From: an uncultured Methanomicrobiales archaeon | GTDB taxonomy: Archaea; Halobacteriota; Methanomicrobia; Methanomicrobiales; Methanospirillaceae | DNA length: 64,000 bases | Direction: 5' to 3' | Assembly (NCBI GenBank): GCA_963758915.1 | Contig: CAVWXH010000003.1 | Span: 224,001-288,000, forward strand | In this document: piece after piece, positions 1 to 64,000 of the stretch | Layout: each line of letters begins with the position of its first letter | Numbering within the stretch: position 1 is the first letter of the stretch | Translations under genes and position numbers: made by a program | The notes under the pieces: model-generated | Seen by the model: the letters and a program-made list of their open reading frames with translations, nothing else | Database searches by the model: none | What the model was told of the DNA's origin: nothing

Positions 1-346
1 GCACAGGCTTGACTCCCGGCACATCCATAAGACGTGCATTCCCTGATGAAAGTGCGTTGGCAAATTCTTCAATACCACTGTACGTTGAGTGTTCCCGGAT
101 ATATTCGTCGGTCAGGGGCAGATCTCCGGTAACCCTTCCACGGGTCTCGAGCAGTGTCTTGACCGTTGCCGGGTCAACTTCACCATAGGCAACATAATCT
201 TTGACCTTCCTGATCATACCAAGATTTTCCGGGGTATCGGGAACCAGTACACAGTGATTGATGTGGTGGAGCCGCAACATTTTGAGCGTATCCTTGATAT
301 CACGCCGCACGTTTACCACTCCACGCACCTGTACAATACCGTACAT
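1..346 (-). CDS. rpl30: 50S ribosomal protein L30 (uL30), 3' end runs off window
   Basis: Hand-translated from ATG at 346 (overlaps rps5 TAA): [56 protein letters not shown]..., open to window edge; expected position after rps5. Confidence 0.95.
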   Translation of the reverse strand, partial: MYGIVQVRGVVNVRRDIKDTLKMLRLHHINHCVLVPDTPENLGMIRKVKDYVAYGEVDPATVKTLLETRGRVTGDLPLTDEYIREHSTYSGIEEFANALSSGNARLMDVPGVKPV

Positions 347-963
347 TACTGTGCTCCCCCCGTCCGGGTCATATTGGTAGCTTTCAGTGCATTGAACGTG
401 GCCTTGGCGAAATTGATGGTCGTCCTTGTCTGACCGCGTGAGAACGTCCAGACGTCCCTGATACCTGCAAGTTCCAGCACCTTTTTGGAAACCTCACCAG
501 TAACGAGTCCGATCCCCTGGGGTGCCGGTTTGAGCATCACGAGGACACTGCCAGCCTTGCCTTCCACTTTCATGGGGACAGAGTGGCCGGTCCCGCACCC
601 GCATTCCCAGCTGCCACATCCACGTTTTACTTTTATTACATTGGTCTTTGCATGCACGATTGCTTTCTTGATCGCGTCGCCGACCTGTACATCTTTACCC
701 TGGCCGAACCCGATGTAACCATTCCGGTTACCAACGACAACGACTGCCCTGAATTTGACACGGCGACCGGAGTCGGTCATTCGCTGCACCATCTGGATAT
801 CCAGCACCTCGTCTTCGAGATCGGGCAGGAACGCATCTACGATCTGCGGCTCCTTGATAGGCCTCCCGCTCTCGAGGACCTGGTCGATGCTGGTGATTTC
901 CCCGGCAGCGACCTGTCTTCCGAGACCGGTAAGAGGTACCCATTCGACTTTTTCGTAAGCCAT
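346..963 (-). CDS. rps5: 30S ribosomal protein S5
   Basis: [24 protein letters not shown] and [10 protein letters not shown] motifs; spc operon order. Confidence 0.97.
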
Positions 964-964
964 G

Positions 965-1492
965 TTATTCCAGCTCCTTCATAATGGCGTCCATCGTCAT
1001 TTCCACGTTCTCGACCAGGCCTTTTGCCCGGTCAGGGGCAAATTTCTCAATATGCCCGCCTTTTAGTCTTTCCTCGGCAGGAATAATTGATTCGCCGAAC
1101 GGAACATCGAGACCCGCATCTACTGCCCCTTTAAGGGCTGCAAATACACGGGCACCAAATGTTGCCCTGTTAAGTCCGATGTCAAGGACGGCGGCAGACT
1201 GGTCCAGGTTCAGTGCCCGCACCGCGAACAGTACCCCAGTGAGGTATGCTGCCGGCGTGTTTGAGAGCGACCCTGTGTACCCATACCGGACGAGGTCCTT
1301 CGAGTTCGCGGAGACCAGCGTAAAGTCCCCTTCCATCCCTGCAGTTACCATCTGGACAATGATATGGGTGTTCGTCTTCCGAACGACCATCCTTGGCCTG
1401 TCAGCTACCACGAGGTGCGTCCTCTTGTAGTAATCTGTCTTGCCCTCCCTTCTCCGCCGGAAAGGGACAAAGTATCTCGGTCCTGTTGCCAT
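965..1492 (-). CDS. rpl18: 50S ribosomal protein L18 (uL18)
   Basis: [21 protein letters not shown] archaeal uL18 N-terminus. Confidence 0.97.
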
Positions 1493-1945
1493 TTACTTCA
1501 ACCTCCCGGTCATTATCTCAAGCTGGGCTTTTAAGTGCGCTACGCTCCTGAACTGGCCTCCTGCGGCCTTCCGGTACATAAGCCTGTACACATGGGTGTC
1601 AACAGATCCTGTTGCACGGAGTTCACGGAGACTCTTTCGTATGGCACGGATCTTCTGCATCCACTGGTATTTACGGGGGTGCCTCGCACCTGCTGCACCT
1701 TTCCGTCTCCCAGGGCCTTTACAGTGCCCGTATGATCTCTTCGCTTCAAGCAGGCGGGCCCTTCCACGACTTACGCCTTTCTTCTGCTCGGCCTTAACGG
1801 CACCTTCACTGATAAGACCACGGAGGTCTTCGCGTGATATTGCATTCTGGATATCGGTGCTCCGCTCAGGGTCAAACCATACCCGGTGGACACCGCATTT
1901 CAGGATCGCTGCGGACATCCGTTTCTGGTTGGTGAGATCAGTCAT
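1493..1945 (-). CDS. rpl19e: 50S ribosomal protein L19e
   Basis: MTDLTNQKRMSAAILKCGVHRVWFDP...GPGRRKG; start moved to ATG 1945. Confidence 0.96.
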   Translation of the reverse strand: MTDLTNQKRMSAAILKCGVHRVWFDPERSTDIQNAISREDLRGLISEGAVKAEQKKGVSRGRARLLEAKRSYGHCKGPGRRKGAAGARHPRKYQWMQKIRAIRKSLRELRATGSVDTHVYRLMYRKAAGGQFRSVAHLKAQLEIMTGRLK

Positions 1946-2369
1946 TGGAGGACACCTCCTCATCCGGTGCAGTGGCACCGGCTGCCACAGCCCTGGCCTT
2001 TCCCGGGTTTAATACTTTTAATCCTGCTGAATTTGCTTTTTCGAGGATTATTGCCCGCTTTCTGCCACCCACTGATGCACCAATCCGGATTGCATAACAG
2101 GCCGGGTCGATGCCGGTGAGCTCGTCAGGGGTAAAGACCCGGACTTCAAGGAAACCGCTCGGGTGCATGCCCCTAACAAGGACCGGACTTCCATATCCAG
2201 GAGTCGGGTGTGCACCTTTTGCTTTCTTCTGCCTCCGCTGTTTGTTGTGAAGCCCACGCGGCCTTCTCCACGAATCTGATATCTGGGGTTTCTTGCCGAA
2301 CCCGTCCCGGCGGAACTTCGCACTTTTATCTGCCCGGGTCCGGATCAACCTCTTCTTCTCGTTGACCAT
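1938..2369 (-). CDS. rpl32e: 50S ribosomal protein L32e
   Basis: SWRRPRGLHNKQRR and GYGSP...RGMHPSG motifs. Confidence 0.96.
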   Translation of the reverse strand: MVNEKKRLIRTRADKSAKFRRDGFGKKPQISDSWRRPRGLHNKQRRQKKAKGAHPTPGYGSPVLVRGMHPSGFLEVRVFTPDELTGIDPACYAIRIGASVGGRKRAIILEKANSAGLKVLNPGKARAVAAGATAPDEEVSSND

Positions 2370-2372
2370 TAT

Positions 2373-2897
2373 CTACACCTTCCGTGTTGTATAAATGCCA
2401 TCCTGGAAAACACGGGGGTCCCGATCTTTTATCTTCGTGGCAATTTCTATGTTCGCAGCGGTGGTCCCGACAGATTCCTTGTTGATCCCACTGATTACAA
2501 CTTCATCAGTGCTCACTTTAGCGGTGACTCCCTTTTCAATCCTCGCGTACCGGGCCTTTTTCTCGCCAAGGAAATTGGCGATCTCAAGTTTTTCACCCTG
2601 TAATTTGAGCTGGATCGGGAAGTGACTGTATACCACTTTCATGTGGTATTCGTATCCGTCTGTTACGCCGATGCACATGTTCTTTACATGGGCGGCAAGG
2701 GTGCCGACCATTGCGATGTTCGCCTTCCTGCCTGAGTCTGTTGAAATGATTACTTCGCTCTCATCACAGGTGACGGAGATCTGCGGGTGCCGGATATTGC
2801 GCTCCTGCTGGCCTTTAGGACCTGTTACGCGAATATAGACGCCATCTATCTGGCATTTCACACCGGCAGGCACCTTATACTTTCTCACTGTCGTCAT
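2373..2897 (-). CDS. rpl6: 50S ribosomal protein L6
   Basis: VYSHFPI, NFLGEK, DPRVFQDGIY motifs. Confidence 0.97.
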   Translation of the reverse strand: MTTVRKYKVPAGVKCQIDGVYIRVTGPKGQQERNIRHPQISVTCDESEVIISTDSGRKANIAMVGTLAAHVKNMCIGVTDGYEYHMKVVYSHFPIQLKLQGEKLEIANFLGEKKARYARIEKGVTAKVSTDEVVISGINKESVGTTAANIEIATKIKDRDPRVFQDGIYTTRKV

Positions 2898-2906
2898 CTG
2901 CGCACC

Positions 2907-3299
2907 TCAATAGACATATCCAAGCAGCTCCCCGCCAATGCCTAGTTTTCTCGCCTGCTCATGAGACATCACACCACGTGAGGTCGAGATAATGAGCATC
3001 CCGAAGTTCTTGGCTGGCAGGAACTGCTCCTCAAAGTATTCCAATTCATCGAGCTGAACTGAGTATCTCGGGCAGATTGCACCGCATTTGTTTATACGGC
3101 CGTTTAAGTGTACCACGAACTGGCCACCCCGCCCATCGTCGATATAATCGAATCCGGTGAGATAGCCTGAGTCCTGCATAATCCGGAACATTGACCCGAG
3201 CAGCTTGCTCGCTGGTTCTATGACGCATTCGGGTCTCCCCTTGTCGGCTGCATTTTTCAGGGTGCTCATACCATCTGCAATTGGGTTAAGTCTTGACAT
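2907..3299 (-). CDS. rps8: 30S ribosomal protein S8
   Basis: [27 protein letters not shown] motifs. Confidence 0.97.
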
Positions 3300-3311
3300 T
3301 GTATGATCACC

Positions 3312-3467
3312 TCAGTTCATCTTCTTGAAGCCCATCTTCGGGGCCCATTCCCGGAAGCACTGCCTGCAGAACATGATGTGGTAACGGCGGACAAGCCCCT
3401 GCTTGCGCCCGCACATCTTGCACTCGTTTGCACCGCGACCGAATTTTTTCGTGCGTTCTCCAGCCAT
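3312..3467 (-). CDS. rps14: 30S ribosomal protein S14 (Zn-finger type), absent from ORF track
   Basis: Hand translation [51 protein letters not shown]; CxxC...CRQCFRE; alternative ATG at 3473. Confidence 0.95.
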
Positions 3468-3469
3468 GA

Positions 3470-4000
3470 TCATACCTCCACCTTGTACCGGGTCTTCAGG
3501 AACGCTATCGAATCTGCGACATTTACGTGCTGTTTTTCCGGCAGCTTTTTCTGTTCATGGTGTCGCCTGCTGATCCTGAGACCTTTTCTTGCAAGGACGA
3601 CATTGATGTCCATACCATAGATACCGATTTGCGGGTCATATGACATCCCAGGGAAATCAGTGTGTTCTTCAATCCCGAATGAGAAATTACCCCGGCGGTC
3701 AAACTGCGTCGGAGCAATCTTCCGCTCAATGATGTTGAGCGATGTCTCAAGGAATGCCTTCGCTTTCGGCCCGCGAAGAGTGACACGGCACCCTATGGGG
3801 GCCCCTTTCCTGATCCCGAAGGCAGGCTGTGTCTTCTTTGCAATGCTCCTGACCGGCGTATTCCCGGTAATCGTCTTCATGATATCGATCGCCTTTGAGA
3901 GCTTTTCTCCGCTCTCCCCGACACCCATGTGGACCACTACTTTATCGATATCCAGCTGATGCATCGGGTTCTCGATATCGGTCTCGTTCTTTGGGTTCAT
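3470..4000 (-). CDS. rpl5: 50S ribosomal protein L5
   Basis: [33 protein letters not shown] motifs. Confidence 0.97.
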
Positions 4001-4722
4001 CCTTCAATCCCCCATTCAGCAAGTGCGGGTGTTTCACGGCCTACCATGTACACAAAGGTCTCCACAGTTTCGAAGTGCTCCTTTGTCTTCTCATCCTCGA
4101 GTTGGACACGGTTGGTAACGCTGCCTGGCACGACGGTGATGGCCTTAATGCGGGCTATTTTACCCGAGTGCCGCCCACCGATCACCATTGCCATGTTGCC
4201 AATGGCATAGGGGAAGTGGTCAACAATTTTAAACCTGCTCTCCGGGTCAATTGAGAGGACAACTGAATCCTTTGGCTTGTAGGTATTGTCCCCGAGAATG
4301 TTCGAGCCGTCACGCATGTTGAGCTGTATTTTTCCGTCTGATACCACGGTCTTGTTGCTGATCTTGCAGAGGCGGGTCTTCGCGGCCTCGATATCGATCT
4401 CGATCGTCTTGTGACGGCCGTTCTTGTCGCGGAGTATCCTGTAGTATTTATTGATCTTTGGCAGCGAGACAATATCGAAGATGCCAATTCCCATCTTCGG
4501 GTCTCTGCAGGCACGCCCGTTGACAATTACATCACGCTGGTGAAGGATCTGCTTGACTTCCTTCATGTTCCGTGCGAGTCCCATCTGGTCACGGAGCCAG
4601 ACTGCTACCGGGAGTGCATTTGCATTGTGCGGACCCGGGGCTGTCTTCGTAATGAACTTGTTTGTTTTCTTGGATATGTGCCACGAATCCGGTGCCTTGA
4701 ACCGCTTCAGGTGTTCTGACAT
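3997..4722 (-). CDS. rps4e: 30S ribosomal protein S4e
   Basis: HLKRFKAPDSW...PGPH N-terminus, S4 and KOW-like regions. Confidence 0.97.
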   Translation of the reverse strand: MSEHLKRFKAPDSWHISKKTNKFITKTAPGPHNANALPVAVWLRDQMGLARNMKEVKQILHQRDVIVNGRACRDPKMGIGIFDIVSLPKINKYYRILRDKNGRHKTIEIDIEAAKTRLCKISNKTVVSDGKIQLNMRDGSNILGDNTYKPKDSVVLSIDPESRFKIVDHFPYAIGNMAMVIGGRHSGKIARIKAITVVPGSVTNRVQLEDEKTKEHFETVETFVYMVGRETPALAEWGIEG

Positions 4723-5090
4723 TATTCATTACCTCCGGCAAGTTTCATTTCCCTCTTCGGGTCTTCCAGGTTGAGCTTGACAATCTGGACATTTGAAGGG
4801 TCCACCGGCCTTGGAACTTCCGTTCCATCAGCCTTCGTCCCGGTAACGCCGTGCACCCAGATCTTATAGTTCTTGGTGCAGACTTTATCGACAAGTCCTT
4901 CCGTTCCTGCAGAGTTGCCCCGGGTCATTTTGACGGTGTCACCCATGACGACACGGAAACTTCTCCGCTTATATTGCTCCCGGAGGGGTTTTGCAAGCGG
5001 TGCCCTGAGGAAATCCCCGCGGACATGTGCAGGTGCATTGTACCTGATTTTTCTTTGTTTCCTTGGTTGTGAGCTGATTATTCGTACCAT
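4722..5090 (-). CDS. rpl24: 50S ribosomal protein L24 (uL24)
   Basis: SSQPRKQRK...APAH, KOW GDTV, PSNV motifs; ATG 5090 preceded by GAGGTG. Confidence 0.96.
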   Translation of the reverse strand: MVRIISSQPRKQRKIRYNAPAHVRGDFLRAPLAKPLREQYKRRSFRVVMGDTVKMTRGNSAGTEGLVDKVCTKNYKIWVHGVTGTKADGTEVPRPVDPSNVQIVKLNLEDPKREMKLAGGNE

Positions 5091-5098
5091 GATGCACC

Positions 5099-5497
5099 TC
5101 ACACAATGATAGTCGCCATGGAACCCAGTTTGGGGAACCGCTCAGCCACTTCACGGGCGACCGGCCCTTTTATCTCTGTTCCGCGTGGTTCATTCTTCTC
5201 ATCGACGACCACGATGGCATTGTCATCAAACGAGACACGTAGCCCGCTTGGCCTTCTTATTTCCTTTCTCTGCCTGATTACTACTGCACGCACAAGTTTC
5301 CTGCGCATATCAGGAGTACCTTTCTTGACGCTCACTGTTGCGAGATCGCCCAGGCCCATTTTCGGCTGTCTGCGACGTACACCGTGGTACCCGAACACAG
5401 AAACTATCTGGACTTCACGGGCGCCGGTATTGTCAGCACATGTGAGCCGTGTCCCGGTTGCGAGTGCCCGCGGGGTCTTTGACTGTTTTGCCTTCAT
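5099..5497 (-). CDS. rpl14: 50S ribosomal protein L14
   Basis: [24 protein letters not shown] motifs; start ATG 5497 overlaps rps17 stop. Confidence 0.97.
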
Positions 5498-5820
5498 GAT
5501 GCCTGCACCTCGACGACGACGAATGTGGTGGTCTTGGAGAGCGGCCTGCACTCGGCGATCCTTACGGTATCGCCGGTCTTTGCCTGTATACAGGGGGAAT
5601 TATGTGCATGGAGCTTTGAACTGCGTTTTTCATAACGCTTGTATTTCCTCACATAATGCAGGTACTGGCGTTCTACCACTACCGTCCCCATCATACGATC
5701 GCTCACGACCTTGCCAGTGATCACCTGGCCGCGCACAGACAAAGTGCCGTGAAACGGACAATTAACGTCACTACAAACCTCTTTTGGCTGTGGGACGTTT
5801 AATCCTATGTTGTTTGCCAT
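5494..5820 (-). CDS. rps17: 30S ribosomal protein S17
   Basis: [24 protein letters not shown] motifs. Confidence 0.97.
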
Positions 5821-5829
5821 ATCGAACCT

Positions 5830-6105
5830 CTATATTTTCTTATGCAGATTGAGCCGTTTTTCTGGTGCCATGACCAGTACTGAACCCTGTACATCAACCA
5901 GTGTCCCGTCAGGAAGTGTGAGCCTGAACACGCCGGTATTCTTCTGGATCCGTTTTATTCCGGACCCCGTGCGAATAATCAGCATGTTTTTTGTCTCATC
6001 CACGATCTGTCCCGTAACACCCTGGTAGGTAGGGTTGCTGGCATGCACCACCAGAACGTCAAGGCCTATCAATTCATGGCGAATGACGTTCCGGGGCACT
6101 ATCAT
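5830..6105 (-). CDS. rnp1: Ribonuclease P protein component 1 (Rpp29/Pop4)
   Basis: HELIGL...GQIVDETKNML motif; canonical position between rpl29 and rps17. Confidence 0.93.
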   Translation of the reverse strand: MIVPRNVIRHELIGLDVLVVHASNPTYQGVTGQIVDETKNMLIIRTGSGIKRIQKNTGVFRLTLPDGTLVDVQGSVLVMAPEKRLNLHKKI

Positions 6106-6305
6106 ACAGTTCTCCTGTGGTTTATCTCAGTCATCATTCGGGCGACAGTCCTGCGGAGCTCTTTTATACGCCCCGCGTTTTCTGTTGCACCCCCGGCACT
6201 GACTTTTCCGTAGTGTTGGATCAGCTCCAGCCGGATCTTGCTCATCTGTTCCTGTAACTCGACATCAGAGAGCTGCCGGACATCCTTCGCACGGAGAATT
6301 GCCAT
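6102..6305 (-). CDS. rpl29: 50S ribosomal protein L29
   Basis: MAILRAKDVR...ENAGRIKELRRTVAR. Confidence 0.95.
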   Translation of the reverse strand: MAILRAKDVRQLSDVELQEQMSKIRLELIQHYGKVSAGGATENAGRIKELRRTVARMMTEINHRRTV

Positions 6306-7010
6306 TTACTGCTCCTCCTGGAACTCTTCTTCTCCCATGGAGAGGTCAATGTCTTCGTCGATCTCCTCACCTACATCAGTAACAACAATTTCGGGCTTCC
6401 TTGGAGCCCTTGCTGGTGCCGCTGTCATAGTCCAGTGGTCAGGGAGCACGGCATCAGGCGGGATGATCCTGACCTGGACACCGATGGTCCCGAGTTTCTT
6501 GATTGCTACCGCGTAGCCGGTCTCGACAATCGTGATTGCGGGCTCGCCACAGTGCTTGATATACCCTTCGACGAACTTCTGGGTCCTGGCACGTGCACCG
6601 GTGAGTTTTCCGGCAATAATGACTTCGCAACCAAGGGCTCCCGAGTCCATGACCCTCCTGATGATGCTTGAGCCGGCTTTCCTGAAGTACCAGCCCCTTT
6701 CAAGGGCATTTGCAAGTCTCTCTGCCATGATCTTGGCATTGAAACTTGGGTTCTGGACCTGCTGTACCTCAATCTGGGGTGACTCAACACCGAAGGTGGT
6801 GGCAAGGTCCTGTGTCAGCTGGCGTACAAGTTTTCCGCCCTTACCGATAACGATCCCCGGCTTTTCCGCGAAAATCGTTACCTGGGTACCGAGTGGTGTC
6901 CGGACGAGGTCCATACCACCGTAACCGGCACGCTTGAGCTCCTTAACAAGGTGCTTCTCGACCCTGGCCCTGCGAACGCCTTCTGCAACAAACTTTCTCT
7001 CTACTGCCAT
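6306..7010 (-). CDS. rps3: 30S ribosomal protein S3
   Basis: KH domain KPGIVIGKGG; GALGCEV...GKLTGARAR. Confidence 0.97.
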   Translation of the reverse strand: MAVERKFVAEGVRRARVEKHLVKELKRAGYGGMDLVRTPLGTQVTIFAEKPGIVIGKGGKLVRQLTQDLATTFGVESPQIEVQQVQNPSFNAKIMAERLANALERGWYFRKAGSSIIRRVMDSGALGCEVIIAGKLTGARARTQKFVEGYIKHCGEPAITIVETGYAVAIKKLGTIGVQVRIIPPDAVLPDHWTMTAAPARAPRKPEIVVTDVGEEIDEDIDLSMGEEEFQEEQ

Positions 7011-7472
7011 TCATTCCACCTCTTTTGCAACTATCTCGATGTTGACGGTTTCCCTTCTTTTCGGGGTTGCCCGGCCCATTGCACGAGGGAAGAATGCTTT
7101 CTGTCCACGGCCGCGGTTTGCAGACGCATGGACAATGACGAGTTTCTCAGGGTCAAGCCCGATGTACTCTGCATTTTTCTTCACTGACGAGAGCAGGCGG
7201 ATATACGCAAGGGATGCCTTTTTCGGGTACCGGCCTGCGTCCCAACCCTCGAGACCACGTTTGTGAGCGACATCACGGTTGAACCGCTTGAACGGGATTG
7301 CCTTTTTCTGGGCAACTACCAGGTTCAGGTAATCGATTACATCATCGATATTCCGGTTCCTGATGTAACTTGCAATCTCAATTGAGTGCTTTGGTGAGAT
7401 CGGCAGCTCGTTCGCTTTTCCGCGGGCAATATCGTCCCCGGAAATATCCTGTGAATATGCTATTCTTGCCAT
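7011..7472 (-). CDS. rpl22: 50S ribosomal protein L22
   Basis: [25 protein letters not shown] motifs. Confidence 0.96.
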
Positions 7473-7477
7473 CACGA

Positions 7478-7891
7478 TCACTTCAGCGGGACATATTTAC
7501 TCGACCTGGTAGCACCGATACCGGCACTTCCGTGGGCGACTTTTCTTCGTGTCAATGCAAACTCACCAAGACAATGGAAGACAGATTCAGGCTGGAGTTC
7601 AACTTTCATGAACTCTTTGCCATTGTATACTTCGATCTCCTTTCCAAGCATCTCGGGCATGATAATCATGTCACGCAGGTGAGTCCGGATATTTTCATCA
7701 CCGGCCCTGAACCTGGTAAGGAGGTGCTCCTCACCGCGGCTCAGGCCTCTTTTAATTTTGCGACGGGCGCGGGCTGGCATCACGGGGAGGAGCTCACTGA
7801 TTCCCATTGTCTGGAGTTCCTCGACCCGGAAACCATGATAGGTGAACTCCTCACGCCGCCTCGGTAACCTCTTCTGAGTTTTCTTTGCCAT
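7478..7891 (-). CDS. rps19: 30S ribosomal protein S19
   Basis: [27 protein letters not shown]-terminus. Confidence 0.97.
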
Positions 7892-7901
7892 AATTTACCC
7901 C

Positions 7902-8618
7902 TCACTTCCTCGCGCGGCCGGTCTGCCTCGCCGCAACATGTCCGACCGTCCTTCCCGGGGATGTCCCACGGGCAACAGTCTTCGGACGACCAGGGTGCTG
8001 GTGACCGCCACCACCGAACGGGTGGTCGATGACGTTCATCGCTACACCCCTGACACGAGGCCAGTTCGATGCGGTGTTGGCCATCTTGTGGTATTTATTA
8101 CCCGCCTTCACGAACGGTTTTTCTCCACGGCCACCACCGGCGACAATCCCGACTGTCGCACGACACCGTGAATTGAACCATTTGGTCTTTCCGCTCGGCA
8201 TCTTCACGCCGACCTTGTCTTCAGTCTTATCTACAACAATCGCCTGCACACCACTTGCACGGACAAATTTTCCGCCGTCATTGGGTTTCGCCTCGATATT
8301 GCAGATATATGCTCCAGTCGGGATCCCTGACAGCGGGAGCGTGTTGCCGTTCCTGACTTCAATACCGTCACCCCATGCGACAATATCCCCGATACCGATA
8401 CCTTCTGTGACCAGCATATAGACTTTTTCCCCGCTGTCGAGTTTTACGAGGGCTATGGGGCAGTTCCGTGCCGGATCATGTTCGATGTCAAAGATCGTCC
8501 CGCTTGTGGTCACGTCCACGTTGCCCACATGCTTGAGGGCTGCCTTATACCGGTGTGAAGGTGCCCTGTATGTCGGACCGCCTTTTCCACGGGCCTGGGT
8601 AGTTATTCGATGTCCCAT
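7902..8618 (-). CDS. rpl2: 50S ribosomal protein L2
   Basis: WPRVRGVAMN..DHPFGGG motif. Confidence 0.98.
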   Translation of the reverse strand: MGHRITTQARGKGGPTYRAPSHRYKAALKHVGNVDVTTSGTIFDIEHDPARNCPIALVKLDSGEKVYMLVTEGIGIGDIVAWGDGIEVRNGNTLPLSGIPTGAYICNIEAKPNDGGKFVRASGVQAIVVDKTEDKVGVKMPSGKTKWFNSRCRATVGIVAGGGRGEKPFVKAGNKYHKMANTASNWPRVRGVAMNVIDHPFGGGGHQHPGRPKTVARGTSPGRTVGHVAARQTGRARK

Positions 8619-8627
8619 TTTTCACAC

Positions 8628-8876
8628 CTACATTATTCCTAGCCTGCTGAGGATCTCCTCGGCAGCCTTCTCATTCGCAAAACTTACAATTGCCTTCTTC
8701 TGGCCATGCGTTGTCATTATTGTCCTGACGCTGGTCACTTCCTGTTCGAAGGACTTCTGGATCTCACGCTTGATCTGGTGCTTCGTAGCTTCGTTGGTGA
8801 CAAGGAACTGAAGTTTACTGTCCTTGTCGAGCATCATCATTGCCTTTTCTGTAACAAATGGATATTTCAGAACCAT
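8628..8876 (-). CDS. rpl23: 50S ribosomal protein L23
   Basis: YPFVTEKA...KKAIV motif; operon order. Confidence 0.96.
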   Translation of the reverse strand: MVLKYPFVTEKAMMMLDKDSKLQFLVTNEATKHQIKREIQKSFEQEVTSVRTIMTTHGQKKAIVSFANEKAAEEILSRLGIM

Positions 8877-9623
8877 TTATCTCCCCTCCAGCATCTGAAG
8901 TGCTCCTTCAGTCCAGACCGTCAGACGACCGGCCTGTGAACCCGGTGCCAGGAGTTCGGTGTTGAGCTGGTCAACCGTGACGACATCGACACCTGCGAGG
9001 TTCTTCGCTGCACGAAGCGGCTGGTTTGCTGTTACAATAAGGAGACTCTTTCTCTGTTTGTAACGGCGCCCACGCATCTTACCACGGCCGGCACGTACCT
9101 TCTTGCTCGCCTTCGACCGTTCAATATCTGCATAGACCCCTGCGTTTGTAAGGGCAGTAATGACTTCAGTTACCTTTACGAGCTCCTCAAACCGGTCTTC
9201 CATGACCACGGGGACTTCCCCCTCAAACCTGTGTCCTCGACCCTTGACGAGATCCGGAAGGATGCTTGCGGCAACTGCAGAGCAGAAAGCCTTCTCCTTT
9301 TCCTTCTTGTTGATGAACTTTAACAGGATTTTCTGCACTTTCGGAGGATGTGCTTCACGGCCGCCTTTCGCCTGTGGGACTTTTGCCGCACGTGAACCGT
9401 TCCTGATACGGGGTACATGAGACATCCCCCTGCCACTTCCCCATCCTACTGCGGAAGACCGGATACCGGCATACGGGTGTGTCCCGTGGGGCTGCCTCCG
9501 GGTGCTCTGAAGTGCCATTACGGCCTTTCTGATCAGGTCCGGGCGATATTCTTCCCCGAAGACCCGGGGGAGTGTAATTTCCCGTGAAATCGCGCCATCG
9601 AGTGTTCTAACGTTTGCTTTCAT
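8877..9623 (-). CDS. rpl4: 50S ribosomal protein L4
   Basis: GGREAHPP, RAGRGKMRGRRY, LAPG..GRLTVW motifs. Confidence 0.97.
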   Translation of the reverse strand: MKANVRTLDGAISREITLPRVFGEEYRPDLIRKAVMALQSTRRQPHGTHPYAGIRSSAVGWGSGRGMSHVPRIRNGSRAAKVPQAKGGREAHPPKVQKILLKFINKKEKEKAFCSAVAASILPDLVKGRGHRFEGEVPVVMEDRFEELVKVTEVITALTNAGVYADIERSKASKKVRAGRGKMRGRRYKQRKSLLIVTANQPLRAAKNLAGVDVVTVDQLNTELLAPGSQAGRLTVWTEGALQMLEGR

Positions 9624-9629
9624 CTCTCT

Positions 9630-10643
9630 CTACCCCTGTTTACTCTGGACGCTCATGAACTCGATAACCGGCAGACGTATGTGGTGTTCGCCCTGCCTGA
9701 TTGCCGGCCTGATCCGTATAAGTCTCTTTACCGGGCCGGGAATAGACCCTTTAATCAGAACATACGGGCTTCTCAGAAGTCCGTAATGAAGGAAACCACC
9801 TGCAGGAGTAACATCAGCGGCGTTATCCCCCATTTTCAGGACACGCTTGTTGAACTCGGTACGCTGCTGGTAACCCAACTGGCCCATCTGCGGGACCTGC
9901 CAGCGGATGTGGTGCGGGGTCCACGGGCCAAGAGTACCAACGTGCCGCTTTTTTCCGCCCCGGGAGTGCTTTCTCTTCCTTAACGCGGTACCCCACCTCT
10001 TTACGGCGCCCTGGGTACCTTTCCCCGTGGTGATCGCGGTTATATCGGCATATGCGCCGGGCTGTATGACCTTGTCAAGCGATACTTCCTTTCCAAGGAG
10101 ACCTGTTGCAAACTCATACTGCTGTTCAACAGTCCCGCCTGCCACTTTTGTTTCCATGAGGTCTGGGACCTTCTTCGGAACACCGGTAAGCCCGGCAGGT
10201 ACTGTGTACATCAATGCAAAGATCTCTGTCACCTGTCCGGCTGCAAGGGCGTCAGCAATACATTTTTTTGCCGCTTCGCCGGTGTATTCCTTTGGCAGGT
10301 TGATCCTGCGGCCGAGGTTGCTGTCAAGCTCTTCGGCCCATACTTCACAAAGTGGATGTTTTCCATAGGTATCACGGACATAGGCACGAACCGCGGCAAC
10401 CCTCATGGAAGGAACTTCAATAATGGTAACGGGTACCATTATGTCCTTACCTTCTGTCGGGCTGTTCTTGTGATCGTCCACCATGATAACATGCGTCATT
10501 CCCACTTTGTAACCTGCAAAACTCTGCAGCAGGGGTGCCCCATTATATTGCGGCCATGACTGGTATTTTGGAATCGGGCTCTTTGCACGCTTTCGGGGGC
10601 TGTATGCAAGAGAACCTCTGCGCGGCCTGTTTATTTTTGGCAT
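9630..10643 (-). CDS. rpl3: 50S ribosomal protein L3
   Basis: [33 protein letters not shown] motifs; first gene of operon. Confidence 0.98.
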
Positions 10644-11255
10644 GTTTCAATCAATCCTTCGTTCGCATTTCGTGACCATAACCGGGTTTTCCCGGTACGA
10701 TCGTTTTCGGAACTCCCTGGTGACAGGTGTCCGTTCTGGACTTTCCGGGGATTTCCACCGGATCCGAGACTGATGTGATGCTCCACGCTCAGTACCTGAT
10801 ATAACCCGCGATCGTTCGTATTTCAGACCTCGTCCCTTCCGTATCTCCCCGTTTTCCGGGAAAAACACAAGGGATGTGTCTTTTTATTGGCCCTCCAATG
10901 GACCAGGCTGGTATTACCAGACTACCTGTCTCGCGAATAGATCCTGATATTCATGCGTCCCCTGAAAGGAGTAACAGTCTTTTCAGGGCGGGCCGTTTTG
11001 GTACTCGTCCACCCTTGACGCACTCATCAGATCCAGCTATGTCAGCCCGTTGTGAATTGTTCCACAACTCCTTCTCGGTAACTCCCATGGAGGAGTTACT
11101 CACCTATGAGAAATCATATGGCCGCAGCAAGGTACCGCCTTCACCATCAAACGCAATCTGCATTGTATGCACATAATTGCCTTTTTATGGATGGCCATGT
11201 ACCCTACCCGTCGTCAAATCCTCATATAGGCTTCCATAACAATTGGAGGGAAGCA
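10644..11255. ncRNA. Candidate long structured RNA / 5' leader of the rpl3 operon
   Basis: No credible ORF; about ten hairpins and nested helices (e.g. 10681-10696, 10908-10920, 10954-11022 enclosing 10960-10988, 11078-11099, 11159-11171); lies between a TATA-like box and rpl3. Confidence 0.55.
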
Positions 11256-11256
11256 A

Positions 11257-11268
11257 ATATATATTTAT
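11257..11268 (-). promoter_or_regulatory. Putative TATA box for the ribosomal protein superoperon leader
   Basis: Minus strand reads AATAAATATATAT, immediately after the T-tract (A-run at ~11286-11299) that follows tfx. Confidence 0.5.
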
Positions 11269-11337
11269 TGTAAACACGGGCATTCAAAAAAAAAGAAAAC
11301 AGATTTCTGGTAACGGGGTTTGCGGAAAATATTACAC

Positions 11338-11742
11338 TTATCCGAAATATAATTCGCCTTCCTCGTTAATATACACTTCAATATTCTCACGCACCTGCCT
11401 TGCCTTGAACCGTTCGGGAGTGGACTCCCGGATTTTGTTAATCAGGGAGATTGTGTCATATTTCACTTTTATACCAAGCTTTTCCGCTTCTTTATAAACA
11501 AAAGGGGAGACTTCAAGCAGGTCAGTGCCTGCATGTATCGTGCAGAGGTGAGTGGCATCAAGGGTATACAGGAAATCAAGGGTATCTTTTGCCCGCCTGA
11601 TATTCTCCATTGCAGATTTTTCGATTGTGCAGACATTCGCCTTGGATGTATCGATAATATCTGCGATCTGCTGCTGGGTCAGGCCCTGTTTCCTGTACCT
11701 GAGCACCTCTTTCTGGCGATCCGTAAGCAACCCCTCTTTCAT
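11338..11742 (-). CDS. tfx: Tfx family DNA-binding protein
   Basis: LLTDRQKEVLRYRKQGLTQQQIADIIDTSKANVCTIEKSAMENIRRAK HTH typical of Tfx. Confidence 0.88.
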   Translation of the reverse strand: MKEGLLTDRQKEVLRYRKQGLTQQQIADIIDTSKANVCTIEKSAMENIRRAKDTLDFLYTLDATHLCTIHAGTDLLEVSPFVYKEAEKLGIKVKYDTISLINKIRESTPERFKARQVRENIEVYINEEGELYFG

Positions 11743-11923
11743 ACCAGATCTCTTTAACTACAAATAATTAAACGCTTTCGGTTAACTGGTAAACTATCTT
11801 TGATAGGGCGCATAGATAAATTTTCAGATTCGGAGTGAAAACACCTTTAGGTCGAGGCAGATTTCAAAATGTTTATATTTATCAGGTCATATAAACGTGA
11901 TATAAAATTTTTGAGGTGTAAAC

Positions 11924-12763
11924 ATGGTAGTTAAAGTAGGAGTTGCGAAATTAGGCAACATTGCAAGCGGCGTAATGGCCGAACTTCTTCTCGACGAACG
12001 AGCAGACCGTGAGGACATGCAGACATTTATGGCAACGAGCGGAACCAAGCTCCAGCCGGAAGATATCGAACGTGTAGTTTCCAATATGAAGGCATGGAAA
12101 CCTGACTTTTGTATCGTGGTTTCCCCGAATGGTGTCCTTCCAGGCCCGACCGGTGCCCGTGAGCAGCTCGCTGCGGCAGGTATCCCGGTTGTCGTTATCA
12201 CTGATGATGTAACAACCAAGAAAGAATGGGCAGAGCTCAAGGAGAGCAAGTTCGGTTACATCATCATGAAGGCAGATGCCATGATTGGTGCACGCAGGGA
12301 GTTCCTCGACCCGGTCGAGATGGCAGACTACAATGGCAACCTTGTGAAAGTCCTCTCGGTCACCGGTGCGTTCCGCAAGATGCAGCTCGCACTTGATGAA
12401 GTAATCAACCAGGTCAAGGCCGGCAAGAAGGGCGCAGAACTCGTCCTGCCAAAGGTCGTCATGACCTCCGACAAGGCAGTTGCGGGAGAATTCTCAAATC
12501 CCTACGCACTCGCAAAGGCACGTGCGGCATACGAGATTGCCTCCGCTGTTGCAATGGTCAACGTAAAAGGCTGCTTTATGACGAAGGAATGGGAACAGTA
12601 CGTCCCGATTGTTGCAAGCGCCCACGAGATGATGAGGGCCGCCACAATCCTCTGTGACGAGGCCCGTGAACTTGACAAGGCAGTCGATGGTGTAATCCGC
12701 AAGCCACACAAGAAAGACGGTGTGCTTGTCGCTAAGACCAAGCTGGTCACAAAACCAGAGTAA
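11924..12763 (+). CDS. mtd: F420-dependent methylene-H4MPT dehydrogenase
   Basis: KLGNIASG...[36 protein letters not shown] motifs. Confidence 0.97.
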
Positions 12764-12767
12764 AACC

Positions 12768-12786
12768 TTTTTTTACTCTTTTTTTT
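12768..12786 (+). terminator. Oligo-T terminator after mtd
   Basis: TTTTTTTACTCTTTTTTTT directly after stop. Confidence 0.6.
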
Positions 12787-12933
12787 ACTGTTCCTGAATC
12801 AGTTGATTTGGGTTTTCTGACAAGCAATCCCGCGGGGCAGTTACGCAACCCCCATCCTCTGCTTCCTTCTGCATAGACAACGACAAGGCTGGAGAAGGTG
12901 TGGGATATATCCCGGTTGAGATTAGGTTAGTAT

Positions 12934-13194
12934 GGCCTATAGAAATCCTCTCAAATCTGTCTTGCAGATTGGTAATTCCAAAATTTCCTCACGCTCGGGG
13001 CTCATGGCCCGCCGCCTGGCGACCCCGGGTGGGATAGGGATTAATCTCCAAATCTAGGAAATTTTGAGGGATACTACCGTTGAACCCTGCCCGAAAGGTT
13101 ATCTCACCGGGGGTCGGACAGGGAGGGGTTATACCCCCACCTGCCTTACGTATTCCCTGTTCTTTTTTCTAAACACACAGGGATTTAACAAAGC
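12934..13194 (+). mobile_element. MITE-like repeat, copy 1 (short form)
   Basis: Aligns by eye to copies at ~17405, 20307 (reverse) and 40840 (ctctcaaat...gattggtaattccaaaattt...ggggctcatggcccgccgcctggcgaccccg); degenerate TIRs ggcctatagaaatcct / agggatttaacaaagc. Confidence 0.75.
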
Positions 13195-13214
13195 AGGAAT
13201 CCCCGGAAACGACT

Positions 13215-14141
13215 CTATTGGTTTTTCCTGTACCATGCTCCAAGGTCTTCGGGGAGCGTAAGGATAACAGGTTCCAGGTGGAGCCTTTCCATGAATGCGG
13301 AATCCGCCAGTGACCGGGCATTAGGGTTAATCCTTGAAATTATCGAGCAGAATGCCCTGTATCCACGATCCGGACCGCACTTGTCAAAGAACAGCGAAAG
13401 ATTGAACGCATGGGTACCAAGGTCCCGGTAGAGGCCGATGACAGAAAGGATCCCCTCAATAAGGGTATCAAGATAGTTTTCGGAGTCTTCCAGGGTTGCC
13501 ACCGGCAGGACCCCCCTGACTTCGCGTTCTCCAAGGGGCACAGCATGTGCAGTCCAGCAAATTTCATCCCCGAAAAGGTACCGTTCGGACCCTTCTTCGT
13601 GCTCCCTCCATGCGTCCCAGTAACACCTGCCATGGCGCTCCAGGTAACGCTCACCATTATTCATATACATCCCGGCAACTACCGGCGCTTGTTCATCCGC
13701 AAGCCCCTGGAGGTGGGGGTGTGCAAGACTGGCACCCGCTGACGGCAGATAATTCCAGTTAATACTCGGGTAGCCCCCGGCCTTGGACAACGAACATACC
13801 TGGGCCATAAAGGCATCATACAGCTGTTTTTTATTAAAAAACTCCACAAAGTGCTCAGATGTAATTACAGTAACCGTGTGATAAGAGGCAAAAGGGTACA
13901 GGTTAGGAAACGTTATACTCTCCCCAAGGCAGATCCGTCCACCACCGGGAAATTCAGGGGTCACTGAAAATACCTGGTCCGGACAAAATGGACAGCCATC
14001 CGAGTCAGGAGAATAAGAATAGGGCACATCTAATCCCCGCTTGGTCCGGTCCGGGCTGATCCTGCACCGAAGTCCGGTCAGCTTCTCCATGCGGTACTGG
14101 AGGACCGAATTTTCCAGTTGCAACTCCCGTATCGTAAACAT
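13215..14141 (-). CDS. GalT-like (HIT superfamily) nucleotidylyltransferase
   Basis: CPFC Zn motif, FPNLYPF, AGASLAHPHLQ (HxHxQ) active site. Confidence 0.85.
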   Translation of the reverse strand: MFTIRELQLENSVLQYRMEKLTGLRCRISPDRTKRGLDVPYSYSPDSDGCPFCPDQVFSVTPEFPGGGRICLGESITFPNLYPFASYHTVTVITSEHFVEFFNKKQLYDAFMAQVCSLSKAGGYPSINWNYLPSAGASLAHPHLQGLADEQAPVVAGMYMNNGERYLERHGRCYWDAWREHEEGSERYLFGDEICWTAHAVPLGEREVRGVLPVATLEDSENYLDTLIEGILSVIGLYRDLGTHAFNLSLFFDKCGPDRGYRAFCSIISRINPNARSLADSAFMERLHLEPVILTLPEDLGAWYRKNQ

Positions 14142-14229
14142 GGCTGATATACTGCCTATTAGGATAATCGGAAATTTAATAGTCTCGATCTGAAATTTCT
14201 AAAAAAAAGTGGATTGTTTTTTGAAGCCC

Positions 14230-15216
14230 TTATACAACGTACTTGCCAAGGAGCCGGATAGATGTGGTCATGTCCGGACCGAGTGGTGAGCCGAAGATAA
14301 TCTGGGTAACACCGGATTGGGTCAGTGCTTCACACTTTGCCTTTACCATTTCAGGTGTTCCGGCAATTGTGAATGCATCGATCTCTTTGTCGCCAACGAG
14401 TTCTCCGACAGTTTTGAAGTCGAACTTGCCCAGCGCATCCTTGATCTTTGCAACATTGTTCAGGTCAAGACCATGACGGGTGAGGAGTTCTGGTGGTGAA
14501 CCGGCCGCAATGAATGCTGCAACTATTTTTGCTGCATTACGGGCTTTCTTCTCGTTCATGTCGATAGACATGGCGGTGTAGGCACCGATATCGAATCCTT
14601 TCTTGCCGACCTTGTCACAGGCTGCCTTGATGATCGGGATTGCAATAGCAAAGTCCTTCGGGTTTGATGCATTGATTAATGCGCCGTCTCCGATGGTCCC
14701 TGCGAGTTCGAGCACCTTCGGGCCCTGTGCACCGATGTAGACGGGTATGCCTTTCTTTCCTGGCAGGTTCACACCTGTGAGCTTGGCACCGTCGTAGTCA
14801 AAGAATTCCATGCCGGACTTCTTGATTTCCTCTCCGCCCCAGAGTTTGCGCATCTGGATTACTGCTTCTTTCAGCCGCGCAACTGGTTTATCTGGCTTTA
14901 TTGCAAGCTTTGGAAGGGTTGAGAGGTCTCCGGGTCCAATACCCATTACAGCACGCCCGTCCGAAATCTCGTTTAATGTGCAGGCAAAGGATGCCATTGC
15001 TGCCGGAGTGTCGGTGAACGCATTCATGATACCCGGTCCCATCTTCAGGGTGGTTGTTGCCTGTGCAATTGCGGCAAGCGTGGGGTAGCAGTGGCGGTTG
15101 TTGTAGTGGTTGGTGATCCATGCAAAGTCAATATCTTTTGACTCTGCGAGTTTGCAGAAATTAACTACCTGCTTGACATTAACATTTCCTGGTACAAATT
15201 CTATTCCATAAGTCAA
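14230..15216 (-). CDS. mer: F420-dependent methylene-H4MPT reductase
   Basis: YGIEFVP, WITNHYNNR, IGAQGPK, IIFGSPLGP motifs; TTG start with GAGGTGA RBS. Confidence 0.96.
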   Translation of the reverse strand: MTYGIEFVPGNVNVKQVVNFCKLAESKDIDFAWITNHYNNRHCYPTLAAIAQATTTLKMGPGIMNAFTDTPAAMASFACTLNEISDGRAVMGIGPGDLSTLPKLAIKPDKPVARLKEAVIQMRKLWGGEEIKKSGMEFFDYDGAKLTGVNLPGKKGIPVYIGAQGPKVLELAGTIGDGALINASNPKDFAIAIPIIKAACDKVGKKGFDIGAYTAMSIDMNEKKARNAAKIVAAFIAAGSPPELLTRHGLDLNNVAKIKDALGKFDFKTVGELVGDKEIDAFTIAGTPEMVKAKCEALTQSGVTQIIFGSPLGPDMTTSIRLLGKYVV

Positions 15217-15703
15217 GGCTAATTCACCTCACTGTGTACCTATCGCCCGTGCGTTTAAATAAATTATTATTTTCCTTTCTTCCCAACGTGCAATTTTTAA
15301 CAGCCCACTGGTTTCCGGGGAGTTTCCATTCGCACCGGGAGCATGGATTATGTAAAAATATGCTGAACGCAGAGAGATAACCAGTATCCGGATATAAGGA
15401 GGGATAATCGCCTCCTGGAGAGACTAAAAAAGAGCAGCAGGAAAAAAGACAGGGGAAAACCGGAGAATATGACAGGGGAATCATTGACCTATCACAAACA
15501 CTTTAAGAGATTAGTTAAAAATCTTGGGTAAGAATAGTTTTCACGGGAAGTAAGAGCCCGGATTTTCTTTGTACTGATATTCAGGATTGCCAGCAGTTGC
15601 CCAGGTCAGGGAAGTGGCCCCGGCCAACACAAGGGGGTAATTGACATCCGGGCACCACCCGGACCTGCGTGCAGGGGAAATTATTCAGAAGGAACAGGTC
15701 AGT

Positions 15704-17401
15704 ATGCGGATATTTGCGATCGGACTTGGAGGTGCAGGATGCCGGATAGCAGATATGCTCTATGGCCAGGACCACCAGTTCAGTAAGGTCTCATGCGTGG
15801 AGGCCATTGCAATTGATCGCGATGCCGGTACACTCAATCACCTTGCCCACATCCCCGTAGGGAAGAGAATATATTTCCCCTCTGTATCACTCCAGACGGA
15901 GGATATTACGGATGATATAACGATTGATGAAATCATTAACCTGCTCCACAATCTCGATACCGGTGACAAAGACGCGATTATTCTCTGTACCGGTGCAGGG
16001 GGTACCATGGCAGGCGTGGGAGTTGCCATCCTGGAAAAGGTCAGGTCGGTGGTAGTCGAGCCGGTTTTCGCACTTGTTACCCTGCCTGCTCTCGGGGAGG
16101 GGAGAAGGACTTCTGCAAAGGCTGCGCAGGATATTGACCGGCTTCTCCCGCTGGTCGAAGGGATCATCATATTCGATAATGAAAAACTGCCAGGCCCTGC
16201 AGAGGCAGATGGGAATGAGAGCCGGAAGAATGCCTCCCGGAAACTAATCCCGCCTGCCAAAGCCCGATCCACTGATGACAGGCAGGTGAAATATAAAGCC
16301 CAGAATACCGGCATCGCAAGGCGCCTGGGGTTATTGCTCAGGGCGGGTGAGATCAGCGAAGGGGGGGCTATTGAAACCGGAGAAGTGGTCCTTGACGCCG
16401 GGGAAATCCTCAATACAATCAGGGGGATGGGATTTATTGCCATTGGATATGCCGCAGCTGACACCGGCGGGGGAAAATTCCATATCGGTAGTCTGTTCCA
16501 CCCTTCGGGAACACAGGTTGAATCCGGACATAAAAAGGCTGAAAGGCTGGTTGACCTCGCAAAAGAGGCAATATATGAGAATATTTCTGTACCGTGCGAT
16601 TTAACAAGCGCAGAAAAAGCCCTCATTCTTGTTGCCGGGCCCACACAGGCAATAAGCATGAAAGGTTTTATGACCGTCAGAAAATGGATTGACCGCAGTA
16701 TTGCAGGCATGGAGATGCGTTCAGGGGATTACCCGGTAAAAAATACCCGTTATATTGCCATTATCATCATCCTTGCAGGCCTTTCCAATATTCCAAGAAT
16801 TAACGAAATCCGGGGGATCAGGGATGATTACACGGTCGAAAACCCCGGGTGGGAGCGGGAGTGGCACAAGCAGGCGTACCGGGTGCCGGACCACGGTACC
16901 GTGGTGCGGAAAGCAACCGGTCTCCAAGGCACCCTCGCTGGTACGATCAGCGCCGGGCAGGAGAACATCCAGGCATTCATTCGTACCCGGATCCCCGAAC
17001 ACGGGCAACAGAAATCTTCCGCAAAACCTGAACATGGCAGGGGGGCGGTAAGAAGCATCCCGTTTTTTGGCAGGCACAAGGCCCCGGCGACCAGGGAAAC
17101 GGGGGTTCCTGGCACCCCTGCGCTGCCAGGCAGAGATGATAAGACGCCCCCTGTGCATGAGATCGGAACGCCACTTCCCGATAATACGGGACATAGAACA
17201 GTCATTCCTGAAATTTCGCACGATACACCAGGTACCGCGACAAGTGATAGCAACCCCGGTGGCGAGAAAAAGAACCAGGAGCCCCCCTTAAACGCCAGAA
17301 ACGGACCTGTGCCACCATTAGATGAAGAGACGAATAAAGACCTCGCCTCAGTCGTCGCCCGGGCCCGCGAAGATCTGAAAAAGATGGATGAAAAACACTA
17401 A
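15704..17401 (+). CDS. Tubulin/FtsZ superfamily protein, CetZ-like, with long low-complexity C-terminal tail
   Basis: IGLGGAGCRIAD, degenerate T4 loop GAGGTMAG, FDNE, EVVLDAGEILNTI, RSGDYP; ~190-aa Pro/Gly/charged tail. Confidence 0.85.
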   Translation: MRIFAIGLGGAGCRIADMLYGQDHQFSKVSCVEAIAIDRDAGTLNHLAHIPVGKRIYFPSVSLQTEDITDDITIDEIINLLHNLDTGDKDAIILCTGAGGTMAGVGVAILEKVRSVVVEPVFALVTLPALGEGRRTSAKAAQDIDRLLPLVEGIIIFDNEKLPGPAEADGNESRKNASRKLIPPAKARSTDDRQVKYKAQNTGIARRLGLLLRAGEISEGGAIETGEVVLDAGEILNTIRGMGFIAIGYAAADTGGGKFHIGSLFHPSGTQVESGHKKAERLVDLAKEAIYENISVPCDLTSAEKALILVAGPTQAISMKGFMTVRKWIDRSIAGMEMRSGDYPVKNTRYIAIIIILAGLSNIPRINEIRGIRDDYTVENPGWEREWHKQAYRVPDHGTVVRKATGLQGTLAGTISAGQENIQAFIRTRIPEHGQQKSSAKPEHGRGAVRSIPFFGRHKAPATRETGVPGTPALPGRDDKTPPVHEIGTPLPDNTGHRTVIPEISHDTPGTATSDSNPGGEKKNQEPPLNARNGPVPPLDEETNKDLASVVARAREDLKKMDEKH

Positions 17402-17404
17402 AAC

Positions 17405-17809
17405 CGGTTTGTGGAAAAATACACAATCACGGTGTGTTCACACCCGGACTACGAAGAAGTCCCTTCTAAATCTCCTTATATCCGGGTTTATTCAAGTAAT
17501 TTCATAGGAAATGCTCTCAAATTTATCTTGTAGATTCTGGAATTCCGGCTCTGTTGACATGCTCGCAAATCTCTTTTTGGGATTAAGGGTGTTCCCGGAT
17601 TTACCCGCGCTCCCGGGGCTTATGGCCCGCCGCTTTGGCGACCACGGTTGGGATACGGGATGACTAAATCACTGAAATTTTCTGAAATACGATACTTGAA
17701 CCCTGCCCGAAGGAGATATTACCGGGGATGGGCCTGAGGGGGTGAAATCCCAACCAGTCTTCGTATTTTCCTCTTACTTTTTATGACACCGAAGGGTTTC
17801 AACAAAGCC
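17405..17809 (+). mobile_element. MITE-like repeat, copy 2 (long form)
   Basis: Homologous to reverse complement of 20307-20690 over most of its length; right end gaagggtttcaacaaagcc; internal ~48-nt degenerate tandem duplication; extra TIR-like agggtttcaataaaaac at 17829-17845. Confidence 0.75.
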
Positions 17810-17962
17810 CTGTTCTTTATTACCAATTAGGGTTTCAATAAAAACGCCAATGACCAAAAAACGAGTTACTGACACTTTTTTTGGAGAGGAAATTCAGAAG
17901 ACTTCAAAAACCCAGAGCAGAGCGATGAAAAAAAATATCATGGGACCATCCGGTAACCACCG

Positions 17963-18913
17963 TTAATCCATGTCAACAATTTTCGAAAACCTGATATTGC
18001 CGGCACCGATTTCCGTGGTGATGCGGACACCCTGTTCTGTTGCATTCGCAACAAAATTCATCCCGCTGAAGGATGCAATTGAGATCCGGTGCGGGTTCGG
18101 CTGGAGGTTCAGGACTTTGTTACCCATCTGTACCGGGAATACGAACCCGCATTTCCGCATCAGAATGATCAGTTCTTTTACCCGGTCTTCCGCTGTGCAG
18201 GGGACTTCCCGGACATTGGCAAGCCCTATTCCCGCCTTTGTTCGGACCAGGGTCCGAATCGACGTCAGACCGGCAGAAACAAATAACTGGAGGGGATCGA
18301 TCGTAGTCCCGCGGTAACCGATTAGGTCAAGGAAAGCGGTCGGAGTCCCGTTTTCGATGGCCAACCTGCCACCATAGGCCATTTTTACCGGGATGCCGTT
18401 TCTCTGGAATACACCATCCATGCTGATACTGCAAATCGTCATAATACCAATGCAGTCAGATGGGACCCTCGGGTCGTGATCAATGATCCGGTAGGAACTA
18501 AAAAACCCACATTCTGCCTTTATTACTTCGTCGAAGACCGAAACCACCAGTTCTTCCTGGTCTTTCGGTACGATTGAAAGGTTATAGCCAACATCCCCGG
18601 TCGCAGTTTCGGGATCGAAGGTGGTCCTGAACGCAAGCCGTTCGAGTTTTGAGATGATGAAACCAATGCGGTCCCCTACAAGGGCATTATTGGTCTCTGC
18701 AATCCCGGCCTCGGTGAGAATACGTCCCAGGTTGCCCACTTTCTCGGTATAACCCATCTCGTCCAGGTACTGAAGATAATACTGGACAGCACGGTCAGTA
18801 AGGATGAACCCGCGTTCAGCCATGATCTCGCTGAGACGCTTTGCACCAACGGGCTCACTGTGATCTTTCAGGATCCGGAGGATCTCGATATATTTACGTT
18901 CTGTACGTATCAT
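17963..18913 (-). CDS. nrpR: NrpR-family transcriptional regulator (wHTH plus one NRD/DUF128 domain)
   Basis: EILRILK...PVGAKRLS...LTDRAVQYYL..LDEMG wHTH; TICSISMDG, IGYRGTTIDPL, ANVRE, SGMN NRD motifs. Confidence 0.85.
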   Translation of the reverse strand: MIRTERKYIEILRILKDHSEPVGAKRLSEIMAERGFILTDRAVQYYLQYLDEMGYTEKVGNLGRILTEAGIAETNNALVGDRIGFIISKLERLAFRTTFDPETATGDVGYNLSIVPKDQEELVVSVFDEVIKAECGFFSSYRIIDHDPRVPSDCIGIMTICSISMDGVFQRNGIPVKMAYGGRLAIENGTPTAFLDLIGYRGTTIDPLQLFVSAGLTSIRTLVRTKAGIGLANVREVPCTAEDRVKELIILMRKCGFVFPVQMGNKVLNLQPNPHRISIASFSGMNFVANATEQGVRITTEIGAGNIRFSKIVDMD

Positions 18914-19106
18914 ACGGCCTCACCAATCCCATCCTGATCCATTGTCGGCTCTTATTAACGTCCTCATATTCACGCACGTGTACTCTGTCCCTGTTAACTC
19001 TGGATTTATTCCTTAATAGTTGATCTGTCGGCTGATGGGATCAACCTTTTGTGCCCCTGATCCTGGCTGATCCTTTACAGGAGGACCCAAATGGCTTATG
19101 ACAGAT

Positions 19107-19661
19107 CTACTCTTCCTTCGAATGGATTGCGCCATGGCTGTCCTGGTACCTGCCATTGTAGAGCCTGTTTCCACCTTTCACTTCATGGATAATCATCTGG
19201 ACAACCCGGTTATGCTGATACAGGGGAACATCTCCGGGCCCCATATTAATTAGACACAGCGTCAATTGCCCCCGGAACCCCGGGTCGACAAAACCCGCTG
19301 CTATCATTACTCCCTTCCGGCCAAATGATGACCGGCACCGGAGCGTGGCTGCGAGGTCAGCAGGTAACTCCACCCACTCAAGGGTGGGAACAAGACTACA
19401 TGCACCCCGTGGCAGGAGCAGGTCATGCGCAACCCTGAGGTCATAGGATGCAGGCTGAAGGCATTCCCCGGAGAACGGGGTGATGATGAGATCATATCCA
19501 TCTGCGGGTGAAGAATTGGTGGTATCAGCTACACCATCGGGTGCACAGGTATCATGACAACCGCAGGCAGCTGTCTCAGGAATACAACCGTCCGGCCGGT
19601 CATTGATGCAGCCTGACTCATACAGTCTTTTCGCTATCTCATGGGCGGAGAGAATCATCAT
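19107..19661 (-). CDS. dcd: dCTP deaminase (trimeric dUTPase superfamily)
   Basis: MILS, LQPASYDLR, RSSFGRKG, AGFVDPGFRGQLTL, YNGRYQ motifs. Confidence 0.9.
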   Translation of the reverse strand: MMILSAHEIAKRLYESGCINDRPDGCIPETAACGCHDTCAPDGVADTTNSSPADGYDLIITPFSGECLQPASYDLRVAHDLLLPRGACSLVPTLEWVELPADLAATLRCRSSFGRKGVMIAAGFVDPGFRGQLTLCLINMGPGDVPLYQHNRVVQMIIHEVKGGNRLYNGRYQDSHGAIHSKEE

Positions 19662-19715
19662 TACTCAGTCGGTAGAAAAATGCTTAATAGGTTACGATTG
19701 CAATATGCAAGGGCT

Positions 19716-19787
19716 GGATCCATAGGGTAGAGGACATCCTCTTGGGCTTCGAACCCAAGGACGCGGGTTCGATTCCCGCTGGGTCCG
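19716..19787 (+). tRNA. tRNA-Arg(TCG)
   Basis: Acceptor GGATCCA/TGGGTCC, anticodon arm TTGGG-CT-TCG-AA-CCCAA, T-arm GTTCGATTC; CCA not encoded; T-tract downstream. Confidence 0.95.
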
Positions 19788-20036
19788 TTTATTTTTTTTC
19801 CTAACCCTTCGTACCATGTTAAGCCCCGGAGCATTGTATTGGGAATGCCCGGTTACCCGGAGTGAAGCATCCCGGGATGAACAGAAAGTTAGAACGGTTT
19901 TCCGAAAGATTACGAGAATCACAGGTCAGTTTTTCGTTTATTCAAAGGTTTTACAGGCTGGTACCAACGATACATGGATATTTTTAAGAAGGAAAACGCT
20001 AAATATAATCAACCAAAGGCGTAGCGAGGTGATTGT

Positions 20037-20174
20037 ATACCAACGAGTAAGAAACAGCTGGTAAAGCTGAACCAGGCAAAGAAGGCCAAAGCAGAAGAGC
20101 TCTCGAAGCAGGCGGCTGCGGGTAGCCAAGAGGCCAAGAAAAAGCTCAAGAAGCTCGAGAAAAAGCTCAAGTGA
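20037..20174 (+). CDS. Small Lys-rich helical protein (45 aa), probable ATA start
   Basis: (M)PTSKKQLVKLNQAKKAKAEELSKQAAAGSQEAKKKLKKLEKKLK; TATA-like TAAATATA at ~20000, RBS GAGGTGAT at 20026-20033, T-tract after stop. Confidence 0.75.
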   Translation: MPTSKKQLVKLNQAKKAKAEELSKQAAAGSQEAKKKLKKLEKKLK

Positions 20175-20306
20175 GCCGCCTGGAATTCCCAACTCTTTTT
20201 ATGTTCTTTGTAAGAGCTGATATAAACGAATAGAGCTCTGCAAGTCGCAAAATACTCGTATCCGGAGGGGAACGGAAGGCACAATGTTCAAATTAAAAAA
20301 AAATAT

Positions 20307-20690
20307 GGCCTTGTTGAAACCCTTCGGTGTCATAAAAAATAAGAGGGAAATATGAAGACAGGAGGGGTTTCACCCCCTCCCTGCCCTACCCCCATTAAGA
20401 TATTCTCCGGGCTGGGTTATCCGAAGGCCCATTAAATTCAGAGTATTTGGGGATGGTCTCTATCCCAACCGGGGTCGCCAGAGCGGCGGGCCGTGAGCCC
20501 CGGGAGCGGGACGAAATTTTGGAATTCCCAATCTGGAAGATATATTTGAGATTGGTTTCCCATGAAAATGACAAAACGGATCCCAGTATATGGAAATTTT
20601 GAACGGGGCATTTTCATAGCCCTGGTGTGAACGTCCTGTTCATGTGTGTTTCTACAGAGCGAAAAAAATATGCAGGGTTTCAATAAAACA
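20307..20690 (-). mobile_element. MITE-like repeat, copy 3 (long form, inverted)
   Basis: Ends ggccttgttgaaaccct / agggtttcaataaaaca form an imperfect TIR; reverse complement aligns with copies 1, 2 and 4. Confidence 0.8.
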
Positions 20691-20704
20691 GATAATTGTA
20701 ATGA

Positions 20705-22141
20705 TTAAATCTCGCCTTTTTTCCCGCCACCACCATTCCCATGTCCTTTATTCGTGCTGTGAGAAGACCTGGTTTTGGGTTTTCTCCTGATAACCAGCAG
20801 TATCACGAGGATTACTATGATAATAATGGCTATGATAAGGCCTGCAGTCAGGAAAATACCAATGTTCAGGTCTTTTTCCATAGAGAGCGTAACGGTTGAC
20901 GAGGTGCTCCCGGGATCGATCCTGGAAGTCATGGTGGCCGGTTTGTAGCCTTTCATCGTTGCCGTAATATTATACTCGGTACTTACCTTGACCTTTGTTG
21001 TAAGTGCCCCATTGTCATCGGTAATTCCCGTATTCCTGCTATTCAGGGAGATCGTCACACCGGGTATCACATGGTAGCTTTCATCTTCAACAAATATGGT
21101 AAGGTCTGCCTGCTGGAACGGCAATTCCACGGTGATGTCCTTACCAAGATCATCCTCCCCGATTTCTCTTCGCAGGGATGAAAATCCGGGATGTTTCACT
21201 TCGAGGATATACTGGCCGGAGGGAAGGTCACGGAACGTGTACTTTCCATACTGGCTTGTGTTACCAAGTGCCTTTCCGTCGATTATTATGGAAGCCCCTG
21301 TTACTGGTGCCTTCGTTTCATCGAACACATATATTGAGGCCTGGTACGGGGCAACCACCATCGACGCGGTGACAACTGCCTCATTATCGCTGATCATCTT
21401 CTTTTCAAAATAATCCGTGAAGCCAGGCCTGGTGATTTTTATATTGTACACTTTATTCCGTGGAATTTCAAGAGACAGGATCCCCTTCCCGTCAGTTTTC
21501 CCCTTGGATACGCCGTCGATGAATACTTCTGCATTTGCGATCGGGGTCTGGTCACCTGCACTTTTTGCGAGTATTGAGAACCTGTCACCCCGGATAAGAA
21601 GGTACTGGATATTTTTTCCTTCCATGCCCATTTCGACAACCTCATTCCGGTTCTGGTAATTGGTTGCCGTGATCTGGATATTGTAAATACTCGCTGCCTG
21701 CGCCGGGAACGTGACTGACCCGTTCTTATCAGTCATTTTTAAAGATTCAGTAATATTCGGCCCCATCACCCGTACCTGTGAATTGGTAATCGGGAGGGCG
21801 CTGTCAGCATCAAAAATATCTATGTTAAGCACCAGTTCCTTTTTCCTGAGCTGAACGAGAACTGAAGATTCTGCCATGCCGACATCATCTTCCCAGGGTT
21901 CATACCCTGGCTTCATCACCTTGACCGTGATCGGACTCGTGCCAGGGTGTGTAAATGTGAAGATGCCATCAGTACCGGTTTTCCCGGCGAGGGCACCGTT
22001 TACAAAGACCGATGCATAGGGTATTGCAGTAACATTGGTTGTCTTTTCAAATACATTCACGTAGAGGGTAGCAGCCTGTGCACCACCGGCGATGAGGAGG
22101 AGACAGAGGACCATGAATATCAGACGGCGGGTAACTTTCAT
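20705..22141 (-). CDS. Secreted, membrane-anchored PEGA/carboxypeptidase-regulatory-like repeat protein
   Basis: Signal peptide; about five beta-sandwich repeats (A.VF.DG...GKTD..G...K.GY); C-terminal TM helix plus basic tail. Confidence 0.8.
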   Translation of the reverse strand: MKVTRRLIFMVLCLLLIAGGAQAATLYVNVFEKTTNVTAIPYASVFVNGALAGKTGTDGIFTFTHPGTSPITVKVMKPGYEPWEDDVGMAESSVLVQLRKKELVLNIDIFDADSALPITNSQVRVMGPNITESLKMTDKNGSVTFPAQAASIYNIQITATNYQNRNEVVEMGMEGKNIQYLLIRGDRFSILAKSAGDQTPIANAEVFIDGVSKGKTDGKGILSLEIPRNKVYNIKITRPGFTDYFEKKMISDNEAVVTASMVVAPYQASIYVFDETKAPVTGASIIIDGKALGNTSQYGKYTFRDLPSGQYILEVKHPGFSSLRREIGEDDLGKDITVELPFQQADLTIFVEDESYHVIPGVTISLNSRNTGITDDNGALTTKVKVSTEYNITATMKGYKPATMTSRIDPGSTSSTVTLSMEKDLNIGIFLTAGLIIAIIIIVILVILLVIRRKPKTRSSHSTNKGHGNGGGGKKGEI

Positions 22142-22244
22142 ACGAATTAATCCCTCGGATTATATTTTTGAGCACATGATTTATATTTTATCTGATTCCA
22201 GACCACAAAATAAGTTTGATCTGTCTCATTCGCATGTATAACCG

Positions 22245-23771
22245 TTACTGCCATTTGTTATCACCAGGCACGCGGTCAATAAGCATTCCCTCGATCACCA
22301 CGGGCATCAGCCTCCTCCCTTCCTCAACCGCCTTCTCAAGTTGCCATTTTCGTTCTGCATAAATGGTAAAAATCGGGTCCCCGGCCTGCATCTTGTTACC
22401 TTTCTTTGCATGGAGAAGGACCCCTGCACCGGCATTCTGCGGTGCACCGGCAAGGCGGGCAATTGTTATCAGAGACTTGTTATTGAAATCGGTAACATAC
22501 CCGGTTGTCTGGGACTTGACGACAAATTCGTATTTCCCGGGTACGATATCAGATGAGGTCACCTTGGGGTCGCCACCCTGGATTTCGATTATCTGGCGTA
22601 ATTTTTCCAGTGCTTTACCATTTCGCAATAGCTCGCCCGCAACATTAAACCCGGTACCAGCAGCGGCCTTCCCCGACATTTCCAGGGCGATCCCTGCAAT
22701 CGCGAGGCTTTTTTGGATTAGCGAACCTGGTTCCTCGTTTCCTTCAAGCGCTTTTAAGGCTTCTATCACTTCAAGGTTCGGACCAATGGCCCGCCCGACA
22801 GGGGACCCACCATACGTAACGGCACATTCCACCCGGATATTGAGCCTGTCACCGATTTCAATAAATTCACGGGCCAGTTTCCGCCCTTCTACAAGGTTCG
22901 CAACTTTTGTATTTGGCCCGACCGGGATATCAATGACTACCAGGTCTGCACCGATGGCTAGTTTTTTAGCCATTACACTGGCGAGCATCTGACCTCTGGC
23001 ATCTATCTTGAACGGGTATTCCTGGACAATAATCTTGTCATCAGCGGGGGCTATATTCGTGGCCCCGCCCCACACAATCGTCCCACCGACCTTCAACGTC
23101 ATCCTCTGGACTTCCGTAGCTGAGAACGCCACGGGTGCGAGGACTTCCATAAGGTCAGCTGTGCCCCCGGCACCGGTAATCGCCCTTGAACTGGTCTTCG
23201 GGATCTTTAGCCCGCTTGCTGCAATTATCGGGACAACAATTAAGGATATTTTATTACCCGGGACACCACCGATTGAATGCTTATCAACAATCGGATGGGT
23301 ATGGAAATCCAGGCGTTCTCCCGTGTCCACCATGGCCCGGGTCAGGTGTTCAACTTCATCCATGTCGAGGGAGTTGATGTAACTTGCAGTGATGTATGCA
23401 GTAAGCTCGGCGGCACTGAGATCATCGGAGACAACGTCCCGGATTATTGCATAGGTCTCCTCCTTCGACAGCCGCTCTCCGTTCATTTTTTTTGTAATAA
23501 ATTCAAGGGACTGTGGCCGTGCTGCTTCCCTGACTTCGAGGGGGACGCCGTCCATGACACAGAGACGATCGTTACAGATCCTGTAGATACCGATGGTCCC
23601 CTGGGGGACAAGTGTCGCTGTAATGTCAACGCCGGCTGCCGCTGAAATACCGGATACTTCATTAAGGACCTGGACGCGGTCCCCGTGGAGGACCCCGAGA
23701 TTCCTCGCATCGGCGGTATTAAGAAGAACACCCCTGTCAGCAATGTCAAGTAACCGTGCTGTTAATTTCAT
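22245..23771 (-). CDS. AMP phosphorylase (thymidine phosphorylase family)
   Basis: [34 protein letters not shown] motifs; archaeal N-terminal extension. Confidence 0.93.
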
Positions 23772-24104
23772 TACCCAATCCCTGCCAAGATCTCATACGC
23801 AATGCTCATATTACCTAATGTAGTCTTTGGGTTTTTATACTTCATAAAAGAGACGAGCCTGATAACAAGCATTATTCCGGTTTATTGTATCATCAGGGAG
23901 CTTTTTATAAGGGGATTAAATAGCCCGGATCCACCAGTGGGAGTTCTTCCGCTGGAATACACCCCATGAAAGACCTGTTTTTGTGACACGCCGTACATGC
24001 TGAAAATGGAATTCAGCAACACGGGAAGTCTTATTAAAACTGTGACAGACAGCCAGAAACCTGGCTCACAGGTGGCGGTTTTAAAAAAAAATTAGATGAT
24101 TAGG

Positions 24105-26663
24105 TTAGTGCTTGCGCACTACGAGGAATGCTACAGCTCCGAGACCGATCAATGCAATCAGTGCACCAAATCCAGGCTGAGTTGTCGGCTTGGTGGTTGG
24201 GACTGTTGTCTTAACGGTGGTCGGAACAGGTGTGTTGTTGACCGGTGCAGTGGTGACCACTGTGGTCGGAACGGGTGTTGGTTTGAACTCAACGACATTG
24301 AACAGAGTTGATGCCTGTGCTCCTGATACAGTGATGCTCTGTGCCTGGACGATGTACTCGTCGGGCTTGAATGCAGCTGCATCTACTGGGAAGGACCACT
24401 TGTTCATGCCATCGGTTGCCTTCTGGACCTTTACGGTTCCGGTTGCTCCACTGAATTCACCGCTCTGGGTCTTTGTGGTTGGCTTGAATGACGAGGAAAC
24501 TACCTCAACGAGGAGTTCGTCATCGACTGCAAGGTTGGTGGTTCCCGCAATGGTGAACTTGTCGCCGACCTGCTTCTCGCCTACCGGGAGAACAGTGACT
24601 TTCGGTACTTCGACGAGGAACTGGAGCTTCGCGTAGGTATCATCAACGCTTGGGTTGTTGAGTGCCTGGACGAGTGCTTCTGCTGCGTCAGATCCCTGGA
24701 GGCTGCCTGGGCCCTGTAACTTGAACAGAGTGTTCCCTGAGACCGGGTAGCTGCCTAATACAAGCTCCCTGTTTGCCGATGGATATACATCGTAGATTTC
24801 GTTGTACATCGGGTGCTGTGCAACCACGAAGTACTGACCTGCTGCCATGTCTGCTGTTGTACCCTGGGTGACTTCGTACTCGAAGGTACCGTCAGCGTTG
24901 ACACTGGTTGTGGAGTAGATGACTTTGTTCTTACCCATGATCCAGACTGCGACACCCTGTGTGGGCTGTCCTGCAGCGGTTCCACGGACGAACAGCTTGT
25001 CACCAGCTGCTACTACAGACTGTGAGGCCTGTGCGCTGATGAATGGCTTCCTGATGATGACTGATACGGTTGCATACTGTGCGTTGGAGAGACCGTTCTT
25101 GTCAACGGGCGTTGCAACTGCGTAAACGGTGTAGGTACCTGCATCAATGTTCAGGTTTGCGGTCTGCCACTTGTATTCCCAGGTGTTGTCTTCAAGCACA
25201 TCTGATGGCTGGAAGGTTGATGTAACGCCTGAAACTACTGGCTCACGCGGGTTGGTCATCTGTCCACCGTTTGATGGAAGGTTCGGACCGGTGATGAACA
25301 TGTAGGTGAAGTCAGTCTCTGAGTTTGTCCCGGTGAACTTGACCTCTTCTCCGAGGAAGTAGTTCTGGGTACCGGCTGCCACGACGGTGACTGCGCCCTT
25401 CTCAACCTTGACGTCGACTTCATCGCTCTTGAACTGCCTCTCTGCGCCAGTGTTTGAGGTTGGCGGGTTGTATGGCTCAGGCCGCTCTACACGGATGGTG
25501 TACTTCTTGTCCTTGGTGTCCTTCGTGGTCGAGAACCCGACAGTGCGGGTACCGGAGTTGGACAGAGTGACTGAAGCATAGTAGACTGTACCGTTCACAT
25601 CGGTTACGCCGTAGAACTTGGGTACATCAGACTGGATGGTCTTGGTTGAACCCTGGTAAACGTACTGACCAATTGGCCATGGTCCTGCGACTGGGTCCAT
25701 CTTCACATTGTCCTGTGAGAGAACAATGCTGGGTGGCTGGTCGAGGGTTGAACCTGTCATTGAACCGGTGCCCTTAACCCAGAGGTAGTATGCACTGTTT
25801 GGTTTACCAGTGATGGTAACTGAGAACGGGTTGCCACGTACGACTGAGTCCTTGCTGGCCTCGATCTTTACGGTGTCAGATGCAATGGTAACGGTTTTGA
25901 CTGCAGAGACGGTCTTCCCGGTGTAGTCGTTACCGGATGCGTCCTTGTAGTTGTCTTTCATCCCATTGAGGTTGCAGTCGGTCCAGAATGTGTAGCCGCC
26001 GGACTTGTAAACCCGGTTACCTTCAGATCCCATGATCCCGGTTGCCCACCCTTTTTCGCTGCCAATGACGAGCGGAATGCTGTTCCACATGTATGGCATT
26101 GCATTCGGTGCCTGGTTCAACAGGCTCTGCTGAACGGTAGCACTCTGGAAGAGGCTGGTGTAGACAGTACCGTCGGAGGTCTTGACCTTGATGGTCATGA
26201 ATCCTGCAGTTGTCTGACGTTCTGACGGGATGATGTTCATGTTGGTTTCAATACGGAATACAAGGAAATCTCCTGCGGGAATGCTCTTCCCTGTAACATC
26301 CTTGCCTGACTGCTGGTCGTACACCGAGATGGTCGTTATGGGGTCGTTTACAACAATCCCTACAACGGCGGTGTTTCCAACATACCAGTTTCCGGTGCGG
26401 CTGACGAAATCAGCCGGTGCTACATAGAAACTCTGTGCGTTTCCGACGTTAACTGTTGCTGCCGGGGCACTTACGCCCGGGGTCTGGGTACCGGTATAGT
26501 AGGCCAGGGTTGTCCCTGATGCTATCCCAGTTAAATTAAGGCCCTGTTCACCGATGAATACATTACCACCGGCTGGGATGGTGTTTAAGGCTGCAAGTGC
26601 CGGTACTACCAGAATTGCAAGCGCTACGCACATCATCAGTGCTATGCTTAATCGCTTAGTCAT
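24105..26663 (-). CDS. Major S-layer glycoprotein (Methanomicrobiales type) with PGF-CTERM anchor
   Basis: Signal peptide, VFIGEQGL N-domain, repeated Ig-like domains, Thr/Pro linker, QPGFG-TM-RKH terminus; codon usage typical of high expression. Confidence 0.9.
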   Translation of the reverse strand: MTKRLSIALMMCVALAILVVPALAALNTIPAGGNVFIGEQGLNLTGIASGTTLAYYTGTQTPGVSAPAATVNVGNAQSFYVAPADFVSRTGNWYVGNTAVVGIVVNDPITTISVYDQQSGKDVTGKSIPAGDFLVFRIETNMNIIPSERQTTAGFMTIKVKTSDGTVYTSLFQSATVQQSLLNQAPNAMPYMWNSIPLVIGSEKGWATGIMGSEGNRVYKSGGYTFWTDCNLNGMKDNYKDASGNDYTGKTVSAVKTVTIASDTVKIEASKDSVVRGNPFSVTITGKPNSAYYLWVKGTGSMTGSTLDQPPSIVLSQDNVKMDPVAGPWPIGQYVYQGSTKTIQSDVPKFYGVTDVNGTVYYASVTLSNSGTRTVGFSTTKDTKDKKYTIRVERPEPYNPPTSNTGAERQFKSDEVDVKVEKGAVTVVAAGTQNYFLGEEVKFTGTNSETDFTYMFITGPNLPSNGGQMTNPREPVVSGVTSTFQPSDVLEDNTWEYKWQTANLNIDAGTYTVYAVATPVDKNGLSNAQYATVSVIIRKPFISAQASQSVVAAGDKLFVRGTAAGQPTQGVAVWIMGKNKVIYSTTSVNADGTFEYEVTQGTTADMAAGQYFVVAQHPMYNEIYDVYPSANRELVLGSYPVSGNTLFKLQGPGSLQGSDAAEALVQALNNPSVDDTYAKLQFLVEVPKVTVLPVGEKQVGDKFTIAGTTNLAVDDELLVEVVSSSFKPTTKTQSGEFSGATGTVKVQKATDGMNKWSFPVDAAAFKPDEYIVQAQSITVSGAQASTLFNVVEFKPTPVPTTVVTTAPVNNTPVPTTVKTTVPTTKPTTQPGFGALIALIGLGAVAFLVVRKH

Positions 26664-27090
26664 ATATTTTCCTCCTTACTCAATTGTCCATAGTTCTGTA
26701 CGTTCAATCCAATGCACCCAAACCGGATCAGGTTCGACACCTGTCGATTAACGGTTCACAGTGCTCCATACTCCGAATCACGGAATATGAATCAATATTA
26801 GTGAAACACTTAATATATCCTTTTTGGTTGATCGCAGGGATTATTGTGCGGATGTACGGGGTGCTGGGACAAATCAGTGGGTACACCACCCCTGTTTTCA
26901 TCTTCCCGGGGAACCGGCACACTCTCCTGAGTAATACCGGTGTACCGCAATACCGTTGATATTACGCGCACCTTACCATACACGGTTAAAGAATTAGTAT
27001 CTCCGGAAAATGCCTGTTATAAATTAGAGCAGCCCCGTCTTATTACTGACAGATCGTACCCTATATATAACAAGATCCAACATCTGAAGC

Positions 27091-27811
27091 ATGAGGATTA
27101 TCAGGGCACCAAGTATCTCACGTGCTCACGAGCTCGTGATAAAAATGATACTTGAGAAAGGGTTTCCCCTCGTCACCGAGGAGAATGAGGCAACAATAGA
27201 ATTCGAGGAGGTCGCAATGAAAATTGATAACCCCCTTGCCGGACCATTGGTGAGCCCTGCATCAAGATTCCAGCAGCGATTCATGGAGAAATACGCACAC
27301 GACCTGATCGATGGATCGGATTCTGTATTTGAGTATGATTACCATGGCCGGCTTTTTCACTGGGGGGATCCGTTATCATCCGGGGGGTCACCTGTCGAAG
27401 TAGACCAGGTATCATATATAATTAGTAAACTTTCGTCCGCTTCCCAAAGCCGGAGGGCTCTTGCAATTACATGGAACCCGGTTTCCGATGAAAAACTTGC
27501 GAATTGTCCCTGCCTGCAGCTGGTCCAGTGTATTATCCGGGACAACAAACTCCAGATGAAAGTTGTATTCCGGAGTAACGATATGCTGACGGCAGCCGGG
27601 GCGAATATGTTTGCCCTTGCCCACCTCCAGGAGCACATTGCAAAGCAGCTCGGGGTAACACCCGGGTCCTACACACATATCGCGCTCGTCCCCCACATCT
27701 ATTATAAACGGGACATTAATGACATTGAGTCTGTTCTGCCGCAGGGGAGAGCATATCCGCCCGATACGCGAGGTCTGTGACGCGTGCGGCAAATGCCCGG
27801 GATCGCGGTAG
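27091..27811 (+). CDS. thyA: Archaeal thymidylate synthase (apparent +1 frameshift near 27733)
   Basis: YDYHGRL, SRRA, PCLQ, FRSNDM...GAN, HIY motifs; ORF stops at 27780 but shifted frame gives FCRRGEHIRPIREVCDACGKCPGSR* ending 27811. Confidence 0.88.
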
Positions 27812-27870
27812 CTGAAGAGATTAATCAGTCAGGTTAATTAGTCTTGGGCGGCAACAAAATAGGAGAACAC

Positions 27871-27943
27871 AGCCCGGTAGTGTAGCGGTCAATCATCCGA
27901 GACTCTGGATCTCGGGACAGCAGTTCGAATCTGCTCCGGGCTA
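27871..27943 (+). tRNA. tRNA-Gln(CTG)
   Basis: A1-U72 acceptor AGCCCGG/CCGGGCT typical of archaeal tRNA-Gln; anticodon arm CGAGA-CT-CTG-GA-TCTCG. Confidence 0.95.
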
Positions 27944-28172
27944 CTCTTTTTCGCAGGACAATTTCTTTTCAGCCCGTTGCATGTACAATAAGAGGTTCAG
28001 GTCCAGTCCCTGACCCAACCGGGGTACTTCAGCAGCGGGGTGGAGCCCCGGGAGCGTGGATAGATTTCAGAATAACCGGGACCCATGGTTCAGGTTATAA
28101 CTTTTCAACAGGGGCGGTTTTAGAGGAAAATGAATGATGAAACACCCGTGCCCGGTGCCGGAACTTTGCATG

Positions 28173-28781
28173 TTACTCCCGGACAGGTAAACATAAGATC
28201 GCGGCATGGTCCTGGTGATACGGGTGGAGCCATTTTGTGTCCAGCACGGTGATCCGGGCTGCTTCAAATGCAGCCACCGAGCGTTCAAGTACCACAACCG
28301 GGTCCTCAGCAGTATCAATGCTCCTTGTTTTGAGCATGACCAGCATCCTGCCACCATCCCTGAGGAATACACTGTTCCGTATTGCAATAGTGACCTGTTC
28401 CGGCTGGGCGATATCCTGGTACATAAGGTCTGCAACCTCAAGCAGCGGGGCATACCGCTCCGGTTGGGCTGCATCCGCCATCAGGGGGACCACGTTGTCC
28501 CTCCGGCGGGCAACCGCGACCAGGTCCTGCATAGGCCGTGGTGCAAATTCGATGGCATATACCGTCCCTGCATAATCTGCAACATGGGATACGGTTGTCC
28601 CATTTGCAGCCCCAAGGTACAAAACGACAAGGTCCGGCGTAAGTTCAAACTCCCCGCCAAGATAGTAATATGCCGCGAGTTTGCTCCGGTAGGGGTCCCA
28701 GACGCGGAATTCCTTAAGCATCCGCTCACCGTACACACCCCCTTCTCCCGATGATACCAGCACATTTTCAACCCAGATCAT
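28173..28781 (-). CDS. flpA: Fibrillarin-like rRNA/tRNA 2'-O-methyltransferase
   Basis: GVYGER, WDPYRSKLAA, VLYLGAANGTTVSHVAD, YQDIAQP motifs. Confidence 0.96.
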   Translation of the reverse strand: MIWVENVLVSSGEGGVYGERMLKEFRVWDPYRSKLAAYYYLGGEFELTPDLVVLYLGAANGTTVSHVADYAGTVYAIEFAPRPMQDLVAVARRRDNVVPLMADAAQPERYAPLLEVADLMYQDIAQPEQVTIAIRNSVFLRDGGRMLVMLKTRSIDTAEDPVVVLERSVAAFEAARITVLDTKWLHPYHQDHAAILCLPVRE

Positions 28782-29635
28782 GTAACCCTCCCGGCATTGT
28801 CAACCGCGGCCTGTGCAGCCTCCATAAACTCCGGCGCCAGCTCCTGGCGGTACTGGTCAATACGTGCGGCAATTGCGAGTTTTGCCGCTAACACCCGGGC
28901 CACCTTCCCCCTGACTTCCTTCGGCGCATTGTGGACCCTGCGGTGCTGAAAGATAATCCCGTGTTTCGGCGGCGGAGTACCACCCCTCATGTGCGAGAAC
29001 AGGGCCGTGCGTGCCCCAAGGACCTGTATCGAACTTCCCGGAAGTATTGAGAGTGCTGCAAGGCTCCCTGCCTGTGAAACAAGGCGTGCAGCAACGAGTC
29101 CCCCGAGGAGGGCGCTGCAGTTTGGTACTACTTCATCCGCACGCCGCGACACTTCCTTCATGAGTGCGTTCCGTGCAGCCGCGAGGTTTTCAATTTCATT
29201 GATAATATGGCGGAATGCCGGGCTCCCGCCCCGTTTCATCATCGGCAGCAGTTTCTGCTTCGGAAGGCGCATGTATTTCCTTGAAAAACCCGGGTTGATT
29301 ATCCGGTGCCACTCGAGTGCCCGCTCTGTCAGTACATTGGAGACCTCATCAAGCTGGTCAAGTGTCCGCACCATCTGGAGCAGCTCTGCGTCCCTGCTTT
29401 CGTACTGCCTGGCAATCCCTGCCTCAGAAAGATAAAAGCAGAGCTCCCGTAATTTTCTTATATATTCCCCACGATCGCGGGTGAAACTGCAGCTCCCTGC
29501 CGTTCTCCAGTCAAACGGGACAAAACGGTCAGGAGAGATTTTTATGGTTTCAAGCCGTTTTGCCAGGGCCTCCGGCCCACCCCGGTATGGTGTACACCCA
29601 GTTTCATCTATATCGCCAAACCAGTACGACTGCAT
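28778..29635 (-). CDS. nop5: Nop5 (Nop56/58) box C/D RNP protein
   Basis: PN.SALLG..VAARL, SSIQVLGA..ALF, PPKHGIIFQH, GKVARVLAAK motifs; coupled to flpA. Confidence 0.93.
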   Translation of the reverse strand: MQSYWFGDIDETGCTPYRGGPEALAKRLETIKISPDRFVPFDWRTAGSCSFTRDRGEYIRKLRELCFYLSEAGIARQYESRDAELLQMVRTLDQLDEVSNVLTERALEWHRIINPGFSRKYMRLPKQKLLPMMKRGGSPAFRHIINEIENLAAARNALMKEVSRRADEVVPNCSALLGGLVAARLVSQAGSLAALSILPGSSIQVLGARTALFSHMRGGTPPPKHGIIFQHRRVHNAPKEVRGKVARVLAAKLAIAARIDQYRQELAPEFMEAAQAAVDNAGRVT

Positions 29636-29720
29636 GGAAATAACTGGGTTATTCCCAACTATTATACTAGTGCACATGATCACCCCTGATCAGGACCCGG
29701 AGTCCCGCAAGTATTGCCTT

Positions 29721-30932
29721 TCAGAAAAGACCAATTCCAAATGAATAGAGGATTACCGGCACCATTATCGCCCCCATGCAAAACACCCGGGAAATGTTGA
29801 CCATCCGGGGGATAAAACCCACAAGGATCGCAAGGACAAGGATGAAGAGGCCGAATGGTCCGGCAATAAGGAAGCTAATCAGGACAATAAACCCGATTGC
29901 GGTATAATTCAGCACCGTTCCGTCTACCCCGTTCAGGCGATCGGCATACCCTGACAACCATATCGTCACCGGGTATGCCAGGCAGGCGGCAAGCGCACCC
30001 GATACCAGCAGGGATGCCATGGAAGGTGCTCCGACCGATGAAATGGCAACCATAACGCCGTTCCGCTCTCTGCCGATTGCAAACAGGGCTGCAAGCCCTA
30101 TAATTGCATTTGCCGTGTTTGCTGCACTCGTGGAGAATATATACGCCCTCCTGTCCCGCCTGTAGTCCGTTTTCGAACAGATCACCGCATTTGCGGTCGC
30201 ATTCGAGAGCCCCGGAAGCCAGCCTACGATGGTGCCGGCAATGGTTCCGATAACGGTCCCCTTCCCAATCTCGCTCCGGGTCATCCCTATCCCGCTGAAC
30301 CGCTGTTCCGGCACAGGCCCCCGCGATGAGAACAGGAGCACTGATATACCGAACATTCCGGTCAGCAGGGGCATCAGCACCCCTGATTCTCCCAGCGTGT
30401 GCCACCCGAGAAATGCATACCGGAACGTGAATATCCCAAGAAGGCCTGATATTCCGAAAATTAACAGCGCCCAGCCCGGGGACTCGCTTTCTAGTACCAG
30501 GTACCCGACAACGGCAACAAGTATGATACCCACCCACCAGTCAAGGTAAGGCTGAAGCGGAGGAAGTATGAAGAAGAGGAGGACCGACAGGGGTATCGCC
30601 AGTATGACAGCGCAGGTACTGCCAAGTGCCGCAATCCTGACGGCTTCCTGCCCTTTGCCTTCAAGGCAGAGCATATGAGAGGGGAGGACTGAAAGTGCGG
30701 TATCAGCATCGGGGATGCCAAGAAATGTGCTGGGAATGCTGTCAAGGAACGTATGCGTGATCAACGCGGCAAACATTGCAGCGGCCAGCGCTTCAAGACC
30801 AATGACCGGCAGGAGGAACGCCTGCATCCCGAGCAGGGAGGCCGCAAGCGTATTTGAGTGGACACCGGGAAAAAGCCCGCTGATTATTCCAAGGAACACC
30901 CCTGCCAGCGTACCGGCAATGATCCCAATCAC
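29721..30932 (-). CDS. Tripartite tricarboxylate transporter TctA-family permease (archaeal DUF112 type)
   Basis: SGLFPGVHSN, THTFLDSIPSTFLGIPD..TALSVLPSH motifs; multiple TM helices; GTG start at 30932. Confidence 0.85.
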   Translation of the reverse strand: MIGIIAGTLAGVFLGIISGLFPGVHSNTLAASLLGMQAFLLPVIGLEALAAAMFAALITHTFLDSIPSTFLGIPDADTALSVLPSHMLCLEGKGQEAVRIAALGSTCAVILAIPLSVLLFFILPPLQPYLDWWVGIILVAVVGYLVLESESPGWALLIFGISGLLGIFTFRYAFLGWHTLGESGVLMPLLTGMFGISVLLFSSRGPVPEQRFSGIGMTRSEIGKGTVIGTIAGTIVGWLPGLSNATANAVICSKTDYRRDRRAYIFSTSAANTANAIIGLAALFAIGRERNGVMVAISSVGAPSMASLLVSGALAACLAYPVTIWLSGYADRLNGVDGTVLNYTAIGFIVLISFLIAGPFGLFILVLAILVGFIPRMVNISRVFCMGAIMVPVILYSFGIGLF

Positions 30933-31003
30933 AGGGTACGCTTGGGAAGACCGGGGATAAAGGAATCGAAATACATACTGTGATATATGAGGGGGGTGAT
31001 GAT

Positions 31004-31693
31004 ATGGCAATGAAGATTGCAATCACACGGCTGAAGGGTAAGGAGGAGAAGGATAAGGAGTATTGTGCCAATTATGGCCATGAATGCTTTATTGTCTCCC
31101 CCCTGACCGCTAAGGTCCACAATGACCGGGTTGCATCTTTTGTAAAGGCTGTTGAACGTGAGGATTTCGATTGCATTTTCTTCACGAGTGCACTGCCAGC
31201 CCATATTATCGCGCCACTCATCACCCGGCGGCCACGGGTGATTGCAATCGGCCCGCAGACAGCGCGGATCCTGAAATCACACGGTGTTGATTGCGAAACG
31301 CTACCGACATATTATTCCAGGGATTTCGTGCCCTACCTCGGGACCTGGATTAAAGGGAAGAGAATTGGCATTCCAAGGGCAGATGTCCCTAATCCCGATC
31401 TTCTCGAGGCAATTTCAAAAGCAGGGGGAATTGCCACGGAGATCAGGTGTTACTCGCTTGTACCTACAGGGCAGGTACTGGACCTTAAAGATGCAGACGC
31501 AATACTTTTTACCAGTGCAATGTCATTTAAACAGGCTAAATGGAAGCGGAGCCCTGATCTGCTGATTATTGCAATTGGTGATGTGACCGCATCCGTAATG
31601 GTGGCCGACGCTATACGCCCGGATGTGATCGGGGATGGATCACTTGAAGGGACACTCCAGAAGCTGAATGATTACCAGAAACAGGCAGGATAA
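31004..31693 (+). CDS. hemD: Uroporphyrinogen-III synthase
   Basis: KIAITR, FFTSA, AIGPQTA, PRA, LFTSA, AIG.VTA motifs. Confidence 0.88.
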   Translation: MAMKIAITRLKGKEEKDKEYCANYGHECFIVSPLTAKVHNDRVASFVKAVEREDFDCIFFTSALPAHIIAPLITRRPRVIAIGPQTARILKSHGVDCETLPTYYSRDFVPYLGTWIKGKRIGIPRADVPNPDLLEAISKAGGIATEIRCYSLVPTGQVLDLKDADAILFTSAMSFKQAKWKRSPDLLIIAIGDVTASVMVADAIRPDVIGDGSLEGTLQKLNDYQKQAG

Positions 31694-31738
31694 CCGAAGG
31701 TCGGGAAATTGCAGAAAGATTGTAACAATGGGACCGGA

Positions 31739-32671
31739 ATGAACAGGCCGGACCCGGACGCGGTGGGAACAGAAGAAGCAGTGCCCTCGGGCATCCTTGT
31801 TATCGATAAACCCAGGGGCCCTTCAAGTCACCAGGTGACTGCATGGGTGGGGAAAATGCTAGGGGTCCGTGTGGGTCACGCCGGGACCCTTGACCCGCAG
31901 GTTTCCGGAGTCCTGCTGGTCATGCTCGGCAGGGCAGTCCGGCTCGCACCCCTCCTTCTCCAGCACCGGAAAGAATATGTCTGCCTTATGAGACTCCACG
32001 GGGATACTACACGGCAGCGGCTGGATGAAGTAATGGAGGAATTCACCGGGAGAATTTACCAGAGGCCCCCACGGAGAAGTGCCGTTGCAAGGAACCTGAG
32101 GATCCGCACCATCCACTCCCTTACTATCCTTGGTATCGAGGAACGGCTCGTCCTGTTCAGGGTCACGTGCGACGCAGGGACCTATATCCGTTCCCTGTGC
32201 CACCATATCGGTCTCACCCTTGGCACCGGGGCACATATGCAGGAACTCAGGAGGACGAAGTCCGGTGCATTCGGTGAAAGCGACGCATATACCCTCCACG
32301 ACCTTACGGACGCCATATCGTCCTTAAAAAGAGGGGACGATTCGCTTCTCGCGCAGATGATCCAGCCAGTTGAAGCAGGGACAGGTGACCACCCGGGCAT
32401 AACGATCAGGGGGTCTGCAGTCGATGCTGTTGTAAGGGGGGCCGCATTGGCCGGAGTGGGGGTGATCCGATCCGACCAGTTTAAGAAAAAGGAATTAATC
32501 GCAATCAAAACTGAGGCTGGGGAGTTTGTAGGTATCGGAGAGGCCCTGCTTGATTCAGCCAAAATTATCCCGGGGAAGCCGGGGCTTGTGGTCGCCCCGA
32601 GAATCGTATTCATGCTGCCGGGGACCTATGCAAAAGGATGGAAAACGCACAAACCCGCAGTCAGGCCGTAA
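31739..32671 (+). CDS. cbf5: Pseudouridine synthase Cbf5 (H/ACA RNP, TruB family)
   Basis: DKPRGPSSHQV, GHAGTLDP, YQRPP..SAV, GTYIRSLCH, ELRRT; C-terminal PUA domain. Confidence 0.95.
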   Translation: MNRPDPDAVGTEEAVPSGILVIDKPRGPSSHQVTAWVGKMLGVRVGHAGTLDPQVSGVLLVMLGRAVRLAPLLLQHRKEYVCLMRLHGDTTRQRLDEVMEEFTGRIYQRPPRRSAVARNLRIRTIHSLTILGIEERLVLFRVTCDAGTYIRSLCHHIGLTLGTGAHMQELRRTKSGAFGESDAYTLHDLTDAISSLKRGDDSLLAQMIQPVEAGTGDHPGITIRGSAVDAVVRGAALAGVGVIRSDQFKKKELIAIKTEAGEFVGIGEALLDSAKIIPGKPGLVVAPRIVFMLPGTYAKGWKTHKPAVRP

Positions 32672-32828
32672 GGTTAACGGGCCCCACCATTCTTGAACAT
32701 TGCCGGACTTCCCCGGGTGGGCGCGAACATCAGTTCACCACGAGGAACCGTTGTCATCCCGGCCACTCATAGAAGTCCGGTGAGATAGCATTAAAAAAAT
32801 ACCGATGTAATACTAGAGATACACTTTT

Positions 32829-32915
32829 GCTGAGGTTGTCTAGTCCGGTAAGGCGCAGGCCTGGAAAGCCTGTGGGGCGTCCAGCCCCTCGGGAGTTCAA
32901 ATCTCCCCCTCAGCG
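32829..32915 (+). tRNA. tRNA-Ser(GGA)
   Basis: Acceptor GCTGAGG/CCTCAGC, anticodon arm CAGGC-CT-GGA-AA-GCCTG, long variable arm. Confidence 0.95.
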
Positions 32916-32982
32916 TTCATTTTTAGGCATTTCACCAGGCAGGGTTACCGGTGCCAGGGGGACTTCCACAATTCTTTGCCTG

Positions 32983-33729
32983 TCATCCATTCCCCGTATA
33001 CGATTTCCACACTGTTGCGGAGAGTCGTTCATTGGCAAACGACAGATAGTCCTCTACAACTTCAAACCCGATAAAATGCCGCCCCATCTCCTTTGCGGTG
33101 ACGGCAACGGTCCCCGAGCCAAGGAACGGGTCAAGTACGATATCATCGGGGTTACTCGAAAAACGAAGAATTTTCCGGACGATCTCTGATGGCAGTTTTG
33201 TAGGGGTTTTCTTCCTTCCTTTCCAGTATTCACGCTTTATATCCCAGACATCCTCCGGATAGTGCTCCACTTTATTGAACGTGTACCGCTTCGGGTCTTT
33301 CACCACAAACAGGACATGATAATGGCTTGTGACATACTTTTTCTTCGTAAAAACACCGAACTGGTATTTCCAGATAAGGTGGTTCTGGGTAGTAAAACCA
33401 GCTCCGTCAAGACCACCGAGGATATCTTTCAGGTGGTTCCAGCCGGAGAACACGTACATGCTGCCCGACGGGGACAGGACGCGAAAAGCCTCTGTCATCC
33501 ATTCACGGGTAAATGATTCATATTCATCGCCCGCTATCTCCTGGTACCCTTCGAGGACATTGGACCCGGTCCGGTTGTAGTTCAGGCGCTGGGCACGGAA
33601 ATCGATGGCAAAGGGTGGGTCTGTGACGAGGAGGTCGATGGTGGAGTCGGGGAGGTCCCGGATCAGCCGGATTGCGTCCCCCTGATATACCCGGTCCTCC
33701 TGGTACGGTCCGAGATTCCTGTCATTCAC
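32983..33729 (-). CDS. Orphan N6-adenine/N4-cytosine DNA methyltransferase, beta class
   Basis: Motif IV DPPF precedes motif I LDPFLGSGT; no endonuclease adjacent. Confidence 0.88.
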   Translation of the reverse strand: MNDRNLGPYQEDRVYQGDAIRLIRDLPDSTIDLLVTDPPFAIDFRAQRLNYNRTGSNVLEGYQEIAGDEYESFTREWMTEAFRVLSPSGSMYVFSGWNHLKDILGGLDGAGFTTQNHLIWKYQFGVFTKKKYVTSHYHVLFVVKDPKRYTFNKVEHYPEDVWDIKREYWKGRKKTPTKLPSEIVRKILRFSSNPDDIVLDPFLGSGTVAVTAKEMGRHFIGFEVVEDYLSFANERLSATVWKSYTGNG

Positions 33730-33747
33730 AACGATCCCGGACCCCGC

Positions 33748-34332
33748 TCAACAGGAACTGCCTGCCTTTCTTCCCAGTTCGAATGCCTTCAGGTTGGCCT
33801 CCAGTGTTTTGGGAGGGACGAGGCGGCTGACTGACTGTACAAGTGATTCCTGTTTCAGAGGCAGGAACTGTGACGCAGCCCCCATCATGACAATGTTCTG
33901 GGTCAGCGGGCTGCCAGCCTCCTTTGCCAGACCTTCCGCATCGATTACACAGAGTTCAAAATCCGAAAGGCGTCCCGATATCTCCCGTTCAGTCGGGACC
34001 GGGAGGCCCTGCATGAACACCGAAGTCGGTACAACCAGGCGGCTGTTGGTGATAATTTTACCACCCGGCCGGAGGAAATACGAATAGCGGAGCGCCTCAA
34101 GCAGATCGAACGAGAGAATAAGGTCCGCGGTGCCTGGTGCGATAAGCGGGCCAAAACGCCCGTCTATCCGAATATGACTCTCAACGGAACCACCCCGTTG
34201 TGCCATGCCATGAGTCTCGGCCCCTTTTACCGGCCGGTTTTCGATCATGCAGGCTTCACCAAGGATATTTGAGGCGAGGATCGTCCCCTGTCCACCGATA
34301 CCGACAACAAGGATATCATAGCTCTCCTTCAT
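33748..34332 (-). CDS. iorB: Indolepyruvate:ferredoxin oxidoreductase beta subunit
   Basis: VGIGGQG, ETHGMAQRGGSV motifs; ATG 34332 overlaps iorA stop. Confidence 0.93.
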   Translation of the reverse strand: MKESYDILVVGIGGQGTILASNILGEACMIENRPVKGAETHGMAQRGGSVESHIRIDGRFGPLIAPGTADLILSFDLLEALRYSYFLRPGGKIITNSRLVVPTSVFMQGLPVPTEREISGRLSDFELCVIDAEGLAKEAGSPLTQNIVMMGAASQFLPLKQESLVQSVSRLVPPKTLEANLKAFELGRKAGSSC

Positions 34333-36098
34333 TTCCTTCCCCCGGGCATGATGGCCCCTGTCGGACAGATTTGTGCACAAAGTGAGCACCCACTGCATCC
34401 GCTCGTGATTACTGCGTTTTCGCCCGCCATTTCAATCGCCGGACATCCGAACCTGACGCAGGAACCGCAGGCGGTACATTTCTCACTGTCGACCTCATAG
34501 GGCCGTCTCGATATCCCGGCCCGCCTTGCAGAGATCACGCAGGGGTGCCGGGCGATCACGACTTTCACACCAGGCCGTTCTTTTGCTTCTTTTAATGCAT
34601 TTACCATGATGGTCAGGTTGTACGGGTCGACTGTCTCAACAAATGACACGCCACAGGAGCGGCAGATCGATTCAAGTGAAACAGGTGGGACAGGGACTCC
34701 GCAGGCGGTAATCCCTGTCGAGGGGTTCGGCTGGTGTCCGGTCATTGCAGTAATCCGGTTATCAAGGATCACCACCGTTATGGTTGCATTATTGTACACT
34801 GCATTCAAGAGGCCCTGGATCCCGGTATGGAGAAATGTTGAGTCCCCGATCGTACAGACAACATCCCTTTTCTCACCAGAATGGGCTATACCGCTCGCCA
34901 CGGTGATGGATGCACCCATGCATATGGTGGTATCAACACCCCCAAGCTGAAGACCAAGGGTATAGCACCCGATATCACTTGGAAATATACCTTCCCGGAA
35001 GACTTTTTTGATCGCGTAAAATGCAGCCCGGTGCATACACCCGGCACAGAGGATTGGGGGGCGGGGGGGGACATCCAGTGGTGGATCTGCCACCGGAAAG
35101 TCCATATTAGTTGCGAATCCTGCTGATTTCATAATCCTGCCCACCGCGGCAGGGGAAAGTTCACCTTCGTATGGTGCATTTCCGCTTTTCTTCCCGAATA
35201 CCGGGATCGTCCCGGCGACCTGCAGTACCTCTTCCTCAACGAACGGTGACAATTCCTCAACAACCAGTACCCGGTCATGGTGGCTGACAAACTCCTTCAG
35301 CCACGTTTCATCAATGGGGTATGCCCCGATCATTGCAAAGGAGGTCGTGGGGGGAATGATTTCAGAGACATACGACGCAGCGATACCACTTGCAATTACT
35401 GCATCCCGGCCCCGCACTTCGGCCTTGTTATAGCCCAGTTCGACAAGCCGCTTTTTAATATTTGCCTGTTTTTCATTCAGTTTTTTATGCAGGACACGGG
35501 TATGGGCCGGTATTACCACATACTGCCTGGGGTCCCTGTTGAATTGCCCTGTGCGCCCTGACACCTGAATATCCCCGAGAGTGACATCCCCTTTTGAGTG
35601 ACAGATCCTTGTGGTGGGACGGAATACTACGGGAAGGCCGGTCTCCTCTGAGAAGCCGAAGGCATCCCTGACCATATCATGGGCCTCCTGTATACTGCAC
35701 GGGTCAAAGCAGGGGACCTTTGCGAACTTTGCATACATCCGGCTGTCCTGTTCATTCTGGGAACTGTGCGCGAACGGGTCATCCGCACTCATGATCACAA
35801 GCCCGCCTGTCACACCGGTGTAGCTGCTTGTCATTAACGGGTCTGCGGCCACGTTCAGGCCGACATGTTTCATCGTGCACAACGCACGGATACCGCACCA
35901 CGCCGCTCCAAGGGCATTTTCAAGGGCCACTTTTTCGTTCACGGACCACTCGATATAGTAATGGCGTTCCGGCTGCCCCCTCAGGATATCCACGACCTCA
36001 GATGAGGGAGTCCCCGGATATCCGCAGATAAAATCCACGGGGGATTCAAGACAGGCATGAGCTATTGCCTCGTTTCCTAGAAGATAACGTCGTTCCAT
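34329..36098 (-). CDS. iorA: Indolepyruvate:ferredoxin oxidoreductase alpha subunit
   Basis: LGNEAIA, YPGTPSSE, KHVGLNVAAD, SSQNEQD, DIGCY, GDSTF TPP motif, C-terminal ferredoxin motifs. Confidence 0.95.
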   Translation of the reverse strand: MERRYLLGNEAIAHACLESPVDFICGYPGTPSSEVVDILRGQPERHYYIEWSVNEKVALENALGAAWCGIRALCTMKHVGLNVAADPLMTSSYTGVTGGLVIMSADDPFAHSSQNEQDSRMYAKFAKVPCFDPCSIQEAHDMVRDAFGFSEETGLPVVFRPTTRICHSKGDVTLGDIQVSGRTGQFNRDPRQYVVIPAHTRVLHKKLNEKQANIKKRLVELGYNKAEVRGRDAVIASGIAASYVSEIIPPTTSFAMIGAYPIDETWLKEFVSHHDRVLVVEELSPFVEEEVLQVAGTIPVFGKKSGNAPYEGELSPAAVGRIMKSAGFATNMDFPVADPPLDVPPRPPILCAGCMHRAAFYAIKKVFREGIFPSDIGCYTLGLQLGGVDTTICMGASITVASGIAHSGEKRDVVCTIGDSTFLHTGIQGLLNAVYNNATITVVILDNRITAMTGHQPNPSTGITACGVPVPPVSLESICRSCGVSFVETVDPYNLTIMVNALKEAKERPGVKVVIARHPCVISARRAGISRRPYEVDSEKCTACGSCVRFGCPAIEMAGENAVITSGCSGCSLCAQICPTGAIMPGGRK

Positions 36099-36219
36099 GA
36101 TCCCATTTCCGCTTGTACTTTCAAGAGTACCACAATCATGGGGTTTTAATGTACCGTTTTCACCCGCGATTCACAACTTATAAAAACTCCCGTACACTAA
36201 ATTAATAGTCAACTCTTGT

Positions 36220-36293
36220 GGGCCCGTAGCATAGCCCGGTGGTGCGCCCGGCTGATAACCGGGAGGTCATGTGTTCGAATCACATCGGGCCCA
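36220..36293 (+). tRNA. tRNA-Ile(GAT)
   Basis: Acceptor GGGCCCG/CGGGCCC, anticodon arm CCCGG-CT-GAT-AA-CCGGG, TTATAAA box upstream. Confidence 0.95.
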
Positions 36294-36322
36294 TTCATTA
36301 CAAACCGGATTTTTGATCTTTT

Positions 36323-36778
36323 ATGAAACGTAACCAGCTCGTAATCATCGTAGCAGGACTGATTATATGCGCCCTACTATCAGTAATCAGCATATACCTG
36401 ACCGGCATTGGAGTTATCCTCGTAATTACCCTCGCGATGTCCTTCCAGATCTTCCAGGACTCAGAGCGCCTCACCGATCTGGCAGTGGTCCTGTCTGAAA
36501 ACGCAAAAGTCGTCAGCGTAATAAACAGGGGTAACATGCCGATACGGAATATCGTCGTTTCCCTGGTCCCGTTTGACATGGAATTCAAAGTATCTGAACT
36601 CGCCGTGGACGGGATATTCCCCTATGAACTCCCGCAGATGATACATGAGGCAAGGGCTATTGTTGAATTTGAAGATATTACCGGCAAAAAATACAATAAG
36701 TCGTTTCAGCTCTCTGCACTTCACAGCGATGATGACCTGCTTAAACCAATGTTTCCAACATTTGACTGGAAAAAATAA
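36323..36778 (+). CDS. Hypothetical membrane protein (two N-terminal TM helices plus beta-rich domain)
   Basis: 151-aa ORF, hydrophobic N-terminus, gene-like composition. Confidence 0.7.
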   Translation: MKRNQLVIIVAGLIICALLSVISIYLTGIGVILVITLAMSFQIFQDSERLTDLAVVLSENAKVVSVINRGNMPIRNIVVSLVPFDMEFKVSELAVDGIFPYELPQMIHEARAIVEFEDITGKKYNKSFQLSALHSDDDLLKPMFPTFDWKK

Positions 36779-36842
36779 TCGTCAGTATAGGTCCAGTAAC
36801 CCCGGAATAATTGCCACTGATAAAAAAAATGGGACCAAATAA

Positions 36843-37373
36843 TTATTCTTCTTTTGCAAAAATAAAGTTAATCGTCTTTTCAAGCGCCTCAAGAAGTGCG
36901 TCCTGGTTTTTCAGATAGTCGTGCAGTGCCCGGTAGAGCATGAACATAATTTCGTACCCGTAGAGGTCAATTACTTCACGGGGCGTAAGCGGGTGAAGGT
37001 AAGAGTCTACCAGGAACCCATCGGAGCTGTACATGATCTCATAAAATTTCCCATCTTCTGAAAGGAGGCAGAACTGGTCATCCACTTTTTTACTGATATC
37101 ATCAAGCCTGAATTTGACCGGGTCGGTTTTACCGAGGACTATCATCTTCTGCGGGTAAAATGAGGTATCATATAATTCACCGCTTCCCTCCTGTTTCCCT
37201 TTCTCCAGCATGTTAAGACCGATGGACCGGATGACAGGCAGCGCCATCCCTCCCATTTTCTCTATCAGGAGAGCGTCATTTTCTTTAATTTCTTTTGCTG
37301 CAGCATCCGTGCTTTTCGTCATCCCGTCGATTTTCTCTGTTAGTTTTGTGAAGCCGGCCTCAATTTCGTCCAT
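36843..37373 (-). CDS. Hypothetical protein
   Basis: MDEIEAGF... start with GAGG RBS; globular acidic protein. Confidence 0.7.
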   Translation of the reverse strand: MDEIEAGFTKLTEKIDGMTKSTDAAAKEIKENDALLIEKMGGMALPVIRSIGLNMLEKGKQEGSGELYDTSFYPQKMIVLGKTDPVKFRLDDISKKVDDQFCLLSEDGKFYEIMYSSDGFLVDSYLHPLTPREVIDLYGYEIMFMLYRALHDYLKNQDALLEALEKTINFIFAKEE

Positions 37374-37655
37374 GGTAGTATCCTCATTACTGCTGGTTAA
37401 TCGTTCCAATCTCATTTGGTGAAGACAGATGATGAAAATATAGGTTCCTAAAAAATCCTCCTTTAGTATCGCATTTCCACACATAAACCGTATGATGCGA
37501 TATGATACCGCGGCTCTGTCAGAAGCACCGGCGGAGTGCCCTCTGCAACGCAGTTGCCAGGATAGAAGCAGGGATAAAGGAGATTTGTATGCCCGGGTCC
37601 GCAGGATAAGGAATCTTAAAGGGGGTCCGGAACCTGTTCCTGGCAGTAAAGGGGC

Positions 37656-38939
37656 TCATACCCTCGAGCCGATAAAATAATACATTCTTTCTTCGGTAAG
37701 AATGGCATTGCCGGTCGTGCCCATGGGCAGGTCTTCCTTAAGGACCACCCCCAGGTACGACGGAGTCCGGGCAACCACGGAACCTTCCCTGATTTTCTCA
37801 GTGACAATAAAGGGTACGGTTTTACCAATCCACGAGGCATTTATGGCATGATACACCTCTTCGGAACAGGCGTTCATCATTCTCGACCGCTTTTTCTTGA
37901 TATAATCGGTAAAATCATGTACCCCTGACATATCAGTGCCCTGGCGTTTTGAAAACCGGGTGATATTCACCTTATTCGGCCGGATTGTTCTTATAAGGTC
38001 GAGCGACTGCAAAAAATCCTCCTCCGTTTCCCCGGGAAATCCGACAATTATGTCAGTCATGATAGTGATATCCGGGTACCACTCCCTCATGGTATCAATA
38101 AGTGCACAACAATCCGCAGAGGAGTACCCCCTCCGCATCCTTTTGAGTACCGTATCCGAACCCGACTGGATCGGTATATGAATGAACTGAAATATCTTTT
38201 CACCTTCGAAGACCTGTAAGAGGTCCGGTATTATCCGCTGAAGCGTCACCGGGTTCATCATGCCGATGCGGACCCGGAATTCCCCCTCAAGCCGGGAGAT
38301 AGTCCTGATAAGCCGGGGTAGTGATTCCCCGGTATCGGACCCCCATGCACTGATGTCCTGTGCAGTAAGCTGGATTTCCACCGCACCAAGATCGATGTGC
38401 TGGCTGACCTGGCTGATAATTTCATCACCGGGAAAACTGACCAGTGGGCCCCGGGCATACCTTGTGATGCAATAAGAGCAGTTTCCAAGGCACCCCTGGG
38501 CAACCTGTACAATCCCGGGCGTTGTTTTTTGTATGGCCGGATGTAACCGGTAGGCCTCCTGGATACACCGGGGTGGGATAAAGGCAGGGTTGGAGATAGC
38601 GAGAATTCTGTCCGCTTCCACGGCAGGCATGCAACCCGTAATGTAAAGCCGTGAATCGCTGAATGCCCCTATCGCACGGAGGACCTTTCGCGCGGTGCTC
38701 TCCACCACAGTACAACTATTAATGATAATGGCATCCGCACCACCGGGAGACCCCGATATCACGCACCCCTGGTGCCTGAGGACCTCGATAAGTTTCCTGG
38801 TATCCCCGTGGTTATAAGTACATCCGAATGTCCGGATATATACCCGGGCATTTCTGATCTCCCGGAGCGCCTCGCACCCACTTGCAATAATTTCAGGGAC
38901 GGGGTCTTTCTCATTCAAAGCCAGGTACCTCCCGCTCAC
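37656..38939 (-). CDS. tRNA t6A37 methylthiotransferase (archaeal e-MtaB / MiaB-like radical SAM)
   Basis: UPF0004 TFGC..N, NSCTV, TGC; CLGNCSYC radical-SAM motif; DIIVGFPGET; TRAM domain. Confidence 0.9.
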   Translation of the reverse strand: MSGRYLALNEKDPVPEIIASGCEALREIRNARVYIRTFGCTYNHGDTRKLIEVLRHQGCVISGSPGGADAIIINSCTVVESTARKVLRAIGAFSDSRLYITGCMPAVEADRILAISNPAFIPPRCIQEAYRLHPAIQKTTPGIVQVAQGCLGNCSYCITRYARGPLVSFPGDEIISQVSQHIDLGAVEIQLTAQDISAWGSDTGESLPRLIRTISRLEGEFRVRIGMMNPVTLQRIIPDLLQVFEGEKIFQFIHIPIQSGSDTVLKRMRRGYSSADCCALIDTMREWYPDITIMTDIIVGFPGETEEDFLQSLDLIRTIRPNKVNITRFSKRQGTDMSGVHDFTDYIKKKRSRMMNACSEEVYHAINASWIGKTVPFIVTEKIREGSVVARTPSYLGVVLKEDLPMGTTGNAILTEERMYYFIGSRV

Positions 38940-39153
38940 TCATTTCCTGTACTAGATTCCCTTCCGGGAAGTTATGGGTTCTCACGTTTCTGATGACCTG
39001 AAGAGTCCGGGGGCTTATTCCCCATCTATCGTCAGCAATAATCCTTCAGGCAGGAAATGAGGCCACTTTACCGGTCATTCCCACAAAGGAATAGCATTAT
39101 AAAATAATTTCCCTGATTTCAATCAAAATAATTAACCGATCAAAATCCAGTAT

Positions 39154-39921
39154 GTGTGTACAATGATCAGGATCGGGTTAATCGGCTGTGGAAATATCGG
39201 ACATATCATTGCAAAATACCAGGATAGGTTTGAGATCCTTTCACTATTCGATATTGTCCCCGAAAAATCCCGGGAGCTGGCAGCGATCTGTGGAGGGGCC
39301 GCATACGATGATTTCGGGGCATTTATCTCCAGCGACTTCGATATTGTCGTGGAAGCGGCATCAGTAAAAGCAGTCCGGCTCTTTGGAGAGCAGGTCCTGG
39401 ACCACAACAAAGACCTTGTGATCATGAGCGTGGGAGCACTGTCAGATAAAGCATTTCTCGCATTGCTTACCGAAACAGCGAGGAAAAACCAGAGAAAGAT
39501 CTATATCCCGAGCGGTGCGATAATGGGCCTTGATAACATTAAGGCGGGGCAGATCTCAGGAATTGACCGGTTATTGCTCAGGACTACGAAGAGCCCGGAA
39601 TCACTTGGTTTGGAGGCCAGTGAAAGAAAACTCCTCTTCTCTGGGAAATCTAATGAATGTATCAAGGAATTTCCAAAGAATGTCAACGTCTCAGTCGCCC
39701 TCGGCCTCGCAGCGGGAACCGATGCAGATGTTGAACTCTGGGTAGACCCCGGTGTTGACCGCAATATCCATGAGATTTTTGTTGAGGGAAAATTCGGGGA
39801 TGCCTACATTAAAGTCAGGAATGTACCGAGCCCGGATAATGCGGCAACCAGTTATCTTGCAGCCCTGTCCATCCTGACACTGCTCCGGAACCTTGAAAAC
39901 CCGCTTGTTATCGGGACCTGA
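39154..39921 (+). CDS. nadX: L-aspartate dehydrogenase
   Basis: IGCGNIG, VVEAAS, MSVGAL, PSGAI.GLD, FPKNVNV, N.HEI, TSYLAALS motifs. Confidence 0.93.
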   Translation: MCTMIRIGLIGCGNIGHIIAKYQDRFEILSLFDIVPEKSRELAAICGGAAYDDFGAFISSDFDIVVEAASVKAVRLFGEQVLDHNKDLVIMSVGALSDKAFLALLTETARKNQRKIYIPSGAIMGLDNIKAGQISGIDRLLLRTTKSPESLGLEASERKLLFSGKSNECIKEFPKNVNVSVALGLAAGTDADVELWVDPGVDRNIHEIFVEGKFGDAYIKVRNVPSPDNAATSYLAALSILTLLRNLENPLVIGT

Positions 39922-39944
39922 ACCCGGATATAAATGATAATATC

Positions 39945-40805
39945 ATGACCGAAGTACCACTGGAATATCTCCTTTCTTTTGTTGAAGAAGATGCACCGTC
40001 CGGCGATATTACCACTGATGCAATAATCCCGCCTGATACCTGTTGCACGGCCATGATCATCGCAAAGGAAGAGGGGATTATTTGTGGTCTTTTTGAGGCG
40101 GGGCGCCTGTTTACCCATTTTGGTATCGAGGTCACACAAAAGTACCGTGATGGGTGTCCTGTAAAACGGGGCGAGGTCATCCTCTCGCTTAAGGGGAACG
40201 CCCCCCGTATCCTTCTCCTTGAAAGGACAACGTTGAATATCATTGGCAGGATGAGCGGTATTGCTACAAAAACAAAATCCTGCATGGACCAGCTCCGGTC
40301 TGTGGGTAGTACCTGCCGCGTGGCGGCGACCAGGAAAACCTCCCCGGGTATGAGGATCCTTGATAAGAAAGCCGTTATGCTCGGTGGCGGGGACCCCCAC
40401 CGTTATTCCCTTTCAGACGGGGTCCTTATCAAAGACAACCACCTTGCCCTGGTACCGCTCACTGGTGCAATAGCATCTGCGAGAGCACGGTCGTTCTACA
40501 GGAAAATTGAGGTAGAGGTAGAGGACCCGGATTCGGCCGTCGTGGCAGCGGAGGCAGGAGCGGATATTATCATGCTGGATAACATGACGCCGGAAATGGT
40601 TGTGCATACCCTGAAGGAATTGAATTCCAGAAACCTGCGTTCTGGCAGGGTTATCGAGGTATCAGGAACTATTAGTGAGGATTCAATCCGAAATTACGCG
40701 GTCCCGGGTGTTGATGTGATCAGTATAGGCGCCCTCACGCATTCAGTCCGGAATTTTGATGTCAGCCTCGAGATCAGAAGCCCCGGATCCCAGGTAACTG
40801 AATAA
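39945..40805 (+). CDS. nadC: Nicotinate-nucleotide pyrophosphorylase (QPRTase)
   Basis: EDAPSGDIT, ERTTLN, SGIAT, TRKT.PG, HR.SLSD..LIKDNH, IMLDN motifs. Confidence 0.95.
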   Translation: MTEVPLEYLLSFVEEDAPSGDITTDAIIPPDTCCTAMIIAKEEGIICGLFEAGRLFTHFGIEVTQKYRDGCPVKRGEVILSLKGNAPRILLLERTTLNIIGRMSGIATKTKSCMDQLRSVGSTCRVAATRKTSPGMRILDKKAVMLGGGDPHRYSLSDGVLIKDNHLALVPLTGAIASARARSFYRKIEVEVEDPDSAVVAAEAGADIIMLDNMTPEMVVHTLKELNSRNLRSGRVIEVSGTISEDSIRNYAVPGVDVISIGALTHSVRNFDVSLEIRSPGSQVTE

Positions 40806-40839
40806 TTACACAAGGGCACATGGTTTTTTTATGACAATT

Positions 40840-41060
40840 GGGTTGTTAAAACCCTCTCAAATCTATGTTGCAGATTTGGGTAATTCCAAAATTCAGTCAC
40901 GCACCCGGGGCGTCGCCCTGCCGATTTGGTGACCCCGGTTGGTATAGGGAATACTCTCCAAATCCCATAGATTTTCCTGAATGCCCCGGTTGATCCCTGC
41001 CAATCACTATCGTTTCTGAGGTGGGGCATAGAGGGAGTTTCACACGTTTTTCAGGTTTCT
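40840..41060 (+). mobile_element. MITE-like repeat, copy 4 (short, right end degraded)
   Basis: Starts gggttgttaaaaccctctcaaatc...gcagatttgggtaattccaaaatt...ccggggcgtcgccctgccgatttggtgaccccggttgg, matching copies 1-3. Confidence 0.7.
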
Positions 41061-41103
41061 GAACGATTTCCGGTAGTCGGGTGTCCGCAGGGATTGGGAT
41101 GTG

Positions 41104-42228
41104 TTATCCTTCGGCACCGGTTCCCGGGATACCGGCATCCACGTTCAATAACACGGCTTTATCGAGCCCCCAGAGCGAAACCGCTGCAAGGGCCCCGATT
41201 ACGCCACGTCCGCCATGGAGGATAACATCGTTATTACGGGCAACACGGTCCGCAAGTTCGCGGTCTACTACCGTGGAACGCACCAGTCGGCCATACCTCC
41301 TGAGTTCCGGGGGTATACGGAACCCGGTCCTGATAGCGACACCCCATTCGTGAGACAGGGCCTCATCACTGACGAATTTTAACACCCGGTCTTTAATCTG
41401 GTCTATCAACCCGGGTTCGGCAGCAACATCAATGAAACTACACGAATTTCCGGCAGTCTTACCGGGAAGCGCAGGGTACAACATTGCAACATGGTGCCCG
41501 ATGGGGATAAGCCCCTCCATTCCCGCTATATGCTGGAGGAGTGCAAGTGCAAGTGCAAAGGTTGCACCCCCTTTCGGGCTGTCGGTATCATCGATCCCGA
41601 TGATCACGTGAGTAAGTGCCCGGGTATACACTTCGCCTTCCACCACACCTCCTTTTTTTCGGACTTTCACATGGGCAACACCTTTCGCACCCGACATCAT
41701 GTCAGTGAGCGAATAGGCAGGGCCACCGATGCAGCGGATCTCCTGCACCACCATGTCGCCCTCCCGGCGTACCCCGGTAACACCGACGGCGGGAGACGGG
41801 TATGCCCCGATAGATATCTCCCCTCGACAAAGCTTTGCGCATTCCCGGAGTAATGTACCATCTCTCTGGACGTGGTTGAGCGCACCCCCTGCCATCCGGT
41901 GATGATACCCGCAAAATGCGGCACAGGCACCACTCATGCATTCGTGGTAGATCTCTACCCATTCACCGTCCACCGTGGTAAAAATCCTCCGGCATGCAGA
42001 GGAGGGGACCGCACTGACCGCTGCATACCGGGCAGGGATACGGCCCTGCTTCCGTTCCTTCACCACCACACACCCTTCAGAGACAAGGCGGTTGACCCAG
42101 TCCTGGGCCGTGCTCCTCGGCACTTCCGCCGCGTTCTGTAAATTGGTTACCGTAAAGTAGCCCTGTTCAAGAGTGACCTGTCGCATCAGGTGCAGGTACT
42201 GCCTGCGTCGTTCAATTACACCGTACAT
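41104..42228 (-). CDS. HTH plus TiaS-core / methanogenesis-marker-11-like domain protein
   Basis: N-terminal HTH (VPRSTAQDWVNRL), Cys/His-rich middle, IGIDDTDS, KTAGN, GRGVIGALAA motifs. Confidence 0.7.
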   Translation of the reverse strand: MYGVIERRRQYLHLMRQVTLEQGYFTVTNLQNAAEVPRSTAQDWVNRLVSEGCVVVKERKQGRIPARYAAVSAVPSSACRRIFTTVDGEWVEIYHECMSGACAAFCGYHHRMAGGALNHVQRDGTLLRECAKLCRGEISIGAYPSPAVGVTGVRREGDMVVQEIRCIGGPAYSLTDMMSGAKGVAHVKVRKKGGVVEGEVYTRALTHVIIGIDDTDSPKGGATFALALALLQHIAGMEGLIPIGHHVAMLYPALPGKTAGNSCSFIDVAAEPGLIDQIKDRVLKFVSDEALSHEWGVAIRTGFRIPPELRRYGRLVRSTVVDRELADRVARNNDVILHGGRGVIGALAAVSLWGLDKAVLLNVDAGIPGTGAEG

Positions 42229-43198
42229 GGGACGAAATAAACAGGATATCCCCTATTATTGCGCTAGCGGTCTCTATCGACCCTGCCCCTTTTCCGATCA
42301 GGGTGATCTCCCCCGCCATGTCGGTCTCAAGGGTGATGGCATTTAAGGTACCTTCGAATACCAGCGGGTGGTCTTTCCTGATGATCCGCGGTGAAACACG
42401 GAGTACTCCTCTTTCGGGAAAAGCCTCGGCGATCAGCCGTATCGTGCAGTCTTTCTCTTCGGCAAGCCGCAGCGCATCGGTAGTGAGAAGATCAATCCCG
42501 GTGATATCCACGCGGTCAAGAGTTGCACCATTATCCCATATGGTATTCGCGAGAATTACCAGCTTGATTGCAGCATCGATCCCTTTCACATCATAGGTGG
42601 GGTCGGCCTCGGCGTAACCAAGTTCCCGTGCTTCGGCAAGGGCCTGGTCATAGGTGAGCCCTTCTGCGGCCATCCGCGTGAGAATATAGTTGCAGGTGCC
42701 GTTCAATACGCCATACAACGCTTCGAACTTGTTTCCTGCAAGTCCGTTACCAAGCGTATGCATGATCGGTATAGCACCTCCTACGGTTGCCTCGTAACGG
42801 ACCAGTACACCCTTTTCCTTCGCGAGGTCCTTCAGTTCTCTGAGGTTCAGGGATATTGGCCCTTTATTGGAGGTGACGATATGCCTGCCCCTCTCTATTG
42901 CCAGTTTCATGTACGAAAGCGCAGGTTCCCCGCTTCCGGCATCGGTAGGGGTGACCTCAACAAGGACGTCGTAATCTGCACGTGTGACCACATCGTTTGC
43001 AGAGATAGACGGATTCCCACAAAGTCCAGTCTTTTTTGAAGATAGTACCGCCCCGATATCCAGGCCTGACGGGTCAATCAGCCCGCTTTTCGAGTCTGCA
43101 ACCCCGGTCACGATAATATCAAGGTCCTTTCTGGCGATCATCTCCAGTACACCTTTTCCTACCGAGCCAAGGCCGAGGACTGCGACCCTGATTGTCAT
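42212..43198 (-). CDS. hom: Homoserine dehydrogenase
   Basis: GLGSVG, VTSNKGP, YEATVGGAIP, LNGTCNYIL, GYAEADP..DV.G.DAA.K motifs. Confidence 0.96.
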   Translation of the reverse strand: MTIRVAVLGLGSVGKGVLEMIARKDLDIIVTGVADSKSGLIDPSGLDIGAVLSSKKTGLCGNPSISANDVVTRADYDVLVEVTPTDAGSGEPALSYMKLAIERGRHIVTSNKGPISLNLRELKDLAKEKGVLVRYEATVGGAIPIMHTLGNGLAGNKFEALYGVLNGTCNYILTRMAAEGLTYDQALAEARELGYAEADPTYDVKGIDAAIKLVILANTIWDNGATLDRVDITGIDLLTTDALRLAEEKDCTIRLIAEAFPERGVLRVSPRIIRKDHPLVFEGTLNAITLETDMAGEITLIGKGAGSIETASAIIGDILFISSHVRCN

Positions 43199-43701
43199 AC
43201 GAGTTCCCCCTCAAGCGGCTCAATAATCAGCAGTTTTTTTGTTTTTGCAACCTCGCGAAGGATATCGAGCGCGGAGTCCATATCCTTTTTTGTGACTGAC
43301 TTGATAGTCAGGCGGGCAGAAGAGGGTTCATGAATCGCAGGCATCGCAAGGTCAAGGGCGGTAACTTCGGCAAACCCGGTGCAGTCTATACGGTCAACGG
43401 TATCTGAGAGGTCGGTATGCATGAGGTGGCCGATCATAATCACCGTCTGTTTGTAGAGAAGGCGGTCCTTCCCGATCCGGAGGATATTCACACCCCGTTC
43501 TTTAATCATCGATACAAGGTCAGTAAGCCGGGATTCGGCGATCTCCAGCACAATCTGCACCCCCAGCGTATCTTCGCGGGACGAGAGGTCACGCTGGTGG
43601 ATGACCGCGATGATATTTCCTCCTACCTCAGAAATGGGCTGCAGGGCCGAGACGAGCTGTCCCGGCGAGTCCTTCATCTCAAGCTTCATCGATACCTGCA
43701 C
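43195..43701 (-). CDS. ACT-domain protein (putative allosteric regulator of homoserine dehydrogenase)
   Basis: KLEMKDSPGQL...GGNIIAVIH ACT motif; IGHLMHTDLSDT; GTG start 43701; coupled to hom. Confidence 0.85.
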   Translation of the reverse strand: MQVSMKLEMKDSPGQLVSALQPISEVGGNIIAVIHQRDLSSREDTLGVQIVLEIAESRLTDLVSMIKERGVNILRIGKDRLLYKQTVIMIGHLMHTDLSDTVDRIDCTGFAEVTALDLAMPAIHEPSSARLTIKSVTKKDMDSALDILREVAKTKKLLIIEPLEGELV

Positions 43702-43925
43702 TAAAGCACCTGATGATACGTAGAACGGCACCAAAGATAAGTCTTTTACATGTGATTCACGGAGCAGGGGAAGATTGGGGTTACAATCGGTGTGAGATCC
43801 CGGAAGGTTAGAGTGAAAAAATGTACTCCCGTTACATTTCCGGTTTTTCCCGGACCATCCGGGCATGGAGAGGGACAAAGATAACAGGGACAGACGATCT
43901 CATGGATTTTGTCAGCACCTTTGTA

Positions 43926-44564
43926 TCAGGGAGAACGCATCATTCCCCCGTCACTCCCGGGAAGTTCGTTTCCGGCGTCTGGCTCTTTTCCGGCGGAATT
44001 TTCACCGGAGCCTTCAGGCAGACCTGCATCGGGGGGGTTTGCGATTACGTAATGCTCAATGAAGAACCGAAATGACTTGTTCTTTTCGACAGCGATGCTC
44101 AGTGAGAAATGTTTCAGGACTTCGATCATAAATGCGATTTTTGACGGGTAATAGCGCGGGATCCACCCGATAAAATGCTCCTTCGTAACAAAGTCAGTAC
44201 GCGCAGGGGCATGGATCCCGAGTGCTTTCGCCCCGGCATCATCAATGCCGGCGAGATACCAGCTCTCAATCTCCTGGATGATCACCATTATGTGCTGGTA
44301 ATCTGCCTCGGAAAACCTGGAGAGAATGATATTCTTTTTGGCAGGAACACTCTTTTCAAAGTCAATATCAGTGACAATGATGTAACTATGGTGCATGGCG
44401 TTGATGCCACGTATAAACCGGTCCACCTTGACAGATTTTGTACAGGCGAAGGTGATCAACTCAACCGACTCAAATGCATGCTGAAACCTGGGTTTTATGA
44501 TTGTTTCAAAGAACCGCACATCATCGCTTCCCTCAACAAAAATAAAAAGGCGCCTTGCTGCCAT
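43926..44564 (-). CDS. Stand-alone OLD-type TOPRIM domain protein (DUF4276/DUF4435-like)
   Basis: IFVEGSDD, DID and EIESWY motifs; starts 7 bp after ATPase stop. Confidence 0.7.
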   Translation of the reverse strand: MAARRLFIFVEGSDDVRFFETIIKPRFQHAFESVELITFACTKSVKVDRFIRGINAMHHSYIIVTDIDFEKSVPAKKNIILSRFSEADYQHIMVIIQEIESWYLAGIDDAGAKALGIHAPARTDFVTKEHFIGWIPRYYPSKIAFMIEVLKHFSLSIAVEKNKSFRFFIEHYVIANPPDAGLPEGSGENSAGKEPDAGNELPGSDGGMMRSP

Positions 44565-44571
44565 CTCAACC

Positions 44572-45822
44572 TCATTCGAGACCTATAAGGTCCTGGATAA
44601 AGAGTTCGTCGATACCTATCTCGTGCTCAAGGAATGTCCTGACCTCCTGTTTGTCAACCGGCCTCGAAAGGTGGGAAAATCCTTCCCGGTCCCTTGTGAT
44701 GAGGGTAATATCTTCGATATTGACATGTTTTACCATCTCAGGGTTATGAGTAGTCACGATAATCTGCTTCTTTTGTGAGGCATCCTTGAGTATGGCGACC
44801 AGTTTTGCGATAAGGGCCGGGTGAATATTTCTTTCCGGTTCTTCAATAATTGTTACAGGGCGCTCTTCAAAGAAAAGTGCAACAATCAGGGCTGCGATAT
44901 TTATTGTCCCATCGGAGATCATCGAGGCCGGAATATACTTATTTCCGCTGTATACTTCCCGTACCTTCATAAAAAGTGACATATCAAGAAACTTTTCAAC
45001 CGCGATATCATCAACAAATGGCAGCATGTCCCGTACGAGATTAATGAACGCCATTTTTCGGTCAGGGTCTTCACAAATACCCTTGACAACGATGGCAAGG
45101 TTACTCCCATCCTTCTCGAGTTCGGTTTTACCGAGCATCGGGGCCGCTTTCTTGAGAAGCCGGGGGTCGAAGTCATATATTTTGATCCCACGGAATATCC
45201 ATTCAAGAGGGGGTATCCCGGGGACATTCATGGGAATATTGGCAATCAGGCGGGTGCCGGGCTTTTCCTGCGACTGGAAGAGGTGCGGGAACAGGTCTTC
45301 ATCATGGACGACAAATCCCGGCGGGGGGATGAGGTCAAACCGGATCTCTCCGTCCAGGAGGGATAATTTCATACACCCCGGCCCGATCTTCTGCCCGGGG
45401 GTCAGGGGTCCGAAAAAATCCCCGTTAATTTCAAGCTGGTCCTTCGGGATTTCGTATCCCGCCTGGGTATCCGTGAACCGGAGGGAGAACTCGTACACCA
45501 GGTGGCGGGGTTCGAAATATATCGGGGCGTGTTCTCTTACCCCGATTACCTCTTTTTTCCTCTCCTCAAGCGTGTATTCGATCTTAAATGAGAACTCCTC
45601 TGCAGGTCCGATAACCGTGTTTCGAAGGTAATCAACACCCCCCTGGAGCGAGATGGCATTGCCGATGCCGTATTTTGCAATATCCCGGAGGAAAATAAAT
45701 ACCTGGATCAGGTTTGATTTTCCCGAGGCATTTGAACCGATAAGAATGGTAAACGAGTCTGGATGAAACGACATCTCACGGAAACTTTTAAAGTTGGTGA
45801 CAGAGATGCAGGTGATAGGCAT
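44572..45822 (-). CDS. ABC/AAA_21-type ATPase (OLD/AbiEii-like)
   Basis: NFKSF, Walker A GSNASGKS, signature ISDGT, Walker B IIEEPE, D-loop NIHP, H-switch TTHNP. Confidence 0.88.
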   Translation of the reverse strand: MPITCISVTNFKSFREMSFHPDSFTILIGSNASGKSNLIQVFIFLRDIAKYGIGNAISLQGGVDYLRNTVIGPAEEFSFKIEYTLEERKKEVIGVREHAPIYFEPRHLVYEFSLRFTDTQAGYEIPKDQLEINGDFFGPLTPGQKIGPGCMKLSLLDGEIRFDLIPPPGFVVHDEDLFPHLFQSQEKPGTRLIANIPMNVPGIPPLEWIFRGIKIYDFDPRLLKKAAPMLGKTELEKDGSNLAIVVKGICEDPDRKMAFINLVRDMLPFVDDIAVEKFLDMSLFMKVREVYSGNKYIPASMISDGTINIAALIVALFFEERPVTIIEEPERNIHPALIAKLVAILKDASQKKQIIVTTHNPEMVKHVNIEDITLITRDREGFSHLSRPVDKQEVRTFLEHEIGIDELFIQDLIGLE

Positions 45823-45953
45823 AACACAGAGTCATATGCAGTGGGAGATAAGGACTTCGTTTGTATAATCCCTGGTGTCCGGAAAACGGTGACGACCTCA
45901 CCCCCTGCATTTCCGGCATAAATGATAATGAGGAGGAACGCTACTGTTCTATT

Positions 45954-46508
45954 ATGACGACCTGGCCAGTCCCCGCGAGTGAGTCTGCAGCGGTACCGGA
46001 TGAGGGTAAACCCGGATCTTTCTGGGAAGACAGGGGAGACCGGTTCCATTGTGGCGTAGATATTTACGCACCCGCCCTGAGCGGGGTAATGGCATGTGAA
46101 ACCGGGGAAGTGATCGATGTTGGCATCGCAACATCCCCGGAACAGGAAAGTTACTGGGACACCACATGGTATGTCCTGGTTAAAACCCGGTCCAATCTTT
46201 ATTGCCGTTACGCTGAGTTCGCTGACATTTTAGTACATACCGGCGACCGGGTGCTGGAGGGGCAGATAATCGGGCACATCGGGGCCGTTATCAGGCCACA
46301 CCTCGTGGACGGTTGTTCACCACTCTATATCCAGCGTCTTAAACTGGACGGCCATGTGTCAATGCTGCATTTTGAAGTGTACCGGTTGAGGCCTGGCTAC
46401 ATGCGGGCCTATAGTGGCGGTAACTGGTTTGGTGAAGGGCGTCCTGAAGGACTTCTTGATCCGGGACCATACCTGCGGAATGCAAGCCATGGTATAGAGA
46501 AGTGCTGA
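45954..46508 (+). CDS. M23-family metallopeptidase domain protein, atypical
   Basis: WPV, HCGVD (HxxxD), GEV, V..GD.V..GQ.IG..G, LHFE, DP.PYL. Confidence 0.8.
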   Translation: MTTWPVPASESAAVPDEGKPGSFWEDRGDRFHCGVDIYAPALSGVMACETGEVIDVGIATSPEQESYWDTTWYVLVKTRSNLYCRYAEFADILVHTGDRVLEGQIIGHIGAVIRPHLVDGCSPLYIQRLKLDGHVSMLHFEVYRLRPGYMRAYSGGNWFGEGRPEGLLDPGPYLRNASHGIEKC

Positions 46509-46729
46509 CCAGATAATGATTGTACGCCAGCCAATACCCACATTCATCGCCATCTAATGGGGGGTTTGAACAATTCAGGTTGGGAGTGGCGCACAGCCCG
46601 GGCACTCCCGCCGGAGCGGGACTGATTTGGTAATAGAACAATGAGTGAATAGGTCAGTGTTTGCGGGTTGCCATTAAAAACCGAAAAGAGAAGAGCAATA
46701 AAGAAAATGGGCCTGTTAATGCCACTTTG

Positions 46730-47161
46730 TTATTTATTGTGATCGGGTACTGTCGTGATGATCGTATTTCCCTTCTTTATCAGGTAATAAGCGATACCAA
46801 GGCTGACTATAATAACACCCATTCCAGCCATATACACACCATCTGAAAATTCAGGGTCGAGAATGATAACTTTCCGGGCAATTGCAATGACCGCAACAAG
46901 GATAACAATCTCCACGTGGATCACATTCTCGCGGAGGTATGCCTTAAGGGTATCAAGGAGTTCAATGCCAATCACCACAAGGAGGAAGAAACCGAATATG
47001 TTGAGTAGTTCATAGTGATCAAGGCGGTATATCGTAGTCTTGAACAAAACCTCATAGAGGAGCCATACAAGCTCGGCTATCGAAAAAACAACTACCCCAC
47101 CAAGGAGGATAATCAGGGTGATATACATTATTTTCTCGAATTTCCTGATGTAATCGAGCAT
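46730..47161 (-). CDS. PsiE-family membrane protein
   Basis: Four TM helices; FLLVVIGIELL.T...Y, VA.IAIARKVIILD motifs. Confidence 0.85.
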   Translation of the reverse strand: MLDYIRKFEKIMYITLIILLGGVVVFSIAELVWLLYEVLFKTTIYRLDHYELLNIFGFFLLVVIGIELLDTLKAYLRENVIHVEIVILVAVIAIARKVIILDPEFSDGVYMAGMGVIIVSLGIAYYLIKKGNTIITTVPDHNK

Positions 47162-47466
47162 AGTAAATTCCTGATTAATACTATTTCGTTGATCATAAGA
47201 GCATATCGTTCCTTGCACCATTCCGGTAGGAACAACACCGGGTGATGAAAAAGTCCCGGAACCACAGGGTCTTCATTGTTCCCGGGTATTCTCACGTTGA
47301 CAACAGTCATACGATATTGCCATTCCGAGAATATTTTTTTCCGGGCGCGGTATCAAGGGAGCTCCCGGGTACCGTCTTTTTTCTTCGAAATCAGTGTGCC
47401 AGAAAAAAAATAATTTAGGATGATTAATAATGATAAATATCGAATGGATTGTTAGAGGGATTTTGG

Positions 47467-49368
47467 GTGGACCTGGTATTTTTCCTTATTCTATTCCCCT
47501 TTATCGCGGCGATCGTTCTCCTTCTTATCAAATCTGATAATGTGAGGAGTGCAGTGGTGGGGGTATCAGCACTGCTTATTGCAGCTGTATCGGTATGGCT
47601 GCTTGCAGCGTATGCAACAAGTGGAACGGTGTTTTTCCCCGTTTCACCTGAACCGTTGGGCGAATTGATGTTCCTGATCGGGATGGGGATTGCGCTCTTC
47701 ATCCTGTATATGGGTGTCAGGTACAAGAATTACATTGCAATTGCCCTGACACTCATTCAGTCGGCACTGATGGTGTACTTTGAGTTCGGCATCAGTCATG
47801 GAGCTGCACCGGAAAACAATTTTTTTGTTGACCAGTTCTCCATTATCATGGCCCTGATAATCGGGATTATCGGGAGTCTCATCTGCGTGTATGCTGTCAG
47901 CTACATGAAGGACTACCATCATCATCACCCTGAAGTGAAGGACAGGAGGAAAACATTTTTCTTTATCATGTTCGTCTTCCTCACCGCAATGTTCGGCCTG
48001 GTGTTCGCGAATAACCTTGCATGGCTCTTCTTCTTCTGGGAAGTCACGACATTATCGTCATTCCTCCTGATCGGTTATTCTCAGACTGATGAAGCGGTTA
48101 AGAACTCATTCCTCGCCCTGAACATGAACCTCCTCGGGGGGCTGGCATTTGCGGGCGCACTTATCTGGCTCGCATCAACCGGCGGGGGCATGGAACTCGA
48201 CAAGCTGATCGCAACGGGAGGGATTATTGCCCTGGTCCCTGCAGTCCTGATCAGTTTCGCAGGTATTACCAAATCAGCCCAGTTCCCGTTCTCATCATGG
48301 CTGGTCGGGGCGATGGTGGCCCCTACCCCGGTATCGGCCCTCCTGCATTCAAGTACAATGGTAAAAGCAGGGGTATACGTGATGGTACGGTTCGCACCGG
48401 TCCTCCAGGGAACAACGCCGGGCTTTATGATTGCCCTTGTAGGGGGTTTCACATTCCTTCTCGCTTCGGCAATTGCCATATCGCAGAGCAATGCAAAGAA
48501 AGTCCTTGCATATTCGACGATCGCAAACCTTGGCCTTATCGTCGCCTGCGCTGGAATCGGGACTTACGAGGCAATATGGGCGGCAATACTCCTGATAATA
48601 TTCCATGCCGTTTCAAAGGCTCTTCTCTTCCTCTGTGTGGGGACGGTCGAACACCAGATCGGCAGCCGCGACATCGAGGATATGAACGGCCTGATCACAA
48701 GGATGCCAAAAGTAACCGTAATGATGCTCATCGGGATGGCAGGGATGTTCCTGGCACCATTTGGTATGTTAATATCCAAATGGGCGGCGATCAGGGCTTT
48801 TATTGATGCACCATACGGGGCCATATTTGTAGTTATCCTGGCATTTGGCGGCGCCCTGACCGTATTTTTCTGGGCAAAATGGATGGGGAGGCTGATATCA
48901 GTCACCCCGGCTGCAGAGGACGCGGAAAGCAGGGTCAGCCGCATGGAGTGGCTCGTGCTTTCGTTCCTTGCAGTACTAATGGTCCTTGCGACCGTTTTGT
49001 TCCCACTCATATCATCCTACCTGGTCGAGCCCTGGCTGCTTGCCATCTATGGGCAGGTCACCCTTCTCGCACAGGAAAATGTGATCATTATGTTGATCAT
49101 GTTGTTCCTGCTGATGGTACTACCCGTCTCCATGTGGTATTACAGAAAGGATCACCGGCAACTCAAGCCGTACATGGGTGGTATGACCACGACGGACCGG
49201 ATGCATTTCACCGGCGCCATCGGGATCGACCGTGAAGTGACCCTGGGCAACTATTACCTTGAAAATTATTTCGGGGAGAATAAAATGTCTAAAATAGGAA
49301 TTCCCCTTTGTATTATACTCCTTGCAGTCATGTTTGCAGGGGTCGCCTATGCGGGGTTGGTGCACTGA
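47467..49368 (+). CDS. echA: Ech hydrogenase subunit A (antiporter-like)
   Basis: FFWE, KSAQFPF..WL..AM.APTPVSALLHSSTMVKAG NuoL-like motifs; first of six-gene operon. Confidence 0.93.
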   Translation: MDLVFFLILFPFIAAIVLLLIKSDNVRSAVVGVSALLIAAVSVWLLAAYATSGTVFFPVSPEPLGELMFLIGMGIALFILYMGVRYKNYIAIALTLIQSALMVYFEFGISHGAAPENNFFVDQFSIIMALIIGIIGSLICVYAVSYMKDYHHHHPEVKDRRKTFFFIMFVFLTAMFGLVFANNLAWLFFFWEVTTLSSFLLIGYSQTDEAVKNSFLALNMNLLGGLAFAGALIWLASTGGGMELDKLIATGGIIALVPAVLISFAGITKSAQFPFSSWLVGAMVAPTPVSALLHSSTMVKAGVYVMVRFAPVLQGTTPGFMIALVGGFTFLLASAIAISQSNAKKVLAYSTIANLGLIVACAGIGTYEAIWAAILLIIFHAVSKALLFLCVGTVEHQIGSRDIEDMNGLITRMPKVTVMMLIGMAGMFLAPFGMLISKWAAIRAFIDAPYGAIFVVILAFGGALTVFFWAKWMGRLISVTPAAEDAESRVSRMEWLVLSFLAVLMVLATVLFPLISSYLVEPWLLAIYGQVTLLAQENVIIMLIMLFLLMVLPVSMWYYRKDHRQLKPYMGGMTTTDRMHFTGAIGIDREVTLGNYYLENYFGENKMSKIGIPLCIILLAVMFAGVAYAGLVH

Positions 49369-50228
49369 TGTCAATCATCTATGCATTACTCTTCCTGCTC
49401 CTTGCACCAATCGCCGGGGGCCTCATCGCCGGGATCGACCGACGGATCACCGCACGGATGCAGGGGCGTGTAGGGCCCCCGATACTCCAGCCGTTCTATG
49501 ATGTAGGCAAGCTGTTTGAGAAGGAAAAAGCCGTGGTGACAAGTTCGCAGAATTTCTACGTGTTGTGTTACCTGGTATTCATCGCTCTGTCAGGGGCGTT
49601 GTTTTTCGGGGGTGGGGACCTTCTGCTGGTAATCTTTGCGTTCACCCTGGCCCACGTGTTCCTTGTGCTTGGGGCATATGCTTCCAACTCCCCGTACAGC
49701 CATGTAGGGGCTGAAAGGGAACTGATCCAGCTGATGGCCTGCGAACCGATCATCATACTCTCTGCGGTAGGCATGTACATGGTCACAAAAAGTTTCTATG
49801 TTGCAGATATCGCGGCCACAAACATACCGCTCGTAATATTTATCCCGGGACTCTTTGTGGGGTTTATCTATATCCTCACCATGAAACTCCGCAAGTCCCC
49901 CTTTGACCTGTCAACTTCACACCATGCCCACCAGGAGCTGGTGAAAGGGGTCACAACAGAGTTCTCAGGACCAACCCTTGGGAGTATTGAGATTGCACAC
50001 TGGTACGAGGCAATATTCCTGATTGGGTTTGTGTACCTGTTTTTCTCGTGGAACCCGCTGATTGCCGTCATCGCGATTATAATCATCTACGTGTTCGAGA
50101 TCTTAATTGACAATACATTTGCCCGTGTGAAATGGCCGCTTGCCCTGAAGAGCAGCTGGCTAATCACCGCAGTGCTCGGGGTCCTGAACCTGGCTGCACT
50201 CTATATAATCGGAGGGTTCCTGAAATGA
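49368..50228 (+). CDS. echB: Ech hydrogenase subunit B (NuoH-like)
   Basis: DRRITARMQGRVGPP..QPFYD, KSPFDLS.SHHAHQE motifs. Confidence 0.93.
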   Translation: MSIIYALLFLLLAPIAGGLIAGIDRRITARMQGRVGPPILQPFYDVGKLFEKEKAVVTSSQNFYVLCYLVFIALSGALFFGGGDLLLVIFAFTLAHVFLVLGAYASNSPYSHVGAERELIQLMACEPIIILSAVGMYMVTKSFYVADIAATNIPLVIFIPGLFVGFIYILTMKLRKSPFDLSTSHHAHQELVKGVTTEFSGPTLGSIEIAHWYEAIFLIGFVYLFFSWNPLIAVIAIIIIYVFEILIDNTFARVKWPLALKSSWLITAVLGVLNLAALYIIGGFLK

Positions 50229-50707
50229 CCTACATGTCAAAATCCCCCTGGCTCCTGCACTACAATGCGAGCAGTTGTAATGGCTGTGATATTGAGATCC
50301 TCGCCTGCCTCACCCCGATGTACGATGTTGAGCGGTTTGGGATTATCAATACAGGAAACCCAAAACACGCCGATATTTTCGTCGTAACCGGCTCCATCAA
50401 CGAGGAGAACAAGGATGTTCTGGTGAACCTCTATGAGCAGATCCCTGACCCGAAAGTTGTCGTGGCGATAGGTATCTGCGCGGCATCGGGTGGGGTGTTC
50501 CGCGAGTGCTACAATGTTATGGGTGGCATAGATAAGCTGATCCCTGTTGACGTCTATGTGCCGGGCTGCGCTGCAAGACCGGAATCAATTATTGACGGAA
50601 TTGTGAAGTCGCTGGGGATACTCGAAGAGAAACGTGATGCCATGGTTAACGGTATCCAGGGAAAACCAGAAATGGACACCGCGGTCAAAGAGGCTGGTAC
50701 AGAATGA
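50225..50707 (+). CDS. echC: Ech hydrogenase small subunit C
   Basis: SCNGCDIE, G.CA..GG, YVPGC..RPE motifs. Confidence 0.94.
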   Translation: MTYMSKSPWLLHYNASSCNGCDIEILACLTPMYDVERFGIINTGNPKHADIFVVTGSINEENKDVLVNLYEQIPDPKVVVAIGICAASGGVFRECYNVMGGIDKLIPVDVYVPGCAARPESIIDGIVKSLGILEEKRDAMVNGIQGKPEMDTAVKEAGTE

Positions 50708-51072
50708 AATACGAAGAACAACCGATCACCATGATCACCATTGATGAACTCCTGGCCAGGACAACCCGGTTCTTTTCAGAGGGCTATCGTCTTGTCCAGA
50801 TCGGGTGCACCAGGGCAGATGGAAAATTTGAGATTAACTATAGCTTTGATAAGGATTACAGGTTTGAAAACCTGCGGCTCCTTCTCCAGGAGGGCGGGAC
50901 CCTGCCGAGTATTTCCGCAGTCTATTTCGGGGCCTTCATCTATGAGAACGAGATTCACGACCTCTTTGGGATTACGGTAACAGGAATGAACATTGATTTC
51001 AAAGGGACGCTCTATCGCACGACGGTCAAGTATCCTTTCAGTGCTGATACAACAAAGGAGGGCGAATCATGA
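50704..51072 (+). CDS. echD: Ech hydrogenase subunit D (NuoC-like)
   Basis: YRLVQI, PSIS, YENEIHDLFG motifs. Confidence 0.92.
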   Translation: MKYEEQPITMITIDELLARTTRFFSEGYRLVQIGCTRADGKFEINYSFDKDYRFENLRLLLQEGGTLPSISAVYFGAFIYENEIHDLFGITVTGMNIDFKGTLYRTTVKYPFSADTTKEGES

Positions 51073-52148
51073 CAAGGCAGATAATTATCCCCTTCGGCCC
51101 CCAGCACCCTGTGCTCCCTGAGCCGATCCACCTGGACCTTGTGCTCGAGGACGAGATTGTCGTCGATGTAATACCTTCAATCGGCTATGTCCACAGGGGA
51201 CTTGAAAAACTGGTCGAGCGCCGTGAATATACCGAATACGTCTATGTGGCAGAGCGGATATGTGGTATCTGTTCATTCGTCCACGGCTTAGCCTATTGCC
51301 AGGGCGTTGAAGGGATGATGAATATCGAGGTACCGGAGAGGGCATTGTACCTCAGGACAATCTGGAGCGAGTACTCGAGGCTCCATTCCCATCTCCTGAC
51401 ACTGGGGTTGTTTGCCGATGTGCTTGGTTTCGAAAACCTCTTTATGAATGCATGGAGGCTCCGCGAGCATATCCTCGATGATATGGAGGCTACCACGGGA
51501 GGCCGGGTTATCCAGGGCTCCTGTAAGGTCGGCGGGGTAAGGCGGGACATCAGCAGCGAGAAACTTGACCAGATGGTCTCAGGACTCAATGAACTTGAAA
51601 AAGAGATGAAAGAACTGACAGAGGTGTTCCTCAGGGACAGTTCGATCAAATCCCGCCTTTGCGGGGTAGGTGTCCTGCCAAAGAAAGAGGCGTACGAGTA
51701 TGGTGCGGTGGGCCCGACACTCCGGGGAAGCGGGTGGTCAATCGATGCGAGGAAACTTGGTTATGCTGCGTTTTCCAAACTGAACTTTGAACCTGTTGTC
51801 GAGACACAAGGGGATTGTTATGCCAGGTGTGCCGTACGGGCAAAGGAGATGTTTGTATCAATTGACCTGATACGGCAGGCAGTGCAGAAAATCCCTGACG
51901 GGCCGGTTGAGGTTAAAGTGACCGGGGCCCCGGATGGTGAATACTTCACACGGGTTGAACAGCCACGGGGAGAACTGGTCCATTACGTGAAAGGCAACGG
52001 GACAAAGAACCTTGTTCGGTCACGTGTCAGGACGCCGACCTTCACGAACATACCCCCACTCGTTGCCATGCTGAAAGGTTGCGAACTTGCAGATGTGCCG
52101 GTAATTGTCCACTCAATAGACCCGTGCATCGGGTGTGCGGAGAGGTGA
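51069..52148 (+). CDS. echE: Ech hydrogenase large [NiFe] subunit E
   Basis: GPQHP, ERICGICS and DPCIGCAER Ni-binding motifs. Confidence 0.95.
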   Translation: MTRQIIIPFGPQHPVLPEPIHLDLVLEDEIVVDVIPSIGYVHRGLEKLVERREYTEYVYVAERICGICSFVHGLAYCQGVEGMMNIEVPERALYLRTIWSEYSRLHSHLLTLGLFADVLGFENLFMNAWRLREHILDDMEATTGGRVIQGSCKVGGVRRDISSEKLDQMVSGLNELEKEMKELTEVFLRDSSIKSRLCGVGVLPKKEAYEYGAVGPTLRGSGWSIDARKLGYAAFSKLNFEPVVETQGDCYARCAVRAKEMFVSIDLIRQAVQKIPDGPVEVKVTGAPDGEYFTRVEQPRGELVHYVKGNGTKNLVRSRVRTPTFTNIPPLVAMLKGCELADVPVIVHSIDPCIGCAER

Positions 52149-52154
52149 ACGGAA

Positions 52155-52541
52155 ATGGGAATTTTTGAGATGGTAGGGACTGTTGCAAGGAGCGTCTTCC
52201 GAAAGCCTGCAACCCTGATGTATCCCGTAAAATCAGCAAAAATAACACCCCTGTCACGGGGACACGTGGTAATCGATGTTAGCAGGTGCATCTCGTGCAG
52301 GATCTGCCAGAAGAAATGCCCGAGCCAGGCAATATACGTGGAACCAAAGGAGAAAACCTGGCAGATTAACCGTCTTCGCTGCAACGTATGCAATTCGTGC
52401 GTGGAAACATGCCCTGTAAAATGTCTCACCATGGATACGCAGTATACCCCCTGCGTAACAGTACAACCCGGGGCCGAACTCTTCCATATTACCTATGTCA
52501 AACCACCAAAGCCAGAAAGTAAAGCGGAAAATCAGGAGTAG
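52155..52541 (+). CDS. echF: Ech hydrogenase subunit F (2x[4Fe-4S])
   Basis: CISCRICQKKCP and CNVCNSCVETCP motifs. Confidence 0.93.
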   Translation: MGIFEMVGTVARSVFRKPATLMYPVKSAKITPLSRGHVVIDVSRCISCRICQKKCPSQAIYVEPKEKTWQINRLRCNVCNSCVETCPVKCLTMDTQYTPCVTVQPGAELFHITYVKPPKPESKAENQE

Positions 52542-52571
52542 CTCCGGGGTTAACCAGGGCTTTCCAAAAAA

Positions 52572-52588
52572 TCTTTTTTCCTTTTTCT
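52572..52588 (+). terminator. T-rich terminator after echF
   Basis: TCTTTTTTCCTTTTTCT ~30 nt after stop. Confidence 0.5.
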
Positions 52589-52800
52589 CAATACCTGCAT
52601 TTATTACAACGGGCACCAGGAATAGGAGTTTCCGGGAGAGCAGGTAGCAGGCCGAAATCAATGGCAGGTTGCGAAGATAGGGGCACCCGGAACCGGGACC
52701 GCTCTTCCGCGGCCGGGCACCCCGTTATTAGGAAAGGTCTTGTGCTTACATTGCTTAACGTTGCTTACCGATCTTCAAGTGAGCGAGATGAGCGGTGTGG

Positions 52801-53028
52801 TCAGACTGGCGTTTCCTGGTTTACACCAGGCAATGGACGATAGAAATGCCAGCTGGGACTGGCGGGTGAGGGGTGATCAGCATCGTGCTCGCCGAATTCG
52901 ATCTCCATCAGGGCGATTCTCATTTTGAGAAGCCAGATGAAATCATCTGCCTTGCTCATGGTAATCATCCCCGATGTGGCGAGATCATGCAGGAGGTTGC
53001 TGATATCCGAGATGTCTGTTTCAGTCAT
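52801..53028 (-). CDS. Small hypothetical protein (75 aa) coupled to VapB-like gene
   Basis: ATGA overlap with upstream gene; helical acidic N-terminal half. Confidence 0.5.
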   Translation of the reverse strand: MTETDISDISNLLHDLATSGMITMSKADDFIWLLKMRIALMEIEFGEHDADHPSPASPSWHFYRPLPGVNQETPV

Positions 53029-53201
53029 CTCTTCATTCTCCCAGGCTTTGGCTTCGCATCTTTTTCTTCTTCTTCTTCGTCCACTGTCCCGTACAGATCG
53101 TTGTACATGCTCATGATCACATCGGAGAACGTCATTTTCCCCCGTTTTATGGATACAAGCGCATCGTACGCCGCTTCTGTCACCGAGACGGTCTTTGCCA
53201 C
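53025..53201 (-). CDS. VapB-like (UPF0330/DUF217) RHH antitoxin-type protein
   Basis: (M)AKTVSVTEAAYDALVSIKRGKMTFSDVI fits KTI.I...Y..L...K....SFS.VI pattern; GTG start; acidic tail. Confidence 0.72.
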   Translation of the reverse strand: MAKTVSVTEAAYDALVSIKRGKMTFSDVIMSMYNDLYGTVDEEEEEKDAKPKPGRMKR

Positions 53202-53878
53202 AAAAATAGATTTTGTGTTGAATGTAATAAATGTATCCATAATAAAAAATAAATTTTTTATTAAAATTACTATAAATATTAAAATTGTATGCAATATTTT
53301 TTTTATTACAACTGTAATGTTTATAAAAAATATTATAATTAAAAATTAATTAAAAACACTTGTTTTTACATAATATTGATTTATTGAAGTAATAACAGGA
53401 TAAGAGCATTCTATCATTGACCAGGTCAGACGGTAAATCACCTGAAAATTTTTTAGATTATTGCCGAAGAAATCTTGATTTACTAAAAAAATGGATGCGC
53501 GCATACCATTTGCAAAAACTTTCGATATTACACAGTTTATGATTCACCACCCCCTGCATCCGGGCGAACAGGCAGAGCGGTAGTCCTGGAAATATTACAA
53601 ATTTTTACGGCATTATACATGCCGGATCAGTCCCGTGATTTATTGTGAACCTGTCTTTTCCAGGGAGGTTTTACCAGGATTGTTACTATGAAAACAGGCA
53701 TGATGCCAAAAGGCCACAAACATACACATGAAATTGCCAGCTGGGGTTTTCAATTTTCATCCTGTTTACCTGTGACCTTCCGGCATCATGTCCGTTTACA
53801 TGGGATCATGCAATCCCCGGGAATGCAGCAATATATTAATCAGTGAAACGAAGTCCGTGATGTGCAGGTGAGGTACCG

Positions 53879-55229
53879 ATGCGTTCAGGATCAACTAATT
53901 TTTTACTCGTTGTATTAATAGCCATTATCTCCGTTTTCGGTCAATTCTGGGTAACAGCAGACTTTTTACAACCGGTTTCCAACCTGCCCTCCGGGGATTA
54001 TGGTTACTACCAGGTCGGTTCCAGCCCCAGCGGGGCTGATGTAGTATTTGACGGTAAATTTGTCGGTGAGACACCCGTCACGGTCCCGGTATTCAGTTCA
54101 AGCAACCCCGGCCATACCCTGAGCGTGTCGAAAATCGGGTATATCACATGGACCCAGTCGTACTCACAAAATCCGGTAGCCGGACAGCGCATTCCAATTT
54201 TTGCCCCACTGCAACCAACAGAGGCAACAGGGTCAATAAAAGTCATATCCAACCCTTCGGGTGCACTTGTGAACCTCGATGGGATAACGGGACAGATGTC
54301 CCCCTGGACCTATACCAGTGTCCCGGTCGGGGGGCATATTATCCAGGCATTCCTTTCGGGATTCAGCCCTTACTCAGCGCCGGTTGAGGTTATTTCGGGA
54401 CAGACCACGGAGGTTTATGCGGTACTGTATCCACTGTCGAGTACCGGTGCATTGCAGGTAGTAACTTCCCCTGGTGGCGCCGATCTCTATATCGACGCCA
54501 TCTATCAGGGTAAGACCTCAACCGCGATAGGGAGTATCGCTACGGGAAACCATCTTGTGACCCTGAAACATTATGGGTACCAGGACCTTACCGGGCAGGT
54601 AATAATTGAGGAGGGGAAGACAACCTACCTCTCCTTTACCCTCGTTCCCTTTACGGAACCTGCAACAGGGAACCTGCGTGTTTCTTCAGATCCTGCCGGG
54701 GCGGGAATTTATATCGACGGTTCCTACAACGGGGTTACTCATGCCGGTGAGTTGGCCACCTTTACCGGTATTACACCCGGGCCACATTCCGTAGAATTGA
54801 AGCTTTCCAACTACCAGGGATATACAGAAACTGTTGAAATCGTGGCAGGTGCGACCTCGACAATATCTGCAAACCTTTCCATGAGCCCAAACCCGAGTCC
54901 CTATGCTTTGCTAGAGATCGAGCTCGGTCCCTTCCGGTGCATCGGTTTTTCTTGATGGTGCGGAGCAGGGAATTACGCCACTCACACGTTCTTCTGTCCC
55001 GGCAGGAAAACACACAATTGCCATCCGGATGGCAGGATATTCAGACTATGCTACCATGGTGCAGCTTACACCAGGTCAGAGCGCACTCATATCCGCAGCA
55101 CTTGCACCCATACCGGCACCTGCACCAACGACCGCAGCCTCTTCCTGTTTATTACCGGCAATGGTCGCCCCGGTCATCGCGGCGGCACTGGTAACCATGA
55201 AAAAATATCGCATATGCGTCAAAAAATGA
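53879..55229 (+). CDS. PEGA-repeat surface protein, +1 frameshift at ~54920 (error or pseudogene)
   Basis: Signal peptide, four S.P.GA..DG repeats; fifth repeat SSVPSGASVFLDG...GY and TM/basic tail continue in shifted frame to 55229. Confidence 0.8.
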
Positions 55230-55882
55230 CTTTTTCCTGACAATTTCCTGCAGCACCGGTTCAATCAGCGAGACGGGAGGTCCTCTCTGCCATAAACCAG
55301 GGTATACTGGCTTACCGGTGGCATCATCCCAATATATCCGGACAGGGTGGACACCAAGTATACGAGGACCGGATGATGGGGGGATCTCCAAAGAGGTCCC
55401 CCAATCCCGGTCCCTTCAGGTGAACGCTATGTATGTTACTAAAAATTGCAAGGCCCGGGTCATCGGAAAAAGTAAAAGCGCGATACGAAGAACAAAGCAG
55501 GCGTTGTATGCGGCTGCTGCCATCCATACCGTTGCGCCACTGCTCCTGCTGGCCTGCCTGGTGATCCCGTTTGTAGTAGTTGCACACGGGTGAGAGAGAA
55601 CAGTACTATCTGACAGTACCTCCACGTAATCAATTTTTCTCTTTCGTTAATAGCATCGTATTTTTGTATTTCGTGCATTCAAGGAGAGGACTATCATCGT
55701 TATCATAGATGATCCATAAAAGGGGTCTGTTGAACACGGTAACAGGATATCCATATACATCCCTGGCATGGATTTTGCCGGATGAAGCCCGGTAAAAAGG
55801 TCAGGCCCGGTAACAGGAAGGATAACCTTTATGATCATCCCCCTGAATTAGATTATATAACCACAATGGGACTTGAATTTGC

Positions 55883-56248
55883 ATGACAGAAGTGTATGGG
55901 GCGATCTACCACAAGCTGGATGTAATCGGTGTACTCTCGGTGAGCGAGTATGATGTGATTAAAAACGATCCGCTCACGCCGCTCTATATCGACCGGCTTG
56001 CACCTGATCGCTATGCAATTGCCCGTAACAGGATAGTGGATGGTGTTCTGGTCCCGGACCCTGATATGGAGATCAGGGTCGACCATGATAAAAAATTTGC
56101 CGAGCCCCTCACCTACCAGGACCGGAATGGCAGGAAAATCGTATACCCGGAACCTGGATCGGTCAACCTCGCAATTAAGAACGAGCTGGTCACCTATCTT
56201 GACCGATGGCTCACCGAGATGATTAACGACGGTTACCGGCGTAACTAG
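55883..56248 (+). CDS. DUF1249/DUF6908-like protein
   Basis: GVLVPDPDMEIRVD...AEPLTYQD...L..WL motif. Confidence 0.7.
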   Translation: MTEVYGAIYHKLDVIGVLSVSEYDVIKNDPLTPLYIDRLAPDRYAIARNRIVDGVLVPDPDMEIRVDHDKKFAEPLTYQDRNGRKIVYPEPGSVNLAIKNELVTYLDRWLTEMINDGYRRN

Positions 56249-56356
56249 CAGGCAGATATGGTGTATCCCGTCCCCGGCTTTCCGGTGTTTACCCGGGCAG
56301 TCTGGTGAGAACGGGAGACCCCCTCACAGGGCATGAACGGAACAATCTGATTCGAT

Positions 56357-57571
56357 CTATTGTATTTCCCGCTTTATTGCAGACCACATAAAAAATACCG
56401 CGGTGACCAGTGTTAACACAAATCCTGCCATGAAACCGGCCTGGTAACTCAGCGTGTACCCAAGGATTAGTCCGGTGACAAGGGGCCCAAGGGAGTGCCC
56501 GATATCCATGGTCGATGAAAGTGCCCCCATCGATGCACCAATCTCCTTTTTTGCAGCAATCTCACCAATGTATGCCCCCGTAGCGACCGTTGAGAGAGAG
56601 AGGCCGAAGCCAGCGGTGATGCTTATCAGGAGAAAAACTGCGAGGCTTGAGAAATATGGGATCAAAGCGACTGAAATACCAATCATGAACAGGCCCACAA
56701 GTATCTGGACCCGCTTGTCCACCCGGTCAGCGATACGGCCGAACAATGGTTTTGTGATGGCCATCAATACTACCTGGACCGAGAAAATAATACCAATTTC
56801 AAATGCGGCAAACCCCCTGTCATACAGAAACACAGGGAAGAATGTTTCGAACGCCCCAAATGAAAAATAGGTAGCCATTTCCACAAAAGCCGTCGCACGG
56901 AGGACCCGGTCACCAAAAAAAGTCCTAAAACTCCGGGTAAACTCTTTAAACGGTACGAAAACAACATCATGGTGGCCCTTTTCAGAATACAGGAGGGTAA
57001 TTGCAAAGGCGGGTATTGCGGCAATGAACGCCGCAACATACACGAGCTGGTAACTAATAAGCCCCGGGTAGGCGGCAAAATATGAAAGGATGACCCCGCC
57101 GGTAAGAGGCGCCAATGACCGTCCTATCAGCGTGGATGAGGAATACTGCCCAAGGACTTCCCCCTTCCTTCCAGGAAAACGATCGACCAGCAATGCCGCA
57201 GCAACAGGACCAAGGATCGCGGTCCCGAGACCATGGAAGAACCGGACCGGGATAAGCATCAACGGGTCACTGATGAAGAGGTACAGGAGGGGTGCAATGA
57301 CAAAAACTACACCGGAGACGATAAGGAGTCGTCTTCTCCCGATTTTATCAGACAGGACCCCTACGGGAAACGAACATAAGATCCCTGCAAACGGGGATAC
57401 TGCAGCGATCATCCCGAGGGTCGCGTTGCCAGACCCTAATGCCTGTGCAAAAAGTGGCAATACCGGGCTTTTTGAGAGGGTTGTGGAAAATATCGCAAAA
57501 AAACCGAGCAGAAACAGTGAGAACAGTATCTTCCGGTCGTTTGAAAGATGGTCCATGTTTCTGCCTGTCAA
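56357..57571 (-). CDS. MFS transporter
   Basis: GVLSDKIGRR and GRIADRVDKR motif A; about 12 TM helices. Confidence 0.9.
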   Translation of the reverse strand: MTGRNMDHLSNDRKILFSLFLLGFFAIFSTTLSKSPVLPLFAQALGSGNATLGMIAAVSPFAGILCSFPVGVLSDKIGRRRLLIVSGVVFVIAPLLYLFISDPLMLIPVRFFHGLGTAILGPVAAALLVDRFPGRKGEVLGQYSSSTLIGRSLAPLTGGVILSYFAAYPGLISYQLVYVAAFIAAIPAFAITLLYSEKGHHDVVFVPFKEFTRSFRTFFGDRVLRATAFVEMATYFSFGAFETFFPVFLYDRGFAAFEIGIIFSVQVVLMAITKPLFGRIADRVDKRVQILVGLFMIGISVALIPYFSSLAVFLLISITAGFGLSLSTVATGAYIGEIAAKKEIGASMGALSSTMDIGHSLGPLVTGLILGYTLSYQAGFMAGFVLTLVTAVFFMWSAIKREIQ

Positions 57572-57647
57572 TACGGTGAATTAGTTTTTCCCCGATACCG
57601 GATAAGGCAGCAGGTCACTACAAACTGGCACATGCCTGACAATATAG

Positions 57648-59126
57648 TTACAACCAGCCCGGCCAGGGGAGCCCTATCCCTGCCACCAGGTCACGCACTT
57701 CATCCCGTATACCACTGTCAAGCCGCATAAGGAGGATGGAATAGATCAACATTCCGGTAACAACAGCACCTGCAATGATAAAGACATTCGTTTCCGGTAT
57801 AACATACTGGTAACCTGATACACAGACTGCCATCACTAACGATGAAATAATAATCGATGCCACCGGTTTTTTTTCTATCCTGACCTGTATACGTTTTTTC
57901 AGAACAATATGGGCCGCCAGCGCAAAAATCCCGGTACCAAGGAGGAGCGCAAGGGCGGCCCCGGTAATTCCATACCACGGGATCAACAGTACATCAAGAA
58001 GAATAGTTGATGTGGCGCCAATCGCAGTTGCAATAAAAACACTCTTCGGCATATCAAGAGCACCGAGACACATCGTCTCAAGCGCGAGGAAAACCGTGAC
58101 GATCTCAACCATGAAAAGAAGGGACAACGCGGGTCCTGCAACAACAAAAGATGCCCCGTACAGGTAGTAGAGGAGACTGCTGCCGAGGACCCATGCCCCG
58201 CATGCAGCGGGTACTGCGAGTGCCAGTGAATAGGTAATGGCACGGGCCAGTGCGGTTTCTACCGATTTTGTCTCACCGGCTTTCATCCAGGATGCAATTT
58301 TCGGATACAGTGCAGTCCGGAGGGCAAACATCACAAAAAGTGCAATGGTCGCCAGTTGAAATGCAGTCCTGTACATCCCTATTTCAGAATTTGAAAGGAA
58401 GAATCCGACAAGAATCGTATCTGCATACCCCATCAGGGCTCCGGTAAGACCGGTGATAAACGCCCACCCTGAAAACGCAAGGAGCCCCCGGATATGCCGG
58501 CGTCCGAACATTACGGGCTTCATCGAAAGGACCCGCATATTAATGAGCAGGCCGGCTATGATCCCGGCAATAAAACCCGCTGCAAGCCCCCCCAAGGAGT
58601 ACCCGAGGTATACCGCAATGACCTGCACGATTACCCGGATTATATTGTTCACCAGGTCGGCAATCTGCAGGATACCGACCTTCCCGCTTCCATATACTCC
58701 CGTCGATATGATGCCAGCCCCCGTGGATATCACGAGGGCGGCGAGGAGCCAGAGAAAAAGACCTGACTGGTTGAGATCGACAAAGAGTGGCCTGGCAGCA
58801 ACAAGGACCGTGAGGGTCGCGGCAAGGAGCACCCCACGCACAGCAGCATGTGCAGAAAAATACTCGTTCTGCGAGGCCCCCTCACTGATACGCTGAAGTG
58901 CTGCGCCACTGACACCACCATCCGTAAAAAGACCGATGACCCCCACATACGCGAGGAGGAGGAAGAACCCGCCAAGTGCCGCGGCACCCGCATTGTGTGC
59001 GATGTAAATCGTCGCAAAAAAGCCGATGGCCGTCACCCCGACTGATGATGAGAAGGCGATAAGGCTATGGCGACGTACCGGCCCTATATCCATCAACCGG
59101 CCGGAAAGACCCCGTGAGGTGGACAT
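57648..59126 (-). CDS. MOP-family polysaccharide flippase (Wzx-like)
   Basis: About 14 TM helices; D.ILVG.F...IG.Y..A, LYP, LYG..F motifs. Confidence 0.85.
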   Translation of the reverse strand: MSTSRGLSGRLMDIGPVRRHSLIAFSSSVGVTAIGFFATIYIAHNAGAAALGGFFLLLAYVGVIGLFTDGGVSGAALQRISEGASQNEYFSAHAAVRGVLLAATLTVLVAARPLFVDLNQSGLFLWLLAALVISTGAGIISTGVYGSGKVGILQIADLVNNIIRVIVQVIAVYLGYSLGGLAAGFIAGIIAGLLINMRVLSMKPVMFGRRHIRGLLAFSGWAFITGLTGALMGYADTILVGFFLSNSEIGMYRTAFQLATIALFVMFALRTALYPKIASWMKAGETKSVETALARAITYSLALAVPAACGAWVLGSSLLYYLYGASFVVAGPALSLLFMVEIVTVFLALETMCLGALDMPKSVFIATAIGATSTILLDVLLIPWYGITGAALALLLGTGIFALAAHIVLKKRIQVRIEKKPVASIIISSLVMAVCVSGYQYVIPETNVFIIAGAVVTGMLIYSILLMRLDSGIRDEVRDLVAGIGLPWPGWL

Positions 59127-59330
59127 TGGTAACTACTATTTTCTGTATACGGTTAAAAAAACAGGTACTTTGAAGACAGGGTAATCTCGTCACCGGAGTG
59201 ATTCTGACCCCGGTTTTGATTACCACTTTGGGTAGAGGATTTGCAGCATGGGTCATCTCGGGTCCAACACACCATACTTCCGGGTCATGGTGCGGATCAT
59301 TTTTATTTCGTGCCACGACCCAGAAGAGGT

Positions 59331-59870
59331 ATGAAATTTGTTCCGGTCATGGTTCTGTCTCTCCTCGTTATCATGCTGATATCAGGGTGTACCTCACAGG
59401 TGCCAAACCCTTCAAACGTGACAACACCGGCGTCAGGACCGCTGATGACCCGGATGGTTACTGCCTCCCCGGATGTAACGGCCCCTGCAGGACAGGTCAA
59501 TGGGTCACCAGGTAGCGGGATCGGGGTTACTATCCCGCATAATGATGTTTTTTTCCTTGAACCAATGAAGGATTACCACGTGGGGGATACGATAACCCTC
59601 CACGGGACAACCATTCTCTCCGCCGGGAACCCCCTGCTTATTGAAGTGGTCTCGTCATCCTTTGGTCCTGCACCAAAGAACAGCAGCCAGTCATTCACCG
59701 GGGTATCAGGGATCGCAACGGTGACCAGAGGTCTGACGGGCGGGCCCAATACCTGGTCATTTTCTTTTCCGACTGGCGGGTTTATCGAGGATACGTATAT
59801 CGTCACGGTATCGGGTATCGGTATCAATGTCAGGGACAGCACCACCTTCCTGCTGAAATCACGCCTTTAG
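59331..59870 (+). CDS. Lipoprotein carrying an S-layer C-terminal-like domain
   Basis: Lipobox LISGC; VGDTITLHGTT...LLIEVVSSSF...NTWSF aligns with the last domain of the 24105-26663 protein. Confidence 0.75.
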   Translation: MKFVPVMVLSLLVIMLISGCTSQVPNPSNVTTPASGPLMTRMVTASPDVTAPAGQVNGSPGSGIGVTIPHNDVFFLEPMKDYHVGDTITLHGTTILSAGNPLLIEVVSSSFGPAPKNSSQSFTGVSGIATVTRGLTGGPNTWSFSFPTGGFIEDTYIVTVSGIGINVRDSTTFLLKSRL

Positions 59871-59994
59871 CAGCTGTATTCACATTCAGCGCCAGAATTA
59901 TGACCTGGAGGCCCTGGAAGTGGTCCCGGCCCCGGTCCTTTTTCCCTCCCGCAAAGGAGATGTAGAGTGAACACCTTATCTGATCGTACTCATT

Positions 59995-60903
59995 ATGGAA
60001 CCGGTAATCGAAGCGACAGGCCTGGTCAAGCAGTTTGGTCCGTTTACTGCAGTAGATACCATCAGCTTTGCGGTAAGGCCTGGCGAGGTATTCGGTTTCC
60101 TGGGGCCGAACGGTGCGGGAAAAACTACAACGATGAAAATGATCCAGTGCGCATCGCCGAGGACCTCGGGTACCCTGTCTGTGTTCGGCATGGACCCGGG
60201 CACACACAGCCATGAGATCAAGGCAATGATCGGCGTTGTCCCCCAGGAGACTAACCTTGATACCGAATTTTCCACCTTTGAAAACCTCATGGTCTACTCG
60301 CGCTATTTCGGGATCCCAAAAGAGGTCGCAGAAGAGAGGGCAGAGAAACTCCTTGATTTTGTCCAGCTTACCGAAAAACGGGATATTAACATCGAAAAGC
60401 TCTCGGGGGGGATGAAGCGGCGTCTTATTCTCGCAAGGGCACTTGTGAACCAGCCAAAACTCCTGATCCTCGACGAACCTACGATCGGGCTTGATCCACA
60501 GGCAAGGCACCTGATCTGGGAGAAGCTGAAACTTCTGCGTTCATTGGGAAATACCATTGTCCTTACCACGCATTACCTCGAGGAAGCTGAAAGGCTCTGT
60601 GACCGGCTTGTGATAATGAATAACGGTACTATTCTTGTCCAGGGGTCGCCTGCAGAACTCGTCAGGGACCATGTGGGAGGAGGGATTGTTGAGGCGGAAC
60701 ATTCACCCGGAGTAGTGGCCTGTCTGTTGGACATGGGTATCCCGTACGAAGTGGCAGGGGATAGGGTCCTGGTCGTTACTGATAACCCCGGGGCGGTTGC
60801 CCGTGAGCTCCTCGCGAAATGTGATGCGAAGCAGGTCCTCACAAGGGCGGCAACACTTGAGGACGTCTTTCTGAAGCTGACCGGTAGGGTGCTGAGAGAA
60901 TGA
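59995..60903 (+). CDS. ABC transporter ATP-binding protein (NodI/DrrA-like)
   Basis: GPNGAGKTT, LSGGM, LILDEPT.GLDP, TTHY motifs. Confidence 0.93.
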   Translation: MEPVIEATGLVKQFGPFTAVDTISFAVRPGEVFGFLGPNGAGKTTTMKMIQCASPRTSGTLSVFGMDPGTHSHEIKAMIGVVPQETNLDTEFSTFENLMVYSRYFGIPKEVAEERAEKLLDFVQLTEKRDINIEKLSGGMKRRLILARALVNQPKLLILDEPTIGLDPQARHLIWEKLKLLRSLGNTIVLTTHYLEEAERLCDRLVIMNNGTILVQGSPAELVRDHVGGGIVEAEHSPGVVACLLDMGIPYEVAGDRVLVVTDNPGAVARELLAKCDAKQVLTRAATLEDVFLKLTGRVLRE

Positions 60904-61688
60904 TCAGGGAATTATTCACAGTCCCCCGCCTTACCGGGAACGCATGGACCGTCTGGCGGCGTAACCTTGATGTGTTCCTGAAAACCTGGCGGGTCAACCT
61001 TGTACCGCCCTTCATCGAACCATTCCTTTACCTCATTGCACTCGGGTTCGGACTTGGCGGGTTTGTGGGGTATATCGGGGATGTCCCCTATATTGACTTT
61101 ATTGCCCCGGCGATTGTCGCCGTATCAATAATGAATTCGGCATTTTTTGAGTGCACCTATGGTTCCTATGTCAGGATGTATTACGGAAAAACCTTTGATG
61201 CAATCATTGCGACGCCGGTTTCCATCGAAGAAGTAATTGCCGGGGAACTACTCTGGGGTGCGACACGGAGCATGATATACACGAGCCTCATGCTCCCGGT
61301 ACTTGTCCTGTTCGGGGTAGTGGATTTACCCTCCTCCCTGCTCCTCATCCCCTTTGCATTCCTCGGGGGGCTCCTGTTCGCCTGCATCGCAATGTGTTTT
61401 ACCGCGGTCACACCAAGTATCGATGCCCTGAATTACCCCTCATTCCTGTTCATCACACCGATGTTACTCTTTTCCGGGACATTCTTCCCGATAACCGTCC
61501 TTCCGCCGGCCCTGCAGGTCTTCGCCTATGCGGTCCTCCCCCTTACCAACGTGGTCAGTATCTGCCGTGGCCTCACGCTGACCATGTTTTCTCCCTTCAT
61601 GCTCTATAACCTGGCATGGATCGTTATCGTTACCGGGGCCCTTTTCCTCATCTCGGTTAACCTCATGAAACGCAGACTGGTCGTATAG
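60900..61688 (+). CDS. ABC-2 type permease (NodJ-like)
   Basis: EP.LYL..LG.GLG, FSG.FFP motifs; ATGA-coupled to ATPase. Confidence 0.9.
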   Translation: MIRELFTVPRLTGNAWTVWRRNLDVFLKTWRVNLVPPFIEPFLYLIALGFGLGGFVGYIGDVPYIDFIAPAIVAVSIMNSAFFECTYGSYVRMYYGKTFDAIIATPVSIEEVIAGELLWGATRSMIYTSLMLPVLVLFGVVDLPSSLLLIPFAFLGGLLFACIAMCFTAVTPSIDALNYPSFLFITPMLLFSGTFFPITVLPPALQVFAYAVLPLTNVVSICRGLTLTMFSPFMLYNLAWIVIVTGALFLISVNLMKRRLVV

Positions 61689-61912
61689 TAAAAGAAGGTA
61701 AAACAGGCATTCGGGGGGCAAAGCGGAGGGGCTGATCCCCAGGAGCCTGATTGTATTTCCGGCCTCCATAAGATCGGGAGGATTGATGTCAGATGATATC
61801 AACGAATTCCCATTCTGCATAAACTGCGGGACGAAAACGTTACCACCCGGCTCCCGGTAGCAAGATATCCCATACGGTAAAAACGATACAACAATAATCC
61901 GGGGATCCAGCC

Positions 61913-62575
61913 GTGTATACACTCCAGGAGATGCTGCTTGTCGCGTTTGCAATCGGACTTACCGGGGCATTAACCCCGGGTCCCACCCTGGTCGCGACCA
62001 TCAGGGCATCAGTTGAATATGGATGGTATGCAGGACCAGTCATCACCGCGGGTCACTGCCTTGTTGAATTTGTCATTTTTATCCTGATCCTTTTAGGCCT
62101 TATCACGGTAGCAGGCCAGTACTCGGTATTTATTTCCGCATTCGGGGGAGTTGCACTCGTAATTTTTGGGATTATGACAATCCTGGGGAGCCGTACCATG
62201 AGCCTTTCAGGTGTCCTGAAGGAAGGCGCCAGCGGGGCTGGAACCAGGGGGGGACCCGCCGGAGACAAGGGGATCAGGCAGGTATTCCTGTCCGGGGTGC
62301 TTACCAGCCTTGCAAACCCTTTCTTCTGGGTCTGGTGGTTATCCATAGGGAGTGCAATGGTTGTGGCCGGCCTTGAAGGGGGGCTCATACTCGGCGCAGC
62401 GTTCCTTGTCGGACACTGGGTTGCAGACATTGCCTGGTTCACCATGGTATCGGTCACCATCCACCAGGGAAGGACATTGCTTTCGGATACCTGGTATCGT
62501 GCAATAAACACGTTATGCGGGGTATTCATGGCCTTATTTGGCATATGGTTCTTTTCTGTTGCGATCTCCGGGTAG
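61913..62575 (+). CDS. LysE-family translocator
   Basis: GALTPGP, GH..VE, SLANPFFW.WW motifs. Confidence 0.87.
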   Translation: MYTLQEMLLVAFAIGLTGALTPGPTLVATIRASVEYGWYAGPVITAGHCLVEFVIFILILLGLITVAGQYSVFISAFGGVALVIFGIMTILGSRTMSLSGVLKEGASGAGTRGGPAGDKGIRQVFLSGVLTSLANPFFWVWWLSIGSAMVVAGLEGGLILGAAFLVGHWVADIAWFTMVSVTIHQGRTLLSDTWYRAINTLCGVFMALFGIWFFSVAISG

Positions 62576-62670
62576 CAGGAGAGAGACGGGAAAAATTACA
62601 AAAAAACGATGGTTAGGCAGACCTGCTCCGATTACAATTCGATAATGCAAGAATGCAGACGGGAGAGCGT

Positions 62671-63477
62671 TTACGCTCCACCCGGGCCATTCGTGGCTGC
62701 CCGCATTGAAACAGCATAATTTTTAAGTTCGTTCTTCATGCATTCCGGTTCATCCCTGTGCTTTTCAATAATTGAAACAATTGCACTTCCAGCAATTGCT
62801 GCATCAGCACCGGCATTATGGAGCTCAGCGGCATGGGCAGGGGTTGCTACACCGAAACCAACAGCGAGCGGCATACGGGTCTTTTCCCTCATATAACGGA
62901 CGAATGCCGTCGTCCCGGGGGGCAGGGCGGATAAGGCACCGGTTACACCCGTATGGGAAACAAGGTAGAGAAATCCCTGCGCATTTTCCAGTATCCGTTC
63001 CAGCCTTTCCGGCGAGGTCGTCTCGCAGACCATATATATCTGGTCGATACCAGTCTTTGCTGCTGCCTTCATTACCGGCCCGGACTCTTCAACCGGCAAA
63101 TCGGCAACCAGTATTCCATCGACACCAGCCTCCCCTGCTTCTCTGTAGAACCGGGAAATTCCACGGTGATGGATAATGTTGTAATACGTCAGGAGCACCA
63201 CCGGTACCGTTGAAAACAACCTGATACGCCGGACAATTTCAAACACCCCATCCGGGGTCGCACCTGCAGCAAGTGCCCGGACATCAGCCCTCTGAATCAC
63301 GGGTCCATCCGCAACAGGATCAGAGAACGGGACACCTAATTCGATAATATCTGCCCCCCCTTCGACCAGGGCCCTTGCTGCTGCTACTGAACGTTCGAAA
63401 TCCGGGTCACACGCCACGATAAAAGCGATGAACAGCGGTCTTCCGGCGGACGTAAAAGTCTCTCCAATCCGTCTCAT
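62671..63477 (-). CDS. trpA: Tryptophan synthase alpha chain
   Basis: [36 protein letters not shown] motifs. Confidence 0.96.
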
Positions 63478-64000
63478 TGGAAACCCCCCTGTATTTCTGC
63501 CACCCCGGCAACATCCTTGTCACCCCTCCCTGACAGGTTGATGACCACGATCTCATCACGGGTGAATTCATCTTTCATCCTTCTTGCCGCAGCAATCGCG
63601 TGGGCAGACTCCATTGCTGGAATAATCCCTTCCCTCCGGGGGAGATAGCGGAAGGCTGAAAGGGCCTCGTTATCATTCACGGCGATATAGTGCACCCTGC
63701 CGGTGTCCTTGAGCATGCTGTGTTCCGGGCCGACACCCGGATAATCAAGGCCGGCAGATATACTGTGAGTCTCGGCGATCTGCCCGTTTTCATCCTGCAG
63801 GAGGTAGGAAAATGCCCCGTGTAGCACACCTGGAGTACCCCCGCAGAGCGTGGCCCCGTGTTCACCTGTCTTTGGGCCGTGACCCCCGGCTTCAGCCCCG
63901 GTCATAGTAACAGGGTCCCTGATAAACGGGTGAAACAACCCGATTGCATTTGACCCCCCGCCAACACAGGCGATCAGCCGGTCAGGGAGCCGCCCTTCCG
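63474..64000 (-). CDS. trpB: Tryptophan synthase beta chain, 5' part outside window
   Basis: [47 protein letters not shown] motifs. Confidence 0.96.

Follow-up and report, generated by a model that had tools for sequence, protein, structure and literature searches.

A structured leader of an archaeal rpl3 operon, centred on RF03135, is probably the relic of a PF02598 gene

We analyzed a 64,000-nt stretch of DNA from an uncultured Methanomicrobiales archaeon (the window, taken at its whole length) and concluded that the minus-strand segment ~10644-11236 is probably the 5' leader of the rpl3-rpl4-rpl23-rpl2 operon and the remnant of a PF02598/COG2106 gene, with a role that is most plausibly cis-regulatory. 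We observed homology to this gene, loss of its open reading frame (ORF), conservation and covariation at the level of RNA, and contiguity of the leader with rpl3 in RNA libraries. In most related lineages the gene holds the same RNA element. An origin as the relic of such a gene was absent from an earlier account of the region, made by a model from the letters of the window and its translated ORFs (the sequence-only reading). The features are listed in Table 1.

Table 1. Positions of the leader elements and of the adjoining genes in the window
Feature	Position	Strand	Basis or remark
Tfx-family DNA-binding protein gene	11338-11742	minus	PF14601; directly 5' of the leader
TATA box of the leader/operon promoter	11257-11265	minus	aligns with TTTATAT-type boxes across the window's order
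Predicted transcription start region, conserved GGAAGCC	11229-11236	minus	~592 nt 5' of the rpl3 ATG
P0, 5' strand, at the transcript 5' end	11217-11230	minus	duplex energies; pairs with 11103-11114
Variable 5' hairpin domain, in place of the lost N-terminal gene half	11115-11216	minus	poorly conserved outside the genus
P0, 3' strand, just before Pa	11103-11114	minus	duplex energies
Hairpin Pa, gtaactcc/ggagttac	11078-11099	minus	8/8 pairs with two-sided changes; 89-97% of cells paired
Single-stranded block S2 (CGAGAAGGA), REG codons of the intact gene	11069-11077	minus	conservation profile
Hairpin Pb, gttgtg/cacaac	11049-11068	minus	6 pairs, 100% paired, 5/6 with two-sided changes
Linker S3, conserved	11035-11048	minus	alignment
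Extension of RF03135, four pairs	11031-11034 with 10939-10942	minus	
RF03135 (L4-Archaeoglobi) motif: P1, P2 and two hairpins	10944-11030	minus	cmscan
Block S4 (ATTCGCGAGAC), YSR codons of the intact gene	10928-10938	minus	conserved across order and phylum
Hairpin Pc, ctggt/accag	10908-10920	minus	5/5 pairs with two-sided changes; 97.5% paired
Relic reading frame, central part of PF02598, three in-frame stops	10931-11086	minus	tblastn of intact proteins, residues ~107-163
Variable 3' spacer, in place of the lost C-terminal gene half	10660-10907	minus	low conservation past the genus
Candidate anti-SD block, genus-invariant	10767-10788	minus	genus-level RNAalifold pairs it with the SD/AUG region
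Conserved Shine-Dalgarno (SD) region and rpl3 start codon	10641-10659	minus	conservation profile
uL3 (rpl3), first gene of the r-protein operon 3' of the leader	9630-10643	minus	PF00297, 290.6 bits

Results

Locus and coding capacity

The folded region 10644-11255 is bounded by the Tfx gene and rpl3, and the genes of uL4, uL23 and uL2 follow that of uL3 on the minus strand. The Tfx gene was found beside rpl3 in 55 of the 61 loci fetched from the window's order (duplicates included).

The longest frames in 10644-11255 had 73 and 50 aa on the minus strand and 100 aa on the plus strand, and in a Pfam scan of these three frames none matched at E<=0.1. When leaders of different genera were compared, no sense-strand frame was common to them; only four matches were seen, antisense and weak. 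The statement of the sequence-only reading that the region holds no credible ORF is thus borne out by frame lengths, by the Pfam scan and by the comparison across genera.

Three coding candidates were considered and rejected. Conserved small ORFs were dismissed because none was shared on the sense strand and none had a Pfam match. A leaderless mini-ORF at an ATG near the transcription start was dismissed because this ATG is not conserved and, at intact loci, does not share the frame of the gene. In family f5 of the order, a short OB-fold ORF that might have survived was dismissed because of single-nucleotide indels between its members, in an alignment judged by eye.

On the plus strand, 11924-12763 encodes an F420-dependent methylenetetrahydromethanopterin dehydrogenase (PF01993 MTD, 363.6 bits), an enzyme that identifies the archaeon as methanogenic. 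A 308-aa ORF at 13215-14141 (minus) had no Pfam family at E<=1e-5, and four tRNA genes were located by an Rfam scan on the plus strand (19716-19787, 27871-27943, 32829-32915 and 36220-36293).

Promoter, conserved regions and transcription

To map conservation, we aligned the spacers between tfx and rpl3 from 54 distinct loci of the window's order. Beyond the genus, conservation covered the TATA/start region (~11270-11218), a core of ~200 nt (~11105-10910), the SD/start region (10659-10641) and little else; the stretches 11216-11115 and 10907-10660 were variable.

A TATA-like word followed after 18-20 nt by a GGAA(G/A)CC start region was present in 48 of the 54 leaders, as counted with an ad hoc regular expression composed once the alignment had been seen. 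By this conservation the TATA-like box proposed earlier at ~11257-11268 is real. Judging from the TATA spacing, transcription likely starts near 11235 and yields a leader of ~592 nt, in agreement with the earlier estimate of ~590 nt. The same TATA box and start region are kept in front of intact genes and of ORF-less leaders alike, while the predicted leader length was 396-622 nt in the ORF-less loci vs 884-1016 nt in the gene-bearing ones.

Across the order, conservation of the ribosome-binding region of rpl3 reached well past a simple GGAGG-type core, the sequence being AGGATTGATTGA or nearly so, and this suggests extended pairing with some partner. Sequestration of the SD by the candidate anti-SD block was considered and rejected: the duplex energies were no better than those of shuffles (z from -2.9 to +1.4) and there was no clear covariation.

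Metatranscriptome Logan contigs from two studies spanned the rpl3 coding sequence (CDS) and the leader unbroken (10444-11050 and 10450-11024), and further RNA contigs covered 10870-11102 and 11021-11125; such assembled contigs show neither strand, ends nor level, and none of them reached into the initial ~110 nt of the leader as predicted. In RNA libraries, contigs thus connect the leader that had been supposed with the coding sequence of rpl3. The stretch 11154-11800 was free of RNA contigs, a gap that has no bearing on the transcription start or on tfx.

A known Rfam family at the centre of the leader

In a cmscan search, the centre of the leader matched the full RF03135 model (positions 1-85 of 85) with 40.7 bits, above the gathering score of 34.5; a local search gave an E-value of 1.9e-6. 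There is one copy in the genome. Its 3' end lies 300 nt before the rpl3 ATG, and it stands upstream of the uL3/uL4 operon on the same strand.

The multibranch domain described in the sequence-only reading is this motif (10944-11030). The reading had taken the region for an undescribed large RNA and had named a cmscan match to a known Rfam family as a finding against that view; with RF03135 above its gathering score, the view did not hold. It had also left the functional strand undecided. Since the RF03135 match, the promoter and the orientation of the operon agree, we assign it to the minus strand.

RF03135 was published by Eckert and Weinberg (2020; PMC7247131) as the L4-Archaeoglobi ribosomal protein leader. 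Table 1 of that paper gives L4 as the ligand "by prior", the genes rplC, rplD, rplW and rplB, Archaeoglobi as the lineage, and the rating "?".

The extended core

The minus strand of the leader had a minimum free energy of -225.4 kcal/mol (z -4.59) and the plus strand one of -196.1 kcal/mol (z -4.48), with no dinucleotide shuffle as low in either case among the 20 made per strand. Dense folding, as noticed earlier, is thus found on both strands when checked against shuffled controls.

We built a covariance model (R1) from eight same-genus sequences with a hand-set structure of 200 positions and 53 pairs. The resulting alignment held 52 matches from 53 loci, including one spurious weak partial match within an rpl3 CDS (L023, E 0.0094). 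In this alignment, standard pairs occupied 94.4% of the cells, a level that none of 500 shuffles attained (76.1% after shuffling) and that fell to 37-43% in controls with slid partners, and two-sided changes occurred in 43 of the 53 pairs (52 sequences); since the sequences were fitted to the model, the covariation counts lean towards the structure. The gap between the core pairing and the slid controls is large in spite of that. An RNAalifold run on a plain MAFFT alignment recovered the invariant helices only, with the variable stems misaligned, and was superseded by the model-based alignment.

Within RF03135, two-sided changes were seen in 6/6 pairs of P2 and 10/10 pairs of P4, the 11-bp stem. 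The hairpin Pa is specific to the window's order; elsewhere in the phylum, most families show a deletion over most of it. For P0, the mean energy of the cognate duplex was -14.9 kcal/mol compared to -10.0 kcal/mol for non-cognate ones, a value reached by 0 of 10000 permutations among 21 lineage representatives; this helix was not seen in family f5.

Six of the helices listed in the sequence-only reading had covariation behind them (gtaactcc/ggagttac, gttgtg/cacaac, ctgat/atcag and tgcgtc/gacgca as P1 and P2, the 11-bp stem and ctggt/accag). The hairpin at 11117-11200 (covariation term +0.98; 2/46 pairs with two-sided changes) and most helices of 10660-10907 were unsupported beyond the genus. 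For the 5' domain, genus-level RNAalifold did give a long hairpin, with no covariation support. The idea of a structured ~590-nt leader stands, therefore, while conservation past the genus is limited to ~200 nt. The RF03135 core is here a structure of ~200 nt, larger than the Rfam model.

Could the conserved sequence act as DNA, for instance as a promoter inside the leader or as a binding site of a transcription factor? The blocks S2 and S4 are conserved with no predicted pairing, and a gene of a DNA-binding protein, Tfx, lies upstream in the 55 of 61 loci counted above. We consider this very improbable: compensatory changes in 43/53 pairs are a signature of RNA, the G-U pairs are strand-specific, and a conserved promoter is already present ~130 nt upstream of the core.

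Among 151 genomes of the window's order, RF03135 was detected in 85 and the extended model R1 in 114. In one family (f6), R1 was found in 0 of 29 genomes and RF03135 in 10 of 29; several of these ten matches fell below the cut-off and were only 68-78 nt long. What family f6 carries looks like a reduced form of the element, and from these counts the full core is dispensable in some lineages.

The host gene and its distribution

In a phylum sample of 151 genomes, RF03135 was found in 98 and PF02598 in 87. In 84 of the 98 genomes the PF02598 match enclosed the motif, and the gene was the immediate 5' neighbour of rpl3; in no PF02598-bearing genome of the sample was it found outside the gene. The 14 genomes with RF03135 and without a PF02598 match comprised 11 from the window's order and three from one genus of another family. 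Three genomes had PF02598 present with no RF03135 match.

In all 30 loci fetched, the motif was spanned by a frame that ran for at least 700 nt with no stop. In other families the motif was located within a frame of ~255-330 codons, and the frame ended 3-78 nt before rpl3 in the seven cases inspected. The one motif-spanning frame that was scanned matched PF02598 (Methyltrn_RNA_3) with 222 bits. Haloferax volcanii, used as a control genome, had matches to both RF03135 and PF02598.

In the window's order, PF02598 was present in 7 of 151 genomes, always at the rpl3 locus and always enclosing the motif, and on RF03135 these seven genomes outscored all others of the order. A six-frame search of the window's genome, which is 94% complete, gave no PF02598 match at E<=10.

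We also observed four genomes of the phylum sample in which PF02598 was split in two pieces (G219:C8, G191:C1, G207 and G247). In G219 one piece had an in-frame TGA, in G191 the two pieces overlapped in different frames, and in G207 and G247 each piece was on a contig of its own. Frameshifts at an early stage of gene decay may account for the splits, or else breaks in the assembly.

The distribution of the motif bears on the idea that the ~200-nt core is released as an independent non-coding RNA acting in trans, with a position ahead of rpl3 that is only historical. The core is indeed compact, closed by helices, strongly conserved and present in one copy per genome. Still, the RNA contigs of two studies run continuously from the core into the rpl3 CDS, no conserved terminator-like U-tract follows the core, and every occurrence of the element was at the rpl3 locus (none of the 84 in-gene cases was elsewhere), so that we regard such an RNA as improbable. 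A U-tract attenuator 3' of the motif was rejected on the same count of T-runs: runs of at least five T were not conserved, being present in 8 of 54 leaders overall and in 4 of the 10 from the window's genus.

Traces of the gene in the leader

In the window, the promoter, the neighbours and the embedded motif are the same as at intact loci, and residues ~107-163 of the protein can be traced. The relic frame still reads YREGVV...RIYSR, with three stops; YREGVV and RIYSR are the readings of S2 and S4 in intact genes. In tblastn searches of the window's leader, the order's own proteins gave matches with three stops at E 0.018-0.065, and the proteins of other families gave a best E of 0.048.

When ORF-less leaders were searched by tblastn with the order's proteins, residues ~100-184 only were detected, bar three weak matches that started earlier (query residues 73-94, E 0.021; 81-139, E 0.054; 89-103, E 0.2). 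The catalytic N- and C-terminal parts of the protein were undetectable in these leaders. From its central position, the surviving piece would be the OB-fold insert of COG2106; an OB-fold insertion in this family was described by Tkaczuk et al. (2007; PMC1829167).

RNA-level selection and repeated loss of the gene

The length of the motif was compared between genomes with and without the gene. Within genes only 84, 88, 91, 94, 97, 100 and 103 nt were seen, while in ORF-less genomes all residues modulo 3 occurred (5/5/4).

In intact genes, the same codon was used at identical residues with a frequency of 0.64 over the element vs 0.47 upstream and 0.45 downstream, with peaks of 0.71 and 0.73 at the two ends of the element. 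This comparison included 30 of 35 intact genes (rows >90% identical were dropped) and is a crude test, as the pairs are non-independent.

A quick uL3 tree of 58 rows showed four changes between the intact and the ORF-less state, two of them forced by starred (well-supported) branches. These changes are read as losses because the outgroups are intact and a regain at the same site is implausible.

A further example comes from one genus of another family (loci L107-L109 of genomes G205, G185 and G271), where PF02598 is missing and the motif is shortened to 75-81 nt. The motif and its flanking blocks are located ~430-460 nt upstream of rpl3, along with small remnants of the protein, some of them with stops. 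Congeners of these genomes have an intact PF02598 gene.

These patterns indicate that selection is acting on the RNA structure, which was retained after the death of the gene. Given its stops and its homology to the central part of the gene, the core could also be a neutral pseudogene remnant, in which the similarity is sequence still to decay. We find this hardly credible: the N- and C-terminal parts can no longer be detected, yet the core has blocks that are at least 90% identical across families; the helices are preserved by two-sided changes; and the same part survives in lineages separated in the tree.

Discussion

Proposed history and function of the leader

In the ancestral state, as we reconstruct it, the rpl3 operon would have been headed by a PF02598/COG2106 SPOUT RNA-methyltransferase gene with RF03135 in its central part, an arrangement still found in most other members of the phylum. 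In the window's genome the reading frame has been lost, while the promoter, the transcript 5' end, the ~200-nt core and the rpl3 ribosome-binding site were retained. The retained core consists of P0, Pa, Pb, RF03135, S4 and Pc.

Tentatively, and with somewhat less assurance than we have in its origin, we propose that the core acts in cis on the downstream ribosomal-protein genes, most plausibly by binding a protein encoded in the operon. A role of uL4 as the ligand is a published guess, made by analogy. The core is 300 nt from the rpl3 start here and 380-530 nt upstream of it in intact operons; at a distance of 300 nt it cannot directly occlude the rpl3 ribosome-binding site. A signal may be passed on through the folding or the stability of the mRNA. 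Local alignment of the 211-nt core with the 23S rRNA of the same genome scored no better than shuffles (22 vs 21.3 +/- 2.6; 73 of 200 shuffles at least as high), so that no mimicry of the rRNA at the sequence level was seen.

The main rival to protein binding is a role in processing or stability, in which the core would set the half-life or the 5' end of the r-protein mRNA by guiding cleavage or protection and would sense no protein; in intact operons the core would then uncouple this mRNA from the methyltransferase message. In favour of this is the distance of the element from the ribosome-binding site, too great for direct action. A weak hint in the same direction comes from the two RNA contigs that extend furthest upstream, which stop close to where the core starts (11102 and 11125), but contig ends are not RNA ends. 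The single-stranded blocks S2 and S4, on the other hand, resemble a protein-binding site, and we judge a pure processing element to be unlikely.

A more general reading goes beyond the cis-acting leader of the window. RF03135 may be no classical leader but an intragenic RNA module of the rpl3 operon that is functionally independent of its host gene and constrains synonymous sites; in several separate lineages it would have outlived the gene and turned into a long 5' UTR, with P0, Pa and Pb added. We consider this possible rather than probable. If it is true, RNA may be part of what holds COG2106 and the rpl3 operon together across archaea, and archaeal r-protein feedback can operate from inside an upstream coding sequence.

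Implications

The relic origin explains an unusually long and conserved 5' leader in a compact archaeal genome. It also asks for RF03135 to be re-read, as most of its sampled members are inside coding sequence and not in an untranslated leader. That the structure outlasted its host gene more than once amounts to a natural experiment, which argues for a function at the RNA level, rated uncertain originally. Two matched systems become available for archaeal r-protein feedback: the ORF-less leader, which is free of coding, and the intragenic form in the tractable Haloferax volcanii.

The gene itself has been placed in ribosomal-protein operons by Grosjean et al. (2008; PMC2584109), where the COG2106 protein HVO_2565 is predicted to be the 23S m3U2619 methyltransferase. 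From the gene counts, most of the window's order appears to be without this predicted 23S m3U methyltransferase.

Comparison with known systems

The element of the window is like the published RF03135 in that it covers all 85 model positions, on the same strand and 5' of the rplC-rplD-rplW-rplB operon. It differs in its size, since the structure here is ~200 nt long with P0, Pa, Pb, Pc and S2-S4 in addition. The family was published as an Archaeoglobi leader (PMC7247131), whereas in 84 of the 98 sampled genomes it is inside the PF02598 CDS; as a true untranslated leader it is found mainly in the window's order. Our literature search found no paper that links RF03135 to the COG2106/PF02598 gene, with the qualification that the supplement of PMC7247131 may mention an overlap with genes. 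The leader is an enlarged, ORF-less variant of a known candidate leader, and the new part is its proposed origin as the fossil of a methyltransferase gene.

With the living PF02598/COG2106 gene (MTH1, structure 1K3R; HVO_2565) the leader shares the position 5' of rpl3, the promoter and the similarity to the central part. It differs in that the frame is closed by stops, Pfam finds no match, and neither the N- nor the C-terminal domain can be detected.

In Escherichia coli, the leader of the S10 operon is a structured RNA regulated by L4. A structured RNA in front of a uL3/uL4 operon is the likeness, and it is the analogy behind the L4 label. The two RNAs, however, have no known relation in sequence or structure, no conserved U-tract is present here, and the element of the window is hundreds of nucleotides away from the first r-protein gene and would be intragenic by ancestry.

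A non-coding RNA born of a dead protein gene is known from mammals, where Xist arose from Lnx3. The likeness is that a protein gene is lost to decay and a portion of the transcript persists in a role at the RNA level. The difference is that, in the rpl3 leader, the RNA structure would predate the death of the gene, and was thus unmasked and not created by it.
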